Shown: positions 1 to 64,000 of the stretch, in pieces
How the letters are laid out: each line of letters starts with the position of its first letter
How positions within the stretch are numbered: position 1 is the stretch's first letter
Assembly (NCBI GenBank): GCA_049322255.1
Contig: JBMORE010000022.1
Location: 62,001 to 126,000 of the forward strand
DNA: 64,000 nt
Direction of reading: 5' to 3'
Source of the DNA: Myxococcota bacterium
GTDB lineage: Bacteria > Myxococcota > Myxococcia > Myxococcales > Myxococcaceae
Translations under genes and position numbers: made by a program
Notes under the pieces: generated by a model
What the model was told of the DNA's origin: nothing
The model's input: only the letters and a program-made list of their open reading frames with translations
The model's database searches: none

Positions 1-58
1 TGGCAATGCAGAATCAGCGAGGGCCGCCTCAGGCTCCGACATTACGTTGGAGCATATC

Positions 59-91
59 CCCTCTCCCCCTGGGAGAGGGTCAGGGTGAGGG
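59..91. repeat. REP-like palindrome copy 1
   Basis: CCCTCTCCC-cct-GGGAGAGGG-tcaGGGTGAGGG; same element at 1967, 2512, 5613, 27168 and 63679. Confidence 0.9.
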
Positions 92-358
92 GCGCATTTC
101 CCCACAAGCACTCTTCGCTTCCGGATGCTTGCCGTAGACCAGCTCCAGCCGGTCTTTGGTCTCCCCCGTCTTTTCGTCGAAGAGCGGTGTTCCTCCGGCG
201 TACATCGTCCCTTGCGGGTTGCCGAACGGGTCGAGCCCCCGCGCGGCGAGGTAGGCATCGACGCACGCCTCCTCGGTCTGGGGGCTGGCCGGGGCCGGCT
301 TCTTCTGGCAGGCGAAGAGCGCGAGCAAAAACAGGAGCAGCCGGGGGCCGATTTTCAT
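80..358 (-). CDS. Small lipoprotein, unknown function (92 aa)
   Basis: C-terminal part of ORF 80..1162. ATG at 358, signal peptide with lipobox (MKIGPRLLLFLLALFA-C), motif GxPxGTMYAGGTPLFDExTG. The stop codon lies inside REP copy 1. Confidence 0.75.
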   Translation of the reverse strand: MKIGPRLLLFLLALFACQKKPAPASPQTEEACVDAYLAARGLDPFGNPQGTMYAGGTPLFDEKTGETKDRLELVYGKHPEAKSACGEMRPSP

Positions 359-385
359 AATGATGCAGCCTACCCGAGGAACGCT

Positions 386-1273
386 CTGACGCCTGCCGCT
401 TCCATCCTCGACACCATTGGGGCCACGCCGGTGGTGCGCCTGTTGCGCGTGGTGCCCGCGGGCTCGGCCGAGGTGCTCGTCAAGCTCGAGCAGCTGGGCC
501 CCAACGGTTGCGCGCAAGACCGCGTCGCCCTGGCGCTGCTGGAAGGAGCGCCGCCGAAGGCGCCGGTGGTGGAGGCGTCGAGCGGTAACACCGGCATCGC
601 GCTGGCGATGGTGTGTGCGATGCGCGCTCATCCGCTCACCGTGGTGATGCCCGAGCACGTCAGCCTCGAGCGGCGGCAGCTGCTTTCGGCCTACGGGGCC
701 AAGGTCGAGCTGACACCCGCTCAGGAGGGCATGCGTGGCGCGATCGAGCGGGCGCGCGCGCTGGCCGCGCAGACGGGCGCATACTTCCCCAACCAGTTCG
801 AAAGTCTCGCCGCCGTCGACGTGCACCAGGCCACCACGGCTCAGGAGCTCTTGGCGACCATCCGCGCCGACGGGGGCCGCATCGATGCTTTCGTGTGCGG
901 CGCCGGCACTGGCGCCTTGCTGACGGCGGTGGGCCGCGCGCTGAAGGCGGCCTTCCCCGGGGTGCGGGTGGTGCGGGTTCTTCCCGAAGCGACCGGTGAG
1001 CCTCACCGCCTTTTGGGGATCGATGCTCACCTCGATCTGCCGTTGATCGACCGTGCGGTGGTGGACGAAACGCTGAAGGTGAGCGACCGCGAGGCGTGGC
1101 AGATGAAGCTCCGCCTGGGCAAGGAAGAGGGGCTGCTCGTCGGCATCTCCACCGGAGCCCACCTCGTCGCCGCCAGCGTGCTCGCCCAGCGGCTGGGCGT
1201 GGGCAAGCGCGTCTACACCCTCGCCTGCGACACCGGCGAGCGCTATTTCAGCCTGGCGGAGCAGTTTTCATGA
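386..1273 (+). CDS. Cysteine synthase-like protein (CysK fold), catalytic PLP Lys replaced by Gln
   Basis: ILDTIGATP, SSGNTG, NQF and DTGERY motifs present, but SVKDR reads CAQDR. Probable CTG start at 386 after GAGGA. Confidence 0.85.
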   Translation: MTPAASILDTIGATPVVRLLRVVPAGSAEVLVKLEQLGPNGCAQDRVALALLEGAPPKAPVVEASSGNTGIALAMVCAMRAHPLTVVMPEHVSLERRQLLSAYGAKVELTPAQEGMRGAIERARALAAQTGAYFPNQFESLAAVDVHQATTAQELLATIRADGGRIDAFVCGAGTGALLTAVGRALKAAFPGVRVVRVLPEATGEPHRLLGIDAHLDLPLIDRAVVDETLKVSDREAWQMKLRLGKEEGLLVGISTGAHLVAASVLAQRLGVGKRVYTLACDTGERYFSLAEQFS

Positions 1274-1956
1274 CGCGGGCGGTGGTGATTGGCGCCGGAG
1301 GCCTGGGGTGCGCGGCGGCGCTGGCGCTGGCGAAGGTGGGGGCGGAGCTGACCCTGGTCGACCCCGATCGTGTCGACGCCACCAACCTGCACCGCCAGCT
1401 GCTTCACCGCGTGTCGGACGTCGGCCGGCTCAAGGTGGAGAGCGCGGCGGATCGGCTGCGAGAGGCCTTCCCCTCGCTGGTTCTTCACACGCAGGCGGCG
1501 GCCGTGGGGGCGGCGAACGCAGAAAGGCTCTTTTCCAGCCACGACGTGGTCATCGATGGTACCGACGGGGTGGCGACGAAGTTTTTGCTCTCGGACGCGG
1601 CGGTGCTCACCGGGGTGCCGCTGGTGTACGGGGGGGTGGTGCAGTGGCGAGGGCAGGCGATGCGCATCGCTCCCGGCGGCCCGTGCCTGCGTTGTCTGTT
1701 CGAGGCGCCGCCTCCTCCTGACGCCGTGCCCACCTGCGCGCAGGCGGGGGTGTTGGGGTCGATGGCCGGGGTGGTGGGAGGCCTCCAGGCTCACCTCGCG
1801 CTGGAGGGTGAACCCGGAGGGCTGTATGTCGTAGAAGGGCACAGCCTCTGTGCACGGGTGGTGACCGTGCGCAGGGCCGAAGACTGCCGCTCGTGTGCTC
1901 CTTCGGCGCGGGCGGGCTTGAGGCTTTTGGACGAGGAGGATCGGTGCGCGCGCTGA
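1270..1956 (+). CDS. ThiF/MoeB family E1-like adenylyltransferase (active half, lacks N-terminal RYSRQ helix)
   Basis: GAGGLG, DPDRVDATNLHRQ, K, DGTD, CLRC..CRSC Zn motifs and PTC Cys; ATGA overlap with the upstream stop. Confidence 0.9.
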   Translation: MTRAVVIGAGGLGCAAALALAKVGAELTLVDPDRVDATNLHRQLLHRVSDVGRLKVESAADRLREAFPSLVLHTQAAAVGAANAERLFSSHDVVIDGTDGVATKFLLSDAAVLTGVPLVYGGVVQWRGQAMRIAPGGPCLRCLFEAPPPPDAVPTCAQAGVLGSMAGVVGGLQAHLALEGEPGGLYVVEGHSLCARVVTVRRAEDCRSCAPSARAGLRLLDEEDRCAR

Positions 1957-2231
1957 GAGACAACGCCCCTCACCCCCACCCTCTCCCAGAGGGAGAGGGG
2001 GTGTGCGCGCGGGTGGACATCACCGGTGAGGTGTGCCCGATGACCTACGTGCGCACCAAGCTCGCGCTGGAGGCGCTCCCGGCGGGCCAGGTGCTCGAGG
2101 TGCTTTTGGCTGGAGACGAGCCACTAAAGAACGTGCCGCGGAACGCGGCGGAGGAGGGGCACCAGGTGATCAGCCTCACTTCCCTTTCCGGAGGCGTGCA
2201 CCGCCTCCTCCTTCGCAAGAACAGGAGCTAA
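1944..2231 (+). CDS. TusA/SirA family sulfurtransferase
   Basis: VDITGEVCPMTYVRTKLALE motif. Start is GTG 1944 (after GAGGAGG) or GTG 2001. Confidence 0.85.
   Translation: MRALRDNAPHPHPLPEGEGVCARVDITGEVCPMTYVRTKLALEALPAGQVLEVLLAGDEPLKNVPRNAAEEGHQVISLTSLSGGVHRLLLRKNRS
1967..1999. repeat. REP-like palindrome copy 2 (opposite orientation)
   Basis: CCCTCACCCCCA-CCCTCTCCC-aga-GGGAGAGGG. Confidence 0.9.
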
Positions 2232-2236
2232 CGACG

Positions 2237-2734
2237 ATGGCCACGGTGCGAATTCCCACCCCGCTGCGCAGCTACACCCAGAACAAAGAGGAGGTCATCG
2301 CTGCGGGCACGACGGTGCGCGAGGTGCTGAACAACCTCGAGGCAAGCTACCCGGGCATCGGCGCGCGGCTGTTGGACGACAAGGGAGGGGTTCGCCGTTA
2401 CGTGAACATTTTTCATAACGACGAGGACATTCGCTTCCTCCAGGCGCTCGACACCCCGGTGACCGACTCCGACAAGCTGAGCATCATTCCCGCGATCGCC
2501 GGCGGCGCTCTCCCTCTCCCTCTGGGAGAGGGTGGGGGTGAGGGGCGACAGCTCCAAACAACCGGGAGCGGGATCGGGAGCGGGAGCGTTTGCGGGGACG
2601 GGAACGGGAACGGGAACGGATCACGTCCCACGCCAACCGGGCACGTGACCCGCAACCGTGTGCCGCATGCGTCCCCGATGCCCGCAAACGCTCCCGCTCC
2701 CGATCCCGCTCCCGGCTTCTCACTCGTCGGTTAG
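2237..2734 (+). CDS. Ubiquitin-like sulfur carrier (MoaD/CysO family) with C-terminal extension after GG
   Basis: MATVRIPTPLR...RRYVNIFHNDEDIRFL...SIIPAIAGG (GG codons 2501-2506), then 75 more codons; AGGAG RBS. Confidence 0.9.
   Translation: MATVRIPTPLRSYTQNKEEVIAAGTTVREVLNNLEASYPGIGARLLDDKGGVRRYVNIFHNDEDIRFLQALDTPVTDSDKLSIIPAIAGGALPLPLGEGGGEGRQLQTTGSGIGSGSVCGDGNGNGNGSRPTPTGHVTRNRVPHASPMPANAPAPDPAPGFSLVG
2512..2544. repeat. REP-like palindrome copy 3, inside the sulfur-carrier ORF
   Basis: CCCTCTCCC-tct-GGGAGAGGG-tggGGGTGAGGG. Confidence 0.9.
2562..2715. repeat. MITE-like element with perfect 35-bp inverted repeats
   Basis: 2562-2596 CCGGGAGCGGGATCGGGAGCGGGAGCGTTTGCGGG is the exact reverse complement of 2681-2715; internal CGGGAA tandem hexamers. 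Confidence 0.85.
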
Positions 2735-2740
2735 CTCCCG

Positions 2741-3355
2741 ATGTCCCTTTCAGAGGACCAAATCCTCCGCTACTCCCGCCAGATCCTCCTCTCCGCGGTC
2801 GGAGGCACCGGCCAGGAAAAACTCCTGGCGCAGGGAGCAACCCTCACCGGCGAGGGCTGCGCCCAGAGCGTCGCCGCCGCCTATTTGGCCGGAGGCGGCA
2901 CCCCCCTCGAAACGCGCGAACGACCGGTGAGCGGGGAGGAAGTCGGCTTTCTCCTCGGCGCCGCTGACGTCGGAAAGAGCCTGCGGAGCACAACGAGCGC
3001 AGCCCTGCTCGACGCCAACCCCGACGCCCGAGCCGAGGTGGGTGAGCGCGGCGTGGTGGGCGAGCTCCCCGCTTCCTTTTCCGGGCCCGCACCCTGGGTC
3101 GCGCTGGGGTGGAGCAAAAAAAATGGCGCAGTGGTCTACCGCTCAAAGAATGGTTGCCAGGCCTGCTTCGAAGCGACCGCCGGCGGCCTCACCAACGGCC
3201 CCTCTTCCGCGCGCTCGGTGATGCTCGGCGCCCTCGGTGCGCTGGCCTTTCAACGCCTGGTGCTCGGTCTGTCGGAAGACTTGGGAGGTGTTTGGCTCGA
3301 CGAGAGCGGGGCGCTCACCCCCATGACGCTGACGCGCTGCGAGGCCCACCGTTGA
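2741..3355 (+). CDS. Degenerate ThiF/MoeB family protein (inactive adenylation half, keeps RYSRQ)
   Basis: LSEDQILRYSRQILL..VGG.GQEKL, DVGK and CQAC present; no GxGxxG, no SNLxRQ, no catalytic Cys. Confidence 0.8.
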   Translation: MSLSEDQILRYSRQILLSAVGGTGQEKLLAQGATLTGEGCAQSVAAAYLAGGGTPLETRERPVSGEEVGFLLGAADVGKSLRSTTSAALLDANPDARAEVGERGVVGELPASFSGPAPWVALGWSKKNGAVVYRSKNGCQACFEATAGGLTNGPSSARSVMLGALGALAFQRLVLGLSEDLGGVWLDESGALTPMTLTRCEAHR

Positions 3356-4293
3356 TTCCCCGCCACGGCGAAGCCTCGCTCGACACGGTGGCGAAGCTGG
3401 TGGGGAACACCCCTTTGTTGCGCCTGCCCGTGCCAGCGGACTGCGGGGAGGTGGAAGTCTACGCCAAGCTCGAATTCTTCAACCCCGGCGGCAGCGTCAA
3501 AGACCGCCCCGCGCTGCGGATGATCCTCGACGCCCAGGAGGCCGGGCACTTCGACGGCGGCAAGGTGCTCATCGACTCCACCAGCGGGAACACGGGGGTC
3601 GCCTACGCGTGGATCGGCGCTGCCCTGGGGCTGAAGGTCGCCCTGGTGATGCCCGCGAACGTCTCTGCCGCGCGCAAGCGCATCACCTCCGCGTACGGCG
3701 CAAAGCTCATCTACTCCGACCCGATGGAGGGCTCCGACGGCGCCATCCACCACGTGCGCAAGCTCGTGGCGCAGCACCCCGATCGCTACTTCTACCCCGA
3801 CCAGTACTCCAACGAGGCCAACCCGCGGGCGCACTACCTGACCACGGGGAAAGAGATTTGGGAGCAGACACAAGGGCGGGTGACACACTTCGTCTGCGGC
3901 ATCGGCACCGGCGGCAGCGTGATGGGCACCGGCCGGCGCCTCAAAGAGCTTCAGCCGAGCGTTCGGGTCATCGCCGTCGAGCCGCTCGAGCCGATGCACG
4001 GCCTCGAAGGGCTCAAGCACATGCCGACGTCGATCGTCCCCGCCATCTACAAGGAGCACGAGCTGGACGAGAAGCTTTCGGTCTCCACCGACGAAGGTTG
4101 GGACATGTCCGAGGCGCTCGGGCGGCAGGGCCTGCTCGTCGGCCACTCCTCCGGAGCCGCGCTGGTGGGAGCGTTGACGGTGGCCCGGCGTCTGGCGGCG
4201 CACGACGAAAAGGGCGTGGTGGTGACGCTCTTCCCCGACCGCGCCGATCGCTATTTCGAGCCGGCGCGCTGGGACAGGAAGTTCTCGTGGTGA
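3352..4293 (+). CDS. cysM: Cysteine synthase B / CysO-dependent sulfhydrylase
   Basis: KLEFFNPGGSVKDR with PLP Lys, TSGNTG, DQYSN, GTGGS; TTG start overlapping the upstream stop. Confidence 0.85.
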   Translation: MIPRHGEASLDTVAKLVGNTPLLRLPVPADCGEVEVYAKLEFFNPGGSVKDRPALRMILDAQEAGHFDGGKVLIDSTSGNTGVAYAWIGAALGLKVALVMPANVSAARKRITSAYGAKLIYSDPMEGSDGAIHHVRKLVAQHPDRYFYPDQYSNEANPRAHYLTTGKEIWEQTQGRVTHFVCGIGTGGSVMGTGRRLKELQPSVRVIAVEPLEPMHGLEGLKHMPTSIVPAIYKEHELDEKLSVSTDEGWDMSEALGRQGLLVGHSSGAALVGALTVARRLAAHDEKGVVVTLFPDRADRYFEPARWDRKFSW

Positions 4294-4742
4294 AGCTGCC
4301 CCAAGACTTGAGCGAGGTGCTCGCCCACCTGCGCTCGACCTACCCCGACGAAGGGTGTGGGCTCATCTTGCGAAAGGAAGAGGAAACCTTCCGCGTACGG
4401 CCGATGAGCAACGCCTACGATCGCTACCACGCCAAAGACCCCGACCGCTTTCCCCGCACCGCCCGCACGGCGTACCTCTTCGACCCCAAAGAGCAGCTCC
4501 ACGCCTATGCAGAGGCCGAGGCCCGCGGCGAAACCATCTGCTGCATCTACCACTCGCACTGCGACGCCGGCGCCTACTTCTCCGCCGAAGACAAGGTGAT
4601 GGCGGCTCCCGACGGAGAGCCGATTCTCCCCGGGGTGGGCTACCTCGTGGTCGCCATCGATCAGGGCAGGCCGACGGCGGCCAAGCTTTTCTGGTGGGAA
4701 GACGGAAATTTCCAGGAAGCCTCAGTTCCGTTGCCGTTGTAG
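4290..4742 (+). CDS. JAMM/MPN (Mov34) metalloprotease, Mec+-like
   Basis: YPDEGCG ... YHSHCDAGAYFSAED (E...HxH...S..D); GTGA overlap. Confidence 0.9.
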   Translation: MKLPQDLSEVLAHLRSTYPDEGCGLILRKEEETFRVRPMSNAYDRYHAKDPDRFPRTARTAYLFDPKEQLHAYAEAEARGETICCIYHSHCDAGAYFSAEDKVMAAPDGEPILPGVGYLVVAIDQGRPTAAKLFWWEDGNFQEASVPLPL

Positions 4743-4813
4743 GGAGCCCAATTTCTCGTTTTCGAGCCAGGACTTGCCCGCCCCGCGGCCAGACGGCGGG
4801 AAAGTGCGACAAT

Positions 4814-4842
4814 TTGTAAATACGGGCTGCTTCGTCTATAAG
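4814..4842 (+). promoter_or_regulatory. Putative sigma70 promoter for cysC-larE
   Basis: TTGTAA-17 nt-TATAAG in an AT-richer intergenic region. Confidence 0.6.
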
Positions 4843-4896
4843 GGCGCGTCTTTTGGCGAACAAAAACCGGACACCCGGGCCGAAAAGGGAATGTAA

Positions 4897-5610
4897 ATGC
4901 CCAATAACATTGGATTTACCGTGTGGCTGACCGGAATGTTGGGAACTGGGAAGACCACCTTGGCCAACTATCTGGCGGCTCGGCTTCGCCAAGTGGGCCG
5001 AAACGTCGAGGTTCTCGACGAAGAAGAGGTGGGGGACGCCCTGTGGGGGGAGGAGATCGGTGAGACCAAGGACGAGCGGAACATGACCGTTCGCCGGCTG
5101 GGTTACGTCTCCAATCTGCTCACCCGCAACAACTCTGCGGTGCTGGTGGCCTCGGTGAGCCCGTACAAGGCCTCGCGCGAGGAGAACCGCCGCCTCATCG
5201 GGCGCTTCATCGAGGTGTACGTCGATTGCCCGACCGAGAAGCTCATTTCGCGGGACACCACCGGGCGGTACAAGAAGGCCCTCTCGGGGGAAATCCCCAA
5301 CTTCATCGGCATCACCGAGCCGTACGAGCCGCCGCACGCGCCTGAAGTCACCATCCACTCCGACGTCGAGCCGGTGGAGGAGGGGGCGCGCAAAATCTTC
5401 CAGTCCCTGCTCGACCTGTCCTACTTGACCGCCGAGGAGCTGAAGACCATCACCGGCAAGCGGATGAAGGCCAACCCGCTGGCGAAGAAGGCGCGCCGGT
5501 CGCTCAAGGGGCCTGCCAAGGGCGCACGGGCCGCCCGCCGTCCAGCGTCTCGCGCGGCGCGGGTGGCAAAGGCCTCCAAGAGGGCAGCGGGCAAGCGCAA
5601 GGGCCGCTAA
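4897..5610 (+). CDS. cysC: Adenylyl-sulfate kinase with basic K/R/A-rich C-terminal tail
   Basis: TVWLTG..GTGKTT, SPY..R, RD..GRYKKAL.GEIPNFIGI..PYE.P. Confidence 0.85.
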   Translation: MPNNIGFTVWLTGMLGTGKTTLANYLAARLRQVGRNVEVLDEEEVGDALWGEEIGETKDERNMTVRRLGYVSNLLTRNNSAVLVASVSPYKASREENRRLIGRFIEVYVDCPTEKLISRDTTGRYKKALSGEIPNFIGITEPYEPPHAPEVTIHSDVEPVEEGARKIFQSLLDLSYLTAEELKTITGKRMKANPLAKKARRSLKGPAKGARAARRPASRAARVAKASKRAAGKRKGR

Positions 5611-5612
5611 AA

Positions 5613-5644
5613 CCCTCTCCCCCTGGGAGAGGGGTGGGTGAGGG
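5613..5644. repeat. REP-like palindrome copy 4
   Basis: CCCTCTCCC-cct-GGGAGAGGG-gtGGGTGAGGG between cysC and larE. Confidence 0.9.
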
Positions 5645-5647
5645 AAC

Positions 5648-6517
5648 GTGAGCCTGACCGAAACCCAGATCAGCGCACGGTGCGCCGCCTCCCAGCACAA
5701 GCTCGACGCCGTGCGCGCGGCGATGCGGGCGCACGGCTCGGCGCTGGTCGCCTTCTCCGGTGGCGTCGATTCGGCCTTCGTGCTCAAGATCGCGCGCGAC
5801 GAGCTGGGGGCCCAGGCAGTGGCGCTCACCGCCGTATCGCCTTCGGTGGCTCCCGAGGAAGTGCGCGAGGCGAAACAGCTCGCCGACAAGCTCGGCGTGC
5901 GCCACGTGCTGGTCGACTCCCACGAGCTGAAAAACCCCAGCTACGCCGCCAACCCCCAAAACCGCTGTTACTTCTGCAAGAGCGAGCTGTACGACATCGC
6001 CGAGGGCAAGCGACAGGAGCTGGGTCTGGCGGTGGTGCTCGATGGTTACAACGCCGATGACGAAAAAGATCATCGGCCCGGGCATCAGGCGGCACAGGAG
6101 CACCGGGTGCGTTCGCCTTTGGCCGAGAACGGGCTGACCAAGGAAGAAATTCGCGCCTGGTCCCACCGGATGGCGCTCCCCACCTGGGACAAGCCGCAGC
6201 TGGCGTGTCTTGCCTCGCGCATTCCGTACGGCACCGCGGTGACCGCCGAGCGCCTCGTTCAGATCGGCAGTGCCGAGTCAGACTTGAAGGCGCTGGGCCT
6301 GCGCGTCTTCCGCGTGCGTTACCACGGAGACCTCGCGCGCCTGGAAGTCGGCGCCGAAGAGCAGCGACGCTTCGATGACCCCAGCTTCCGCCAGGCGGTC
6401 AACGACGCGCTGCGCCGCCGGGGGTTTTCCTTCGTCGCCCTGGACTTGGAACCTTTTCGCTCGGGGAGAATGAACGAAGCGGTGGGCCCGCTGCTCAAGC
6501 CCTTTGCTTCCGGGTAG
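5648..6517 (+). CDS. larE: LarE-family PP-loop ATP-dependent sulfur transferase
   Basis: AFSGGVDS PP-loop, NRCYFCK, HRPG, CLASRIPYG, FRSGRMN. Confidence 0.85.
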   Translation: MSLTETQISARCAASQHKLDAVRAAMRAHGSALVAFSGGVDSAFVLKIARDELGAQAVALTAVSPSVAPEEVREAKQLADKLGVRHVLVDSHELKNPSYAANPQNRCYFCKSELYDIAEGKRQELGLAVVLDGYNADDEKDHRPGHQAAQEHRVRSPLAENGLTKEEIRAWSHRMALPTWDKPQLACLASRIPYGTAVTAERLVQIGSAESDLKALGLRVFRVRYHGDLARLEVGAEEQRRFDDPSFRQAVNDALRRRGFSFVALDLEPFRSGRMNEAVGPLLKPFASG

Positions 6518-6569
6518 CCAGCTTCCCTACAATCGCGCCGTAGGGTCGGTCGATCGGAGGCAACCTCGC

Positions 6570-9236
6570 ATGGGGGTCAGGAAATCAGCGCTGGGCTTGG
6601 TCGTGCTGGCGTTCGCGATCATCGTGGGGTGCTCGAGCACAGGGGGCGGGTGCGCGGGGCTGCAGCCGTTGCCGAACAACGCGCGCTATCAAGGGCCGAA
6701 GACCGACAACGTGGTCAACTTCCGGCTCTCTCCCGGAGGTATCAACTACCTCAACTCGAACTGGCGAACGCTGATCGACATGTTCGCGCCGGGGCAAGTC
6801 ATTCACTTCCCGGTTCCCTGCACCCGTTTCGACGTGGGTATCAGTGGGGTGCTTCGCTGGGTGTTGATCGCGAATCAGGGGGGCGCCAACTGCACCTCAG
6901 AATCCTGCGGCCGCATGGACGGCATTTGCGACGCCCGCGACGTACCGGCGGACGTGACCATCACCGTGACCGGGTTCCAACTGGTCCCCAGCCCGCCCGA
7001 CAAAATCAACGGCACGCTTCGCGTCTCGGTCAACACGGGGAAGGTTTACGTCGACACGGAAGATCGAACGCAACAGAAGTGCCTGATCTACCCGTCGTGC
7101 TGGTCGTTCCTCGGCAGCACCTGTCCGGTCAAGTGCAGCGTGCTGTTCAACAGCGCGCGCGCGTCACCTTCCGACAACCGCATGGTGGCGACGGTGAAGT
7201 TCACCATCGACACGCGCTGGGACAAGCTCCTGGCTTTCTCGGTGGAAAATGTCGATGGCGCGAAGATCTGCGGAGCCAGCGGCGCTCCCCCGAGCGGCGC
7301 CGACAACTGTCTGGAGCCGAGCGACCTGTCGCTCAATGGCGAGAACTCCTGTGGCGGCTACTGCGACGCGGTCGACTGGGACCCGGTCAAGACCTTCCTT
7401 CTGCAGATGATCTCCCCCACGCTCGAACAAAAGGTCAGAGAGACCGTCGCCGGCCAGTCTTGCGAGAAGTGCGGCACCGGGCTCAAGGCGTGTCCGACGG
7501 CCGGCACAGCGACGTCCACCTGCCAAAACGGTGTCTGCATGGATGGCCAACAGTGCGTGCCCCGCTTCCTCGGCGTGGAGGGGCGCGTCACCCTTTCCGA
7601 TTTCATGGGGAGCTTCGGTGTCCCTCCCACCGCCCAGCTCGACATGTCCATCGCCGCCGGCAGCTCGGTGGCTGTCGACCAGGGCATCAGCATCGGCACC
7701 CGTGGCGGCATCACCTCGCTCACCCCTGCTCCCTGCGTGGCCCCACTTCCCGCTCCGGCCATCAACCCGGTGCCTCCGCCCGACTTCGACGCCGACGCCG
7801 CCCGGGCGCCGCTCGACGCTTCGGGCTACCACGTGGGCTTGGGGCTTTCGCAGTCCTTTCTCAACCTGGCGATGCACCACGCGCAGCAGTCCGGAGCGCT
7901 CTGCATCAACGTGAACAGCTCCACCGTGGGCGTGCTCAACTCCGGCCTGTTCAAGACCTTCCTCCCCTCGCTGGGCAAGCTGGTCACCCGCGACGGCAAG
8001 GACGCGCCGATGATGATCGTCTTGCGCCCGGCGCAGGTGCCGACCATCACCGTGGGCGAAGGCACCTACGATCCGGCCACCAAGCGGCCGGTGAAGCCGT
8101 TGCTCCTCATCAAGCTTCCCGACATCAGCGTCGACTTTTACGCGATGCTCGATGATCGTTACGCCCGCCTCTTCACCGTCACCGCCGACATCTCTTTGCC
8201 GCTGTCGCTCATCTTCAACGGGTGCTCCAGCGTGCAGCCGGCGCTGGGCGACTTGAAGCAGCTCATCACCAACGTGCGCACCGCCAACAGCGAAATGCTC
8301 GCCGAAGATCCGAAGGTCCTCGCCGACCTCATCCCCGCGGTGATTGGTCTGGCCGAGCCCGCGGTGGCCGGGGCGCTGCAACCGTTCACCATGCCCGACC
8401 TGGGCACCTTCAAGCTCAAGGTCAACGCCACCAAGGGCGTGGGCAACATCGCCGGCACCGAGACCTACAATCACTTGGGCATCTACGCGACGCTCCTCCC
8501 CGCGGGAGCCGCGTGCGCGGTGAGCGGCCCCACCACCCAGGTCGCCCTCAAGCGCTCGATCATCCCCGCGGCCGCGGACATGCGCCTGCGGGGCCAGCCG
8601 TTGCCGTGGCCAGTGGCGGTGCTCGACGTGCGCGCCCTGGGGGTCGAAGGCACTGCCGAGTTCGCCTACCGGGTGGACCAAGGATTGTGGAGCACCTTCC
8701 TCCTCGCCAATGCGCAGCACGAGCTCGAGGTTTCGCACCCTGCGTTTCTCCTCCAGGGCCAACACGTCATCGAGGTGCGTTCGCGCCTGGCCGACGACCC
8801 GCACGGCATCTCTGCTCCGGTGGCGATCGGCTTTCAGGTCGACTGGGAGCCGCCTGAGGTTTCACTCCACGCCGATCGCGACAACAACCGCCTGCTGGTC
8901 GAGGCGCGCGATGTCATCTCGCCGCCCGAGAAGCTGACCTTTGCCTATGCGGTGGGGGAGGGCGCCTTCTCCGACTTCGGCCCCACTCGCTTGATTGACT
9001 TGGCAGCGATCGAGGCCGCGGGAGGGCTCGAGGTCCGTGTGCGCGACGAGCTGGGCAACGTCGGCGAAGCGGCCTTCCGGGTACCCGGCGCGGCATTGCA
9101 CCCGGAGAGCGAGCCAGCGGTGGCGGCCGATTCGATGCCAAACGCAGGCTGCACGTCGACCGGCGGGCTCATCGGCTTTGCCGCCCTGGGGTTGTTGGGG
9201 CTCTTGTGTCGTCGCCGCGGGCCGCGGTCACCGTAA
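6570..9236 (+). CDS. Large Cys-rich surface protein with lipobox and MYXO-CTERM sorting signal
   Basis: N-terminal hydrophobic stretch plus IVG-C; C-terminal AGCTSTGG-hydrophobic-RRR. Confidence 0.75.
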   Translation: MGVRKSALGLVVLAFAIIVGCSSTGGGCAGLQPLPNNARYQGPKTDNVVNFRLSPGGINYLNSNWRTLIDMFAPGQVIHFPVPCTRFDVGISGVLRWVLIANQGGANCTSESCGRMDGICDARDVPADVTITVTGFQLVPSPPDKINGTLRVSVNTGKVYVDTEDRTQQKCLIYPSCWSFLGSTCPVKCSVLFNSARASPSDNRMVATVKFTIDTRWDKLLAFSVENVDGAKICGASGAPPSGADNCLEPSDLSLNGENSCGGYCDAVDWDPVKTFLLQMISPTLEQKVRETVAGQSCEKCGTGLKACPTAGTATSTCQNGVCMDGQQCVPRFLGVEGRVTLSDFMGSFGVPPTAQLDMSIAAGSSVAVDQGISIGTRGGITSLTPAPCVAPLPAPAINPVPPPDFDADAARAPLDASGYHVGLGLSQSFLNLAMHHAQQSGALCINVNSSTVGVLNSGLFKTFLPSLGKLVTRDGKDAPMMIVLRPAQVPTITVGEGTYDPATKRPVKPLLLIKLPDISVDFYAMLDDRYARLFTVTADISLPLSLIFNGCSSVQPALGDLKQLITNVRTANSEMLAEDPKVLADLIPAVIGLAEPAVAGALQPFTMPDLGTFKLKVNATKGVGNIAGTETYNHLGIYATLLPAGAACAVSGPTTQVALKRSIIPAAADMRLRGQPLPWPVAVLDVRALGVEGTAEFAYRVDQGLWSTFLLANAQHELEVSHPAFLLQGQHVIEVRSRLADDPHGISAPVAIGFQVDWEPPEVSLHADRDNNRLLVEARDVISPPEKLTFAYAVGEGAFSDFGPTRLIDLAAIEAAGGLEVRVRDELGNVGEAAFRVPGAALHPESEPAVAADSMPNAGCTSTGGLIGFAALGLLGLLCRRRGPRSP

Positions 9237-10415
9237 GGGCAAGGGGCGGTCGGTTTCGAACCAGGCATCGTTGGGGCCCACTGCACGCGCTTGTCCGATG
9301 GGATGCGCCGTGGTGCATCGGCAAATCACACGGCGTGCGAGCACGCGGTGAGCGCCCAGAAGCTCGGACACGTCGTTGAGCGGTTGAACGTCGCGCGAGG
9401 TGGGAGTGAGCGCTGATTTGGCCTCGAGAAGCTCGAAGCGGCCCCCACGGTGGATGAGGAAGTCCACCTCTCGCGAACGGTCGCGGTAGAAGAAAAGCGA
9501 CGCGACGTCTTGAGCCGCAGCCTGGCGCTTGCGTAGCTCCGAGTAGACGAAGGTCTCCCAAATCGCCCCCAGGTAGGGCGAGCGGAGAAGCTCCTCGAGG
9601 CTCTGAATCCCTAAAAGCCAGGCGAGGAACCCCGCATCGGCCCAATAGAGCTTGGGGGTTTTCACCACGGACTTCGACTTGTTCGCAAACCAGGGCTCGA
9701 GCAAAAAGATTTGGTTCGACGCCGCCAGAACGCTCAACCATTGATTCGCCGTCGGAGCGCTGATGCCCACGTCGCGTCCAAGCTCGGACTTGTTGAGAAG
9801 CTGTCCCGAACGCAGCGCGCACACCCGCACGAAACGCTCGAAATCGCGCAGGCTCCCCACGTTGAGCAGCGAGCGCACATCCCGTTCGAGATAAGTGGCG
9901 AAGTAAGAGCGGTAGTACTCGCGATGGTCGAGCTCGAGCTCGTCGTAGAGCTCAGGGTACCCGCCACGGAGGAGCACTTCCTCGAGGGAGATGTTGGGCA
10001 ACGCCGCGTGGATCTCCGCCCACGAGAGGGTTTCCAACTCGAGAATCCCCGCCCGGCCCGCAAGCGAGTCCGACACGCCCTGCATGAGGAGAAATTTCTG
10101 GGAGCCGGTGAGAAGAAAGCGGGCTTTTTCCTTGCGGTGCGCGTCGATGTCCGTCTTGAGGTGACGAAAGAGGCCGGGGGCGTACTGCACCTCGTCGACC
10201 ACCACCGGCGGCGGGTGACGGGCAAGGAAGGTCGCGCTGTCTTCTTCCGCCAGCGCCGCTTCCGCCGGAAGCTCCAGAGAAACGAAGGTATGGGCCGGAA
10301 ACAGGCGCCGAAGCAGCGACGTCTTGCCCGCTTGCCGAGCCCCCGTGAGCACCACCGCTGGACGCTGCGCTGCCAGGCGCTCCAGCACGGAGGAGATTCC
10401 TCGATGAATCCACAT
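9228..10415 (-). CDS. AAA_14 ATPase with C-terminal DUF4143 (PD-(D/E)xK-like) domain
   Basis: GARQAGKT, DEVQ, LTGS, GGYP, TYLERD, KTPKLY, EVDF...EAK. Confidence 0.9.
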   Translation of the reverse strand: MWIHRGISSVLERLAAQRPAVVLTGARQAGKTSLLRRLFPAHTFVSLELPAEAALAEEDSATFLARHPPPVVVDEVQYAPGLFRHLKTDIDAHRKEKARFLLTGSQKFLLMQGVSDSLAGRAGILELETLSWAEIHAALPNISLEEVLLRGGYPELYDELELDHREYYRSYFATYLERDVRSLLNVGSLRDFERFVRVCALRSGQLLNKSELGRDVGISAPTANQWLSVLAASNQIFLLEPWFANKSKSVVKTPKLYWADAGFLAWLLGIQSLEELLRSPYLGAIWETFVYSELRKRQAAAQDVASLFFYRDRSREVDFLIHRGGRFELLEAKSALTPTSRDVQPLNDVSELLGAHRVLARRVICRCTTAHPIGQARAVGPNDAWFETDRPLPLR

Positions 10416-10424
10416 GCTTACGTA

Positions 10425-10453
10425 AGTTTAAAGATGAGCTTAAAATATGTAAA
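10425..10453 (-). promoter_or_regulatory. Putative sigma70 promoter of the AAA-DUF4143 gene (near-leaderless)
   Basis: Minus strand TTTACA-17 nt-TAAACT, 9 nt before the ATG; AT-rich island with palindrome CTTACGTAAG (10417-10426). Confidence 0.55.
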
Positions 10454-10506
10454 TATCAGCCTTGTAAAGTCATAGGTCCCGATCCTGCGGTGGTTTCGGG
10501 TGTACG

Positions 10507-11034
10507 GTGGGAGCCCTCATGTTGCCCGTCTGCTTCGCCGCCGCCGCGCTGGTGGTCGCCGTACCGGTGATGGCGCAAGAACGCTTCGATCACCGCGGCG
10601 CCTTGGGGGTGCTCCTGGGCGGAGGGCTCGAGCACAAAAGCAGCGGGGTGATTGGCGCCATCCCCGACTCGGGCGTGCGCGGAGACGTGGACCTGGGGCT
10701 CACTTTCCCCGTCGGCCACGACGGCAACGAGCTGGCGTTCTGGGCCCGTGGCACCTTGGGCGGCCCCTCACTCGACCTCTCCCTCACCGGCGGCTACCGC
10801 GGCTACTTCGCCGAGGACGAGCGCGTGAAGACGTTCTTCGATCTCGACGCCGCCCTCCACGCCGGCTCCGCTTTCACCATCGGCCCCCGTATGGGCTTCG
10901 GAGCGATGTACGAGCTTTCTTCGGTGGTTGGGCTGTACACCGGCCTGGGTGCCCAGGTCGGCTTCGGCTCCACTTTGCGTTTCGACTTCGAGCTCCTCCT
11001 CGGCGTTCAGCTGCGCACCTACCTGTTCGAGTGA
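10507..11034 (+). CDS. Small outer-membrane beta-barrel-like protein
   Basis: Signal peptide, alternating amphipathic strands, aromatic C-terminus (TYLFE). Confidence 0.65.
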   Translation: MGALMLPVCFAAAALVVAVPVMAQERFDHRGALGVLLGGGLEHKSSGVIGAIPDSGVRGDVDLGLTFPVGHDGNELAFWARGTLGGPSLDLSLTGGYRGYFAEDERVKTFFDLDAALHAGSAFTIGPRMGFGAMYELSSVVGLYTGLGAQVGFGSTLRFDFELLLGVQLRTYLFE

Positions 11035-11096
11035 TTTTTTTGACGGGTGACGCGCGTGTGCGACCATGTGTGCCTCTGTAGGGAGGGACACACCAC

Positions 11097-11261
11097 ATGC
11101 ACGACAGTTCTCGCCTCACCTCGGTGGTTTTCCGGCTCAACCGCGATCGTCTCGACGCGCTCAAAGAGCTCTCGCGCAGCACGCGAATTCGCCAGAGCGA
11201 GTATTTGCGCGAGGCGATCGGGGACTTGATCGGGAAGTACGACGAGAGATTGATGGACTAG
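11097..11261 (+). CDS. Ribbon-helix-helix DNA-binding protein (54 aa, absent from the ORF track)
   Basis: Translated by hand: MHDSSRLTSVVFRLNRDRLDALKELSRSTRIRQSEYLREAIGDLIGKYDERLMD; GGAGG RBS. Confidence 0.8.
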   Translation: MHDSSRLTSVVFRLNRDRLDALKELSRSTRIRQSEYLREAIGDLIGKYDERLMD

Positions 11262-12076
11262 AAAAAAGGGGGCTCCGCTGGCAGGTGAGGTGGGGCCTTT
11301 CGCTCGGCGGCGAACGGGTCGAGCGGGGGAGGGTAGTGGACTTCCCACAGCGTCAACCCCGCAGCCGGCGCTTTGAGCCCGGAGATTTCCTGCGCCGATT
11401 CGAGCGCGGCCCGGAGCGCTTCTTCGGAAAGCACCCCGGCGGCGGCGAGGGCCACCGAGCCCACCAGGTAGCGCACCTGGTAGCGCGCGAAGGCGTCTCC
11501 GACAAGCCGTGCTTCGAACACTCCCGGCGCCACTTCCAGAAGCTTCGCCGACGTCAGCGTGCGCGCTCGCCGCACGCTCGAGCTCTCGTGAAAGGCGAAG
11601 AAGTCTCTTGTGCCCACGCATAAGGAAAAGAGCGCCGCCAGCCGCGCCGGGTCTAGCCTCGCGCCGAAAAGCCGCGGCTCCAGCGACGGTTGCCAGACGA
11701 GCCCTTCCCACGCCGGCGGGGGTGGGCCCAACGCCAACCGGTAGCGGTACTCTTTCGCAGTGGCGCGCCACTGGGCGTGGAAGCCCGCCGGCGCCCGTTT
11801 GAGCGCGCAGACCCCCAGCCCGGGGGGCAGCCGGGGGCGGAGCGCGCGCTCCACCTCGTCGACCGCGCGGGAAGGATCGAGGCGGAAGCTCACCACCTGC
11901 ATGCGTGCATGTACACCCTTGTCGGTTCTGCCCGCGGGAGAGGGGTTGTGGGGCACTCCGACGGCGGCGAGCGCGCTTCGGAGGGTGGCTTGTACCGTGG
12001 GCCCTTGGGCTTGCGTCTGGAACCCCAAGAACCGCTCGCCGCGGTACCAAACCCACATCGCAACATTGGTGCGCAC
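11258..12076 (-). CDS. truA: tRNA pseudouridine synthase A
   Basis: AGRTDKGVHA, FHA...Y.Y, APAAGLTL. Confidence 0.9.
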   Translation of the reverse strand: MRTNVAMWVWYRGERFLGFQTQAQGPTVQATLRSALAAVGVPHNPSPAGRTDKGVHARMQVVSFRLDPSRAVDEVERALRPRLPPGLGVCALKRAPAGFHAQWRATAKEYRYRLALGPPPPAWEGLVWQPSLEPRLFGARLDPARLAALFSLCVGTRDFFAFHESSSVRRARTLTSAKLLEVAPGVFEARLVGDAFARYQVRYLVGSVALAAAGVLSEEALRAALESAQEISGLKAPAAGLTLWEVHYPPPLDPFAAERKAPPHLPAEPPFF

Positions 12077-12108
12077 GCGTCGGCCGGTAGACTATCGTCC
12101 TTCACCGC

Positions 12109-13002
12109 ATGGGGCCGAGACAGAATGTAGGCAGCGACCTCGTCGCCGGCGGCGATTGGCTGTTCCGCCAAGGAGAGCTGATTCTCGGGCCGGTGCCCTC
12201 TCAGCAGATCGTCGACCTCTTGTTCAATGGCGACCTCGACGGGCGCTCCGAGGTTCAGAAGATGGGAAGTGGGCACTTCGTCCCTCTTTCCCAGGTGGAT
12301 GTCTTCAAGGTGCACCTGGCCAAGGCCCAGGCCAAGCACCGCGTCGACGCCCAGGCGCGCTCAGTGGCCGACGCAGCCAAGCGGCGCCGCATGGTACGCA
12401 TCGGCGTGGTGGCGGCGATCTGCACGGTGACCGCGGTGGGCGCGGCCTACGTCGCCGGGTACATGGCGGTGCACAAGCCGTGGAAGAACGCCGACGAGCT
12501 TGCCTATGCCGAGCTCATCTCGGTGGAGGCGCCCACCATCACCCGGGCCAAGGTGCGTCGCGAAGAGGAAGACCTGGTCGCCTACCCCGGCATGGGGACG
12601 ACGAGCAAAGGCTCTGACAGGCCGGGCGAGAAGCCGACCAGGCTCGCCTCGGCGAAGAAAGGCGCGCCCAAGCTGACCGGCGAGAGTGAAGACCCTGACG
12701 GCATGCAGATGGCCCAGGTGGACTACGACGCGATCAACGCGGTGGTCGCCGCCAAGCAAAAAACGCTCTACCCCTGTTTATTGGCCGAGGCGCAGAAAAA
12801 GCCCGGCCTGTCCGCGCGCATTCCGGTCGAGTTCGTCATCGGCAACGACGGCCGGGTGAGCAAGGTGTGGGTCGACCACCCGCAGTTCAAGACCGGCTCC
12901 TTGCCCGAGTGCTTGCTCCGCGAGCTGCAAAAGTGGCGCTTCAAGCCCAACGAAGCGGGGGGGGCGAGCGTGCAAGTGCCTTTCAAGATCGGAAAGGGCT
13001 AA
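12109..13002 (+). CDS. GYF_2-domain / TM / AgmX-PglI (TonB-C-like) C-terminal domain protein
   Basis: W...GP GYF-like N-terminus, one TM segment, C-terminal CL..VEFVIGNDGRV..CL..WRF domain. Confidence 0.7.
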   Translation: MGPRQNVGSDLVAGGDWLFRQGELILGPVPSQQIVDLLFNGDLDGRSEVQKMGSGHFVPLSQVDVFKVHLAKAQAKHRVDAQARSVADAAKRRRMVRIGVVAAICTVTAVGAAYVAGYMAVHKPWKNADELAYAELISVEAPTITRAKVRREEEDLVAYPGMGTTSKGSDRPGEKPTRLASAKKGAPKLTGESEDPDGMQMAQVDYDAINAVVAAKQKTLYPCLLAEAQKKPGLSARIPVEFVIGNDGRVSKVWVDHPQFKTGSLPECLLRELQKWRFKPNEAGGASVQVPFKIGKG

Positions 13003-13011
13003 GAGGGGCCC

Positions 13012-13590
13012 ATGTCCAACGATTCGTTCCGCCAGACGGTGCTGCTCGCGGCGCGCCGCTTCAAGTCCACCTGGGTCGACTTAGGCAGGCTCCTCGTTCG
13101 GGTGCGCAACGAGGCGCTGTACGAGGAGTGGGGCTTTCCCTCGTTCGAGGCCTACTGCTCCAAGGAGCTGCACATCCGCAAGGCGACGGCAGACAAGCTC
13201 ACCCGCTCGTTCTCCTTTTTGGCCAAGCACGAGCCCAAGGCGCTGGAGCGTGACGACTCGAGCCAGGCCGCCCCGGCCTTCGAGGTGGTCGAGGTGCTGG
13301 CGGGCGCCGAGGAGCGCGGGCAGCTCTCGGCGGCCGAGTACCGGAGCATTCGCGACTCCATCTGGAGCCCCGAGAAGCCGGTGGCCGAGCTGCGGCGCGA
13401 GCTGTCGGAGCGCTACCCGCGGCCAGTGAAGCCGTTGGGCGAGGGCCTCATGCTTCGTCGGCTGGCATCGGCGGCGCGGCGGCTTGCCAATGAGCTGGCC
13501 GCGAGCCGCAAGGTGCCCAAGGCGGTGGCGGAGCGGGCCGCGGCGCTGGCGGATGACGTGGAGGAGCTCTCTTCTCAGCACGCTGCGTAA
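13012..13590 (+). CDS. Hypothetical protein, possible DNA-binding (DUF3102-like) N-terminus
   Basis: W.DLG..L..VR...LY..WG..SFE.YC..EL.I pattern; good RBS and codon bias. Confidence 0.6.
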   Translation: MSNDSFRQTVLLAARRFKSTWVDLGRLLVRVRNEALYEEWGFPSFEAYCSKELHIRKATADKLTRSFSFLAKHEPKALERDDSSQAAPAFEVVEVLAGAEERGQLSAAEYRSIRDSIWSPEKPVAELRRELSERYPRPVKPLGEGLMLRRLASAARRLANELAASRKVPKAVAERAAALADDVEELSSQHAA

Positions 13591-13775
13591 GCGTTGTGCG
13601 GCGAACGCCCAGGCCCGTTATGTCGTTCGAGAAGAAGGCCGACCCGCACGGGCTTCCGGCAGGTGGGACTGGGTCCTATATTTCACGCGGCGTGGTCGTT
13701 GGATTTGGGGAGTGAGCGCGCTGTAGTAGCATCGACGAGAAAGCAAAAAAGGCCAAAGCGCCTCGGAGGTTCGAA

Positions 13776-15056
<1,281 letters not shown>

Positions 15057-15144
15057 GTCGCCACGCGGTGCTTTTTCATTTCGCTTCGCTTCGGCGGTTA
15101 GTAAGAAGGCCCCTCCATTCCATCGGTCAATCGGAGGGCTCCCC

Positions 15145-18100
15145 ATGTCGAAGTCGCTGTCGGCTGGTGTATTGCTCCTAGGAGCGGTTGTCGGGTTGGG
15201 TTGTGCTTCCTCGCCTCCACCTTCTGACCCGCCGACGGCGAACGCGGGCAGCCCCAAGGCGGTCGCGGTGGGAGATCGGGTCATCCTCGACGGGTCGGGC
15301 AGCGCCGACGCGAAGAACCGGGCCCTCAGCTATCAGTGGTCGCTGACCGCCGTCCCCGCGGGGTCGCAGGCCGAGCTGGAGGGGGCCGACCGGGTCAACC
15401 CCAGCTTCGTCGCCGATGTTCCGGGAACCTTCGAGGCCAGGTTGGTGGTGGTGGCCGGAGGGCTCGCTTCGGCGCCGGCGACGGTGACCGTCACCTCGAC
15501 TGCCGCCGATCCGGTGGCGCGGGTGATGGATGTCGCCGGCCAGCCGGGGGAGACCCTCGTCCTCGACGGCACGGCCTCCACCTCTCCCTCGGGGAAGCCG
15601 CTGACGTTCAAGTGGAGCGTCACCGACCCCAAGGGCGCCAACGTCTCCTTGCTCAACCAGTCCTCCGCGCAGCCCTCCTTCCGCGCCGATGTCATCGGCG
15701 CCTATGCCATCACCCTGGTGGTCAATGACGGTCAGAAAGACTCTGCTCCCGCCAGCGCCACCGCGTCGGTGGAGTGGGGCCTGACCCGCCCGGTGGCCAA
15801 CGCCGGCCCCGATCTCGCCGTCAACGTCGACGACGACGTGCTTTTGGATGCGTCGGGCAGCTACACCCGCAACTACGTAGATGGCGAGCCTCGCCCGCTC
15901 ACCTACCAGTGGACCTTGTCGACCACGCCGATCGGCTCGACCGCGACCTTGCCGGCGGGGGGCGTCACCGTCACCTTGAAGCCGGATCTCGCTGGGACCT
16001 ACGTGGTCAAGCTGGTGGTGAACGACGGGCTGCTCTCCAGCGAGCCGGACACCGTGGTGCTCACCGTCACCGACACCAACCAACCCCCGGTGGCCAACGC
16101 CGGCCCCAGCGTCACCGTCGGTCGCAACACCGTGGCGACCTTGAATGGCAACGCCAGCTTCGACCCCGAGGGAGGAATGCTCACTTACCAGTGGACGCTT
16201 TATTCGGCGCCTTCAGGGTCGACCGCCACCTTGGCCAACGACAACACTGCGAGCCCGACCCTGACCCCGGACGTCTTCGGAGCCTACCGAATCAAGCTGG
16301 TGGTGACCGACGCCAAGGGCCTCTCCAGCGCCCCTTCGCTGGCCAGCGTCTTTGCGGTGAACAACGCCCCCACCGCCGTCATCGCGGGGAGTGCGCCCAT
16401 CGCGGGCTGGGTGAACAACGACGTCACCTTGGACGCCACTGGCTCCACCGACACGGAAGGAGACCCGCTGACGTACAACTGGAATGTCTTCAGCGCCCCG
16501 CCCGGGGGAGGTTTCGGCTTCACCGGCGTGCCCCAGAACGGGCAGATCCGCTTCCGCGGGCAGAACCCGGGTGACTACGTCATTCAGGTGACCGTGTCCG
16601 ATTCGGCCGGCAACCAGGCCACCGCTTCGACCACGGTGCGCTTGAGCCGTGCGAACGCGTTGACCATCGTCAGCGGCAACAACCAGTCGGCCCAGGTGGA
16701 CAGCTCGCTCGGAGCCGCCTTGGTAGTCAGGGCCACCAACGGCGCTGCCAATGTTCCTGGAGCCCAGTTGGTATGGAACATCGCGGGCGGCGCGATGCTT
16801 TCCGCTGCAGGTACCACCGACGGTTCGGGTAGTGCGCAGGCCTACGTGCGGGTGGGCAAAATCACGGGCGCGGGGACGCTCAAGGTGTGGTTGGCGGCAG
16901 ACCCTTCGGTGAGCGCGACTTTCAATTTCACCGCCACTGCGGGAACCGTGACTTCCATCGCGGTCGATGCCGCGCCGGGCGACGTCATCAATGGGGCCAA
17001 GGTCGTGGTCCGCACCGTCGATGCGTTCGGTAACTTCGCCACCGATGGTGCCAGCGCGTCGTCCACCTTTGGGTTGACGGTGACCGGTGCGGGTGCTCCC
17101 AGCTTCGCTTCGTCCCCCACACGGGGAACGCTGGTTTCCGGGGGTGGCACCGCGAACATCGTCGGCACGCTCAGTCAGGGCGAGTTCGAGATCGTCCTCA
17201 ACGGCAACGTCACCACACTGCTCAATCTGACGTTGCAAAGCGGCGGGGCGGCCACTCCCGTCGGGTTCGCCTCTTGGGTGACCGGAGCGTTCGACGATGC
17301 CGAGGATGGCACCGGAGGTTGGACGCTGCAGAACGGCTCGCCGGCTTGGGCGGCGAAGGTGGGAACGTCGACGGCGGTATCGGGCAAACGCTCCTTCGGG
17401 CTGGAGCAGACTGTCCCCGACCTCCTCAATAATGGGTACAGCGCAATGACCCGCCAGGTTTCGCCGACGAACAACGTGCAGGCGGCGCGGCTGAGCTTTT
17501 CTCATCGGCTCAGCTTCAGCAGCGGAAGCGACACCCAGGCTCAGTGCAGCGCACACCCCCTCGCCTTCGTTCAGGCCAAAAGCTGCAACAGCTACTTCTG
17601 TGGCTCGCGCGGGCTCACTCCGCAGGGCGGCTGGGGTGTGTTGGCGGCCTGTGACGGAAACAACGGGCGCCAGGGCTTCTTGGCCAACACCAATTTTTCG
17701 ACGGTGGAGGTCGACCTCACCGATGCGGTGCGCGCTGGGTTCCGATGGGTGTCTTTCGCGCAGACCAACGTGCCCAACCCGGCGACTCCGGTGACCGCCG
17801 GTTCCTGGTACGTGGACGACGTGCGCGCGCGGTACCTCACCTTGCCTGGCGTGCAGGCGGTGACGGCGGTTCCGCTCCTTCCGGGACCCGGCGCCACTGT
17901 CGACCTCCCCAGCGTGCTCGCGCCCCAGGTGATCTACAACCAGTGCGTGAACACCCGCATCAACCCGTTGGCCAACGCCCGCATCCTCGACGCCAAGGGG
18001 AACGTCGCGCGTGAGTATGATGCCATCTTGAAGTTCACCTGGAATGGTTCGGCCACCCTCGTCGCCGTCACCAACGGCGCCATGGTGGGTGGACCAGGAA

Positions 18101-18612
18101 CCACCGAGGTCGAGATTCAGTTCATCGCCGGCCGGGGAAGCATTGTCTTGACCGACCCGGTGAATGAGACGGTCACCGTGAACATGGTCGACAGCCGTTC
18201 CACCGGGCTGACCATGCCGGCTGCGGCGTCGGTGACGTTCACCAACTACATCTGCCACAGCACCGGTTGGTACGGACGGGTGTGGAGCGACTCCACCCCC
18301 ACGGGCACGCACAACGCGACGCAGGCGGTTCGTGCTTGCGAAACGGTGTACGGCGTCGGCCGATGCGCGGAGGACGGCCGGTCTGCCTATCGCACCGGGT
18401 TCATCAACACCTGCGAGAGCATTACCGAGTGGCACTTCGTTTCGTACACCAAGTTCGGGGGCACTGGGTGTGGCGCTCGCACCGATGCGGCGACGGTTGG
18501 GTATTCGACCGAGTACCACAACTACTCAGCCGTGCCGTTTTGCGGCTGCGGCGGCAACCCCCCGAGTCGATCGGAGTGGGACCATACACACGGCACCATT
18601 CCGTGGAACTAG
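15145..18612 (+). CDS. Large lipoprotein with tandem PKD/REJ and Ig-like domains, Cys-rich C-terminus (adhesin-like)
   Basis: LG-C lipobox; repeated P.ANAG..V.LDGS.S.D.....LTY.W units. Confidence 0.8.
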   Translation: MSKSLSAGVLLLGAVVGLGCASSPPPSDPPTANAGSPKAVAVGDRVILDGSGSADAKNRALSYQWSLTAVPAGSQAELEGADRVNPSFVADVPGTFEARLVVVAGGLASAPATVTVTSTAADPVARVMDVAGQPGETLVLDGTASTSPSGKPLTFKWSVTDPKGANVSLLNQSSAQPSFRADVIGAYAITLVVNDGQKDSAPASATASVEWGLTRPVANAGPDLAVNVDDDVLLDASGSYTRNYVDGEPRPLTYQWTLSTTPIGSTATLPAGGVTVTLKPDLAGTYVVKLVVNDGLLSSEPDTVVLTVTDTNQPPVANAGPSVTVGRNTVATLNGNASFDPEGGMLTYQWTLYSAPSGSTATLANDNTASPTLTPDVFGAYRIKLVVTDAKGLSSAPSLASVFAVNNAPTAVIAGSAPIAGWVNNDVTLDATGSTDTEGDPLTYNWNVFSAPPGGGFGFTGVPQNGQIRFRGQNPGDYVIQVTVSDSAGNQATASTTVRLSRANALTIVSGNNQSAQVDSSLGAALVVRATNGAANVPGAQLVWNIAGGAMLSAAGTTDGSGSAQAYVRVGKITGAGTLKVWLAADPSVSATFNFTATAGTVTSIAVDAAPGDVINGAKVVVRTVDAFGNFATDGASASSTFGLTVTGAGAPSFASSPTRGTLVSGGGTANIVGTLSQGEFEIVLNGNVTTLLNLTLQSGGAATPVGFASWVTGAFDDAEDGTGGWTLQNGSPAWAAKVGTSTAVSGKRSFGLEQTVPDLLNNGYSAMTRQVSPTNNVQAARLSFSHRLSFSSGSDTQAQCSAHPLAFVQAKSCNSYFCGSRGLTPQGGWGVLAACDGNNGRQGFLANTNFSTVEVDLTDAVRAGFRWVSFAQTNVPNPATPVTAGSWYVDDVRARYLTLPGVQAVTAVPLLPGPGATVDLPSVLAPQVIYNQCVNTRINPLANARILDAKGNVAREYDAILKFTWNGSATLVAVTNGAMVGGPGTTEVEIQFIAGRGSIVLTDPVNETVTVNMVDSRSTGLTMPAAASVTFTNYICHSTGWYGRVWSDSTPTGTHNATQAVRACETVYGVGRCAEDGRSAYRTGFINTCESITEWHFVSYTKFGGTGCGARTDAATVGYSTEYHNYSAVPFCGCGGNPPSRSEWDHTHGTIPWN

Positions 18613-18657
18613 GGCGAAGGTCGCAACCTTCTTGGCATTCGGCGGCAGAGGTGAACC

Positions 18658-20517
18658 ATGAACGCTAGGGGTGTGCTTGCCTACGGGCTCATTTGTCTGG
18701 CTGCGTCGGCGTGGGCAGAGGAAGGTGTCGTCGGCGTTGCGGCGGTCGCGCCGGCGCCCAGCCGGGGATGGTTGGGGCGCTCGCTTCTGGGAGGGAGCGG
18801 GCTGCCGCACGTCCGCTCTGCGAGCCTGCTTGGGCGGACGGTGTCCTTTTCCGCCCACGGTGGCTACTTCCGCCAAGAGGGGTTCACGACGGAAGACAGC
18901 GCCGATCAGCACTACCAGCTGACGGTGGGTGGGGCCTTCGCTCCCACCGACTGGTTGGAGATCTCCGCCGCCAGCAAATCGGCCAACCATCTCTCGGGAA
19001 GTGAGCGCGCGGTGGCGCTCAACGACTTCCACCTGCGGGTGAAGGGGGGAACGCGCCTGGCCGACGACGCGGTGGCCATCGCCGCCGAGCTGGGGCTGCG
19101 CGCGCCCCCTCCCACCGAAGGAGGAATTCCCTTCGCCGACTCGCTCTCCCCCTCCTTCGGGGCTCTGTTCACCTATGACTTCCAGGAGAGCGCGCCGCTG
19201 CGGCTGCACGCCAACGCGGGCTTCGTGCTCGATAACTCGCGGGTGCTCTCTGACGCCGGCCAGGCCGGGCGCCGCTTCGCCTTGGGGATCAGCGACTTCA
19301 ACCGCGTCGAGCTCGGCGCGGCGGTGGAGGGGCACTTCGCCGCCGGCAACGTGAAGCTCCTTCCTTTCCTCGAGTACGGGCTGGACATGCCCCTGGGAGC
19401 CTCCGCGGGAATGCCGATGCGCCTTTCCCCGGGCGTGCGGGTTTTGCCGTGGAAGGGTTTCTTCGTCGACGCCTCGGTCGATCTCGGTTTGACGCCCCAG
19501 CAATCTGCTGGGGTGTCGCCGGTGCCGGCTTTGATGGGGATGTTGGCGCTGGGCTACCACGCCACCCTCGACACTCCGGCGCGCGTGGTGCAGACGGAAA
19601 AGGTGGTCGAGGCGCAACCGAAGGCTGCTCCCAGCGGGGTGGTGAAGGGGGTGGTCAAGGAAGCCGCGAGCGGCAAGACCTTGGCCGACGCAGTGATTGC
19701 CCTTCCGGGAAGAAACCGCCTGCTGGCGGATGCCACTGGCGCCTTCATCGCCTCCGACGTCGCCCCCGGGCCGCTGGTGGTGCGGGCGGAGCTTGCGGGC
19801 TACAAGCCGGCGGAGGCGCAGACGACGGTGCTCTCCGGCAAGGAGGCACAGATCGAGCTCCTCCTGGCCGCGCTTCCCCCGCCCCCGCCGCTTCCGGCCA
19901 TTCTCAAGGGGACGGTGGTGAGCGAGAAGGACAAAAAGGTGATCGCCACCGTCGCGGTGCCCTCCGCCGCCATCGCACCCCAGAAGGTCGATCGCGGCGA
20001 GTTCCAGATGGAGTTGCCGTCCGGCGAGCACAACGTCGAGGTCGACGCCCAGGGTTTCTTGAAGCAGGGGCGGCGCATCGTCGCCCGCCCGGGAGAGACC
20101 ATCGTGGCGGACTTCGTCTTGCGCGAGGCCCCCAAGAAGCTCTTGGTGGTGCTGAAGAAGGAGAAGATCGAGATCAAAAAGCAGGTGCACTTCGCCACCA
20201 ACCTCGACGTCATTCTTCCCGATTCGGCGCAGCTTCTCGACCAGGTTGCCGCCACCATCCTCGAAAACCCGCAGCTGACGATGATTCGCATCGAAGGCCA
20301 CACCGACAGCCAGGGAGAGGACGCCTACAACATGGACCTCTCCGAGCGGCGCGCGCGCTCGGTGTACCGCGCCCTCTTGGAGCGAGGGGTGGACCCGGTG
20401 CGGCTCAAGTCGCAGGGCTTGGGAGAGACCAAGCCCATCGCCAGCAACAAGAACGCCAAGGGCCGTCAGCTCAACCGCCGGGTGGAGTTCATGATCGAGG
20501 CGCAGATCGACCGCTAA
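18658..20517 (+). CDS. OmpA-family protein: beta-barrel + carboxypeptidase-regulatory-like domains + OmpA_C
   Basis: IEGHTD..N..LSERRA..NRRVEF; signal peptide. Confidence 0.9.
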   Translation: MNARGVLAYGLICLAASAWAEEGVVGVAAVAPAPSRGWLGRSLLGGSGLPHVRSASLLGRTVSFSAHGGYFRQEGFTTEDSADQHYQLTVGGAFAPTDWLEISAASKSANHLSGSERAVALNDFHLRVKGGTRLADDAVAIAAELGLRAPPPTEGGIPFADSLSPSFGALFTYDFQESAPLRLHANAGFVLDNSRVLSDAGQAGRRFALGISDFNRVELGAAVEGHFAAGNVKLLPFLEYGLDMPLGASAGMPMRLSPGVRVLPWKGFFVDASVDLGLTPQQSAGVSPVPALMGMLALGYHATLDTPARVVQTEKVVEAQPKAAPSGVVKGVVKEAASGKTLADAVIALPGRNRLLADATGAFIASDVAPGPLVVRAELAGYKPAEAQTTVLSGKEAQIELLLAALPPPPPLPAILKGTVVSEKDKKVIATVAVPSAAIAPQKVDRGEFQMELPSGEHNVEVDAQGFLKQGRRIVARPGETIVADFVLREAPKKLLVVLKKEKIEIKKQVHFATNLDVILPDSAQLLDQVAATILENPQLTMIRIEGHTDSQGEDAYNMDLSERRARSVYRALLERGVDPVRLKSQGLGETKPIASNKNAKGRQLNRRVEFMIEAQIDR

Positions 20518-22046
20518 GACTGGGTGACCCGGACGGTGGTCTTCATCTCCTTGCCGCTCTCGGGGTCGCGCGCGTACATGGTGAGAATGCCCTCGACGTT
20601 GACGTCGAAGGTGACCTCCACCTGCACCTTGCCTGCCCGCTCGGCGCGGATGCCGGAGAAGGTGAATTCGCCCAAGAGCTCGTTTTTCGCCACCTCGTCG
20701 GCGTCGCCCTGGAAGATGCGCATCATCAGCTCGCCCTGGTTGTCGTAGCTGGTGGTGGCGGTGAGCTGCTTGGCGTTGGGAATGGGCGCGTTGCGCGGGA
20801 AGACGGTGTGGAAGCTGCCCCCGGCTTTCTCCAGCCCGATGGCCATGGGAATGACGTCGAGCAGCTGCAGACGCAAGTTGGTGTCGTCTTGCAGCGAGTG
20901 CGCGTAGAGCGCGGCGCCGATCGCCACCGCCTCGTCGGGGTGCACGGCCTTGGAGGGCGTTTTGCCGAAGAACTTGGTGAGGCGGTCTTGCACCACCGGC
21001 ATGCGGGTTTGCCCGCCCACCAACATCACCTCGTCGATGTCCTTGGTCGACAGGCCGGAGTCCACCAACACCTTGGCCACCATCTGTAAGGTGCGGTCCA
21101 CCAGCTGCGCGGTGAGCTTCTCCAAAAGCTTGCGGGAGAACTTCATCTCGATGTTCAGCGGTTGGCCCTGCGCCGTCATGGTGATGAAGGGGATGTTGAA
21201 GGGCGCCTCCTCGCGCGAGGAGAGGTCGATCTTGGTGCGCTCGGCGAGGTCTTTGATGCGCTGCATCGCCACCGGGTCGGTGGACAGGTCGATGCCGGTC
21301 TTGCCTGCGAAGTCCTTGAGCACGTGGTGGATCATCGCGTTGTCGAAGTCGATGCCACCCAGGAAGATGTCCCCGCCGGTGGCTTTGACCTCGAACACCT
21401 GGCCGCGAATCTCGATGATCGACACGTCGAAGGTGCCGCCCCCCAAGTCGTAAATGACGACCTTCTCGTTGAGCTTCCGGCCCACGCCGTACGCCAGCGC
21501 CGCCGCGGTGGGCTCGTTGATGATGCGCACCACCTCGAGGCCAATCAGCTTGCCGGCGTCCTTCACCGTCTGGCGTTGACGGTCGGTGAAGTAGGCAGGG
21601 ACGGTGACCACCGCCCGGTTCACCGGCACCCGAAGGTAGTTGGAGGCGACGTCGCGAATCTTGTTGAGAATGCGGGCGCTGATCTCCTGCATCGTGTGGC
21701 GCTTCTTGGCCACGTCGACCACCACGTCGTTCTTCTCGCCGGGGGCGATGTCGTAGGCCATCACCTTCTTCATCGAGTCGACGATTTCGCTGCGGAAGGA
21801 GCGCCCCACCAGGCGCTTGGCGCCGTAGACGGTGTTCCGGGGGTTGAGCTGCCACTGGCGCTTGGCCTCGTGGCCGATGAGCTCGTTGCCCTTGTCGTCG
21901 ATGGCGTAGATCGACGGCACGGTGTAATCGCCGCCTTTGTAGGGAATCAACTTGACCTGCGGAACGCCGTCTTTGTCTCCCTCGACGATGGCGGCGCACG
22001 AGTTGGTGGTGCCCAGGTCAATTCCGATGATCGGTTCCTTCTGCAT
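20514..22046 (-). CDS. Hsp70/DnaK family protein lacking the C-terminal lid
   Basis: GIDLGTTNS, TVPAYF, INEPTAAA, DLGGGTFDVS; only 510 aa. Confidence 0.9.
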   Translation of the reverse strand: MQKEPIIGIDLGTTNSCAAIVEGDKDGVPQVKLIPYKGGDYTVPSIYAIDDKGNELIGHEAKRQWQLNPRNTVYGAKRLVGRSFRSEIVDSMKKVMAYDIAPGEKNDVVVDVAKKRHTMQEISARILNKIRDVASNYLRVPVNRAVVTVPAYFTDRQRQTVKDAGKLIGLEVVRIINEPTAAALAYGVGRKLNEKVVIYDLGGGTFDVSIIEIRGQVFEVKATGGDIFLGGIDFDNAMIHHVLKDFAGKTGIDLSTDPVAMQRIKDLAERTKIDLSSREEAPFNIPFITMTAQGQPLNIEMKFSRKLLEKLTAQLVDRTLQMVAKVLVDSGLSTKDIDEVMLVGGQTRMPVVQDRLTKFFGKTPSKAVHPDEAVAIGAALYAHSLQDDTNLRLQLLDVIPMAIGLEKAGGSFHTVFPRNAPIPNAKQLTATTSYDNQGELMMRIFQGDADEVAKNELLGEFTFSGIRAERAGKVQVEVTFDVNVEGILTMYARDPESGKEMKTTVRVTQS

Positions 22047-22088
22047 GGACGGTTCGGCCCTTTGGTTTTTGAAATCGACGCTACTGAA

Positions 22089-24854
22089 TCATGGTTCGAC
22101 CCGCGAGTAACCATCGAGGTGCAACTGCAGCCCCCAAAGGTTGGCGCCGCCGAGGGTGAAAATTTCTTCCGCAGTCACAACGGAGGAAAGGTCGAGCGCG
22201 GTCAACTGAAGCTTCGCCGCCGTCTGCGTGGCCGGATCCACTCCTGGAACGGTCGGCCCCACGGGCACCTCGATGCTCGCCTGGTTGGCGGCGAGGGCGA
22301 AGTACACCACGTGGCGTCCCTCGGTGCCGGTCAACACCGCCCGCGCCAAGTCTGCCCCCGAGGAGTACACCGAGCTCCAGGCGGGCTGCCCGGGGCTCAA
22401 GGTGCGGGTGGAGGGTGTGTACGACGCGTCGCGCGGCAGGGGGAGGAAGGGAGGAAGCAGCGCCCGGGTGGGAAGCACCGCGCTCCGGGTGAGGCGAGCG
22501 GTGAGCCCGCCTGGGTTGCTCGCGCCGAAGGCGAGCGCCCAGATGCCGGTTTGGCCCAGCTCGAGGCCGCCGTAGGGTGCACCGCTGCGCATCAACACCG
22601 GCTCCACCGGCCGGGTGCCGCCTGTCCCCACGGGCCCGGCCAACCGCGAGGAGAAGCCCAGCGGCAACACGCCTGTTTGTGGTTGCACCTGCACCACCGA
22701 GACGACGACCGAGTCGAGGGTGCCGGGCAGGTCGGGAACCACCACCTCGGTGCGCACCGCCTGCTCGCGCTCGGGGGTGAAGGCGATCTGGGTGAAGCCG
22801 GCGTAGTCGGGCACGTCTTCGGTGCCTTGCGGGCACTTGGCGCTTTGCGCGCACAGCCCGTCGTTGTCGACGTCGGCGAAGTCGGCGACATAGGGGCGGT
22901 GGGTGATGGTGAGCGGCGGTTGGAGCGCGAAGGCCATCGCTCCGGTGTAGGCGAACAGCTCGGCCGAACGCAGCGCCAGCGCCCCCGAGAGGTCGGTGCG
23001 CCCGGCGAAGGCCGTCGCTGCCCGCACGCCCGCCTGCCCCAGTCCCAGCGAGCGGCCCTTGATCTCTTGGGGAATGGAGAAGCCCGGCGAGGTGAAGAGC
23101 ACCACGCTGCCCGGCACGGGGAAGGTTTGGCTCACCCCCGGCAGCTCCACCTGGAAAGTATCTCCCAGCCAGGTGCGCAGGTCGACCGCGGCCGGGTCGG
23201 AGGCGGAGAGCGCCGCGTACCCCGCCCAGTATTGCCCGGTGGAGCGCACGTTGGCGAAGGAGATGGACGCGTTGAACCCCGCCGCCCCGTGGACCGGGTT
23301 CTCGGTGAAGGGAAGAAAGACGTCGCGCGCCGCCGTGGCCACCACCGAGACGCGGTCGTAGCGGGGGTGCCCGTCTGCGCGCACCTCGGAGGAGACGGCG
23401 CTGAAGGTCGCGGTGGCGCCGCTGAAGGTGGGAAAGAGCGCCGCGCCGGTGGCGTCGGTGAGGACCTCCACCGGGGCAGAGCAGACGCCGCCCGCCAAGG
23501 GGGCCTCGCACCCTTGCACCTTCACTCCGGCCAGAGGAGCGCCGGTGGCCGCGTCGATGATCAGCACCCGCCTGCCCGCGCTCACCACAGGGTAAATGGT
23601 GATGGGCGCTTCCTTCGCCGGGACGAAGGCGCCGTTCACCGAGGCGCGCACCAACACCTGGCCGGGCGCGAGCGCCGTCACCCGACCGCTTGTGTCCACC
23701 GTCGCCGCCGCCGACGGCTGTCCTTGGGGGTCGACGATCTCGAAGGTCGCGGAGGCAAGTGGGTAGCTCGAGCCGTCGAGCCGGAAGGCGACGAGGGTGA
23801 AGGGGGCGGTGTCTCCCACCTCGAGGATGGCGCTGCGCGGCGCCAGGGCGAGGAGGTTGATGTCGGTGGGCAAGGGCGCTCCCGCACACGCTCCATCGGT
23901 GCAGGCTTGGCCGGAGGGACAGTCGGTCACTCCGCGGCAGGTTCCGGGCACGCAGACGGCGGCGACGCACAGCTGGCCGGGGGCGCAGTGGGAGGAAAGC
24001 GAGCAGGCCTTCGACGGCTGGCAGTGGGCGTCGGCGCAGAAGCCCGGTGGCGCTTGTGAGCCGGGCACAGGCGCGCAATCGGAGTCGATGAGACAGCGGG
24101 GAAGCTCCTGGCAGATGGACTGTGCGCAGTCGAACCCAGGTGGGCACGAAGCGGGCCCGAACTGGGCGCACGCGTGGTTTTTGGGGCACTGCGAGGTGGC
24201 GGTGCACACCTGGTGCTCGAGACAGCGACCGAAGGTGGCGCTGGTGCAGTACTGGCCCGAAGGGCAGTCGGCCAAGGTGGCGCAGTCGGCGACGGCGCAC
24301 AGCCCGTCTTTGCACAACAGGTCGGGAGCACCACAGGAAAGGTCGTTGAGGCAGCGCCGGTGACAGGTGCCCTGAAAGCACTGGTAGAGGGCGATCGCCA
24401 CCGCCGGCTCCAGCCCCGGCGCGCAGTCGCTCGAGAGCGTGCAGGGTGGAACGCACAGCCCTTGCACGAGCTCGCAGCGGCGCCCGGTGCCCGTGCAATC
24501 GTCGTCGCCGCGGCAGCGAGGGCGAGTGACGCAGGCTCCGTCCACACACGCCTGGTTGGCGGCGCAGGCGGCGTCTTCGGTACACGCACAACGCCCGTTT
24601 TGGCAGACGAAGCCCAAGGCGCAATCCTCGTCGGCGGCGCACTCGGGTCTTGCGGCGCAGGTGCCCTCCACGCACACCTGCTCGGTGCCGCACTCGGTGT
24701 CGGCCACGCAGCGAGGCCCGCAGGCGCCGTGGCGGCAACGCCCGTTCGGACAGTCGGCGTCGGTCGAGCAGGGGGCCGAGTTGACGCCCGGACAGCCAGC
24801 GAGCGCGAGGAGGGCAACGAGCGGAATGCTCGACAGCGTAAAGGTAAAGCGCAT
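22089..24854 (-). CDS. Cys-rich repeat lipoprotein with Ig-like domain
   Basis: Last 921 aa of the 2296-aa ORF; ATG 24854, LAG-C lipobox, many C..D.DC....C...C repeats. Confidence 0.8.
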   Translation of the reverse strand: MRFTFTLSSIPLVALLALAGCPGVNSAPCSTDADCPNGRCRHGACGPRCVADTECGTEQVCVEGTCAARPECAADEDCALGFVCQNGRCACTEDAACAANQACVDGACVTRPRCRGDDDCTGTGRRCELVQGLCVPPCTLSSDCAPGLEPAVAIALYQCFQGTCHRRCLNDLSCGAPDLLCKDGLCAVADCATLADCPSGQYCTSATFGRCLEHQVCTATSQCPKNHACAQFGPASCPPGFDCAQSICQELPRCLIDSDCAPVPGSQAPPGFCADAHCQPSKACSLSSHCAPGQLCVAAVCVPGTCRGVTDCPSGQACTDGACAGAPLPTDINLLALAPRSAILEVGDTAPFTLVAFRLDGSSYPLASATFEIVDPQGQPSAAATVDTSGRVTALAPGQVLVRASVNGAFVPAKEAPITIYPVVSAGRRVLIIDAATGAPLAGVKVQGCEAPLAGGVCSAPVEVLTDATGAALFPTFSGATATFSAVSSEVRADGHPRYDRVSVVATAARDVFLPFTENPVHGAAGFNASISFANVRSTGQYWAGYAALSASDPAAVDLRTWLGDTFQVELPGVSQTFPVPGSVVLFTSPGFSIPQEIKGRSLGLGQAGVRAATAFAGRTDLSGALALRSAELFAYTGAMAFALQPPLTITHRPYVADFADVDNDGLCAQSAKCPQGTEDVPDYAGFTQIAFTPEREQAVRTEVVVPDLPGTLDSVVVSVVQVQPQTGVLPLGFSSRLAGPVGTGGTRPVEPVLMRSGAPYGGLELGQTGIWALAFGASNPGGLTARLTRSAVLPTRALLPPFLPLPRDASYTPSTRTLSPGQPAWSSVYSSGADLARAVLTGTEGRHVVYFALAANQASIEVPVGPTVPGVDPATQTAAKLQLTALDLSSVVTAEEIFTLGGANLWGLQLHLDGYSRVEP

Positions 24855-24941
24855 GCTTTTGGGCCAGGCCGTGACGGCGGTAGGGCGCGTGTGGGTTAAT
24901 TGGCCTGCCAAAGAGGCACCAAAGCACAGGAGAGATCTCAA

Positions 24942-27164
24942 GTGGAAGCCAAGCGCTTTCTTCAGATGGTGGGCGAGGAGGTCTCCAGCGACTTCGTGAA
25001 GAAGCGCAGCATTCTCTCCTTCGAAGAGTACCTCGCGCTGTTTCTGCAGAACCCCAAGCAGCACGCGCGCAGCGCCGCGCACTACCTGCGCGACACCATG
25101 GACTATTTCGGCACCGAGGCGGTGCCGCACCCCGCGGGGCGCATTCGCCGCTTCAAGCTCTTCGACCACACCGACGGTGAGCGCGAAGGCCGGGTGGCGG
25201 GACAGGAGGAGGTGCAAAACGCCATCTACCGCATCCTCGCCAACTTCGTGCGCGCCGGGAGGGTGAACAAGCTCATCTTCCTCCACGGGCCCAACGGCTC
25301 GGCCAAGTCGTCGATCGTCGACGCCCTCAAGCGGGCGATGGAGATCTACTCCCGCACCCCCGAGGGCGCGCTCTACAAGGTCAACTGGGTCTTCCCCAGC
25401 GAAAAGCTGGTGAAGGGGTCGATTGGCTTTTCCGACAAGCTTTCCGCGCAGGGCGAGCTGGCCACCTACGCGCATCTCGACGCCGAGCAGATCGACGTGC
25501 GCCTCTCCTGCGAGATGAAAGACCACCCGTTGTTCCTCATCCCCAAGGACGAGCGAAAGAAGCTCCTCGCCCAGGCGATCAAGGACGGCAAGGAAGACTT
25601 CGTGGTCTCGGAGCACGTGCTCGACGGCGAGCTGTGCCACAAGTGCCGCGGCGTCTTTCAGGCGCTGCTCAACGCCAACGGGGGGGACTACCTCAAGGTC
25701 CTGCGCCACGCGCAGATCGAGCGCTTCTACATCGCGCGCCGCTACCAGATGGGAACGGTGACGGTGGAGCCGCAGCTCTCGGTGGACGCCGCCTACCAGC
25801 AGGTCACCGCCGATCGCTCGCAGCTCAACCTGCCCGCCGCGCTGCAGAACCTGGTGCTCTTCGAGCCGCGGGGCGCGCTGGTGTCGGCCAACCGCGGGCT
25901 CATCGAGTACGCCGACCTGCTCAAGCGGCCGCTGGAGGCGTTCAAGTACCTGCTGGGTGCCAGCGAGACGGCACAGGTGCCGCTCGAGCACTTCGTCCTC
26001 CAACTCGACCAGGTGCTGATCGCCTCCAGCAACGAGAAGCACCTCACCGCGTTCAAGGAGCTGCCCGACTTCGCCTCCTTCAAAGGGCGCATCGAGCTGG
26101 TGCGGGTGCCCTACCTGCGCCGTTACCGGATCGAAAAGGAGATTTACGACGCGCAGGTCACCTCCACCACCGTGGGCAGGCACGTGGCGCCCCACGCCAC
26201 CCAAGTCGCCGCCTTGTGGGCGGTGCTCACCCGGCTCAAGAAGCCGATTCCCGATCGCTACCTGGGCGACTTGAAGGAGATCGTCGACCGCCTCTCGCCG
26301 CTGGAGAAGCTGCGCCTGTACGAGGAGGACGTCACCCCCGACCGGCTGCCGCTGTCCGCCGCCAAGGAGCTCAAGAAACACGTCCAGGACGTCTACGAGG
26401 AGTCGGACGCCTACCCCAACTACGAAGGAAGGAGCGGCGCCTCGGCGCGGGAGATCAAGACCGCGCTCTTCAACGCCGCGCAAAGCCCCGACTTCAAGTG
26501 CCTGCATCCGCTGGCGGTGCTCGAGGAGCTCGAGGCCCTGTGCAAGGACAAGAGCATCTACGAGTTCCTCCAGCAGGAGGTGGTCGACGGCTACCACGAC
26601 CACGAGGAATTCGTGCGGGCGGCGGAGGGCGAGCTGCTCGAGTGGGTGGACGGCGAGGTGCGTGAGTCGATGGGGCTGGTCTCGGAGGCGCAGTACCAGG
26701 AGCTGTTCGAGCGCTACATCCAGCACGTGTCGCACTGGGTAAAGGGCGAGAAGCTGCGTAACCGCGTCACCGGCGAGATGGAGCGCCCCGACGAGCAACG
26801 CATGGCGGAGATGGAAGCCATTGTCATGCCCAAGGGCGAGGACGCGGGCGAGTTCCGCCGTGGGCTCATCTCCAGCATCGGCGCGCACAAGCTCGACCAC
26901 CCCGACGCCCAGATGGACTACGCGCGTATCTTCCCCGACGTCTTCCGCCACCTGCGCGACCACTTCTTCGAGGAGCGCAAGCGCGTCTTGCGCAAGAACA
27001 AGGAGAACATCCTCAAGTACCTCTCCGACGACCGTGGCTCCTTGACCGCCAAGGAGCAGGCGCAGGTGAAAGAAACGCTGGAGGCGATGGCCAAGCGCTA
27101 CGGTTACTGCGAGCACTGCGCCAAGGACACCATCCTCTTCCTCATGCGCCAGCGCTACGCCTAG
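24942..27164 (+). CDS. PrkA-family serine protein kinase / AAA+ protein
   Basis: LHGPNGSAKS, ANRGLIEY, GASARE, C-terminal YGYC..CA. Confidence 0.85.
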   Translation: MEAKRFLQMVGEEVSSDFVKKRSILSFEEYLALFLQNPKQHARSAAHYLRDTMDYFGTEAVPHPAGRIRRFKLFDHTDGEREGRVAGQEEVQNAIYRILANFVRAGRVNKLIFLHGPNGSAKSSIVDALKRAMEIYSRTPEGALYKVNWVFPSEKLVKGSIGFSDKLSAQGELATYAHLDAEQIDVRLSCEMKDHPLFLIPKDERKKLLAQAIKDGKEDFVVSEHVLDGELCHKCRGVFQALLNANGGDYLKVLRHAQIERFYIARRYQMGTVTVEPQLSVDAAYQQVTADRSQLNLPAALQNLVLFEPRGALVSANRGLIEYADLLKRPLEAFKYLLGASETAQVPLEHFVLQLDQVLIASSNEKHLTAFKELPDFASFKGRIELVRVPYLRRYRIEKEIYDAQVTSTTVGRHVAPHATQVAALWAVLTRLKKPIPDRYLGDLKEIVDRLSPLEKLRLYEEDVTPDRLPLSAAKELKKHVQDVYEESDAYPNYEGRSGASAREIKTALFNAAQSPDFKCLHPLAVLEELEALCKDKSIYEFLQQEVVDGYHDHEEFVRAAEGELLEWVDGEVRESMGLVSEAQYQELFERYIQHVSHWVKGEKLRNRVTGEMERPDEQRMAEMEAIVMPKGEDAGEFRRGLISSIGAHKLDHPDAQMDYARIFPDVFRHLRDHFFEERKRVLRKNKENILKYLSDDRGSLTAKEQAQVKETLEAMAKRYGYCEHCAKDTILFLMRQRYA

Positions 27165-27167
27165 GTT

Positions 27168-27188
27168 CCCTCTCCCAGAGGGAGAGGG
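27168..27188. repeat. REP-like palindrome copy 5 (hairpin only)
   Basis: CCCTCTCCC-aga-GGGAGAGGG just after the prkA-like stop. Confidence 0.85.
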
Positions 27189-27290
27189 AGGGACCCGGCG
27201 AGCGACTGCGCGGCCGCCGCTTCCTGGACAGAGGGCTTCTAGAAGATGCTGCGGTGTTTCGTCATCTTCCCCTCTCGTCAGGAGCGCTTC

Positions 27291-28118
27291 TTGAATTGGC
27301 AACTTGCATGGCTCGCCTGCGCCGGCGCCGCGCTGGGCTGCGCCGTTGGACCGAAGTCTTCGCCCTCTGGTGCTTCGCTGGCCAGCGAAACGCGCGCGTC
27401 CAGCCGTAAGGCCCTGGTCCGGCGCGTCCTGTCGCAAAACGTGCGGCTGTTCGTGCTCGAGGGAGATCGGCCCAAGCGCAGTGCCTCGGGGGTGGTGGTG
27501 GGCTCGGAGGCGACGGCGAAGGGAGCGATGAGCTACGTGGTCACCAACGCGCACGCCATCGCCACCGGAGACCTGAAGGAGGCACGCCTTTTGGTGGTGG
27601 TGGACCACGGCCAGGAGACGATGGAGTACCCGGCCGAGCCCATCGCCATCGGCGAGGTGCCCCAAGTCGATTTGGCTCTCATCCGGGTGCCCGGGGTGAG
27701 CCTGCCGGCGGCGTCGTTGGCTGCCGACGAGGAGCTCGAGCTGGGCGACGACGTGGTGGTGGTGGCGGCGCCGTTCGGGCGCGCGTTGTCTTTGTCCGGG
27801 GGCATGGTCTCGCACATCGAGTGGGACAAGGAGGCCAAGGTGCCGCGCATGCTCAAGACCGACGCGCCCATCGGGTACGGCGCCTCGGGCGGCGGCGTGT
27901 ACTCGTTGGCCACGGGCCGGCTCTTGGCGATCGTCGAGGGCTACCGCACCGCGAAGATTGGCTTCGAGGTGGAAAAGCAGCTCCACAGCATCGACGTGCC
28001 GATGCCCGGCGAGACCTTCGCCGCCCCCAGCGCCAAGGTGCGGCGCTTCCTCCAGAGCAAGGGCTTCGCCCGCTTCCTTTCGCAGGTAGGCAAGGACGCG
28101 CGCGCGTCGGTGAAGTAA
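27291..28118 (+). CDS. Trypsin-like (S1) serine protease, probable lipoprotein
   Basis: TNAH, DLAL and GASGG triad motifs; LG-C; start uncertain (27246 or 27291). Confidence 0.85.
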   Translation: MNWQLAWLACAGAALGCAVGPKSSPSGASLASETRASSRKALVRRVLSQNVRLFVLEGDRPKRSASGVVVGSEATAKGAMSYVVTNAHAIATGDLKEARLLVVVDHGQETMEYPAEPIAIGEVPQVDLALIRVPGVSLPAASLAADEELELGDDVVVVAAPFGRALSLSGGMVSHIEWDKEAKVPRMLKTDAPIGYGASGGGVYSLATGRLLAIVEGYRTAKIGFEVEKQLHSIDVPMPGETFAAPSAKVRRFLQSKGFARFLSQVGKDARASVK

Positions 28119-28120
28119 AC

Positions 28121-28993
28121 CTACTGGAGCGGCAGCGTGCGCAGCTCGGCCGCCAGCGCCCTCAGCTCTCGCTCCCGCGGATTGCCGGCCCGCCAGATGA
28201 GCCGGAAATGATCGGGCTGCAGCTTGGCGCGAAACGGCTCCACCAGCCGCTTCGCCGCCAGGTCGGCACGGACGAAATACCGTGGCAGCACCGCGACCCC
28301 GGCACCTTCCAGCACCCGGTAGCGCACCGCTCCGATGGTGCCCAGGTATTCGACCTCGGAAAACTCCCAGCGCTCCGTGGCTGGCCGTGCATCGAGTAGA
28401 TAGCGGAAGAGGGGAAGGTCGGCGTGCAGGTCGAGCAAGCGGTGTGCGGGCGCATCGCCAAAGCGGCGCAAGGGCGTGCCCGCCAGGAGGCGCGCAGAAG
28501 CCACCAGCGCGTATCGCTCCTCGTGGAGCAGCTCGTAGCGGAAGTCGCCTCCCGTGAGCCGCACGCTGCTCACCGCGCAGTCCATGGTGCCGCGCCGTAT
28601 CCCCTCCAGCAGAACAGGGCTGTCGCCGAACGCCAGATGGAGCCGGCGCTCCGGGCGTGCCGTGCGCAGTCGACCCAGGGCGGGGGTCAGCCAGGACAGC
28701 CCCAGCTCGAAGCGGGTGCCCACGGTGAGCTCGAAAGGCACCGGCGCCTCGGTGGCAGCTCCTAAGCAGCGTCGGGCTTCCTCCAACGCGCGCTGCGCTT
28801 GGGGCAAAAGGCGCTCGCCTGCCGCGGTGAGCGCCACCCGGCGGGTGGTGCGTTCGAAGAGCGCTGCGCCCACCTGCTCCTCCAGACGCTTGATGCGCTC
28901 CCCGAATGCCGCGGGAGACAGCGCCACCGCCGCCGCCGCCGCGCGAAAATTGAGCTGCGCCGCCGCGGCCTCGAAGCACCGCAGTGATTCCAA
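28121..28993 (-). CDS. LysR family transcriptional regulator
   Basis: LRCF..AA...NF.AAA....LE..G..LFERTTRRVALT.AG; homology may extend to about 29020. Confidence 0.9.
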   Translation of the reverse strand: MESLRCFEAAAAQLNFRAAAAAVALSPAAFGERIKRLEEQVGAALFERTTRRVALTAAGERLLPQAQRALEEARRCLGAATEAPVPFELTVGTRFELGLSWLTPALGRLRTARPERRLHLAFGDSPVLLEGIRRGTMDCAVSSVRLTGGDFRYELLHEERYALVASARLLAGTPLRRFGDAPAHRLLDLHADLPLFRYLLDARPATERWEFSEVEYLGTIGAVRYRVLEGAGVAVLPRYFVRADLAAKRLVEPFRAKLQPDHFRLIWRAGNPRERELRALAAELRTLPLQ

Positions 28994-29077
28994 ATCAGGA
29001 AGAATTCGGGACCTCTCAATTGGCTCCTTTTATCCTACCTTCGGCAGGCGCCATGCTGGTGGCCGCACGGAGGGCTT

Positions 29078-31054
29078 ATGCGCGCACTTTTCCTGATGGT
29101 TGCGGCAGTGTTCCTAGGTGCATGCAACTGTGGGCGGCCGGCGGTGGGGCCGGACAACGGAAACGGCGGTGGCGGGGCGAGTGGCGGAGGAGGAGGTGCG
29201 GGCGCTGCCTGCATCGCAGGGGCGGTCTCCATCGCGGTGACGCCGGCCGACGCCACGGTCACCGTGCCCTCGAGCGGGGCAGGGCCGGTTCAATTGACGG
29301 CCACGGCGACGATGGGCGACGGCTCCACGGCGGACGTCACGGGTCAAGTGAGCTGGACGGTGACCCGCGATGACGACACCCCACCCGGGAGCATCGCGGC
29401 CGGCAGCTTCACCCCTCACGCGGGGGCGGGTGGCTCGATTCAGGTCACCGCCTCCGACGGGTGCGTCAGCGGTACCACCCGCGTCACCCTGCAGCTCGAA
29501 GCCACCTTCGACGACCCGGGGCCAGCGGTGACGGGGCGCTTCGGAGGTACGGTGGTGACGGGGAACGCGGCCCTGGCTCCCGCCATCGTCTACCCGAACA
29601 CCGAAACGCGCTTCCCGCGCAACATCTACAAGGTGCTCTTCCAGTGGCGCGCCAACGGCAACGACTACTTTCGCCTGAACTTCGAGGGGCCGAAGGCGAA
29701 GGTGGTGGTCTACAGCGATGGGGCGTTCGCCCAGTGCGCGGCGGCGTCCCCTCCGGCCGGCTGCTACGAGGCGGACACCCAGTCTTGGCTGGCCATCGCC
29801 GGCTCCAACGCGGGCGAGGTGGTGACCTTGACGGTCGACGGAGTGCGCCCCAACGACACCAACGTGTACCGCAGCGCCCCCATTCGCCTCGGGTTCTCCA
29901 AGCGCGACGTGAAGGGCGCCCTCTTTTATTGGTCGACCACCGTGGCGGGGATTCGCCGTGCCGCGGTGTCCGACGCCGCTCCCGAGGGCTACATCGTGGC
30001 CAAGCCGGTGGCGACGGTGCTGCCCAGCCCGGGGGGCACGGTGAAGTGCGTGGCCTGTCACACCGTGTCGCGCAGCGGGAAGAAGATTGTCGCCTTCTCG
30101 GATACCACGGCCTCCAAGGGCATTTACGTCTACGACGTCACCTTGACCCCGCCGCCCACGCCGGTGATCACCACCCAAATCACCGACAAGAAGGGCTTTG
30201 GCACCTTCTCTCCGGACGATGCGCGGGTGGTGGCGACGGTGGGCGACAAGCTGGCCGAGTTCGACGCGAACAACGGGACGAAGCTGGCCGACCTCCCGAT
30301 GGCCAAAGGCACCAACCCCGACTGGTCTCCCACCGGGAAGGAGCTGGTCTACTCGAACCAAGGAGGCGACTCGCCCGGCAACGCGTCGCTGGAGGTCATC
30401 GACTACACGAACGGGCAGTGGGGGCCAACGCGTCTTCTGGTGGCGGCGGCGGGGCTGACCAACCTCTTCCCCAGCTACTCGCCCGATGGAACCCACGTCG
30501 CCTACAGCCGCGGTCAAGGGGGGCACGGGGACAGGACGTTTCAGCTCTTTTTGGCTCCTTCCGACGGCGGCACTCCCGTGGAGCTGGTCACCGCCAATCG
30601 CCACGTGAACAACCTCGTCACCGACGGCCAGTTCGAGAACAACATGCCCACCTGGGCGCCCCCGGGAGACTTGGATTGGGTGGCATTCAACTCCTTACGC
30701 CCCTACGGGGTGGTTTTCCCCAATGGCGGCACCCAACAGATTTGGGTGGCGGCGATCGACCGCGGAAAGCTCGGCACCGGACAGGACCCCAGCTTCCCCG
30801 CCTTCCGCTTCGCCTTCCAGAACTTGAACGAGAACAACCACCGCGCGTACTGGACGCTCGACGTGCGCGTGCCGGAGGACGGCGGAACCCTCCAAGAAGG
30901 CGGCGGTGATGGAGGCACCACAGATGCGGGGACGTGTCTGGCGGAAGGCGCGCCCTGCGACCAGACCTCCGGGCCCGTCTGCTGTGGCGCCTTGGTTTGT
31001 GACACCGCCGTGGACGCCGGTGGTTTTGCCTGCAAGGGGCTGCAGGTGAACTAA
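29078..31054 (+). CDS. Lipoprotein with Ig-like and TolB/PD40 beta-propeller repeats
   Basis: LGA-C lipobox; FSPDD, PDWSPTG, PSYSPDG and PTWAP repeats. Confidence 0.8.
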   Translation: MRALFLMVAAVFLGACNCGRPAVGPDNGNGGGGASGGGGGAGAACIAGAVSIAVTPADATVTVPSSGAGPVQLTATATMGDGSTADVTGQVSWTVTRDDDTPPGSIAAGSFTPHAGAGGSIQVTASDGCVSGTTRVTLQLEATFDDPGPAVTGRFGGTVVTGNAALAPAIVYPNTETRFPRNIYKVLFQWRANGNDYFRLNFEGPKAKVVVYSDGAFAQCAAASPPAGCYEADTQSWLAIAGSNAGEVVTLTVDGVRPNDTNVYRSAPIRLGFSKRDVKGALFYWSTTVAGIRRAAVSDAAPEGYIVAKPVATVLPSPGGTVKCVACHTVSRSGKKIVAFSDTTASKGIYVYDVTLTPPPTPVITTQITDKKGFGTFSPDDARVVATVGDKLAEFDANNGTKLADLPMAKGTNPDWSPTGKELVYSNQGGDSPGNASLEVIDYTNGQWGPTRLLVAAAGLTNLFPSYSPDGTHVAYSRGQGGHGDRTFQLFLAPSDGGTPVELVTANRHVNNLVTDGQFENNMPTWAPPGDLDWVAFNSLRPYGVVFPNGGTQQIWVAAIDRGKLGTGQDPSFPAFRFAFQNLNENNHRAYWTLDVRVPEDGGTLQEGGGDGGTTDAGTCLAEGAPCDQTSGPVCCGALVCDTAVDAGGFACKGLQVN

Positions 31055-31177
31055 AAAGAGGCGCATCACATTCGATGCCGGCCCAGGGTTCACGAGGCGA
31101 TGGACCAAGCCCGCGGGGTCTGTCAGATCTCTCTTCGGCGGCGGAAAATTTTTCCATCGCCAAGCGAGGGAAGTGAC

Positions 31178-31636
31178 ATGGCCGAGCGCAGCAGTTGGGA
31201 CCAGTACTTCATGGACATCGCCGTGCAGGTGGCCACCAGGGCCACGTGCGACCGCAAGCACGTGGGAGCGCTTTTGGTGCGCGATCGAACCATCCTCTCC
31301 ACCGGCTACAACGGCTCGATTCGCGGGCTCGCACACTGCGACGAAGTGGGGCACATGATGGAGAACGGCCACTGCGTCGCCACGGTGCACGCCGAGGCCA
31401 ACGCCATCATTCAGGCGGCCAAGAACGGTGTCGCCATCGACGGGGCGACCATCTACACCACCGCCAGCCCGTGCTGGCCGTGCTTCAAGCTCATCGCCAA
31501 CTCCGGCTGCGTGCGCATCGTCTTCGGCGAGTTCTACCGGGACCAGCGTATCTTCGAATACGCCGCCCGCCTGCGCATCGAGCTCGTTGGTGTGGGGGAA
31601 AAGGCCGAAGCGCCCGCAACGGAGCGGGTCGGCTAA
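31178..31636 (+). CDS. dCMP deaminase (ComEB family)
   Basis: WDQYFM, GYNG, HAEANA, PCxxC. Confidence 0.92.
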   Translation: MAERSSWDQYFMDIAVQVATRATCDRKHVGALLVRDRTILSTGYNGSIRGLAHCDEVGHMMENGHCVATVHAEANAIIQAAKNGVAIDGATIYTTASPCWPCFKLIANSGCVRIVFGEFYRDQRIFEYAARLRIELVGVGEKAEAPATERVG

Positions 31637-31783
31637 GGCCGTCGCACCGTCAACAGTGGCATGCCGACGGCGGCGACGCGTTGTTCACTTTGCCTCCGAG
31701 GCCGGAAGTTTCTACAGGCTGAGCGTTGACGCTCTTAGGGGCGCTGCCTACATCCTTGGGAACACCCCCCCAAGGAGTCCCCC

Positions 31784-32452
31784 GTGCTCCCTGCCCATAC
31801 GAAAGAGGAGTCTTCTCTTGGCCAGGCGTCGACGTCGCTGATCATCGCTCGAGCGCGGCACCTCCCCGCGCTGGTCGACGACCTGTTGCACGACGCGCGT
31901 AACCCGCTCAACGCGCTGTCGATCAACGTCGAGGTGATGGCCGAGCGGCTGCGCCGCGACGCGGGCGGGGTGCTTTCGGCGGCGCAAGAGAAGAGCGTGA
32001 AGGCAATTCGCGACCAGGTGCATCGCGTCGACGCCATCTTGCGCGAGTTCGCCGAGTTCCTCGCGCCCAGGGCCCAACCTGGATCGGTGGATCTGTCGGC
32101 CCTGGTCGAGCGCGCGCTCGAGGTTGCCGGCCACCAGGCGAGGAAGCGGCGGCTCTTGCTGTCGGCCGACGTCACCGCCGACGTGAAGGTGAGCGTGAAC
32201 GCAGACCGTCCGGTGCACGACGTCGTGCTCCTGCCGCTCTTGAGGGCGATCGCCCGCTCTGCCGACGGAGGAACGCTCCGGGTTTCTCTGCGCCGGGCCA
32301 ACCGGTACGCCGTCTTTCGAGTGGAGGACCAAGGAGCAGCCGGCGAAGAGGTGGAGGAGTCGGCGCAGGCGATATCGACGCTGTGTCAGGAGCACGATGG
32401 ACGGGCGGAGCTGACCGGCGGGGTGTCGGAGATTTTCTTGCCGCTGGCCTAA
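31784..32452 (+). CDS. Sensorless histidine kinase-like protein with degenerate ATPase domain
   Basis: H-box LHDARNPLNAL; VEDQG remnant; no N, F or G2 boxes. Confidence 0.7.
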   Translation: MLPAHTKEESSLGQASTSLIIARARHLPALVDDLLHDARNPLNALSINVEVMAERLRRDAGGVLSAAQEKSVKAIRDQVHRVDAILREFAEFLAPRAQPGSVDLSALVERALEVAGHQARKRRLLLSADVTADVKVSVNADRPVHDVVLLPLLRAIARSADGGTLRVSLRRANRYAVFRVEDQGAAGEEVEESAQAISTLCQEHDGRAELTGGVSEIFLPLA

Positions 32453-32479
32453 AGAAACCAAAAAGGAAAGGGACGAGTT

Positions 32480-33871
32480 GTGACCGGAGCACGGATACTG
32501 GCCGTCGACGACGAGGGCGCCACCCTCGAGGCGCTCACCGAGATGTTCGGCTTGTGGGGGTACAAGCCGCAGACCGCCGTGGACGGGACCGACGCCATCA
32601 AGAAGGCGATCGAGTTTCGGCCCGACGTGGTGCTCTCCGACTTGGCGATGCCGGGCACCGACGGCTTGTGGCTTTTACGCGCCCTCAAGGAGGAGATGCC
32701 CGACTGCCCGGTCATCTTCCTCACCGGCCGCGCGACGGTGGACGCGGCGGTGGAGGCGATTCGGGAGGGGGCCTACGACTTCATCGAGAAGCCGATCGAC
32801 TCGGCGCGCCTGCGCACCTGTATCGCCCGCGCGCTCGAGCGCAAGGAGACGATGCGCGAGGTGCAAGGGCTTCGCCGCCGTCTCAAGCAGCTGGGCGCCT
32901 CGGAGTTCATCGGGCAGTCGGGGTCGATGCGCAGGGTGTTCGAGCTCATTCAGAAGGTCGCGCCGGCCAAGGCCTCGGTGGCGATCACCGGAGAGTCGGG
33001 CACCGGAAAAGAAATGGTCGCCCGGTCGATTCACAACTTGTCGCAGCGGCGGGAGAAACCTTTCCTCGCCATCAACTGCGCCTCCATACCCGCGACCTTG
33101 ATGGAGTCGGAGATCTTCGGACACGAGCGCGGCGCTTTCACCGGCGCCGACCAGCGCCGCCCGGGAGTGTTCGAGCTGGCGCACGGAGGCACGCTCTTTC
33201 TCGACGAGGTGGGGGAGATTCCCGTCGAGCTGCAGGCCAAGCTCTTGCGGGTGCTCGAGGAGGGCCGGCTCCGAAGGTTGGGCGGCAAGGTCGAGCTCGA
33301 GGTCGACGTGCGCGTGTTGTGCGCCACCAACCGAGATTTGAAGAGCGAGATCAAGAACGCCCGCTTCCGCGAGGACCTCTTCTTTCGCCTCAACGTTTTT
33401 CAAATCGGCCTGCCCCCGCTGCGCGAGCGCCGCGAGGATGTGCCGCTGCTCGCCCAGTACTTCGTGGAGAAATTCGGCTCCGAGTCGGGCAAGCGCGTCA
33501 GCGGCATTCACCCCGACGCGCTCGACGTTTTGCGCGGCTACGACTGGCCGGGCAACATTCGCGAGCTGCGCAACGCCGTCGAGCGGGCGGTCATTCTCTC
33601 CGACGGCGAGCTCATCACCCTCGACCACCTTCCCCCCGACATGGCAGGCAAAGGCCCTGAGCGGGCGTCGTTTCGGCTGCCCTTCGGCCTCACCCTCGAC
33701 ATCGTCGAGAAGGAGTACATTCTCGGCAGCTTGTTGCGAAACAACAACAACAAGGCCCGCACCGCCGAGGTGCTCGGGGTGAGCGAGAAGACCCTGTACA
33801 ACAAACTCAACCGCTATGCCGCCGAGGCGCGCACCGCTCGCCCTGAGAGCGTCCAACCCCGCGATACCTGA
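32480..33871 (+). CDS. Sigma54-dependent response regulator (NtrC family)
   Basis: Receiver DD/D/T/K, GESGTGKE, GAFTGA, WPGNIREL, Fis-type HTH. Confidence 0.95.
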   Translation: MTGARILAVDDEGATLEALTEMFGLWGYKPQTAVDGTDAIKKAIEFRPDVVLSDLAMPGTDGLWLLRALKEEMPDCPVIFLTGRATVDAAVEAIREGAYDFIEKPIDSARLRTCIARALERKETMREVQGLRRRLKQLGASEFIGQSGSMRRVFELIQKVAPAKASVAITGESGTGKEMVARSIHNLSQRREKPFLAINCASIPATLMESEIFGHERGAFTGADQRRPGVFELAHGGTLFLDEVGEIPVELQAKLLRVLEEGRLRRLGGKVELEVDVRVLCATNRDLKSEIKNARFREDLFFRLNVFQIGLPPLRERREDVPLLAQYFVEKFGSESGKRVSGIHPDALDVLRGYDWPGNIRELRNAVERAVILSDGELITLDHLPPDMAGKGPERASFRLPFGLTLDIVEKEYILGSLLRNNNNKARTAEVLGVSEKTLYNKLNRYAAEARTARPESVQPRDT

Positions 33872-34044
33872 ACCTGAATCTCCGCAGCTGACGCGACGCG
33901 GCAACCACATTGTAGGCCTACGAGCAGGCGACCGGCGAAAACCCGCGCCACTGCTTGACTTTTGCCCCCGGAAAGAGGGACTCTTGCCGCCCCTCAAACC
34001 GGCCCGGTCGAGGTGTTTTGGGGCGATCAGGAAGGCTTACCGTA

Positions 34045-35979
34045 ATGACGCAACCCCAGCAGGTCCTGCACTTCTTCGGCGGTAAAGGTGGCGCCGGGAA
34101 GACGACGCTCTCCACCGCCTTCGCGCTGAACCTGTCGGAAAGGCTGCCGAAGGAAAAAGTTCTCCTCGTCTCCGTCGATCCGGTCGGGGCGATCGGAGAT
34201 CTGTCGAAAAAGAAGCTCTCGGCCAAGCCCACCAAGCTCGCCGCAGGGAAGGGCGCCGGGGGGCTCTTCGCCGTGGAGCTTTCGCCCAAGGCCCTGCTCG
34301 ACCCCTTCTTGAAGAAGTACAAACCAGCGCTTTTGGCCGCTGCTCGCAAAGGTGCAGTGCTCAGCGATGACGATGCGCAGCGGGTGCTCGAACCGGTGTT
34401 GGCCGGCCTCGAGGAGCTGGCGGTGCTCTTGTGGCTTTCCGAGCAGCTCGAGTCGAAGGCCTTCGATCGGCTGGTGATCGACGCCTCGCCCACCAGCCAC
34501 GCGTTGCGCCAGTTCGACGTGCCAGCGGCGGTGCGCAAGTTTCTCGCCATCGTGCGGGCGGAGAAGGGCAGCAAGGGCAAAAAGGAAAGCGAGGGCGGGC
34601 TCACCGACGCGCTGGTGGAGAGGGTGGAGGGGCTGTTGGCGCTGCTCAAAGACCCTGCAAAGACCACCTACCACCTGGTGGCGCTGGCCGAGCCGGTGCC
34701 CGAGGCGCAGACGCGGCTTTTCTTCGCAGGCCTGCGCGAGCGCGGCATTCACGTGAGCGAGATCGTCGTCAACATGATCGAGGACGGGCAGGGCGGGCCC
34801 GAGTTCCAGGGCCGGCGGGGGCTGCAGGCGCCGCACGTGCGCAAGCTCCAGCAGCTCGACCGCACGGTGCCCGTGGCGCTGTTGGGCCGCCGCGAGGTGG
34901 CGCCCAAAGGCCTGGAGGCGGTGAAGAAGCTCGCCAAGGAGTGGGCGAGCGGCAAGGAGACCAAGGCGCTGGAGTTCTCGGCCGCCGAGGGACCGCCGGC
35001 GTTGGTGCGCGCGCCCTCGATGCCGCCCATCGCCGCGCCACCGCTGCCGCCCACGCGGCTCATCTTTTTCGTCGGTCACGGAGGGGTGGGGAAGAGCTCC
35101 TGCGCCGCCGCCGCCGCGGTGACCCTCACTGAGAAAGAGGGGCCGGTGCTCCTCCTCTCCACCGACCCCGCGCACTCGCTCTCCGACGTGCTGCAGAGCC
35201 GGCTGACCGACACCGAAACCCAGGTGAAGGGCACCAAGGGGCTCTACGCACGCGAGCTCGACATGCCGGTGTGGTTTGCCAACCTGCGGCGCCGCCTCAA
35301 GGAGAAGGCGGAGAAGATCTTCGGGCCCGAGGTGAAAGGCCAAGAGGTTCCCTACGACCGCGAGGTGTTGCGAAACCTGCTCGACTGCGCCCCCGCAGGC
35401 TTAGAAGAGCTGGCGGCGCTGTGGGCGCTCACCGATGCATTGGTGCAGGAGCGCTTCAAGCGCATCGTGGTCGACCCCAGCCCTTCGACTCACGTGGTGC
35501 GGCTGCTCGAGCTGCCCGAGCTGGCCAAGAGCTGGCTCACCGCGCTCTTGGGCATCTTGGTGAAGTACCGCGCCAAGGGCACCGGTGAGCTCGCCGACGA
35601 AGTTTCGGCGATGCTCAAGCACGTCAAGCGCTTCGAAGAAGCGCTGGCGAGCCCCTCGGAGTCCCGCTTCGTGGTGGTGACCCGCGCCGAGGAGATGGCC
35701 GCGTCGCGCACCGAGCGGCTGGTCGACTATCTCCAAAGCAAGAAGCTCGCGGTGGAACGCGTGCTGGTGAACCGCGTGCTGCCCAAGTCGTCGAGCCCCA
35801 AGTGGGAGAACCGCCGCAAGAACGAGCTGTTGGCCACCAAGTACATCGAGAAGAAGATCGGCTTGCCGGTCACCGTGGCCCCTGCCCTGGGGCGCCACCC
35901 CGCCGGCTTGCGTGAGCTCAAGGCGTTTCGCACCGCCTGGTACGCGCTGTCGGCGAACGCGAAGATCAAAGCCGCCTAG
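34045..35979 (+). CDS. Tandem-domain ArsA/GET3 family ATPase
   Basis: GKGGAGKTT and GHGGVGKSS; STDPAHSLSD in the second domain. Confidence 0.85.
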   Translation: MTQPQQVLHFFGGKGGAGKTTLSTAFALNLSERLPKEKVLLVSVDPVGAIGDLSKKKLSAKPTKLAAGKGAGGLFAVELSPKALLDPFLKKYKPALLAAARKGAVLSDDDAQRVLEPVLAGLEELAVLLWLSEQLESKAFDRLVIDASPTSHALRQFDVPAAVRKFLAIVRAEKGSKGKKESEGGLTDALVERVEGLLALLKDPAKTTYHLVALAEPVPEAQTRLFFAGLRERGIHVSEIVVNMIEDGQGGPEFQGRRGLQAPHVRKLQQLDRTVPVALLGRREVAPKGLEAVKKLAKEWASGKETKALEFSAAEGPPALVRAPSMPPIAAPPLPPTRLIFFVGHGGVGKSSCAAAAAVTLTEKEGPVLLLSTDPAHSLSDVLQSRLTDTETQVKGTKGLYARELDMPVWFANLRRRLKEKAEKIFGPEVKGQEVPYDREVLRNLLDCAPAGLEELAALWALTDALVQERFKRIVVDPSPSTHVVRLLELPELAKSWLTALLGILVKYRAKGTGELADEVSAMLKHVKRFEEALASPSESRFVVVTRAEEMAASRTERLVDYLQSKKLAVERVLVNRVLPKSSSPKWENRRKNELLATKYIEKKIGLPVTVAPALGRHPAGLRELKAFRTAWYALSANAKIKAA

Positions 35980-35988
35980 CGCGCGCCC

Positions 35989-36957
35989 ATGGCCAACGGC
36001 ACCCCCTTCGCGCTCGACTTCGAGCGGCCGCTCATCGAGCTGGAGAAGAAAATCTCCGAGCTCAAGGCGCTTTCTCAGACCGGCCCGGTCGACTTCACCG
36101 CCGAGATTGGCAAGCTGGAGAAGAAGGCGCGCAAGCTGCAAGACGAAATCTTCAGCGATCTTTCCCGCTGGCAGGTGGTGCAGCTGTCGCGACACCCGGC
36201 TCGGCCGTACTTCCTCGACTACCTGGCCCAGCTGTGCACCGACTTCGTCGAGCTCGGTGGCGATCGTCACTTCGGGGAGGACGCGTCGATCGTCGGCGGC
36301 TTTGCCCGTTTCAATGGAAGGCCGGTGCTGGTCCTGGGCCACCAGAAGGGGCGTGGCACCAAGGAGAACATGGTTCGCAACTTCGGCATGCCCATGCCCG
36401 AGGGCTACCGCAAGGCGCGGCGGCTGATGGAGCTGGCCGAGCGGTTCGATCGCCCTATCCTCACCTTCGTGGACACCCCGGGCGCCTACCCGGGCATCGG
36501 CGCCGAAGAGCGGGGTCAGGCCGAGGCGATCGCCGTCAACCTCGAGGTGATGAGCCGCCTTCGGGTGCCAATCATCTCCACGGTGATCGGCGAGGGTGGC
36601 TCGGGTGGAGCGCTGGCCATCGGGGTGGGCAACCGGGTGCTGATGATGGAGAACAGCATCTACTCGGTGATCAGCCCCGAGGCGTGCTCCTCCATTCTCT
36701 ACCGCGACCCCACCAAGGCGGAGAAGGCGGCCGACTCGCTCAAGCTCACCGCGAAAGACCTTTTGTCCCTCGGGGTGGTGGACGAGGTGATTGCCGAGCC
36801 ACCCGGGGGAGCGCACCGCGATCCGTCCAAGGCCTTCGCGGCGCTCGCCGAAGGGCTTCGCCGGCACCTGGGGCAGCTGTCGAACATGTCGGGCGACGAG
36901 CTGGTCGACGATCGCTACGCCAAGTTTCGCGCGATGGGCGCCTTCTCGGGCAAGTGA
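35989..36957 (+). CDS. accA: Acetyl-CoA carboxylase carboxyltransferase alpha
   Basis: LDFERP, RHPARP, GEGGSGGALAI, ISPEACSSIL. Confidence 0.97.
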   Translation: MANGTPFALDFERPLIELEKKISELKALSQTGPVDFTAEIGKLEKKARKLQDEIFSDLSRWQVVQLSRHPARPYFLDYLAQLCTDFVELGGDRHFGEDASIVGGFARFNGRPVLVLGHQKGRGTKENMVRNFGMPMPEGYRKARRLMELAERFDRPILTFVDTPGAYPGIGAEERGQAEAIAVNLEVMSRLRVPIISTVIGEGGSGGALAIGVGNRVLMMENSIYSVISPEACSSILYRDPTKAEKAADSLKLTAKDLLSLGVVDEVIAEPPGGAHRDPSKAFAALAEGLRRHLGQLSNMSGDELVDDRYAKFRAMGAFSGK

Positions 36958-36959
36958 AC

Positions 36960-38051
36960 ATGCGTCCGCTCGTCGCCGACTACATCGAGACGCTGCGCCC
37001 TTACGTCCCGGGCAAGCCGATCGAAGAGACCGAGCGCGAGTACGGCATCACCAACGTGGTGAAGCTCGCCTCGAACGAAAACCCGCTCGGCCCCTCGCCC
37101 CTGGCGATCGAGGCGATCGAAGAGGCCGCGCGCAAGGTGCACCTCTACCCAGATGGGTCGAGCTACGCCTTGATCCATCGTCTGGCGAAGTTCCTCGGGG
37201 TCGAGCCCGGGGAGGTGTTCGTCGGACACGGGTCGAACGAGATCATCGAGCTGCTCATTCGCACCTTCACCCGGCCGGAGGACGAGGCCCTTTTGTGCAA
37301 GGGCTCGTTCCTCATGTACAAGGTCGCGCTTCAGTCGCACGGGCGGCGCTTCGTCGAAGTGCCGATGCGTGAGGGCTTTCGTTACGACCTGGCCGCGATG
37401 GCCAAGGCGGTGGGGAAAAAGACGCGCATCGTCTTCTTGGCCAACCCCGACAACCCCACCGGCACCGCGTTCTCGCGCTCCGAGCTGGAGGCGTTCCTCG
37501 ACGCGGTGCCCCCAGAGACCTTCGTCGTCCTCGACGAGGCCTACTTCGAGTACGTCGACTGGGACGAGTACCCCAACGGAATGACCTACTTTCGCCAGCT
37601 GCCCAACCTGGTGGTGTTGCGTACCTACAGTAAGATCTATGGGCTGGCGGGGGTGCGGCTGGGGTACGGCATCATGCAGTCGCAGCTTGCCGCGTACCTG
37701 CACCGCACGCGCATGCCGTTCAACCTCTCCTCGTTGGCGCAGGCCGCGGGGATCGCCGCCCTCGACGATGTCGAGCACCTGCGCACCACCCGGCAGACGA
37801 CGCACCACGGCTTGCGCTTTCTGGAGCGGGAGCTTAGGGCGCTGGGGGTGAAGGTGCCGACCAGCTACGCCAACTTCGTTTTCGCCGACTTCGGCCGGCC
37901 GGCGCAGCCCATCTACGAGGCGCTCTTGAAGCGCGGGCTCATCACCCGGCCGGTGCCCGCCTACGGCTTTCCCAACGCGCTGCGCATCTCGGTGGGCTTG
38001 CGGGCGCAGAACGAACGGCTGGTGCAGGCGCTTCGCGAGGTGCTCGCGTGA
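36960..38051 (+). CDS. hisC: Histidinol-phosphate aminotransferase
   Basis: KLASNENP, NP.NPTG, DEAY, RTYSKIYGLAG.R. Confidence 0.95.
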   Translation: MRPLVADYIETLRPYVPGKPIEETEREYGITNVVKLASNENPLGPSPLAIEAIEEAARKVHLYPDGSSYALIHRLAKFLGVEPGEVFVGHGSNEIIELLIRTFTRPEDEALLCKGSFLMYKVALQSHGRRFVEVPMREGFRYDLAAMAKAVGKKTRIVFLANPDNPTGTAFSRSELEAFLDAVPPETFVVLDEAYFEYVDWDEYPNGMTYFRQLPNLVVLRTYSKIYGLAGVRLGYGIMQSQLAAYLHRTRMPFNLSSLAQAAGIAALDDVEHLRTTRQTTHHGLRFLERELRALGVKVPTSYANFVFADFGRPAQPIYEALLKRGLITRPVPAYGFPNALRISVGLRAQNERLVQALREVLA

Positions 38052-38737
38052 GCCGACCCTTCATCGTGGCCATCGACGGGCCGGCAGGGGCGGGTAAATC
38101 GTCGGTGTCGAAGATTTTGGCCCGCAGACTCGGCCTCTCGCTGGTGGACACGGGCGCCATCTACCGCTGTGTGGGGCTGGTCGCCACGCGGCGGGGTGTG
38201 GCGCTCGACGACGACCCGGCGCTGGAGAAGCTTTTGGGAGCGCTGCGCATACACTTCAAGGTGGTGGGGGAGGAGAACCGGGTCTTCCTCGACGGCGAGG
38301 ACGTTTCGGCGGCGATTCGCACCCCGGAAATCTCCATGGCCGCCTCGAAGGTGTCGAGCCGCCCGGTGGTGCGTGCGGGCTTGCTCTCATTGCAGCGACG
38401 GTTGGCGCTGGAGGCGGACCAGGGCGCCATCCTCGAAGGGCGGGACATCGGCACGGTGGTTTTCCCCGAGGCGGACATCAAGTTCTTCCTCGAGGCGCGC
38501 CCCGAGGTGCGCGCGCGGCGGCGCTTCGAGGAGCTGTTCCAAAAAGGGGTCGACAGCTCGCTGGAGGAGGTGTTCGCCGACCAGACCCAGCGCGATCGGG
38601 ACGACTCCTCGCGTGAGGTCGCCCCCCTTCGGGCCGCGGAAGACGCCCTGCGCATCGACTCGAGCACCATGCCCCTCTCGGAGGTGGTACGGACGATGGA
38701 GCGAGCGGTGGTTGATAAGTTGAAACATCTGAAATAA
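38048..38737 (+). CDS. cmk: Cytidylate kinase
   Basis: IDGPAGAGKS, DTGAIYR, EGRDIGTVVFP. Confidence 0.97.
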   Translation: MSRPFIVAIDGPAGAGKSSVSKILARRLGLSLVDTGAIYRCVGLVATRRGVALDDDPALEKLLGALRIHFKVVGEENRVFLDGEDVSAAIRTPEISMAASKVSSRPVVRAGLLSLQRRLALEADQGAILEGRDIGTVVFPEADIKFFLEARPEVRARRRFEELFQKGVDSSLEEVFADQTQRDRDDSSREVAPLRAAEDALRIDSSTMPLSEVVRTMERAVVDKLKHLK

Positions 38738-38756
38738 CTAAAGAATATTCTGTATA

Positions 38757-38785
38757 TTGCATCCATTCGCATGAACGAATAGATG
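38757..38785 (+). promoter_or_regulatory. Putative promoter overlapped by a palindromic operator for sahR-ahcY
   Basis: TTGCAT-17 nt-TAGATG; inverted repeat CATCCATTCG-N6-CGAATAGATG (38760-38785, one mismatch). Confidence 0.65.
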
Positions 38786-38792
38786 TTCTTTC

Positions 38793-39824
38793 ATGCCGCG
38801 TGGGTCGTCTGCCAAGCCGTTGCCCAGCCCCCGCTCGGGTCGGGTAGAGCTCTACCGCCTCTTGAGTGATGAGGGTCGGTTGCAGCTTCTGGCGCTGTGC
38901 GCCGAGGAAGAGCTGTCGATCGGTGAGCTCGGCGCGCTGGTGAACGACAGCCAGCCGCAGGTCAGTCGCAGGGTTGCGCCGCTTCGGCAGGCGGGGTTGC
39001 TCGAGGCCCGCAAGGATGGGACCCGCACCTGGCTCAAGACCACGCTCCTCGATGGCGACCCGGTGCTGGCCGACGCGCTCGAAGAGGGCCGGCGCCTCTG
39101 TCATGCCGACGGCAGCCTTGCCCGCATTCCCAAGATCGTCGCCGCCCGGGAGGAAAGCGGCCGCGCCTTCTTCGAAGAGGCGACGCCCCAGGCGATCTCC
39201 ACTGAGGGCGAGCTATTCCCCCTCGCGCATCTGGCGCATTTGGCCGCGCTGGCGCCGCTCTTGCCCGGGCGAAGCCTCGCGGTGGACGTGGGCACGGGGG
39301 AGGGGGCGCTCCTCGATGTGTTGGTGCCGCTGTTTGAGCGCGTCATCGCCGTCGATCGCAGCCGCGCTCGCTTGGCTCGTTGCGCCGCCCGGGTGGCGCA
39401 GCGGGGTTACGCGCACGTGAGCCTCTTTCCCGGCTCGTACGACGACGCCGACTTGATTCAGCGTGTCGATGCCGCCGGCGGGGCCGACTTGGTCTTCGCC
39501 TCCCGCACCCTGCACCACGCCTCGCGGCCCGCGCAGGCGATCTCCTCCTTCGCCCGCCTGCTCAAGAAGGGCGGCCACCTGCTGGTGCTCGAGTACCTGC
39601 CGCACGACGACGAGTCCATGCGCAGCTCCCAGGGCGACGTCTGGTTGGGGTTTTCGCCGCGCGAGCTTTTCTCGCAGCTGGCGGCTGCCGGCCTGGAGAG
39701 GGTGGGCGAGGTGGTTCTCCCGCCGGCCTTCTTCCGCGGCGGCCCCGATGCGCACTTGAGTTGGCATGCCGCCGTCGCCCGCCGCCCGTTCGAACGCCCC
39801 CGCCCTTCACTCGTCACGCCATAA
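38793..39824 (+). CDS. sahR: ArsR HTH + SAM-binding methyltransferase-like regulator (SahR-type)
   Basis: ArsR HTH N-terminus, VDVGTGEG, TLHH; directly upstream of ahcY. Confidence 0.8.
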   Translation: MPRGSSAKPLPSPRSGRVELYRLLSDEGRLQLLALCAEEELSIGELGALVNDSQPQVSRRVAPLRQAGLLEARKDGTRTWLKTTLLDGDPVLADALEEGRRLCHADGSLARIPKIVAAREESGRAFFEEATPQAISTEGELFPLAHLAHLAALAPLLPGRSLAVDVGTGEGALLDVLVPLFERVIAVDRSRARLARCAARVAQRGYAHVSLFPGSYDDADLIQRVDAAGGADLVFASRTLHHASRPAQAISSFARLLKKGGHLLVLEYLPHDDESMRSSQGDVWLGFSPRELFSQLAAAGLERVGEVVLPPAFFRGGPDAHLSWHAAVARRPFERPRPSLVTP

Positions 39825-39841
39825 CCTAAAAGGAGCACACG

Positions 39842-41179
39842 ATGGACCACCGCACCCAATTCCCCGCCTACAAGGTCAAGGACATCTCTTTGGCCGAGTG
39901 GGGGCGTAAAGAAATCGCCATGGCCGAAAAAGAGATGCCCGGGCTGATGGCGCTGCGCGCGCAGTACCAGGGCAAGCGGCCCTTCCATGGGGCCCGCATC
40001 GCCGGCTGTCTGCACATGACCATCGAGACCGCGGTGCTCATCGAGACGCTCAAGGCGCTCGGCGCCGACGTCACTTGGACCAGCTGCAACATCTTCTCCA
40101 CCCAGGACCAGGCGGCGGCGGCGATCGCCAAGTCGGGCGTGCCGGTGTTCGCGTGGAAGGGCGAGACGCTCGAGGAATACGACTGGTGCCTGGAGCAGCA
40201 ACTGTTCGCCTTCGAAGGAGGCAAAGGGCCGAACCTCCTCCTCGACGACGGCGGCGACCTCACCTTGTGGGTGCACCAGAAGCACCCCGAGCTCTTCGGG
40301 GGCAAGGACGGCATCCGGGGCCTGTCCGAAGAGACCACCACCGGGGTGCACCGGCTCTACGAGATGTCCAAGCAAGGCAAGCTCGAGTGCCCGGCGATCA
40401 ACGTCAACGACTCGGTGACCAAGTCGAAGTTCGACAACCTCTACGGCTGCCGCGAGTCGCTGATGGACGGCATCAAGCGCGCCACCGACGTGATGATCGC
40501 CGGCAAGGTGGTGGTGGTGGCCGGCTTCGGTGACGTGGGCAAAGGCTGCGCCCAGGCGGCGCAGGGTTTGGGCGCCCGGGTGCTGATCACCGAGATCGAC
40601 CCCATCTGCGCGCTGCAGGCGGCGATGGAGGGCTTCGAGGTGGTCACCCTGGAGGACGCCGCCCCTTTAGGCGACATCTTCGTCACCGCCACCGGCTGCT
40701 GTGACGTCATCACCAGCGAGCACATGCGGGTGATGAAGGACGGGGCCATTCTCTGCAACATCGGTCACTTCGACAGCGAGATTCAGGTCGCCTGGCTGGA
40801 GAAGAACCCCGAGATTCGCGAGGAGAACGTCAAGCCGCAGGTCGACCAGTTCATCTTCCCCGGCGGCAAGCGTTTGACGCTGCTCGCCCGCGGGCGGTTG
40901 GTGAACTTGGGCTGCGCCACCGGGCACCCGTCCTTCGTGATGTCCAACTCCTTCACCAACCAGGTGATGGCGCAGCTGGCGCTGTGGGGCGTGGTGGACA
41001 CCGGCCACACCTTCGAGAAAGGCAAGGTCTACACCCTGCCCAAGAAGCTCGACGAGCAGGTGGCGCGGCTGCACCTGGGCAAGGTGGGTGTCAAGCTGAC
41101 CCAGCTGACGAAGGCCCAGGCCGAGTACCTGGGCGTTCCGGTTGACGGGCCGTACAAGCCGGAACACTACCGGTATTAG
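39842..41179 (+). CDS. ahcY: Adenosylhomocysteinase
   Basis: [43 protein letters not shown]. Confidence 0.98.
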
Positions 41180-41314
41180 AGCAGGCCTGGTTTCAGCTAC
41201 CGCCGATTTTTCGAGCGCTCTTCGTGGGCGCTGACGGACCCTCGTGTACTCCCCACGGCCGACTGTTCCGTCGTGGCGACGTGTCCAACTTCTTCGCGCT
41301 TTGCCGGGACCGCG

Positions 41315-43768
41315 ATGAAGGGCGAAAACGAGGGAGTCGACATCGACCGATGCCTCGACGTCGTGCTGGAGCACGCGCCGGTGGGCCTCTTGGTCGTCGA
41401 CAAGTCCGAGAAGATTCTCCTGGCGCGGGGGCGCGGTCTTCGGGCGTTGGGCTTCAAGGGCCGGCGGCTCGAGGGGTTGTCGGCGGCCGAGGCCTTCGGA
41501 CATCTGTCCTGGGCCATGCCGCAGCTTCAGCGTGCGCTCGCGGGAGAGGGTCTGCTCGGTGGGGGCCGGCTCGATGGCCTTTCTGTCGAAGTGCGCTATG
41601 TGCCCATTCGTGACGAGAGGGGAAACGTTCGTCTCGTGATGGTGGTCGCGACCGATGTCTCGGCGAAGGTGCAAACCGATCGCGAGCTGCGCACCTCGTC
41701 TGATCTCCTCCGCGTCATCCTCGAAAGGGTGTCGGAGGGAATCGTCGCCTTCGGTCCGGACGGCAAGCTGGTCTTCGCCAACCCTCGGGCCGCTAAGCTC
41801 GCCGGGTATCCGAGCCCCGAGGCGCTCCTGGCCACCACGCCCCGCGAGGTCCTCGCACGGTTCGACTTCTTCGACGAGGAGGGCACGCCCGTTCCTTGGG
41901 AAGAGATGCCAACGGTGACGGCTCTCCGGGAACGTGCACCGGGAAGACGGTTGGTGCGTTTTCGCCCCAAGGGCACCAAGGAAATCCGCTGGTGCCAGGT
42001 CGAGACCACTCCGGTGATGGACGAGAACGGCGAGTTGCGCATGGTGGTCGAGGTCTGCCAGGACCAGACGGACATTCGCCGCGCTCAGGAACGCTTGAAG
42101 TATCAACGCTCTCTGCTCGCAGCGCAGCAGGAGTCTTTGCTCGAAGGCATTCTCTTCGTGCCCATGGGCGGGGCGCCGGTGACCTTCAACGTCCGTTTCG
42201 CACAGCTGTGGCAGCTGCCGGAGCAGGCGCGCCAGTGGGACTACCCCCGTGTCTCCGCACACATCGCCGACCTGTTGGAAAATCCCGACGTCCTTCGTGC
42301 CCATGACGCGCTGGGCGCCCAAGACCCGCTTTCTGAAGGGCACGACGAATTCCAGCTCAAGGACGGGCGCACCATCGAGTGCTACGTACGGCCGGTGATG
42401 GGCGAGGAGGGGGAGCTCATCGGCCGCATGTGCGTCGATCGCGACGTCACCGCCCGCAAGCTGGCCGACGAACGTCAGCGGTCGCTCTTCCTCGCGCAGG
42501 TCGAACAGCGGCGCTCGAGCTTTCTGCTCGAGGCGAGTCGGCTGCTGGCGCGCTCGGTGACCGACAGCGTGGTGCTCACCGAGCTGGCGGCGAGCATCGC
42601 TCGCTTCATGGGCGACTGGTGCATTCTCGACGTGCTCGACCACGACGGTGAGGTGCACCGCCTGGTGGCTGCCGACCCCGGCAAGCAGCGCCTAGCCCGT
42701 GAGCTCGAGCAGATGGTGCAGGGAGCCGACGCGGCGCGAAAGCTCCTCGACTCCGTCCGCGAAGGCCGTGCGCGCCGGGTCGCCGGCTTCTCCCCCAAGG
42801 ACGCCCAGTGGCCCTTCGGACCGCAGGGGCCCATGCTCACTTCCCTGGTGGAGCGCCTGGGGGCGCGCACCTTTCTCACGGTTCCGCTCACCTTGCGGGG
42901 TGAGGTTTTAGGTGCGCTCACCGTGGTGAGCGCCCGGCCCGAACGCGCCTTTGGCTCTGACGAGCAGCGGGTAGCCGAAGTGCTGGCGCGCCGCATCGCC
43001 CGCGCCGTGGAGAACCATCGGCTCTACACGGAGGCGCGTCAGGCGGTGCTCGCCCGCGACGAGTTTCTCTCGGTGGCCGCGCACGAGCTGCGCACGCCCA
43101 TCGGCTCTCTTTGGCTGACCAGCCAGCATCTGTTGAGGGTCGCCCGGGAGAGACAGGCGCCCGCATGGATTCCGCCCAAGCTCGAGCTCATCGAGCGCCA
43201 GTGTCGCCGGCTGAACGGGCTCGTCGACCGGTTGCTCGACGTGACCCGGCTGGTCTCTGGCACCCTCGAGCTGGAGCTCGAAGAGCTCGACTTGGTCGCG
43301 CTGGTGCGTGAGGAACTGGCCCACTTCAGGCCCGACCTCGAGCGAGCTCGCTGCGAGGTGCAGCTGGAAACGCTCCCTGCGGTGGTGGGCCGCTGGGACC
43401 GGGCGCGCCTTTCGCAGGTCGTCTCCAACCTGCTTTCCAACGCGCTCAAGTACGGAGAAGGGCGGCCGGTCGAGGTCCACGTCGCCGCCGTCGGAGGCCT
43501 CGCCACGCTGTCGGTGCGCGATCACGGCATCGGCATCGCCCCCGAGCTGCAAAAACGCATCTTCTCTCGCTTCATCCGCGGGGTGTCGGGGAGGCGCTTT
43601 GCCGGGCTAGGCCTGGGCCTGTACATCGCCCACCAGGTGGTGGAGGCGCATGGCGGGAACATTCGCGTGCGCAGCCGGCCGGGGGAGGGGGCCGAGTTCG
43701 TGGTCGAGCTGCCGCGCGAAAGGCCGGGGAGGGAGCGCGAGCCTTTTGCGCCGCCTGCGCCCGCTTAA
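41315..43768 (+). CDS. Cytoplasmic PAS/GAF sensor histidine kinase
   Basis: PAS repeats, GAF, AHELRTP, NLLSNALKY, DHGIG, GLGLGL. Confidence 0.9.
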   Translation: MKGENEGVDIDRCLDVVLEHAPVGLLVVDKSEKILLARGRGLRALGFKGRRLEGLSAAEAFGHLSWAMPQLQRALAGEGLLGGGRLDGLSVEVRYVPIRDERGNVRLVMVVATDVSAKVQTDRELRTSSDLLRVILERVSEGIVAFGPDGKLVFANPRAAKLAGYPSPEALLATTPREVLARFDFFDEEGTPVPWEEMPTVTALRERAPGRRLVRFRPKGTKEIRWCQVETTPVMDENGELRMVVEVCQDQTDIRRAQERLKYQRSLLAAQQESLLEGILFVPMGGAPVTFNVRFAQLWQLPEQARQWDYPRVSAHIADLLENPDVLRAHDALGAQDPLSEGHDEFQLKDGRTIECYVRPVMGEEGELIGRMCVDRDVTARKLADERQRSLFLAQVEQRRSSFLLEASRLLARSVTDSVVLTELAASIARFMGDWCILDVLDHDGEVHRLVAADPGKQRLARELEQMVQGADAARKLLDSVREGRARRVAGFSPKDAQWPFGPQGPMLTSLVERLGARTFLTVPLTLRGEVLGALTVVSARPERAFGSDEQRVAEVLARRIARAVENHRLYTEARQAVLARDEFLSVAAHELRTPIGSLWLTSQHLLRVARERQAPAWIPPKLELIERQCRRLNGLVDRLLDVTRLVSGTLELELEELDLVALVREELAHFRPDLERARCEVQLETLPAVVGRWDRARLSQVVSNLLSNALKYGEGRPVEVHVAAVGGLATLSVRDHGIGIAPELQKRIFSRFIRGVSGRRFAGLGLGLYIAHQVVEAHGGNIRVRSRPGEGAEFVVELPRERPGREREPFAPPAPA

Positions 43769-44277
43769 AGCAGACCGAGGTCGCGACGTACCCGCACATC
43801 TTCCGGTAGCGTCGCGAGGGCCTTCGGGTCGGTGAGCAAGCGCTCGAGCTCCAAGACCAAGTCACCCGCCGGGGTGCCCAGCTTCTTCGCCTCGAGGGAA
43901 ATTTGGTCGGCCAGCTGCCCGTCGGGGGCGCGCATCGGCTCACCAAGCTCGAGGGTCACCCGCGCGTCGTCATGACGCACCGCGCGGACACTCTTCCACG
44001 GCAGGGCCATCGCCTGACGCTTGCGCACCAGGTAGAGGTGATCGCGGCTGAGAAGGAGCGTCGGCCAGGAGAGCGGAAAAAGCTGGCCACGGAAGACGAA
44101 GAGGCCGACGCCCAGGCCGAGCACCCACCCCGCCACCGGGGCGTGCCCGGGAAAGAGGAGGCGCTCCACCATCGCCGCGGCGATCGCCGCGCCACCGGAG
44201 AACAGCAGGTAGCGGATGAGGTAGATGCCCTTGAGCGTGGCTGAAAAGCCGTAGCGCCACCGGGTGGGAAGGTTCAT
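43765..44277 (-). CDS. Two-TM membrane protein
   Basis: C-terminal part of ORF 43765..46227 (MNLPTRWRY...); ATGA-coupled to the upstream ligase. Confidence 0.65.
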   Translation of the reverse strand: MNLPTRWRYGFSATLKGIYLIRYLLFSGGAAIAAAMVERLLFPGHAPVAGWVLGLGVGLFVFRGQLFPLSWPTLLLSRDHLYLVRKRQAMALPWKSVRAVRHDDARVTLELGEPMRAPDGQLADQISLEAKKLGTPAGDLVLELERLLTDPKALATLPEDVRVRRDLGLL

Positions 44278-45341
44278 GGGCGCGCGACGGAGGTCGCCTC
44301 GGGCTCCGGTTTCTCGGTCGGCTTCTCCTCCGCCTTGGGCTCGGGCGCCTTCTTGAGCCGGTAGCGGCTCGCGGCGGACTCGACGATGCGGCCGATCAGC
44401 TGAGCGTAGCGAATGCCCTTGTCCTCGGCGGCCATCGCCAGCTCGCTGTTTTTTTCCAGGTAGGGGTTGGGGTTGACCTCGAGCAGGTAGGGCTCGCCGC
44501 TCGATGCGGAGATGCGAAAGTCGACGCGCGCATAGTCGCGCAGCTTGAGCGCGCGGAAGGCCAAAAGCGCGCTGCGCTCGATACGCGCCTTCAAGTCTTC
44601 GGAAAGGTCTTTGGCCATTATCAGATGTGGAGAGCCCGGGGTGTCGGGGCCGAACTTCACCTCGCGGTCGCTCACCTTGGGCTGGGTGGGGTCCCACGCC
44701 CCCCAGTCGAGCTCGACGATGGGGAGGATTTCCGGCTTGGTGGCGGTGCCGATCACCCCCACGTACACCTCGCGCCCGTCGATGAACTCCTCGGCCAGCG
44801 CCTCGTCGCCGAACTCCTTGCGAATCTCGCGTACCCTTTTGGTGAGCTCCTCCCAGTCGTTGACCACCGAGTGTTGCCCGATTCCCAAGCTCGCGTCCGA
44901 CTTCGCCGGCTTGACGATGAGGGGAAAGGTCATGCGCCCGTTGGTCTCGAAGGTCTCGCCGTCGAAGGTGGCGAAGGTGGGCGTGGGCACCTCGTGGTAG
45001 CCCAGGAGCTGCTTGGTGAGGATTTTGTCCTGCGCGAGGAGCAGCCCCGCGGTGCCCGAGCCGGTGTAGCGCACCCGCGCCATCTCCATCAGCGCGGCCA
45101 CGTTGACCTCCATGCGGTAGTCGTCGGCGAAGGTTTCGCAGACGTTGAAGACCAGGTCGCAGGCGCTCTTGTCGATGTCGCGCAAGATGTTCTGCACCCG
45201 ATCGTGCACGGCCACCGTCACCGCCTGGTGGCCCAGCTCGGCCAAGGCCTCGGTGATGTGGCCGACCACCGGGTCTTGCGGCTCGTCTTTGGGTTGGTAG
45301 TGCAGAACGGCGATCTTCAAGGGCGGAACCGCCGAGGGCAT
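44274..45341 (-). CDS. D-Ala-D-Ala ligase-like ATP-grasp enzyme
   Basis: DLVFN, YTGS..DK..K, VKP....S.GI, EEFIDGRE, DYARVDFR, LEVNPNP. Confidence 0.88.
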   Translation of the reverse strand: MPSAVPPLKIAVLHYQPKDEPQDPVVGHITEALAELGHQAVTVAVHDRVQNILRDIDKSACDLVFNVCETFADDYRMEVNVAALMEMARVRYTGSGTAGLLLAQDKILTKQLLGYHEVPTPTFATFDGETFETNGRMTFPLIVKPAKSDASLGIGQHSVVNDWEELTKRVREIRKEFGDEALAEEFIDGREVYVGVIGTATKPEILPIVELDWGAWDPTQPKVSDREVKFGPDTPGSPHLIMAKDLSEDLKARIERSALLAFRALKLRDYARVDFRISASSGEPYLLEVNPNPYLEKNSELAMAAEDKGIRYAQLIGRIVESAASRYRLKKAPEPKAEEKPTEKPEPEATSVARP

Positions 45342-45368
45342 GGAGGCAATCTACTTGGCCCTTTGGCG

Positions 45369-46436
45369 CTAATCGACCTCGAAGAACCGATCGGTGTACA
45401 GGTAGTTCATCGCCAGCGCGGTGAGCAGCGAGGTCAAGCGCGTCAGGTATTCGCGGGTCTTGTCCAGATGAACGGACAAGGACAGCTCGGTAGTCCGCGC
45501 CAGCAAATGATCGAGCACCGAGCGCACCACCGCCCGGCTGACCCCTGAGTACTGGGTGACCGCCTCGATGAGCGACTGGCGCTCGGCGCGGATCAGCGTC
45601 TCGGCCTTGGCGGGCGACGCCTCGGGGGCCTCGAAGAGGTTGAAGAGGTCTTGGTCCAGGTGCTCCCCCATCTGGAGATCCACCTTCTCCTCCAGGTCGC
45701 GCTGGCGGTAGTGGTCGAGCACCGTCTCTTCCATGTCCTCGACGTCGAGGTCGCGCTCGGCCAGCTGCACCAGAGGCGCCTCCTGCCCCAGCTTCTGCGC
45801 CATTTCGACGACGTAGTTGAGCTTCTTGAGCGCGCCCCAGCCCTTGTAGCGCCGCTCCCACTCGCTCTGGGGAGTGAGCCACACCGCGAAGGTCTCGGCG
45901 AAGTCCTCGTCGGGGTGTTTCTGCGCGTACCAGCCCGAGATGTGCACCACGTACTTGCGGGAGAAGGGCTGCGGTTTGTAGTCCTCGCGGTAAGGCTTGG
46001 TGTAGTCGCCGAAGAGCTTTCGCCACTCTTCGGTCTCGTAGAGCCGGTAGGCGTAGTTGAAGCAGTGCCCCGCCTCGTGGCGCAGGTACATCATGATCTC
46101 GCGCTCGCTCTCCGCTCCGGCGCCCAGCGTGGCCTCGATGGAGTGGAGGTTGGAGTCGGCGAGGTAGAAGGGAATGCCGATGACCGGCACCCCCGAGGGA
46201 CAACCCCACTGATCCGACAGGTAGCACTGCGGCCGCAAAGACAGCCCGCGCCCGGAAAGCTCGTCGTACAGCTGGTGAATGAACTTCTCCAGCGGGGTGC
46301 TCGCCAGGTGCAGCTTCAAGTCCTTGATCCGCGCCTGCAAGAGCGACTGGCTCTCAGGAGGCAGCCCGGCGCCGAAGTGTGGCTCGGGGGTCGCCTTCTC
46401 TCGGAACAACAACGGTGTGGGCGTCGCGGAGGCCAT
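45369..46436 (-). CDS. Putative zinc metallopeptidase (zincin, Peptidase_Mx-like)
   Basis: LRHEAGH, YAQKHPDEDFAETFAVW. Confidence 0.85.
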   Translation of the reverse strand: MASATPTPLLFREKATPEPHFGAGLPPESQSLLQARIKDLKLHLASTPLEKFIHQLYDELSGRGLSLRPQCYLSDQWGCPSGVPVIGIPFYLADSNLHSIEATLGAGAESEREIMMYLRHEAGHCFNYAYRLYETEEWRKLFGDYTKPYREDYKPQPFSRKYVVHISGWYAQKHPDEDFAETFAVWLTPQSEWERRYKGWGALKKLNYVVEMAQKLGQEAPLVQLAERDLDVEDMEETVLDHYRQRDLEEKVDLQMGEHLDQDLFNLFEAPEASPAKAETLIRAERQSLIEAVTQYSGVSRAVVRSVLDHLLARTTELSLSVHLDKTREYLTRLTSLLTALAMNYLYTDRFFEVD

Positions 46437-46555
46437 AGAGTCGAAACCGCGCGGCAGTCTATCCAATCAATCCAACGCGTACAGGCAGACCCTCGTTCCG
46501 ACTCCTAAGGCATTGGAATTACTGGAAAACGCTCTGTTTTCCGACCCACATTCGC

Positions 46556-48055
46556 CTATTCGAACACCGGAATATGGGGCCCTTTGGGCTTTTTGGGCAC
46601 CTTGGGGGGCGCCGTCTTGGCGACGATGGGGTCGAGCGCGACCTCCACCGTCTCGTCCTCGGAGAGCTTGAACGAGCGCCTCGCCTCCTGGTACCCGGCG
46701 AGCTGGAAGACCACCGAGTGGATCTGGTCTCTCGTCCACTTGCGCACAAGCGGGGTCTTGCCGATGAGCACGCCCTCCTCGAGCACCTCGGCGCCGGCGG
46801 GCACGCTCACCAGCTTCACGGTGACTTGCTCAGGCTTCGCCGACGTCGGCGTGGAGCGAGGCGGGAGGGGAGTGGTGGGAGGCGGCACCGCCGGGGCGCG
46901 CAGCTGGACGAGGGCGAAGCCGCCGCCTGCCAAGAAAAGTGCTCCCAGCCCTGCGAGGAGGAGGGTTCTTTTCCCCCTGCCGGAGGCTTGCAGCTCGGGG
47001 GAGACCACCACCTTCGAGCTGGGCTTGCCGCTGCTCTCGCGGGGTTTGAGGGTGGCGCCGTCCTTGCCCGAGTGCGAGGCGGAGCCCCCCTCGCGGGGAG
47101 AGTCGCTCGCGCTCGGCAGCGCGTCGAGCTCGGTGTCGGAGAGGCCGGCGATCGCGGCCTTCATCTGGGCGATGAGCTCCTCGGCGCTCTGCTGGCGGTC
47201 TTCTTTCTCGGGCGAGAGCGCTTTTTGGATGAGGGCGTCGAGCGCCGGCGGCACCGGAGCCCCTTTTCGGTGGGTGGCGATGGGCGGCACCTGTTGGGTG
47301 AGCGCCGCCTGCAGCGCCTTGCGCACCGTGTTCGCCCCGAAGGGAGAGGTTCCGGTGAGACAAAAGTAGAGGACGCCCGCCAGCGAGTAGAGGTCGCTGC
47401 GCTGGTCGACGCCCTCACCCCCGGCCTGCTCCGGAGGCATGTACTGGGGAGTGCCCAGCACCTGGCCGGTGGAGGTGAGCTGTTCCTCTTCACCCGGCTC
47501 GAGCGCCTTGACCAGGCCGAAGTCCAGCACCTTGACGAACTCCTGACCGTCGAGGTTTTGAATCATGATGTTGTGCGGCTTCAAGTCGCGGTGCACGCAG
47601 CCCATGTTGTGGGCGTGCGCCAGCCCCCGGGCGGCCTGCTCGATGACGCCCACCGCGCGGCGCAGCGACATCGGCCCCTCGCGCTTGACGATTTGCTTGA
47701 GGCTCTCTCCCTCGAGCAGCTCCATCACGTAGTAGCAGGTGCCCTCGCTGGTACGGCCGAAGTCGAAGATGGTGATGACGTTGGGGTGGCGAAGTCGGCT
47801 GGCCACCTCGGCCTCGCGCTTGAAGCGCTCGAAGAATTGCGGCGCCATCGCCAAGGAGGCGTGCAGCGTCTTCACCGCCACCTCGCGCTGCACCGAGGTC
47901 TGAATGGCGGCGAACACCATGCCCATGCCGCCTTGCCCCAACACCCCGGTGATGTCGTACCGCCCGTCGAGGGACTTTCCCACCAGCGCGGCGGTGTCCC
48001 CGGGGCAGACGTGGTCGTCTTGGGTACTGCCACAAACGCTGCAGGGCGGTGCCAT
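46556..48055 (-). CDS. Ser/Thr protein kinase with TM and PEGA domain
   Basis: GQGGMG, VAVK, HRDLKPHN, DFG, GTPQYM; TM; SVPAGAEV..G.TP. Confidence 0.93.
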   Translation of the reverse strand: MAPPCSVCGSTQDDHVCPGDTAALVGKSLDGRYDITGVLGQGGMGMVFAAIQTSVQREVAVKTLHASLAMAPQFFERFKREAEVASRLRHPNVITIFDFGRTSEGTCYYVMELLEGESLKQIVKREGPMSLRRAVGVIEQAARGLAHAHNMGCVHRDLKPHNIMIQNLDGQEFVKVLDFGLVKALEPGEEEQLTSTGQVLGTPQYMPPEQAGGEGVDQRSDLYSLAGVLYFCLTGTSPFGANTVRKALQAALTQQVPPIATHRKGAPVPPALDALIQKALSPEKEDRQQSAEELIAQMKAAIAGLSDTELDALPSASDSPREGGSASHSGKDGATLKPRESSGKPSSKVVVSPELQASGRGKRTLLLAGLGALFLAGGGFALVQLRAPAVPPPTTPLPPRSTPTSAKPEQVTVKLVSVPAGAEVLEEGVLIGKTPLVRKWTRDQIHSVVFQLAGYQEARRSFKLSEDETVEVALDPIVAKTAPPKVPKKPKGPHIPVFE

Positions 48056-48083
48056 CGGCGGCTGAGTATATACTCCCGGTCCT

Positions 48084-48638
48084 ATGCATCGGCTTTGTTG
48101 GTTGGCGGTGACGAGCGCGATGGCCTCTTGCGGCCCGCGGGCCCCCGGCCCCAAACCCGGAGAGACCCTCTTCTGGAAGGTGGTGAAGTCGGAGGTGAGC
48201 ATCTCCAACTGCACCGACGACCCCAGCTTCCGCGACGACATTCAGCCGGTCGCCTTCGACGAGAACACCTACCTCATCTACCGGGTGGAGAAGGACGGCA
48301 CCCAGGCCACCGCGCTCAAGTGCGAGACCTTCGACACCCGAAGCTGCACCCCCAGCGACAGCGGCATCGTCTTCAACGTCGCTGGAAACGAGCTGAACTT
48401 CACCCGCGAGCGCAAGTCGCCCATCGGCGGCGAGGGCTGCAACACCCAGGTGATCGAGACTTGGCTGCTCACCGACCAGGGCCAGACGCTGGACATGGAG
48501 GTGAGCAGCACCATCACCTTAGTGGACGACGACGTCGCCTGCCAGCGCGTGGAGGACCAGCTGATTCAGCAATCTCCCAACGCCACCGGGCTGCAAGGCT
48601 GCGTGGTGCGCTTCATCGTCGGTGGGGCGCTCCGCTAA
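48084..48638 (+). CDS. Putative lipoprotein
   Basis: Signal peptide + MAS-C; strong codon bias. Confidence 0.7.
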   Translation: MHRLCWLAVTSAMASCGPRAPGPKPGETLFWKVVKSEVSISNCTDDPSFRDDIQPVAFDENTYLIYRVEKDGTQATALKCETFDTRSCTPSDSGIVFNVAGNELNFTRERKSPIGGEGCNTQVIETWLLTDQGQTLDMEVSSTITLVDDDVACQRVEDQLIQQSPNATGLQGCVVRFIVGGALR

Positions 48639-50857
48639 ATGGCGCTGCGCTTCTTGCGCTCTTTCTTTTTCGGGCCCTGGTCGGGTGTAGGGACGCTGGA
48701 GGGACCGGTGGCTTCGGGCAGCTGGAGGGAGGCAGGCAAGGGCGTGCCCTCGGGGGCGGGCGTCTCGGAGGGAATTTCGGGGCCGAGCGCCGGCAGCCGG
48801 ATGACGAAGGTGGTGCCCTCGTTGGGGCGGCTTTGCACCGAGATGGTGCCCCCGTGGTTCTTCACGATGCGCTGGCAAATCGCCAAGCCCAGCCCGGTGC
48901 CTTTTTGTTTGGTGGTGAAGAAGGGGACGAAGATGTTGAGCTGCTGATCGGCGGGAATGCCCGGCCCGGTGTCGGTGACGTGCAGCTCGGCGTACTCCAC
49001 TCCGCGCAGCTCGCTGAAGCGCTCCGGGCGGGCGGTTTTCACCGTGATGGTGCCGCCCTTGCTCCCGATCGCCTGGGTGGCGTTCTGCACCAGGTTGATC
49101 AACACCTGCTTGAGCTGCTCGGCGTCGGCGCTGACCTTGGAGATGGTGTCGGAGAGCGCGACCGAAAGCTCGATGTGCTTGGGTACGTCGTTTTGGATGA
49201 GGCGCATCGTGCGGGTGACCACCTCGTTCAAGTCGGTGGCGCCGAAGTTCTGCTTGAGCGGTCGCGCGTAGTCGAGGAACGCGGTCACCACCCCGTTGAG
49301 GCGGTTGACTTCCTCGACGATCACCTCGAGAAACTCGCCGTCTTCTCCGGGCAGGCGGGTGGGGTCGAGGCACTGCGCGGCGCCCTTGATCGCTCCCAGC
49401 GGATTTCGAATCTCGTGGGCCAGGCCGGCCGACATCTCGCCCAACGCCGCCAGGCGATCGCGCTCGCGCATTCGATCGTAGAGCTTGGAGTTCTCCACCA
49501 CCGTGGCGAGCTGCTCGGAGATTTCGAGAATGAGGGCGATTTCGTCCGAGGCATAGGCCTCGGGCATCCGTTCGTCCCAGAGGTTGACGAAGCCGATCAC
49601 CCGGTCGTTGCCCACCAAAGGCACGGTGATGCCGGCCTTCATCTGCTGCATCGCCACCTTGGTGTCGTTGAGACGCTTGAGCTCGTCGCGCACCCGCTTG
49701 CCTTCGGTGCTGTGCAGGCGCAGCTCGGCGATGCGGCGGTCGAGGTGCTCGACCAACACCGCCTTCTGTCCGCTGGAGGCGGCGTTGAGCAGGCCGCGCG
49801 CGGTGCCGGTGTCGAGGAAGGTCGCCGGCTGGGGGCCGCGGTGGGCGAGCAGCCGGTACCCGGGGCGATCCTCGGCGAGCAGATACACCGAGGTGTGCGT
49901 CACCCGCCGGGTTTCGATGTATGCGTCGAGCACCATCGCCGCGTGCTCGGAGACGTCGATCACGTTGGCGGTGCGTGCGCGCAAGCTCCCCAGGCTGCGT
50001 AGCAGCTCGTAACGCTCGCGGAAGAAGATGGCCACGACCTGCTCCTCGACCTTGGTGCGCAAAGGCTCGACGAGAATGAGCATCACGAACGCGGCGACGA
50101 TGGTGTTGAAGAGGAAGAGTGAGGGGTTTGGGCCGACCCACGCGGTCAGCACCGCGAAGAGCAGCGCGAGCATCACCGCCAGCACCGCCTGGGAGGCGAT
50201 TTTTCCGAGAAGCTCGTGCAGGTCCATCAGGCGCAGGCGCAGGAGCGTCTGGGAGAGAAAGAATAGGTACAACGGGGAGATGACCGGGCCCAGGGTGGGA
50301 AAGGGCACGCCGAAGCGCGGCAAAAACTCGAGGCTGGAGAAGAGAATCGATGCACCGAAGCCGATGGCCAAGTAGGCCAGCCGGAGCCGCTCGGTGCGCG
50401 ACTCACTCTGGCGGATGCGCGCCAAAAGCAGCGACACCGGGATGCTCAAGGCCCCCACCACCCACACCGACACCGCCACCCGGGCCCACAGGAGCTCCGC
50501 CAAGGGCGTCGCGCCCACCGCCAGCCCCAGCACCACTGAAAAGAAGGCCAAACGGCGGCCGTACCTCTCGGCCTGGGTGCTCACCCGCAGGAACTCGAGG
50601 AAGAAGCCAAGCGCCGCCGAGGGCACCAGCGCGCCGACGATGATGTGGGCGCCCAGCACCACGCGCGCCGGCCACGCCTCGGCCGCTCCGGCGACCAGGC
50701 CGCTGAAGAACTGTGACAGGTGGTAGCCGCTCACCGTGAGCGCGAGCACCGAGTAGAGCGTGAGCACCCGGGGCCGCCCAGCCCGCAAGAGCATCGCCAC
50801 GCCCAGCGCCAGACATACGATGGCCGCGAGCAGCGCACTTTGGGTGCGAATATCCAT
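48635..50857 (-). CDS. Multi-TM sensor histidine kinase with GAF domain
   Basis: About 8 TM segments, AHEIRNPL, INLVQNA, DTGPG, PFFTTK, GTGLGL. Confidence 0.92.
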   Translation of the reverse strand: MDIRTQSALLAAIVCLALGVAMLLRAGRPRVLTLYSVLALTVSGYHLSQFFSGLVAGAAEAWPARVVLGAHIIVGALVPSAALGFFLEFLRVSTQAERYGRRLAFFSVVLGLAVGATPLAELLWARVAVSVWVVGALSIPVSLLLARIRQSESRTERLRLAYLAIGFGASILFSSLEFLPRFGVPFPTLGPVISPLYLFFLSQTLLRLRLMDLHELLGKIASQAVLAVMLALLFAVLTAWVGPNPSLFLFNTIVAAFVMLILVEPLRTKVEEQVVAIFFRERYELLRSLGSLRARTANVIDVSEHAAMVLDAYIETRRVTHTSVYLLAEDRPGYRLLAHRGPQPATFLDTGTARGLLNAASSGQKAVLVEHLDRRIAELRLHSTEGKRVRDELKRLNDTKVAMQQMKAGITVPLVGNDRVIGFVNLWDERMPEAYASDEIALILEISEQLATVVENSKLYDRMRERDRLAALGEMSAGLAHEIRNPLGAIKGAAQCLDPTRLPGEDGEFLEVIVEEVNRLNGVVTAFLDYARPLKQNFGATDLNEVVTRTMRLIQNDVPKHIELSVALSDTISKVSADAEQLKQVLINLVQNATQAIGSKGGTITVKTARPERFSELRGVEYAELHVTDTGPGIPADQQLNIFVPFFTTKQKGTGLGLAICQRIVKNHGGTISVQSRPNEGTTFVIRLPALGPEIPSETPAPEGTPLPASLQLPEATGPSSVPTPDQGPKKKERKKRSAI

Positions 50858-50929
50858 CGGGTGGGAATTCTAGCTGCTTTGAGGGTGTCCCCGTGGGCCG
50901 GCAAAAAGGGGGTAACCTTGCCCGACACC

Positions 50930-53215
50930 ATGCGCCGCTTGACCTCGCTCCCCGCGCTGTTCGTCGTCGCCGGTCTGACCGTGGCCGGCTCGCCGGTTCG
51001 CGTGGAGAACCCGGCGTTTCCCGGGCGGGCGCCCAAGGAGCCCGAGGGCGGTCGTCGCTTCGAGCAGACGGACGTGGCGGGCTACTTCGCCGAAGGCCGC
51101 TTGGCCGAGGCGAAGGCGGCCTTCGATGAGAGCAAGTTCGAACGCGCCCGAGAGCTCCTCGAGGGGCAAGGCGAGGACTTGCCGGTGCGCTACCTGCGCT
51201 CGCTCGCCGCTTTGCGCTCGGGTGCCCCTGACGCCGCGGCGCAAGAGTTTCAAGCGCTCGCCGATTTGTACCCGCCCATGCGCGAGCGGTGCCTTGCGCA
51301 CGCCGGCGTCGCATATGAAGAGCTGGGCCGAAACGAGGAGGCGGCGAAGGCCTTCTCGCTCGTGCCGTCGGGCTCGCAGCTCTTCGCCGACGCGCGGCTG
51401 GGGCTTTCGCGTGCGCTCCAGAAGAAGGGAGACCTCGACGGGGCGAGGCAGGCTCTCCATCCGCTGGTCGATCTATCCGCCCCCGCGTGGGGCCGTGACG
51501 TCGCCGCCGAGGCGCTGATCGCCGTCGCCGACCTTTCCCGCCGGAGCAAGGACCTCGGGGCGGAGAGGGTGTCCTTAGAAAGGCTCTGGTCCTTGCACCC
51601 GCGCTCGTCCTTGGCAGCCCAGGCCGAACAGCGGCTGGGAGGGGCGAAGAGAATCTCCGTCGAGGTCAAAGTCGCGCGCGGCGAGACGCTGGTGGAGCTG
51701 CACCGAAACCGCTCCGGCCTCGACGTGCTCGAGCCTCTGCTCCCCACCTTGGCCCTGCCCGACCCCTTGGCGTGCCGCGCGCACTTCGCCTTCGGCAAGG
51801 GGCTGCGCAAAGAGCGCCTGCACACCAAAGCGATTGCCGTGCTCGCGCCGGTGGTGGAGCAGTGCAAGGAAGCCGACCTGCGTGCGCGCGCGCTGTACGT
51901 GCTCGGCTCCTCCCGCTCGATCGTCGACCTGCCGCGAGCGGCGAAGACCTACGAGACGTTGGCCGCCGACTTTCCCGCGCACTCCTTCGCCGACGACGCG
52001 CTCTTTTTCGCGGCCGACGTGTACGCGCGCTCCGGTGAGGTGCGAAGCGCGCTGGCGCGGCTCGAGGAGCTTGCCGCCAAGTACCCCCGGGGAGACTTCG
52101 CCGCCGAAGCGCTCTTCAAGGCTTTCTGGCTCCGTCGGGAAGCGAAGGAGGCGGACGAGGGGTTGCGCTACCTCGACCGGTTGGAGGCGCAATTCGCCGA
52201 CGCCGACGAGAGCTACGAGCGCGAACGGGCGCGCTACTGGCGCGCGCGCACCCTGGAGGAAAAGGGCGCCACACAGCAAGCGGCGGCGCTCTTCGAAGCG
52301 CTGGCGGTCGACCACCCGGCCACCTACTACGGGTTGTTGGCTCGCACCCGGCTCGACTCGCTCGACCAAACGCGCGCGGCCAGAGTGGAGGCCGAGCTCG
52401 TTGTCCCCCCTCGCGGCGGCGCGTCTTGGCCGATGTTCGCCGGCCCACTCTCGACTCAACCGGGCTTTCTGACCGGGGTCGAGCTTTTTCGTTTGGGCTT
52501 TGCCGACGCCGCGGCGCAGGAGTTGCGCTCTCTCGATCGGGCGAAGCTGCCCCCCGAGAGCCTGCGGTTGCTGGTTCACCTGCTCGCGGCCGCCGGCGAT
52601 GCAAAGGGCGCGCACGCGGTGGCGCGCACCTCGCTCCGCAAGGACCTCTCTGGGCGCGTCACCGAAACGACGAGATCCATCTGGGAGGTGGCCTACCCCA
52701 ATGCGTTCCGGGAGCTGATCGAGAAGCACTGTAAGGCCGCGCAAGGCCTCGACCCCGATCTGCTCCAGGCGCTGATGCGGGAAGAGAGCGCGCTCGACCC
52801 TCAGGCGCTCTCCTGGGCGGGGGCGCTCGGGCTCACCCAGCTGATGCCCTACACCGCCAAGGCGGTGGCGGCGCAGCTTCGCCTCAAAGGCCTCACCACC
52901 TCGATGCTGCTCGACCCCGACGTCAACATTCGACTGGGGGCGACCTACCTGTCCTCCCTGTCGCGGCGCTACCGCGGCGTCAAACAGCACGCCCTCGCCG
53001 GCTACAACGCCGGAGAGAGCGCGGTGGATCGGTGGATGCGGGAGCGGCCCACGAAAGAGATCGACGAGTGGGTGGAGAACATTCCCATCGCCGAGACCCG
53101 CGGCTACGTGAAGCGCGTCTTGCGCAGCTACAACACCTATCGGCTCTTGTACGCCCCCGCGCCCGCCAGCTCACCGAGCACTGGGCCGAGCCAGGCGCGC
53201 TCCCCTTCACACTAG
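50930..53215 (+). CDS. TPR-containing soluble lytic transglycosylase
   Basis: TPR repeats; REES, GALGLTQLMP, YNAG, ETRGYV. Confidence 0.9.
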   Translation: MRRLTSLPALFVVAGLTVAGSPVRVENPAFPGRAPKEPEGGRRFEQTDVAGYFAEGRLAEAKAAFDESKFERARELLEGQGEDLPVRYLRSLAALRSGAPDAAAQEFQALADLYPPMRERCLAHAGVAYEELGRNEEAAKAFSLVPSGSQLFADARLGLSRALQKKGDLDGARQALHPLVDLSAPAWGRDVAAEALIAVADLSRRSKDLGAERVSLERLWSLHPRSSLAAQAEQRLGGAKRISVEVKVARGETLVELHRNRSGLDVLEPLLPTLALPDPLACRAHFAFGKGLRKERLHTKAIAVLAPVVEQCKEADLRARALYVLGSSRSIVDLPRAAKTYETLAADFPAHSFADDALFFAADVYARSGEVRSALARLEELAAKYPRGDFAAEALFKAFWLRREAKEADEGLRYLDRLEAQFADADESYERERARYWRARTLEEKGATQQAAALFEALAVDHPATYYGLLARTRLDSLDQTRAARVEAELVVPPRGGASWPMFAGPLSTQPGFLTGVELFRLGFADAAAQELRSLDRAKLPPESLRLLVHLLAAAGDAKGAHAVARTSLRKDLSGRVTETTRSIWEVAYPNAFRELIEKHCKAAQGLDPDLLQALMREESALDPQALSWAGALGLTQLMPYTAKAVAAQLRLKGLTTSMLLDPDVNIRLGATYLSSLSRRYRGVKQHALAGYNAGESAVDRWMRERPTKEIDEWVENIPIAETRGYVKRVLRSYNTYRLLYAPAPASSPSTGPSQARSPSH

Positions 53216-53268
53216 AGCTTGCCGCCCCACCGGGGCTTCACGGTAGGCTCTGGTGGGCAGGAAGCGAC

Positions 53269-53868
53269 ATGATGCTCAACACCGCCGTCCTCGTTCTCAA
53301 CCGCTACTACCAGCCGGTGCACGTCACCTCGGTGAAGCGTGCTTTCGCCATGCTCTACCAGGGGGTGGCCAAGGCGATCGACAGCCAGTACCGCCTCTAC
53401 GAGTTCGCCGACTGGGCGGCCCTTTCCGCCGCCGACCACGACACCATCGCCACCATCAGCCGGCCGATTCGGGTGCCCCGGGTGCTGGTGCTGTCGGCCT
53501 ACGAGTACCTGCCCAAGGGCCGGGTGCGCTTCTCCCGCCTGAACATCTACGCGCGCGACGCCGACACCTGCCAGTACTGCGGCCTGCAGCTTCCCCGTAG
53601 CGAGCTCAACTTGGACCACGTGGTGCCGCGCTCGCAGGGCGGCAAGACCAGCTGGGAGAACGTCGTCTGCTCGTGCGTGGAGTGCAACCTGCAAAAGGGT
53701 GGGCGCACCCCCGAGCAGGCCAACATGCGGTTGCTCAAGAAGCCGGTTCGCCCACGGTGGACGCCCTTCTTCCGCGGGGCGCACAAACGCGTCACCTACC
53801 GCGAGTGGCTGCCCTTCCTCTCGCTGGCCGACGCTTCGTACTGGAACGTCGAGCTGCTCGACGAGTGA
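53269..53868 (+). CDS. HNH endonuclease family protein
   Basis: VLVLN..Y.P, RD...CQYCG...LDHVVPRS.GG..SWEN.V..C..CN..K. Confidence 0.9.
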   Translation: MMLNTAVLVLNRYYQPVHVTSVKRAFAMLYQGVAKAIDSQYRLYEFADWAALSAADHDTIATISRPIRVPRVLVLSAYEYLPKGRVRFSRLNIYARDADTCQYCGLQLPRSELNLDHVVPRSQGGKTSWENVVCSCVECNLQKGGRTPEQANMRLLKKPVRPRWTPFFRGAHKRVTYREWLPFLSLADASYWNVELLDE

Positions 53869-54012
53869 GGCCTTCAGGCACCCTCGGCACCTGCCAAGGC
53901 GGCGTGTGCGCTGGTGGTGGCCAGCCGTCCTAGGAAGGCGAAGGGCGGGCCCATTTGCCTTTGGCGCCTCGCCGAAAAAGCTGCTTGCATGGGTGCCTCT
54001 TCGTCTGGGCAC

Positions 54013-54900
54013 ATGAAGCCGTTCGAGCAACAGACCTACTACGAGCTTCTCGAGGTGCTCCCCTCGGCCACGAGCGATGAGATTCGCGGTGCCTACGAAC
54101 GCCTGGTCAAGCAGTACGCCCACGGCTCGCCAGGGCCCGAGGGGCCAGCCGGCACCGGAGCGGCGGAAGGGCTGCGCGCCCGGTTGCTGGAGGCGATGGA
54201 AATTCTCACCGACGGCGACTTGCGCCTGGAGTACGACAAGAGCCTCGGCCTGACAAATCAGGTCGCCGTCGAGGCGCCCATCGAGCAGCTCGCACTCAAC
54301 GAGGTGCTCAGCGCGGCAGACGCGGTGCACTCCACGCACCCGCGCTACGCGGTCTCTTACATCCCCCATGCGCCGCCGGAGGAGCCCGAGGCTTCGCCAG
54401 CGCCTAAGCCCACCCGGACCCCCGAGACGGCGATCGTCCAGCCTCTCGACCCAGCCGGTGTTTTGGCGGCGCCCTCGTCCGAGGAGGGGAGCAAACCTCC
54501 GGCTCCCCGGCGGCAGTCGGCGCCGGAGCTGGCCACCGAGTCGGCGCTGGGCATCGCGGAGGCGGCGCTCGCTCAGGTGACCGCCAAGGTGCGAGAGGCG
54601 CGGCCAGCGTCGCCGGAACAGATCAAGCCCAAGGCGGTCGAGGTTCCCCACGACGCCGAGGTCAACGGAGAGCTTCTGCGCCGCGTTCGGGAAAGCAGGG
54701 GGCTGTCCCTCTCCCAGCTGGCCGAGCGAACCCGCATCGCCGTGCGGCACCTGGAAAACGTCGAGGCCGACCGCTACGACCAGCTTCCAGCCACCGTTTA
54801 CCTGCGCGGAATTCTCATGAACCTCGCCCGCGAGCTGCGCCTCGACCCGTTGCGGGTCTCCAAAAGCTACCTGGGCTTGGTGGCCAACCAGCGCAAGTAG
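54013..54900 (+). CDS. DnaJ-like + RodZ-type HTH protein
   Basis: YYELLEV..A...EIR.AY N-terminus (no HPD); G.LLR..RE.RG.SL..L...TRI C-terminus. Confidence 0.8.
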   Translation: MKPFEQQTYYELLEVLPSATSDEIRGAYERLVKQYAHGSPGPEGPAGTGAAEGLRARLLEAMEILTDGDLRLEYDKSLGLTNQVAVEAPIEQLALNEVLSAADAVHSTHPRYAVSYIPHAPPEEPEASPAPKPTRTPETAIVQPLDPAGVLAAPSSEEGSKPPAPRRQSAPELATESALGIAEAALAQVTAKVREARPASPEQIKPKAVEVPHDAEVNGELLRRVRESRGLSLSQLAERTRIAVRHLENVEADRYDQLPATVYLRGILMNLARELRLDPLRVSKSYLGLVANQRK

Positions 54901-54943
54901 GAAGGTTGACGGCACTCCCGCCCGGCCGTAAGACATCTGACCG

Positions 54944-55207
54944 ATGACCGACGAAGAGAAGACCAAGGCCATGAGGCTCGCCCGTGCGATCGCCTCGGAC
55001 ATTTCGCTCTACAACGAGCAGAAAATCGTCAAGGGCATCGAGCAAGACAACCTCTTCGATGTGCTCAAGGACGAGATCGAGGAAGGTCGCGAGCTCTACA
55101 AGAGCCGCGTCTCCGCCGAAATCTTCTCCACCACCAACTTCTTCGACCGCGCCATCGTGGACATCGTCGTGCGTTCGAAGGGGCACGTGAAGTCGCGCAT
55201 CTGGTAA
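54944..55207 (+). CDS. romX: RomX-like polarity protein (RomR/RomX GEF complex for MglA)
   Basis: A.RLARAIASDISLYN..KI..GI..DNLF..L..E.EEGR.LY..RV...KS.IW matches my recollection of myxobacterial RomX. Confidence 0.8.
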   Translation: MTDEEKTKAMRLARAIASDISLYNEQKIVKGIEQDNLFDVLKDEIEEGRELYKSRVSAEIFSTTNFFDRAIVDIVVRSKGHVKSRIW

Positions 55208-56136
55208 CGACGCTCCAAGTCCCCCCCGAGGCCAAAGGCACCCGGCTCGATCACTACCTGCGCGCCGCGCTCCTTGGGCTTTCACGCGCGCGCATTCAAA
55301 GATTGATCGACGAGCAGCGGGTGGAAGTCGACGGTCAGCCGGCGAAGGCTTCGCGCAAGCTCAAGGGAGGCGAAGAGGTGAGGGTGACTGTCCCCGCGCC
55401 GAAGGCCCCTTCCGCCGTCGCGCAACCGCTGCCCTTGCGCATTCTCTTTCAGGATGCAGACCTGGTCGTGGTGGACAAGGCCGCCGGCATGGTCGTGCAC
55501 CCCGCGGCAGGCAACTGGGAGGGCACGCTGGTGAACGCGCTGCTCTTCCAAATCAAGGACCTCGCTGGTGTCGGTGACCAGCTGCGCCCGGGCCTGGTTC
55601 ACCGGCTGGACAAGGACACCTCGGGCTGCCTGGTGGTAGCCAAGAACGATCAGGCGCTGGCTGGGCTGCAGGCGGCCTTCAAGTCGCGGAAGGTGGTGAA
55701 GACCTATCTCGCCCTGGTGCACGGTCAGCCCCGGGAGGCGGGCACCTTTCGTACCCTGTACGGCCGCCACCCGGTGCACCGCAAGCGCTTCACCGGCAAG
55801 GTGAAGGAGGGAAAGCCGGCGGTGACCCACTTCGAGGTCCGCGAGCGCTTCGATGGCGCCGCCTTGCTCGAGGTGCGGTTGGAGACGGGGCGCACCCACC
55901 AGATTCGCGTGCACCTGGCCGAAGCGGGCCACCCGCTCCTGGGCGATGCGCTCTACGGGGGTGCCAAGCGAGGCCCCAAGAACGTCCGGGAGGCGATGGC
56001 CGCACTGGGCCGACAAGCGCTCCATGCGTGGAGGCTGGCCTTCGACCACCCCCGCACCGGGGAGCGGCTTTTCTTCGAAGCCGAGCCGCCGGAGGACTTT
56101 CAGCGGGCGCTGAAGGTGCTGCGGACCCGAGGTTAG
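55201..56136 (+). CDS. rluD: RluA/RluD family pseudouridine synthase
   Basis: S4 domain (RLDHYL..SRARIQ) upstream of the track start; HRLDKDTSG, TGRTHQIRVH; probable CTG start 55201. Confidence 0.9.
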   Translation: MVTTLQVPPEAKGTRLDHYLRAALLGLSRARIQRLIDEQRVEVDGQPAKASRKLKGGEEVRVTVPAPKAPSAVAQPLPLRILFQDADLVVVDKAAGMVVHPAAGNWEGTLVNALLFQIKDLAGVGDQLRPGLVHRLDKDTSGCLVVAKNDQALAGLQAAFKSRKVVKTYLALVHGQPREAGTFRTLYGRHPVHRKRFTGKVKEGKPAVTHFEVRERFDGAALLEVRLETGRTHQIRVHLAEAGHPLLGDALYGGAKRGPKNVREAMAALGRQALHAWRLAFDHPRTGERLFFEAEPPEDFQRALKVLRTRG

Positions 56137-57440
56137 ACCCCGCCCAAGGTGAGTTGCTGCTGGCGCTTGGAGAGGACCTTCACCGGCTGAATGGCCATCA
56201 CCCGCATGAAGACCTTGAGCAGCTCGGGGTCGAACTTGTGGCGCATCTCGGTCCACATCAGCATCAGCGCCACCTCGGGGCCGTAGGCGTCGCGGAAGGG
56301 CCGCTTGCTGGTGAGCGCATCGTAGGTGTCGCAGATGGCGAGGATCTTCGCGTACGTCCCCAAGTTGTTTTTGGGAACGATCATCTGGATGTTGCCCAGC
56401 GCGTCGCGCACCGCCGTGCCGTAGTCGTTCTTGTGCTCGAAGGTCGTGACCAGGCGAAGCAGCGTCGAGCGGGTGATGGCCTTTTCCTGAAGAATCGCGC
56501 GCACCGAGACCAGCGGTGCGCGTTGCACCAGGGCTCGTTCCTCGGGGGTGAGGGAGCCGCGCTTGGTGGAGACCTCCTCGGGGATGGTGGCCATTCCCGC
56601 GTCATGGAACAGCGCGGTGTAGCCCAGGTCGCGCAGCTGCTGCTTGGTCAGCCCCAGCTCGGCCCCGAAGACGATCGACATCAGACACACGTTGACCTGG
56701 TGAAAGGCGAGGTAGTCGTTCTCGCGCTTCATCGTCGTCATGCCCAGAAAGTGCGTGCGGTGGTCGTAGGAGATGTCGACGAAGTCCTGCACCAGCCGCA
56801 AGCCCGGGCGGGTGTCGATCGGCGCGCCCTTGCGAATCGACTCGAGATACTTGGTGATGAAGACCACCGCGCGTGCATAGACCGTCATCGCGTACTTCTT
56901 GCGGTCGATCTTCTCGTCCTGCTGCAGGCCCTCCTTGTCGAGCTTCTCCTTCAGCCGCGACCACTTGGTCACCTTCATCGAGAGAAGCTTCTTCCCCGAA
57001 ACGCCGTCTTCTTCGGACGCGGCGGTCTGCTCCTTGGAGAAGACCCAGATGAAGTTCTTCAGCTCCTGGGTGCTGATGGGCTTGGAGAGGGCGAAGCCGC
57101 CGACGTCCTTGGCCCGCATCTCTTGGATGAGGTAGCGCAGGTTGTCCAGCGCGGCGAGGTCGGCCTTCACCAGCATGTTGTTGAGGTAGAAGGATTCTTT
57201 CACCGCCACCAGCTCGAGCCGGTTTTCCTTGGTGATGATGGCGTTCATCGTGTCTTGCAGCTGCGCCATCGGCTTTTGAAACACCGCGTTGTCGGGGTCG
57301 TACATCTTCACCGAGCGCACCAGCATGTAGAGGCCGGAGATCAACGAGCGCGCCATCGCCTGCAACTTCTCGGAGTGCTCCCGCCCGAAGTCCTCGACGC
57401 TCTCCTCGCTGGAGCCGGTGATTTTCAGGTTCTCTGCCAT
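56133..57440 (-). CDS. Degenerate HD-GYP domain protein
   Basis: HDAG and DTYDALTSKRPF present; no GYP, HHE reduced to FEH. Confidence 0.8.
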   Translation of the reverse strand: MAENLKITGSSEESVEDFGREHSEKLQAMARSLISGLYMLVRSVKMYDPDNAVFQKPMAQLQDTMNAIITKENRLELVAVKESFYLNNMLVKADLAALDNLRYLIQEMRAKDVGGFALSKPISTQELKNFIWVFSKEQTAASEEDGVSGKKLLSMKVTKWSRLKEKLDKEGLQQDEKIDRKKYAMTVYARAVVFITKYLESIRKGAPIDTRPGLRLVQDFVDISYDHRTHFLGMTTMKRENDYLAFHQVNVCLMSIVFGAELGLTKQQLRDLGYTALFHDAGMATIPEEVSTKRGSLTPEERALVQRAPLVSVRAILQEKAITRSTLLRLVTTFEHKNDYGTAVRDALGNIQMIVPKNNLGTYAKILAICDTYDALTSKRPFRDAYGPEVALMLMWTEMRHKFDPELLKVFMRVMAIQPVKVLSKRQQQLTLGGV

Positions 57441-57444
57441 GGCG

Positions 57445-59217
57445 TCAGGCGCCTCCCTTCTCGCCGAAGAGCGCCTTCTTGTTCTGGTACATCGCCTTGC
57501 GCGCGGCGGCCGTCACCTCTTGGGGCTGGCTCTTGTCTTCCGAAATCTCCTGCAGGAGCTTGTAAGTCTGAATGGTGCAAGCGCCCTGCAAGCCGGCGAT
57601 CGCGAGCAGCTTGTCTTCCAGCACCCGCTGCTTGTTGAAGAGGCTGGGCTTGACCGAGAGCAGCGCCGAGAACCAGGAGAGCGCTTCGGGCAGCCCGGTA
57701 GCGCCCAAGGCTGCATAGAGGGCCTGCCGTTCCTCGGGGGACTTCTTGCTGAACGCCGGGTCTTTCACCACCTGGGTGAGATCTTGGTAGGCCTTCTCAC
57801 GGTCGAAGTTCGAAAGCAGTCGCGCCGCGAGCATGCGCGCCTGTGCCGCGGGGTCGTTCAGGCACTCGGCGACGAGGCGGCGTGCCTCGCCGGTGCGTCC
57901 TTTGGCAATGACGTTCATCACGTCGAGCTTGATCGCCAGGTTCTGAGTGCTCAGCACCGTGCCGAACAGCTTGATCCTCTCAGGGTGGTTCGCCTTCTCG
58001 AGGACGTAGACCATGTCCCGCACCGTCTGGGGCCGGTCTGACTGCAGGCGGTTGACGAACGGCTCGGGGTGTTCCTTGGAGAAGGGCACGAGCACGTCGC
58101 ACACCAAGGTGCGGTTCTCGGGTAGCTCGATGGTCTCGAGCACCGAGAGCAGGGTGGGCACCACCTGCGCGTTGAGCACCGAGAGGTAGCGCGCCAGGTC
58201 TCCCACGTTCTTGGGGCGGCTGGTGCGTAAGATGTCTCCCAGGCGTGCCAGCCGCTGCTCCTCCCCCATGCGGGAGACGAAGGTGAGAAGCAGCCGCGCC
58301 ACCCCCTCGTTGTTCGGGTTCCTCTGCGCCATCGCCCGTAGCTTGAGCACCAGCTGGTTGATGGTGGCAAAGTCTTCCTGGAAGAGCATCGCGTCGAGCA
58401 GCTGCGCGAACATCTCCTCGAGCAGCGCGGGGTCGTTCACCCCGCCTTCCACCACCTGGAAGACCGCCGAAATCAGCTTGGGGAAGAGGCGCTGGCTCTC
58501 TTCCTCCTCGATCTCCTTCTGCAGCTTGGCCTTGAGGGCGTCGTCGGCGGTGACTCCGGAGATCACCGCGCCGCGAATCTGCTCGACCCCGTCGAGCTGG
58601 GCGTCCAAGTCATCGGTGGAGACGCGCGCGAAACGCAAGAAGTCGTCGGAGTCGGCGCGCAGCCGCCCGTGGAGGTAGTTGACGACCTGGTCGACCTCGA
58701 CCTGCACTTCCTCCTCCGAGGCCCCGTCCATCTTGAAGCCCTCGACCATGATGTACTCGACGTTGGGGAGGGCGGCTCGCCACAGCTGGGCGGAGAGCTC
58801 TTCGGTTCCGCGGTCGGGGTCGGACAGGGCGATGAGGGTGAAGGTCACCAGCTCGTCGAGCGAAAGCCCAGGGCGGAAGACCAGCTTGCGCACCCCCTCG
58901 CGAAAGAACTTGTAGGGCAGCGGCGTGTCCTCGGAGAACAGCGCCTGCCCCAAGAGAGAGAAGTTCTGCTGGTCCACCCGAAGCTGCAAGGGCCCATAGG
59001 CTTCGGTGTACTCGGCGATCGCGGCGGCGGCGCCCTGCAAAAATTCGGGGAACTTCGCCGGGTTGTGGCGATACATGCCGATCTGCTTGATGCCCTTGAG
59101 CAGCTGGAAGGCGAAGTTCTTGGCGAGCTCGACCTTCTTCTTGTTGGCCGGGTCGTTCGTCGGGTCCACTGCCGGGGGGGCGTTGGCAGCTGGAGGAGTG
59201 TTCGCGGCGAGCGCCAT
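57445..59217 (-). CDS. HEAT-repeat protein
   Basis: Helical repeats (L.D....VR..A); N-terminal YRHNP domain resembles the N-terminus of the neighbouring HD protein. Confidence 0.75.
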   Translation of the reverse strand: MALAANTPPAANAPPAVDPTNDPANKKKVELAKNFAFQLLKGIKQIGMYRHNPAKFPEFLQGAAAAIAEYTEAYGPLQLRVDQQNFSLLGQALFSEDTPLPYKFFREGVRKLVFRPGLSLDELVTFTLIALSDPDRGTEELSAQLWRAALPNVEYIMVEGFKMDGASEEEVQVEVDQVVNYLHGRLRADSDDFLRFARVSTDDLDAQLDGVEQIRGAVISGVTADDALKAKLQKEIEEEESQRLFPKLISAVFQVVEGGVNDPALLEEMFAQLLDAMLFQEDFATINQLVLKLRAMAQRNPNNEGVARLLLTFVSRMGEEQRLARLGDILRTSRPKNVGDLARYLSVLNAQVVPTLLSVLETIELPENRTLVCDVLVPFSKEHPEPFVNRLQSDRPQTVRDMVYVLEKANHPERIKLFGTVLSTQNLAIKLDVMNVIAKGRTGEARRLVAECLNDPAAQARMLAARLLSNFDREKAYQDLTQVVKDPAFSKKSPEERQALYAALGATGLPEALSWFSALLSVKPSLFNKQRVLEDKLLAIAGLQGACTIQTYKLLQEISEDKSQPQEVTAAARKAMYQNKKALFGEKGGA

Positions 59218-59236
59218 CGGCCGTTAGTTTAGCGCG

Positions 59237-59650
59237 TCAGGCAATGGCGTCACGCAGCCGCCGGGTGAGCACCTTGATGATCCCCATGGCGATCTCCGGC
59301 TTTTCACTCATGATCTCCTGAAAGTCCTCGCGGTCGATCTTGAGCAGGTTGGTGTCGTTCACTGCGGTGACGGTGGCCGAGCGCGGCGCCGCGTCGAGAA
59401 TGGCCATCTCTCCGAAGCACTCCCGCTCGCCCAGCTCGGCGATCACCCGGTCTTGTTTGTGCACCCGCACCTTGCCCTCGAGCACCAGGTAGAGCGCGTC
59501 GCCCGCTTCTCCTTCTGCGAAGATTTCATCGCCCTGCTCGCGGCTCTCTTCGGTGGAGATGAGCGCCACCTGGGCGAGATCCTCTCCGGGGATTTGGGAG
59601 AAGAGATCGATCGATTTGAGAAAGAGCACCTTCTCGACGGTGGAGAGCAT
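59237..59650 (-). CDS. Stand-alone cyclic nucleotide-binding protein
   Basis: IFAEGE.GD.LY....G.V, FGEMAILD..PRSATV. Confidence 0.92.
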   Translation of the reverse strand: MLSTVEKVLFLKSIDLFSQIPGEDLAQVALISTEESREQGDEIFAEGEAGDALYLVLEGKVRVHKQDRVIAELGERECFGEMAILDAAPRSATVTAVNDTNLLKIDREDFQEIMSEKPEIAMGIIKVLTRRLRDAIA

Positions 59651-62515
59651 TTAGCCGGCCAATCTCCCGGTGGTGATGAGGGCGGCTTGCTGGCGCACCA
59701 CGGGCGCTTCGTCGGTGAGCCGAGCCTCTGCGAGCGTTGCGGCGCGTTCGGGAGCGGTGCGCGCGATGGACAGCAAGGCGGTCTCCCGCACCACCGCGTT
59801 GGCGTCCGTGGTGCTGAAGGCGATGAGCTCGACGCTCGCCTCGCTGTAGGCGGCGTACCAGGTGGCGCACGCCCGCACCCACGCCGTCTCGTCTGTGCAC
59901 AGCTCGCGCACCGTCTGCTCCGCCGAGAGAACGGGTAGCGGCACCAGGTCGGCCACCTGGCGCAACCGCTCAGAGCGTTGCAGGTCCTCGAGCAGAGGCA
60001 AGAACTTCTTCTTCAGCTGGCGGTCGAGAAGGTTGTCGAGCAGCTCCACCGCGTTGGCGCGGCGGCGGGAGGTGTCGCCGGTGGTGGCGTCGTGAATGCC
60101 CGCGTAGATGTGCTCCATGTCGGCATCGGGGTAGAGCACCGCCAGGAGCAGAAAGATGCGCCGCTCGGTCTGCGACACCTTCTCGGAGAGCGCCGAGGCG
60201 AGCAGCGCCTGCGCAGCCTCTAGGCCCGCCCGTGGGGTGTTCGGCCCAGGGCCTGTGGACAGGCCCAGCGTTTCGGCGTGGCGGAGGGCGACGTAGGCGC
60301 GAACCAGCTCCTTTTCCAGCGCGCCGAATACCTGACGCCGATCGGCGAGCACCAACCGGCGCGCGCGGGTCGCCCGCGCCAGCGAGCGGTACAGCCGCAC
60401 CCGCAGCTCTTCATCGGGCTCGTCGAGGTGGGCGGCGATGACCTCCACCGCCTCCGTGCTCCCCACCCGGCCGAGCACCCGGGCGACCGCGCGGCGAATC
60501 TGTGGGTCCTCCAGCCGGTTGGAGAGCACCTTCGCCAACGTCGGAACGATCGACGCCCCATAGCCGGCGAGCCCCTCGACCGCTTCCCGCAGGGTCTCGA
60601 TCGACTGTGTTTTGTAGATGAGGGGAATGACGAACTCGGGGCTTTTGAGCACCGCCGCGGCACGAATCGCCGCCCTCCGCACCGCCGGGTCGGGGTCGCT
60701 CATCAGGCTCACCACCGGCTGGTAGAAGTTCTTCACCCCGATGGCGCCCAGCACCTTGGCGGCGTGCTCGCGCATCACCGCCTCCGGGTGGGTGATGAGC
60801 GCCTTGAGCGCTTCGGCCGCCACCAGCACCCCGTCGAGCCCTCCGTAGCGAATCATCCCCGTCACCGCGGCGCTGCGAATGCCCGGGTCGCCGTCGGTGA
60901 GGAATGGGCGCACGCTGCGTACCGCCTTGTCGCGGCCGATGGCGCAGAAGGCGTTGATGGCCGCCGCGCGTACGCCCGGGTCGGAGTCCTCGAACTTGCG
61001 GAACACCGAGTTGGCAAAGCGCATCGTCTGGCGGCGGCCGTAGTACTCGAGGGCGGCGATGCGAATGTGCGGCATCGCATGGTCGAGCAACGCCTCGATG
61101 CGGTGGTCGAGCGTCAGGTTTTCCAGGTGGGGCAACAGCTCGAGCGCGTTGAGCACCTCGCGCGGGTCTCCGCTCTCCAGCGCGCGCACCAAGACGCTGT
61201 TGGTCGAGCCGTCGACGACCTTGTAGCGCGCCGATTCGAGGTCGAGGCGGCGGTTCTTGAGGTTGTCTTGCAGCGAGCGAATGTACTGGCTCCGCAAGGA
61301 CGCGACGATGGCCAGCCAGCCTGCGCACAACAAAAGCCCAACCCAGGCCAGCGGGCGCCAGTCGCCGCCCAGCCAGGTCCTGTAGCCGACGAGCGCCACC
61401 CCGCACAAGCCGATCGCCAGCGGCTTGACCACCCCGTCGATGAACGCCTTCGCCGCCGCGCGCACCTGGGGCGACACCGGCAGGTAGAGGATCTGCGAGG
61501 TGGCGTCGTTGACCGAGTAGCGAAACAGCGTGTCGCCTCCTTTGGCCAGCGACGCCGCCCAGAGGAAGGGAAAGAACGCCAAGAGGAGGCTGCCCAGAGC
61601 CAGTGAGGCCGGTAGCACCGCGAGCGAGCCAATCACCCCGGCGCGGTTGAGCAGCCGGCTGGTGCCGAAAAGCTGCAGCGCCAGCGCGAAAACCCCGACC
61701 GCCACGCTGAAGTAACCGAAGAAGGCGGCCAACTGGTCCTTGGGGTAGGCGGCGGCGGCGATGCCCTTGAACTCGAAGTCGATCAGGGTGGTGGTGAAAA
61801 AGGTGATCGCCGCCAACGCGGCAACGGTGCGCAGGTGCCCCGAGGCAATCACCCGCGATGCGCCTCCCGATTTTTTGGACACGCCCTTGCCCTGCGCTGC
61901 CTTGGCGAAGATGCGCTGACGCCCCAGGCGACCGGCGACGAACGAGGCGGCGGCGGTGGCCACCAAGAGCCCGGCGCACAAAAGGAGCAGGGCGCTGGCT
62001 CCGAGCGTGGTGGCGATCTTCGCGGAAAGAAAACCGATGACGATGTTGGCGAGCGTCCCGCCCGAGCCGATGAGCCCGTAGAGGCGCTTCGCCTCCCGGG
62101 CGTTGTACAGCTCGTTGGCGAGGGTCCAAAACTGAACCAGGGCGAGCGCGCCCATCACCTCCACGTAGACGTAGAGGGCGGGGTAGACCCAGGCGGGCTC
62201 GTCACTTTCGATGCGCCAGACGAGCACGAACAGACCGGCGAAGAGCAACGCGCTCACCAGGGCCACCCGGTCGCGTCGCACCCGCGCGGCGATGGGGCCG
62301 TAGACCAGCCCCACCAAGATGACCGCCACCGCCGAGGCGACGTACATCCACGCCAGCTGTCCGCGGTCGTTGTGCGCGAGGAAGAGGGCGTCGCGCACCG
62401 TGCGGCCGGTGAGGAAGGCGCCCACGGCGAAGAGGCTGTGAAGAAAAAGCGCCAGCGTCAGCCGCCGTTCCCCCGGGCGGACGGGAAAGAGGGTTTCGAC
62501 GAGGCGAAGGAACAA
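59651..62515 (-). CDS. Npt1/Npt2 (TLC ATP/ADP translocase-like) transporter fused to HEAT repeats
   Basis: RDALFL, QFWTLAN..NAREAKRLYG, RYSVND...ILYLP, KAFIDG; C-terminal HEAT repeats. Confidence 0.85.
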   Translation of the reverse strand: MFLRLVETLFPVRPGERRLTLALFLHSLFAVGAFLTGRTVRDALFLAHNDRGQLAWMYVASAVAVILVGLVYGPIAARVRRDRVALVSALLFAGLFVLVWRIESDEPAWVYPALYVYVEVMGALALVQFWTLANELYNAREAKRLYGLIGSGGTLANIVIGFLSAKIATTLGASALLLLCAGLLVATAAASFVAGRLGRQRIFAKAAQGKGVSKKSGGASRVIASGHLRTVAALAAITFFTTTLIDFEFKGIAAAAYPKDQLAAFFGYFSVAVGVFALALQLFGTSRLLNRAGVIGSLAVLPASLALGSLLLAFFPFLWAASLAKGGDTLFRYSVNDATSQILYLPVSPQVRAAAKAFIDGVVKPLAIGLCGVALVGYRTWLGGDWRPLAWVGLLLCAGWLAIVASLRSQYIRSLQDNLKNRRLDLESARYKVVDGSTNSVLVRALESGDPREVLNALELLPHLENLTLDHRIEALLDHAMPHIRIAALEYYGRRQTMRFANSVFRKFEDSDPGVRAAAINAFCAIGRDKAVRSVRPFLTDGDPGIRSAAVTGMIRYGGLDGVLVAAEALKALITHPEAVMREHAAKVLGAIGVKNFYQPVVSLMSDPDPAVRRAAIRAAAVLKSPEFVIPLIYKTQSIETLREAVEGLAGYGASIVPTLAKVLSNRLEDPQIRRAVARVLGRVGSTEAVEVIAAHLDEPDEELRVRLYRSLARATRARRLVLADRRQVFGALEKELVRAYVALRHAETLGLSTGPGPNTPRAGLEAAQALLASALSEKVSQTERRIFLLLAVLYPDADMEHIYAGIHDATTGDTSRRRANAVELLDNLLDRQLKKKFLPLLEDLQRSERLRQVADLVPLPVLSAEQTVRELCTDETAWVRACATWYAAYSEASVELIAFSTTDANAVVRETALLSIARTAPERAATLAEARLTDEAPVVRQQAALITTGRLAG

Positions 62516-62560
62516 GGCGCCGTCGAGCCTAGCAAAGCCCTGGCGCCGTGGGTCTTTACG

Positions 62561-63445
62561 TCAGGCGCGCGCCGACTCGGGGTCGACCTCGTCCATCAGC
62601 GCCGCCAGCTCGGCCTTGAGCTTGTCCTTGGCGCGAATCTCCAGCTGCCGGGCGCGCTCGCGGGAGAAGCCGAAGTGCTCACCGAGCTCCTTGAGCGTCA
62701 TCGGCCGGTCGTTCATCACCCGCTTCTCGATGATGAAGCGCTCGCGAGGGTCCAAGCGGGTGAGCGCGATTCTGACGTGGGTGCTGATGAGGCCGGCTTC
62801 CTCGCGATCGGCGAACTCGTCGTCTTGACTGACGGCATTGGAGACGACGAAGTCCACGTGGGTATTGCCGCCTTCCTCTCCCATCGGCGCGTCGAGCGAG
62901 AGGTCGCGCCCGCCCATGCGCTGCTCCATCTCCCGTACCTCGCTGGGCTTGACCCTCAGGCGCCTGGCGATCTCGTCGACGTTGACCAGCTGCGACTCGC
63001 CGGGGTGAAGCTTTTCCAGCTCCCGCCGCGTGCGTGCCAGGGAGAAGAACAGCTTGCGCTGCGCCTGGGTGGTCCCCAGCTTCACCAAGGACCAGCTCTT
63101 CAAGATGTAGTTCTGAATGTACGCACGAATCCACCACACCGCGTAGGAGATGAGGCGAATGCCCTTGTCCGGCTCGAACTTCTGCACCGCCTTCATCAGG
63201 CCGATGTTCCCCTCTTGAATGAGGTCGGCCATCTTGATGCCGTAGGAGCGGTACTCGTAGGCGACCTTCACCACGAAGCGTAAGTTCGAGGTCACCAGGC
63301 GGTGGCCAGAACGAAAGTCGCCCTTCTTGAAGCGGCGGGCCAGCCGCTGCTCCTCGTCTACGGTGAGCAGCTGGTACTGGTTGATCTCCGCCAGGTACAT
63401 CGACAGAGAGCCAGGGGTGGAAGACTGCTCGCTGGGAGTGCTCAT
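62561..63445 (-). CDS. RpoH/sigma32-family sigma factor (myxobacterial SigB/C/E-like)
   Basis: [18 protein letters not shown], RpoH box [17 protein letters not shown]. Confidence 0.92.
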
Positions 63446-63502
63446 TGTCGGCTTCTCGCTTTCTGGGCGCGCCCAAGCCGCGTCCCACCGCCCCTTGCGA
63501 TC

Positions 63503-63518
63503 AGCAACGGAAGTGCCA
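63503..63518 (-). promoter_or_regulatory. Sigma54 (-24/-12) promoter upstream of the RpoH-family sigma gene
   Basis: Minus strand TGGCAC-TTCCG-TTGCT, an exact match to the TGGCAC-N5-TTGCW consensus. Confidence 0.75.
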
Positions 63519-63678
63519 AGGCACGAAGCTTGGTGAAGTCAAGCGGAGCGGGCGGTTGGGCGGACGTGCTGGAATGCACCACGGCCAGGCCTGAAGAAAA
63601 TACGGGCATCGTTTTCGATGTCGTTAACGCCGCCCCGCCGACGAATGCATCGTTCAGCCGGGCAGGCGCCGTCTGACT

Positions 63679-63711
63679 CCCTCTCCCTCTGGGAGAGGGG
63701 TGGGGTGAGGG
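63679..63711. repeat. REP-like palindrome copy 6
   Basis: CCCTCTCCC-tct-GGGAGAGGG-gtgGGGTGAGGG. Confidence 0.9.
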
Positions 63712-64000
63712 TGTTGCCATCGCTGAACAAGCACATCGACCACAAGAGCCAGCGTCGAGCGGCGGATCTCGTTGTCGTCGGTCCGAACGGCAAGACCTTC
63801 CGGACCGACGGCAAGAGCAACGCGGACTACCTCGCCTACGGCCAGAAAGTCCTGGCGGTGGGGGATGGAACGGTGGTCACGGCGATCGATGGTGTCCCCG
63901 ACAACGCTCCGGGCACCGTCGTTGGCCAATGCGGCAACACCACCGAAGCCCACATCCAGCAACGGCCACTGTGCCTGGGTTATACTAACAATCGGTTGGC
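63711..64000 (+). pseudogene. M23 peptidase-like gene remnant (internally deleted; runs off the window)
   Basis: Translated by hand: ..HKSQRRAADLVV.GPNGKTFRTDGKSNADYLAYGQKVLAVGDGTVVTAIDGVPDNAPG/TVVGQCGNTTEAHIQ; the central GN..H..AHL block is missing. Confidence 0.55.

What the first reader, a model, noticed from the sequence alone, without database searches (positions are those of the whole stretch)
1270..3355. Two ThiF/MoeB genes with complementary losses: a candidate heterodimeric, eukaryote-style E1 in a bacterium
Seen: gene A (1270-1956) has GxGxxG, D.D.V..TNLHRQ, K, DGTD, both CxxC pairs and the PTC cysteine, but starts directly at the Rossmann strand with no N-terminal RYSRQ helix. Gene B (2741-3355) has exactly that helix (LSEDQILRYSRQILL) and a CxxC, but none of the ATP-binding or catalytic motifs. 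Established: in homodimeric MoeB/ThiF the Arg of this N-terminal motif completes the partner subunit's ATP site, and eukaryotic SUMO and NEDD8 E1s are heterodimers of an active and an inactive adenylation subunit (SAE2/SAE1, UBA3/NAE1) in which the inactive one supplies that Arg. Inference: A and B form an obligate heterodimer that activates the ubiquitin-like protein encoded between them.
Basis: partly seen in the sequence, partly recalled or inferred. Interest (0 to 1): 0.82.

Follow-up and report, generated by a model that had tools for sequence, protein, structure and literature searches.

The report
Two-gene split E1 enzyme in myxobacteria
Many myxobacteria appear to have split the normally homodimeric enzyme that activates ubiquitin-like sulfur carriers into an active gene and a catalytically dead partner gene, the same division of labour seen in human SUMO and NEDD8 E1 enzymes but apparently reached independently and probably used for sulfur metabolism.

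Summary
Gene A (1270-1956) keeps every MoeB catalytic residue but lacks the N-terminal RYxRQ helix (absent in 135 of 135 distinct partner enzymes). Gene B (2741-3355) is a whole ThiF fold with that Arg (146 of 150 distant relatives) and no ATP site. In 139 genomes of the same family, 125 have both, 12 neither, 2 are unresolved, and none clearly has one alone. A sister lineage has the same operon with one full-length E1 and no B. The modelled A:B dimer scores 0.96 (best control 0.01), possibly from likeness to MoeB dimers. Best reading: a heterodimeric sulfur-carrier adenylyltransferase working with TusA, convergent on SAE1/SAE2. Precedents are fused BilD and yeast Tcd1-Tcd2. New variant; no biochemistry yet.

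The parts
386..1273 (+). CysK-like PLP-enzyme gene, start codon uncertain; the PLP-binding Lys is replaced by Gln in this genome
   Evidence: PALP E 1e-54, below the cysK cut-off; Lys absent here and in 5 other upstream copies, present in others
1270..1956 (+). Gene A: active ThiF/MoeB adenylation subunit lacking the N-terminal Arg-finger helix
1964..2006 (-). REP-like palindromic repeat between A and tusA
   Evidence: about 200 copies in the genome
2001..2231 (+). TusA/SirA persulfide carrier (CPMTY motif); start at GTG 2001 or 2013
   Evidence: Pfam TusA E 4e-19; fused to the C-terminus of A in several lineages
2237..2734 (+). CysO/MoaD/SAMP1-like ubiquitin-like sulfur carrier; GG ends at 2506, followed by a 75-aa read-through tail
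   Evidence: ThiS E 1e-15, SAMP1 model over its cut-off; tails surveyed
2505..2547 (+). REP-like repeat sitting where the Ubl stop codon is expected; inverted relative to the copy at 1964-2006
   Evidence: I1, D1
2741..3355 (+). Gene B: catalytically dead ThiF/MoeB paralogue keeping the RYSRQ helix, the dimer helix and the zinc ligands
3352..4293 (+). CysM-like cysteine synthase with an intact PLP Lys
   Evidence: TIGR01138 E 5e-103, below its cut-off
4290..4742 (+). Mec-like JAB/JAMM protease (HSH motif)
   Evidence: Prok-JAB E 6e-21
4897..5610 (+). APS-kinase-like (CysC-like) protein with a basic C-terminal tail
5648..6517 (+). LarE-type PP-loop sulfur insertase with CxxC...C (C107, C110, C187)
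   Evidence: TIGR00268 303.9 bits, cut-off 150; larB and larC elsewhere in the genome

Best explanation
A and B are the two products of a duplicated operon E1 that divided one enzyme's jobs, and they assemble as an A:B heterodimer with a single active site. A binds Mg-ATP and the carrier protein and adenylates its C-terminal GG (residues seen; activity inferred). B is the dimer partner: its central helix packs on A's, and its N-terminal RYSRQ helix covers A's 37-49 segment and brings R13 to the ATP site (modelled contact; the catalytic weight of R13 is uncertain). The JAMM protease first trims the carrier after GG (inferred). TusA supplies persulfide sulfur in place of the rhodanese domain of MoeZ/Uba4, giving a carrier thiocarboxylate (inferred). 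That sulfur goes to CysM where present, to ThiG or MoaE pathways in lineages without MoeZ, and possibly to LarE (inferred). It is a sulfur-relay E1 convergent on the eukaryotic active/inactive pairing.
For: Complementarity: 0 of 135 distinct active E1s in B-containing loci have the N-terminal motif. B keeps R13 in 146 of 150 representatives at 50% clustering, the other 4 being N-truncated gene calls. Co-occurrence in 139 same-family genomes: 125 both, 12 neither, 2 unresolved at contig ends. Joint loss is seen at the locus in 8 genomes of three genera, which read mec-cysC-larE (7 with the Ubl) without A, tusA or B. Family f10 has the same operon with one full-length E1 and no B. Model: ipSAE 0.96, best of 3 controls 0.01; the mark was reached by 116 of 157 solved and 2 of 215 mismatched pairs; runs agree in at least 98% of contacts; partner pLDDT at least 93; B 9-14 and A 37-49 are both in the interface. 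B columns in the modelled interface are more conserved (0.53 vs 0.37). Short Bs of 87-128 aa keep little more than the N-terminal helix region and the dimer helix. B is under purifying selection (median dN/dS 0.235; A 0.262). A-TusA, Ubl-B and B-JAB fusions occur. In 9 of 9 tested genomes without MoeZ, A and B are the only MoeB-type E1, and 5 of 5 of these tested have ThiG.
Against: No biochemistry. The complex score may come from memory of MoeB/ThiF homodimers, and A:A, B:B and A:MoeZ could not be modelled (one job). The output gave no Arg-ATP distance. The Arg finger is reported non-essential in MoeB, ThiF and Tcd1 (PMC13139853), and TcdA works without one. L031 B has lost R13; L131 B and L244 A are frameshifted in their assemblies. 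The operon Ubl is absent from 39 of 111 loci, and L176 and L291 show neither tusA nor the Ubl. Genomes are related, so the counts are not independent, and neighbouring genes can be deleted together in one event.
Confidence: 0.78

Rival explanations
1. A is active by itself as an Arg-finger-less homodimer, like TcdA, and B is a regulator (inhibitor, chaperone or adapter for TusA, JAMM or LarE) that binds A only at times.
For: The Arg finger is reported dispensable in MoeB/ThiF, and TcdA lacks it (PMC13139853). B is fused to the JAMM protease or to the Ubl in some lineages. One B lacks R13.
Against: It does not explain why A lost the helix in every B-containing locus, why operon E1s without B all keep it, or why no genome was found with A alone.
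Confidence: 0.11
2. A:B activates the Ubl for covalent attachment to proteins (SAMP/TtuB-like conjugation), reversed by the JAMM protease, instead of or in addition to sulfur transfer.
For: The Ubl passes the SAMP1 model cut-off, and the JAB protein's best NCBIfam hit is desampylase, below its cut-off. A's C156 is invariant. mec is kept in many loci that lack cysM or the Ubl.
Against: All other genes of the operon are sulfur-metabolism genes. No E2 gene lies in the operon. MoeZ and A+B look interchangeable across genomes.
Confidence: 0.07
3. B is a decaying relic or acts independently of A, and A borrows the missing helix from the full-length MoeZ encoded elsewhere.
For: B is strongly eroded and variable in length. 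This genome has a full MoeZ on contig C82. The neighbouring cysK is also decaying in several genomes.
Against: B is kept in nine families with dN/dS about 0.24. A and B persist in genomes where no MoeZ was found, including two single-contig ones (G055, G005).
Confidence: 0.04

Closest known systems
E. coli MoeB and ThiF (homodimeric sulfur-carrier adenylyltransferases; 1jw9, 1zud)
   Same: Fold, catalytic residues in A, zinc site, dimer geometry; best structural match for B
   Different: One gene and two equal active sites there; here two genes with complementary losses and one predicted site
SAE1-SAE2 and NAE1-UBA3 (eukaryotic heterodimeric canonical E1s)
   Same: Separate active and inactive adenylation subunits, the inactive one carrying the N-terminal Arg; B matches SAE1 at Z 16.1 and NAE1 at Z 15.2-15.7
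   Different: No FCCH, CYS/SCCH or UFD domain, no E2 gene in the operon; sulfur-metabolism neighbours; origin inside Myxococcota suggests convergence
BilD E1 of the Bil anti-phage system (PMC10557695, passages read)
   Same: Bacterial E1 with inactive and active adenylation domains, Arg9 supplied by the inactive one
   Different: BilD is one polypeptide with a CYS domain, works with an E2 and conjugates its Ubl; here two genes, with TusA instead of an E2
S. cerevisiae Tcd1-Tcd2 (PMC13139853, passages read)
   Same: ThiF-family paralogues forming a heterodimer with one active site; the inactive partner gives stability and a non-essential Arg finger
   Different: Eukaryotic tRNA dehydratase, no Ubl; losses less reciprocal
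ThiS/MoaD + JAB + E1 + SirA + cysteine synthase/APS kinase operons (PMC1779556 Table 1 rows 4c-4e, passages read; Mycobacterium mec-cysO-cysM recalled)
   Same: Gene content: Ubl, JAB, rhodanese-less E1 with SirA, cysteine synthase, APS kinase
   Different: The passages read describe one E1 per operon and mention neither an inactive second E1 nor LarE

Membership tests
ThiF/MoeB adenylyltransferase (gene A) | P-loop GxGGxG, NLxRQ Arg, Lys, DxxD Asp, two CxxC, crossover Cys | tested here: met
ThiF/MoeB adenylyltransferase (gene A) | N-terminal RYxRQ Arg-finger helix | tested here: not met
   0 of 120 homologues; 0 of 135 partner enzymes
ThiF/MoeB adenylyltransferase (gene A) | ATP-dependent adenylation of a GG-ended carrier | not testable with these tools
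   needs an assay
ThiF/MoeB fold (gene B) | Whole E1 adenylation-domain fold | tested here: met
   (Z 17.3, rmsd 3.1, 198 aligned)
ThiF/MoeB fold (gene B) | Intact ATP site | tested here: not met
   NLxRQ in 0 of 137 distinct Bs; the few GxGG and DxTD regex hits lie outside the site
Canonical heterodimeric E1 (SAE1/SAE2, NAE1/UBA3) | Separate active and inactive adenylation subunits that bind each other | tested here: inconclusive
   Separate subunits are seen; binding is only modelled, 0.96 against best control 0.01, with like complexes solved
Canonical heterodimeric E1 (SAE1/SAE2, NAE1/UBA3) | Inserted catalytic-cysteine domain and C-terminal UFD | tested here: not met
   A is 228 aa and its model has only the adenylation domain
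Canonical heterodimeric E1 (SAE1/SAE2, NAE1/UBA3) | Cognate E2 | tested here: inconclusive
   No E2 among the operon genes; the genome search for PF00179 found none, but its controls did not ring either; prokaryotic E2 families were not searched
Bil/CBASS-type defence E1 | E1 linked to an E2 in a defence operon | tested here: not met
   PADLOC hits cover only A's adenylation domain; none for B, the Ubl, JAB or TusA
Ubl-thiocarboxylate sulfur relay (CysO/CysM/Mec-like) | GG-ended Ubl, JAMM protease, E1, persulfide carrier and cysteine synthase together | tested here: met
   All in the window; a cysteine-synthase gene is in only 24 of 111 loci and the Ubl in 72
Ubl-thiocarboxylate sulfur relay (CysO/CysM/Mec-like) | Formation of carrier thiocarboxylate and its use by an acceptor enzyme | not testable with these tools
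   needs mass spectrometry or genetics

The most novel reading that the evidence does not exclude
Myxococcota hold a natural two-gene heterodimeric E1 that arose from a homodimeric MoeB-like enzyme by duplication and reciprocal loss, possibly twice (the f23 pair branches among full-length E1s). In some lineages it is the only E1 for thiamine and molybdopterin carriers, and its conserved partner LarE receives sulfur from a TusA/Ubl-thiocarboxylate relay, which would be a new sulfur route into the nickel-pincer cofactor. It would be a minimal living model of how SAE1/SAE2-type asymmetry evolves.
Probability: 0.3. Interest if true: 0.82.

Novelty: new variant of a known kind. Interest (0 to 1): 0.67.

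Why it matters
The step from symmetric MoeB/ThiF dimers to the one-active-site E1s of eukaryotes is usually inferred from end points. Here the full-length state (family f10), mildly eroded Bs, and Bs of about 90-130 aa can be compared in one bacterial phylum, and both genes are present in Myxococcus xanthus, which is genetically tractable (recalled). It makes testable what an inactive E1 subunit is for (Arg finger or scaffold). It also corrects annotation, since B is labelled 'ThiF family adenylyltransferase' in databases, and it points to a possible sulfur donor route for LarE.

Tried and rejected
A longer start for A (GTG 1096): overlaps cysK and has no RYxRQ; rejected. B as a frameshifted half of A (split gene): rejected, both span the whole fold. 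Profile-profile comparison of B with A was weak (probability 9.7%, E 0.003), so B's homology rests on the N-terminal Pfam/NCBIfam match and on structure. Six loci auto-labelled 'FULL + B' were false labels from my N-terminal profile; none has the motif. The idea of a second consistent pseudo-enzyme pair (CysK/CysM) is not supported: the Lys is lost in only some upstream cysK copies. No match for B in plasmids. No RNA holder was listed. No sigma-70-like promoter found. The E2 search was uninformative because its controls did not ring. Earlier findings of this scan: nothing shown. Literature searches for a described bacterial two-gene active/inactive ThiF pair found none. Burroughs, Iyer and Aravind 2009 on the E1-like superfamily, the paper most likely to have noted such proteins, was not held, and no supplements were read, so a prior bioinformatic mention cannot be excluded. 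The ESM Atlas lists B-like clusters whose commonest phylum is Candidatus Binatota; not verified. The tree had an unsettled bootstrap, long A branches, no B rows, and one unrelated long-branched ThiF (L275) inside the A side, so the number of origins is open.
Full report
Observation. The window starts with an operon-like run of same-strand genes: cysK-like, A (1270-1956), tusA, Ubl, B (2741-3355), cysM-like, mec (JAB), cysC-like and larE. Named relatives are Myxococcaceae and other Myxococcota. A starts three residues before the Rossmann strand, its ATG overlapping the cysK stop. It carries G8xG10G11xG13, D31, N39, R42, K55, D96, D99, C139/C142, C156 and C206/C209, each found in 120 of 120 homologues. 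By the offset of the 1jw9 match, R42, K55, D99 and C156 are MoeB R73, K86, D130 and C187. B begins LSEDQILRYSRQILL, and R13 corresponds to MoeB R14. B is a whole E1 domain, not a fragment: model pLDDT 95.9, best matches ThiF and MoeB (Foldseek E 1.9e-10; Z 17.3, rmsd 3.1, 198 aligned), then SAE1 (Z 16.1) and NAE1 (Z 15.2-15.7). It keeps four likely zinc ligands (C139, C142, C200, H/C203) but no P-loop, NLxRQ or DxTD.

The losses are reciprocal across the group. None of 120 A homologues and none of 135 distinct active E1s from loci that also hold a B has the N-terminal motif. Among 118 close B sequences R10 and R13 are invariant (two fused proteins were dropped by length). Among the best 150 representatives at 50% clustering, R13 is in 146 and the other 4 are N-truncated gene calls; that search used a profile dominated by the same N-terminus, so it favours such sequences. 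One of 137 distinct locus-derived Bs has lost R13 (L031). B evolves under purifying selection like its neighbours (median pairwise dN/dS 0.235 over 307 pairs; A 0.262 over 731; simple counting method, pairs not independent).

A and B come and go together. I searched 139 of the 140 other same-family genomes with a B profile. Read by E-value and by comparing coordinates by eye, 125 have both, 12 have neither, and 2 are unresolved because contigs end in the operon (G201, G248). In 8 genomes of three genera the locus itself shows the loss: mec-cysC-larE, 7 with the Ubl, without A, tusA or B. Other members of those genera keep the pair. Five of these genomes tested have only full-length E1s matching the B profile. 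Joint loss of neighbours can be one deletion, but the Ubl gene between tusA and B survived in 7 of the 8. Pairs were also found in families f2, f3, f5, f6, f7, f8 and f9 of the same order and in f14 and f23 of the phylum. Not every genome has them: 18 of 20 larE loci, and two f4 loci, showed no E1. In f6, f8, f9, f14 and one f1 genus, B has shrunk to 87-128 aa, keeping the N-terminal helix region and the C-terminal dimer helix.

The likely ancestral state survives. Three genomes of family f10 (same class) have the same operon with an intact cysK and one full-length E1 that bears the motif, and no B (L170, L171, and L296, which is frameshifted). Four similar loci outside the order, three of them named Saganbacteria, also have single full-length E1s. 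In a tree of 62 active domains, 46 A-types lie on one side of a 100/92 branch, with f10 nearest on the other side; the f23 A sits among full-length enzymes, which may be a second origin. The bootstrap had not settled, A branches are long, and one unrelated ThiF fell among the As, so this is suggestive only.

Binding model. A:B with ATP scored 0.96, best of 3 controls 0.01; the mark was reached by 116 of 157 solved complexes and 2 of 215 mismatched pairs (roughly valid here, since my own alignments and a ligand were used); runs agree in at least 98% of contacts; partner pLDDT at least 93. The interface includes B 9-14 and 155-172 and A 37-49 and 156-181, as expected for a MoeB-like dimer. Like complexes are solved, so the pass shows likeness, not binding, and no Arg-ATP distance was returned. 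B columns in that interface are more conserved than the rest (0.53 vs 0.37; 56 and 148 columns; burial not controlled).

What is activated. In 111 wider loci (some genomes appear twice through broken contigs) tusA is in 98, larE 100, cysC-like 99, mec 97, the Ubl 72 and a cysteine synthase 24. So the enclosed Ubl cannot be the only substrate. In 9 of 9 genomes tested because they seemed to lack MoeZ, the ThiF family search found A, B where detected, TcdA-like and other divergent members, but no full-length MoeB/MoeZ. Five of five of these tested have thiG and four of five have moaE. Single-contig G055 shows ThiS beside thiG as its only Ubl and A+B as its only E1s. Conversely, 11 of the 12 genomes without A+B have a MoeZ-level match. 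I infer that A+B and MoeZ can stand in for each other, which argues that the pair is a working E1. Fusions link the parts: A-TusA in several lineages, resembling the adenylation-plus-rhodanese layout of MoeZ/Uba4 (PMC11662940, passages); B-JAB in five loci; and Ubl-GG-B polyproteins with no ATG, GTG or TTG start before the motif in five loci of two families, all with mec. Of 93 distinct Ubls, 61 end at GG and 21 have one extra residue; this genome's has a 75-aa tail from a palindromic repeat with about 200 genomic copies, so it needs trimming or is impaired.

Mechanism. Seen: the residues, gene order, co-occurrence and fusions. Modelled: the dimer. Inferred: JAMM trimming; adenylation at A's single site with B as partner; TusA persulfide giving the thiocarboxylate; delivery to CysM, to ThiG/MoaE, and perhaps to LarE. 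This LarE has the three-cysteine motif, and larB and larC are in the genome. PMC9283937 (passages) shows such LarEs use a [4Fe-4S] cluster fed by IscS and notes the TtuA/TtuB thiocarboxylate parallel; a Ubl donor for LarE is my extrapolation.

PMC13139853 (passages) says the MoeB and ThiF arginine fingers are not essential and that yeast Tcd1 R59A costs 26%, while Tcd1 is still needed for Tcd2's stability. B may therefore be needed mainly as a scaffold, although the near invariance of R13 in otherwise eroded proteins suggests it matters in vivo. A has no CYS or UFD domain and the operon has no E2 gene; the genome-wide E2 search was uninformative.

Known systems and novelty. PMC10557695 (passages) describes BilD as a fused inactive/active bacterial E1 and states that other known bacterial E1s are homodimers. 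PMC1779556 (passages) lists operons of this gene content with one E1. PMC12355090, PMC11354881 and PMC13325395 were read as passages and add no bacterial two-gene case. Seven searches found no description of this pair; Burroughs et al. 2009 could not be read and no supplements were seen. It works like SAE1/SAE2 in subunit logic but is not a member of that family. Verdict: a real, widespread, apparently undescribed variant of the MoeB/ThiF enzymes; heterodimer about 0.8 likely; interest 0.67.

Noticed in passing
window 386-1273; L032, L045, L125, L176, L185: The upstream cysK-like gene has lost its PLP lysine in this genome and five other A/B loci, but keeps it in other A/B loci and in all seven operons with a full-length E1. 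Ongoing decay or a regulatory pseudo-enzyme.
   Followed up: partly
window 2505-2734: A REP-like palindrome replaces the Ubl stop codon, adding a 75-aa tail after GG; a second inverted repeat (2562-2596 / 2681-2715) lies in the tail. About 200 copies of the first repeat are in the genome.
   Followed up: partly
L118:7731-8600; L215, L219, L220, L228: Ubl-GG fused in frame to B in two families, a polyprotein that would need JAMM cleavage.
   Followed up: partly
window 4897-5610: The CysC-like protein has LDEEEV where APS kinases usually have LDGD (recalled) and a long Lys/Arg/Ala-rich tail; it is highly conserved beside larE, and the genome has two other cysC copies. Its role is unexplained.
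   Followed up: no
window 5648-6517; G000 C194:31857-33628: larE is the most constant neighbour of the operon, while larB and larC lie elsewhere; larC was found in 5 of 5 genomes tested.
   Followed up: partly
L052, L055, L057, L059: MoaD-MoaE fusions in genomes that lack the operon Ubl; three of the four keep mec, so they are possible substrates of the JAMM protease (PMC8832034 seen as a search listing only).
   Followed up: no
L295:4866-6283 (G081, family f23): An adjacent N-truncated active E1 and inactive B pair whose active subunit branches among full-length E1s; possibly an independent origin.
   Followed up: partly
L155, L156, L317, L318, L320, L321: A separate family of short (about 190 aa) ThiF-like proteins with no N-terminal helix and no CxxC, ending in a TCEGGEHLP motif, in several relatives.
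   Followed up: no
window 6504-9236: A 910-aa Cys-rich, probably secreted protein with no Pfam or NCBIfam match follows larE.
   Followed up: no
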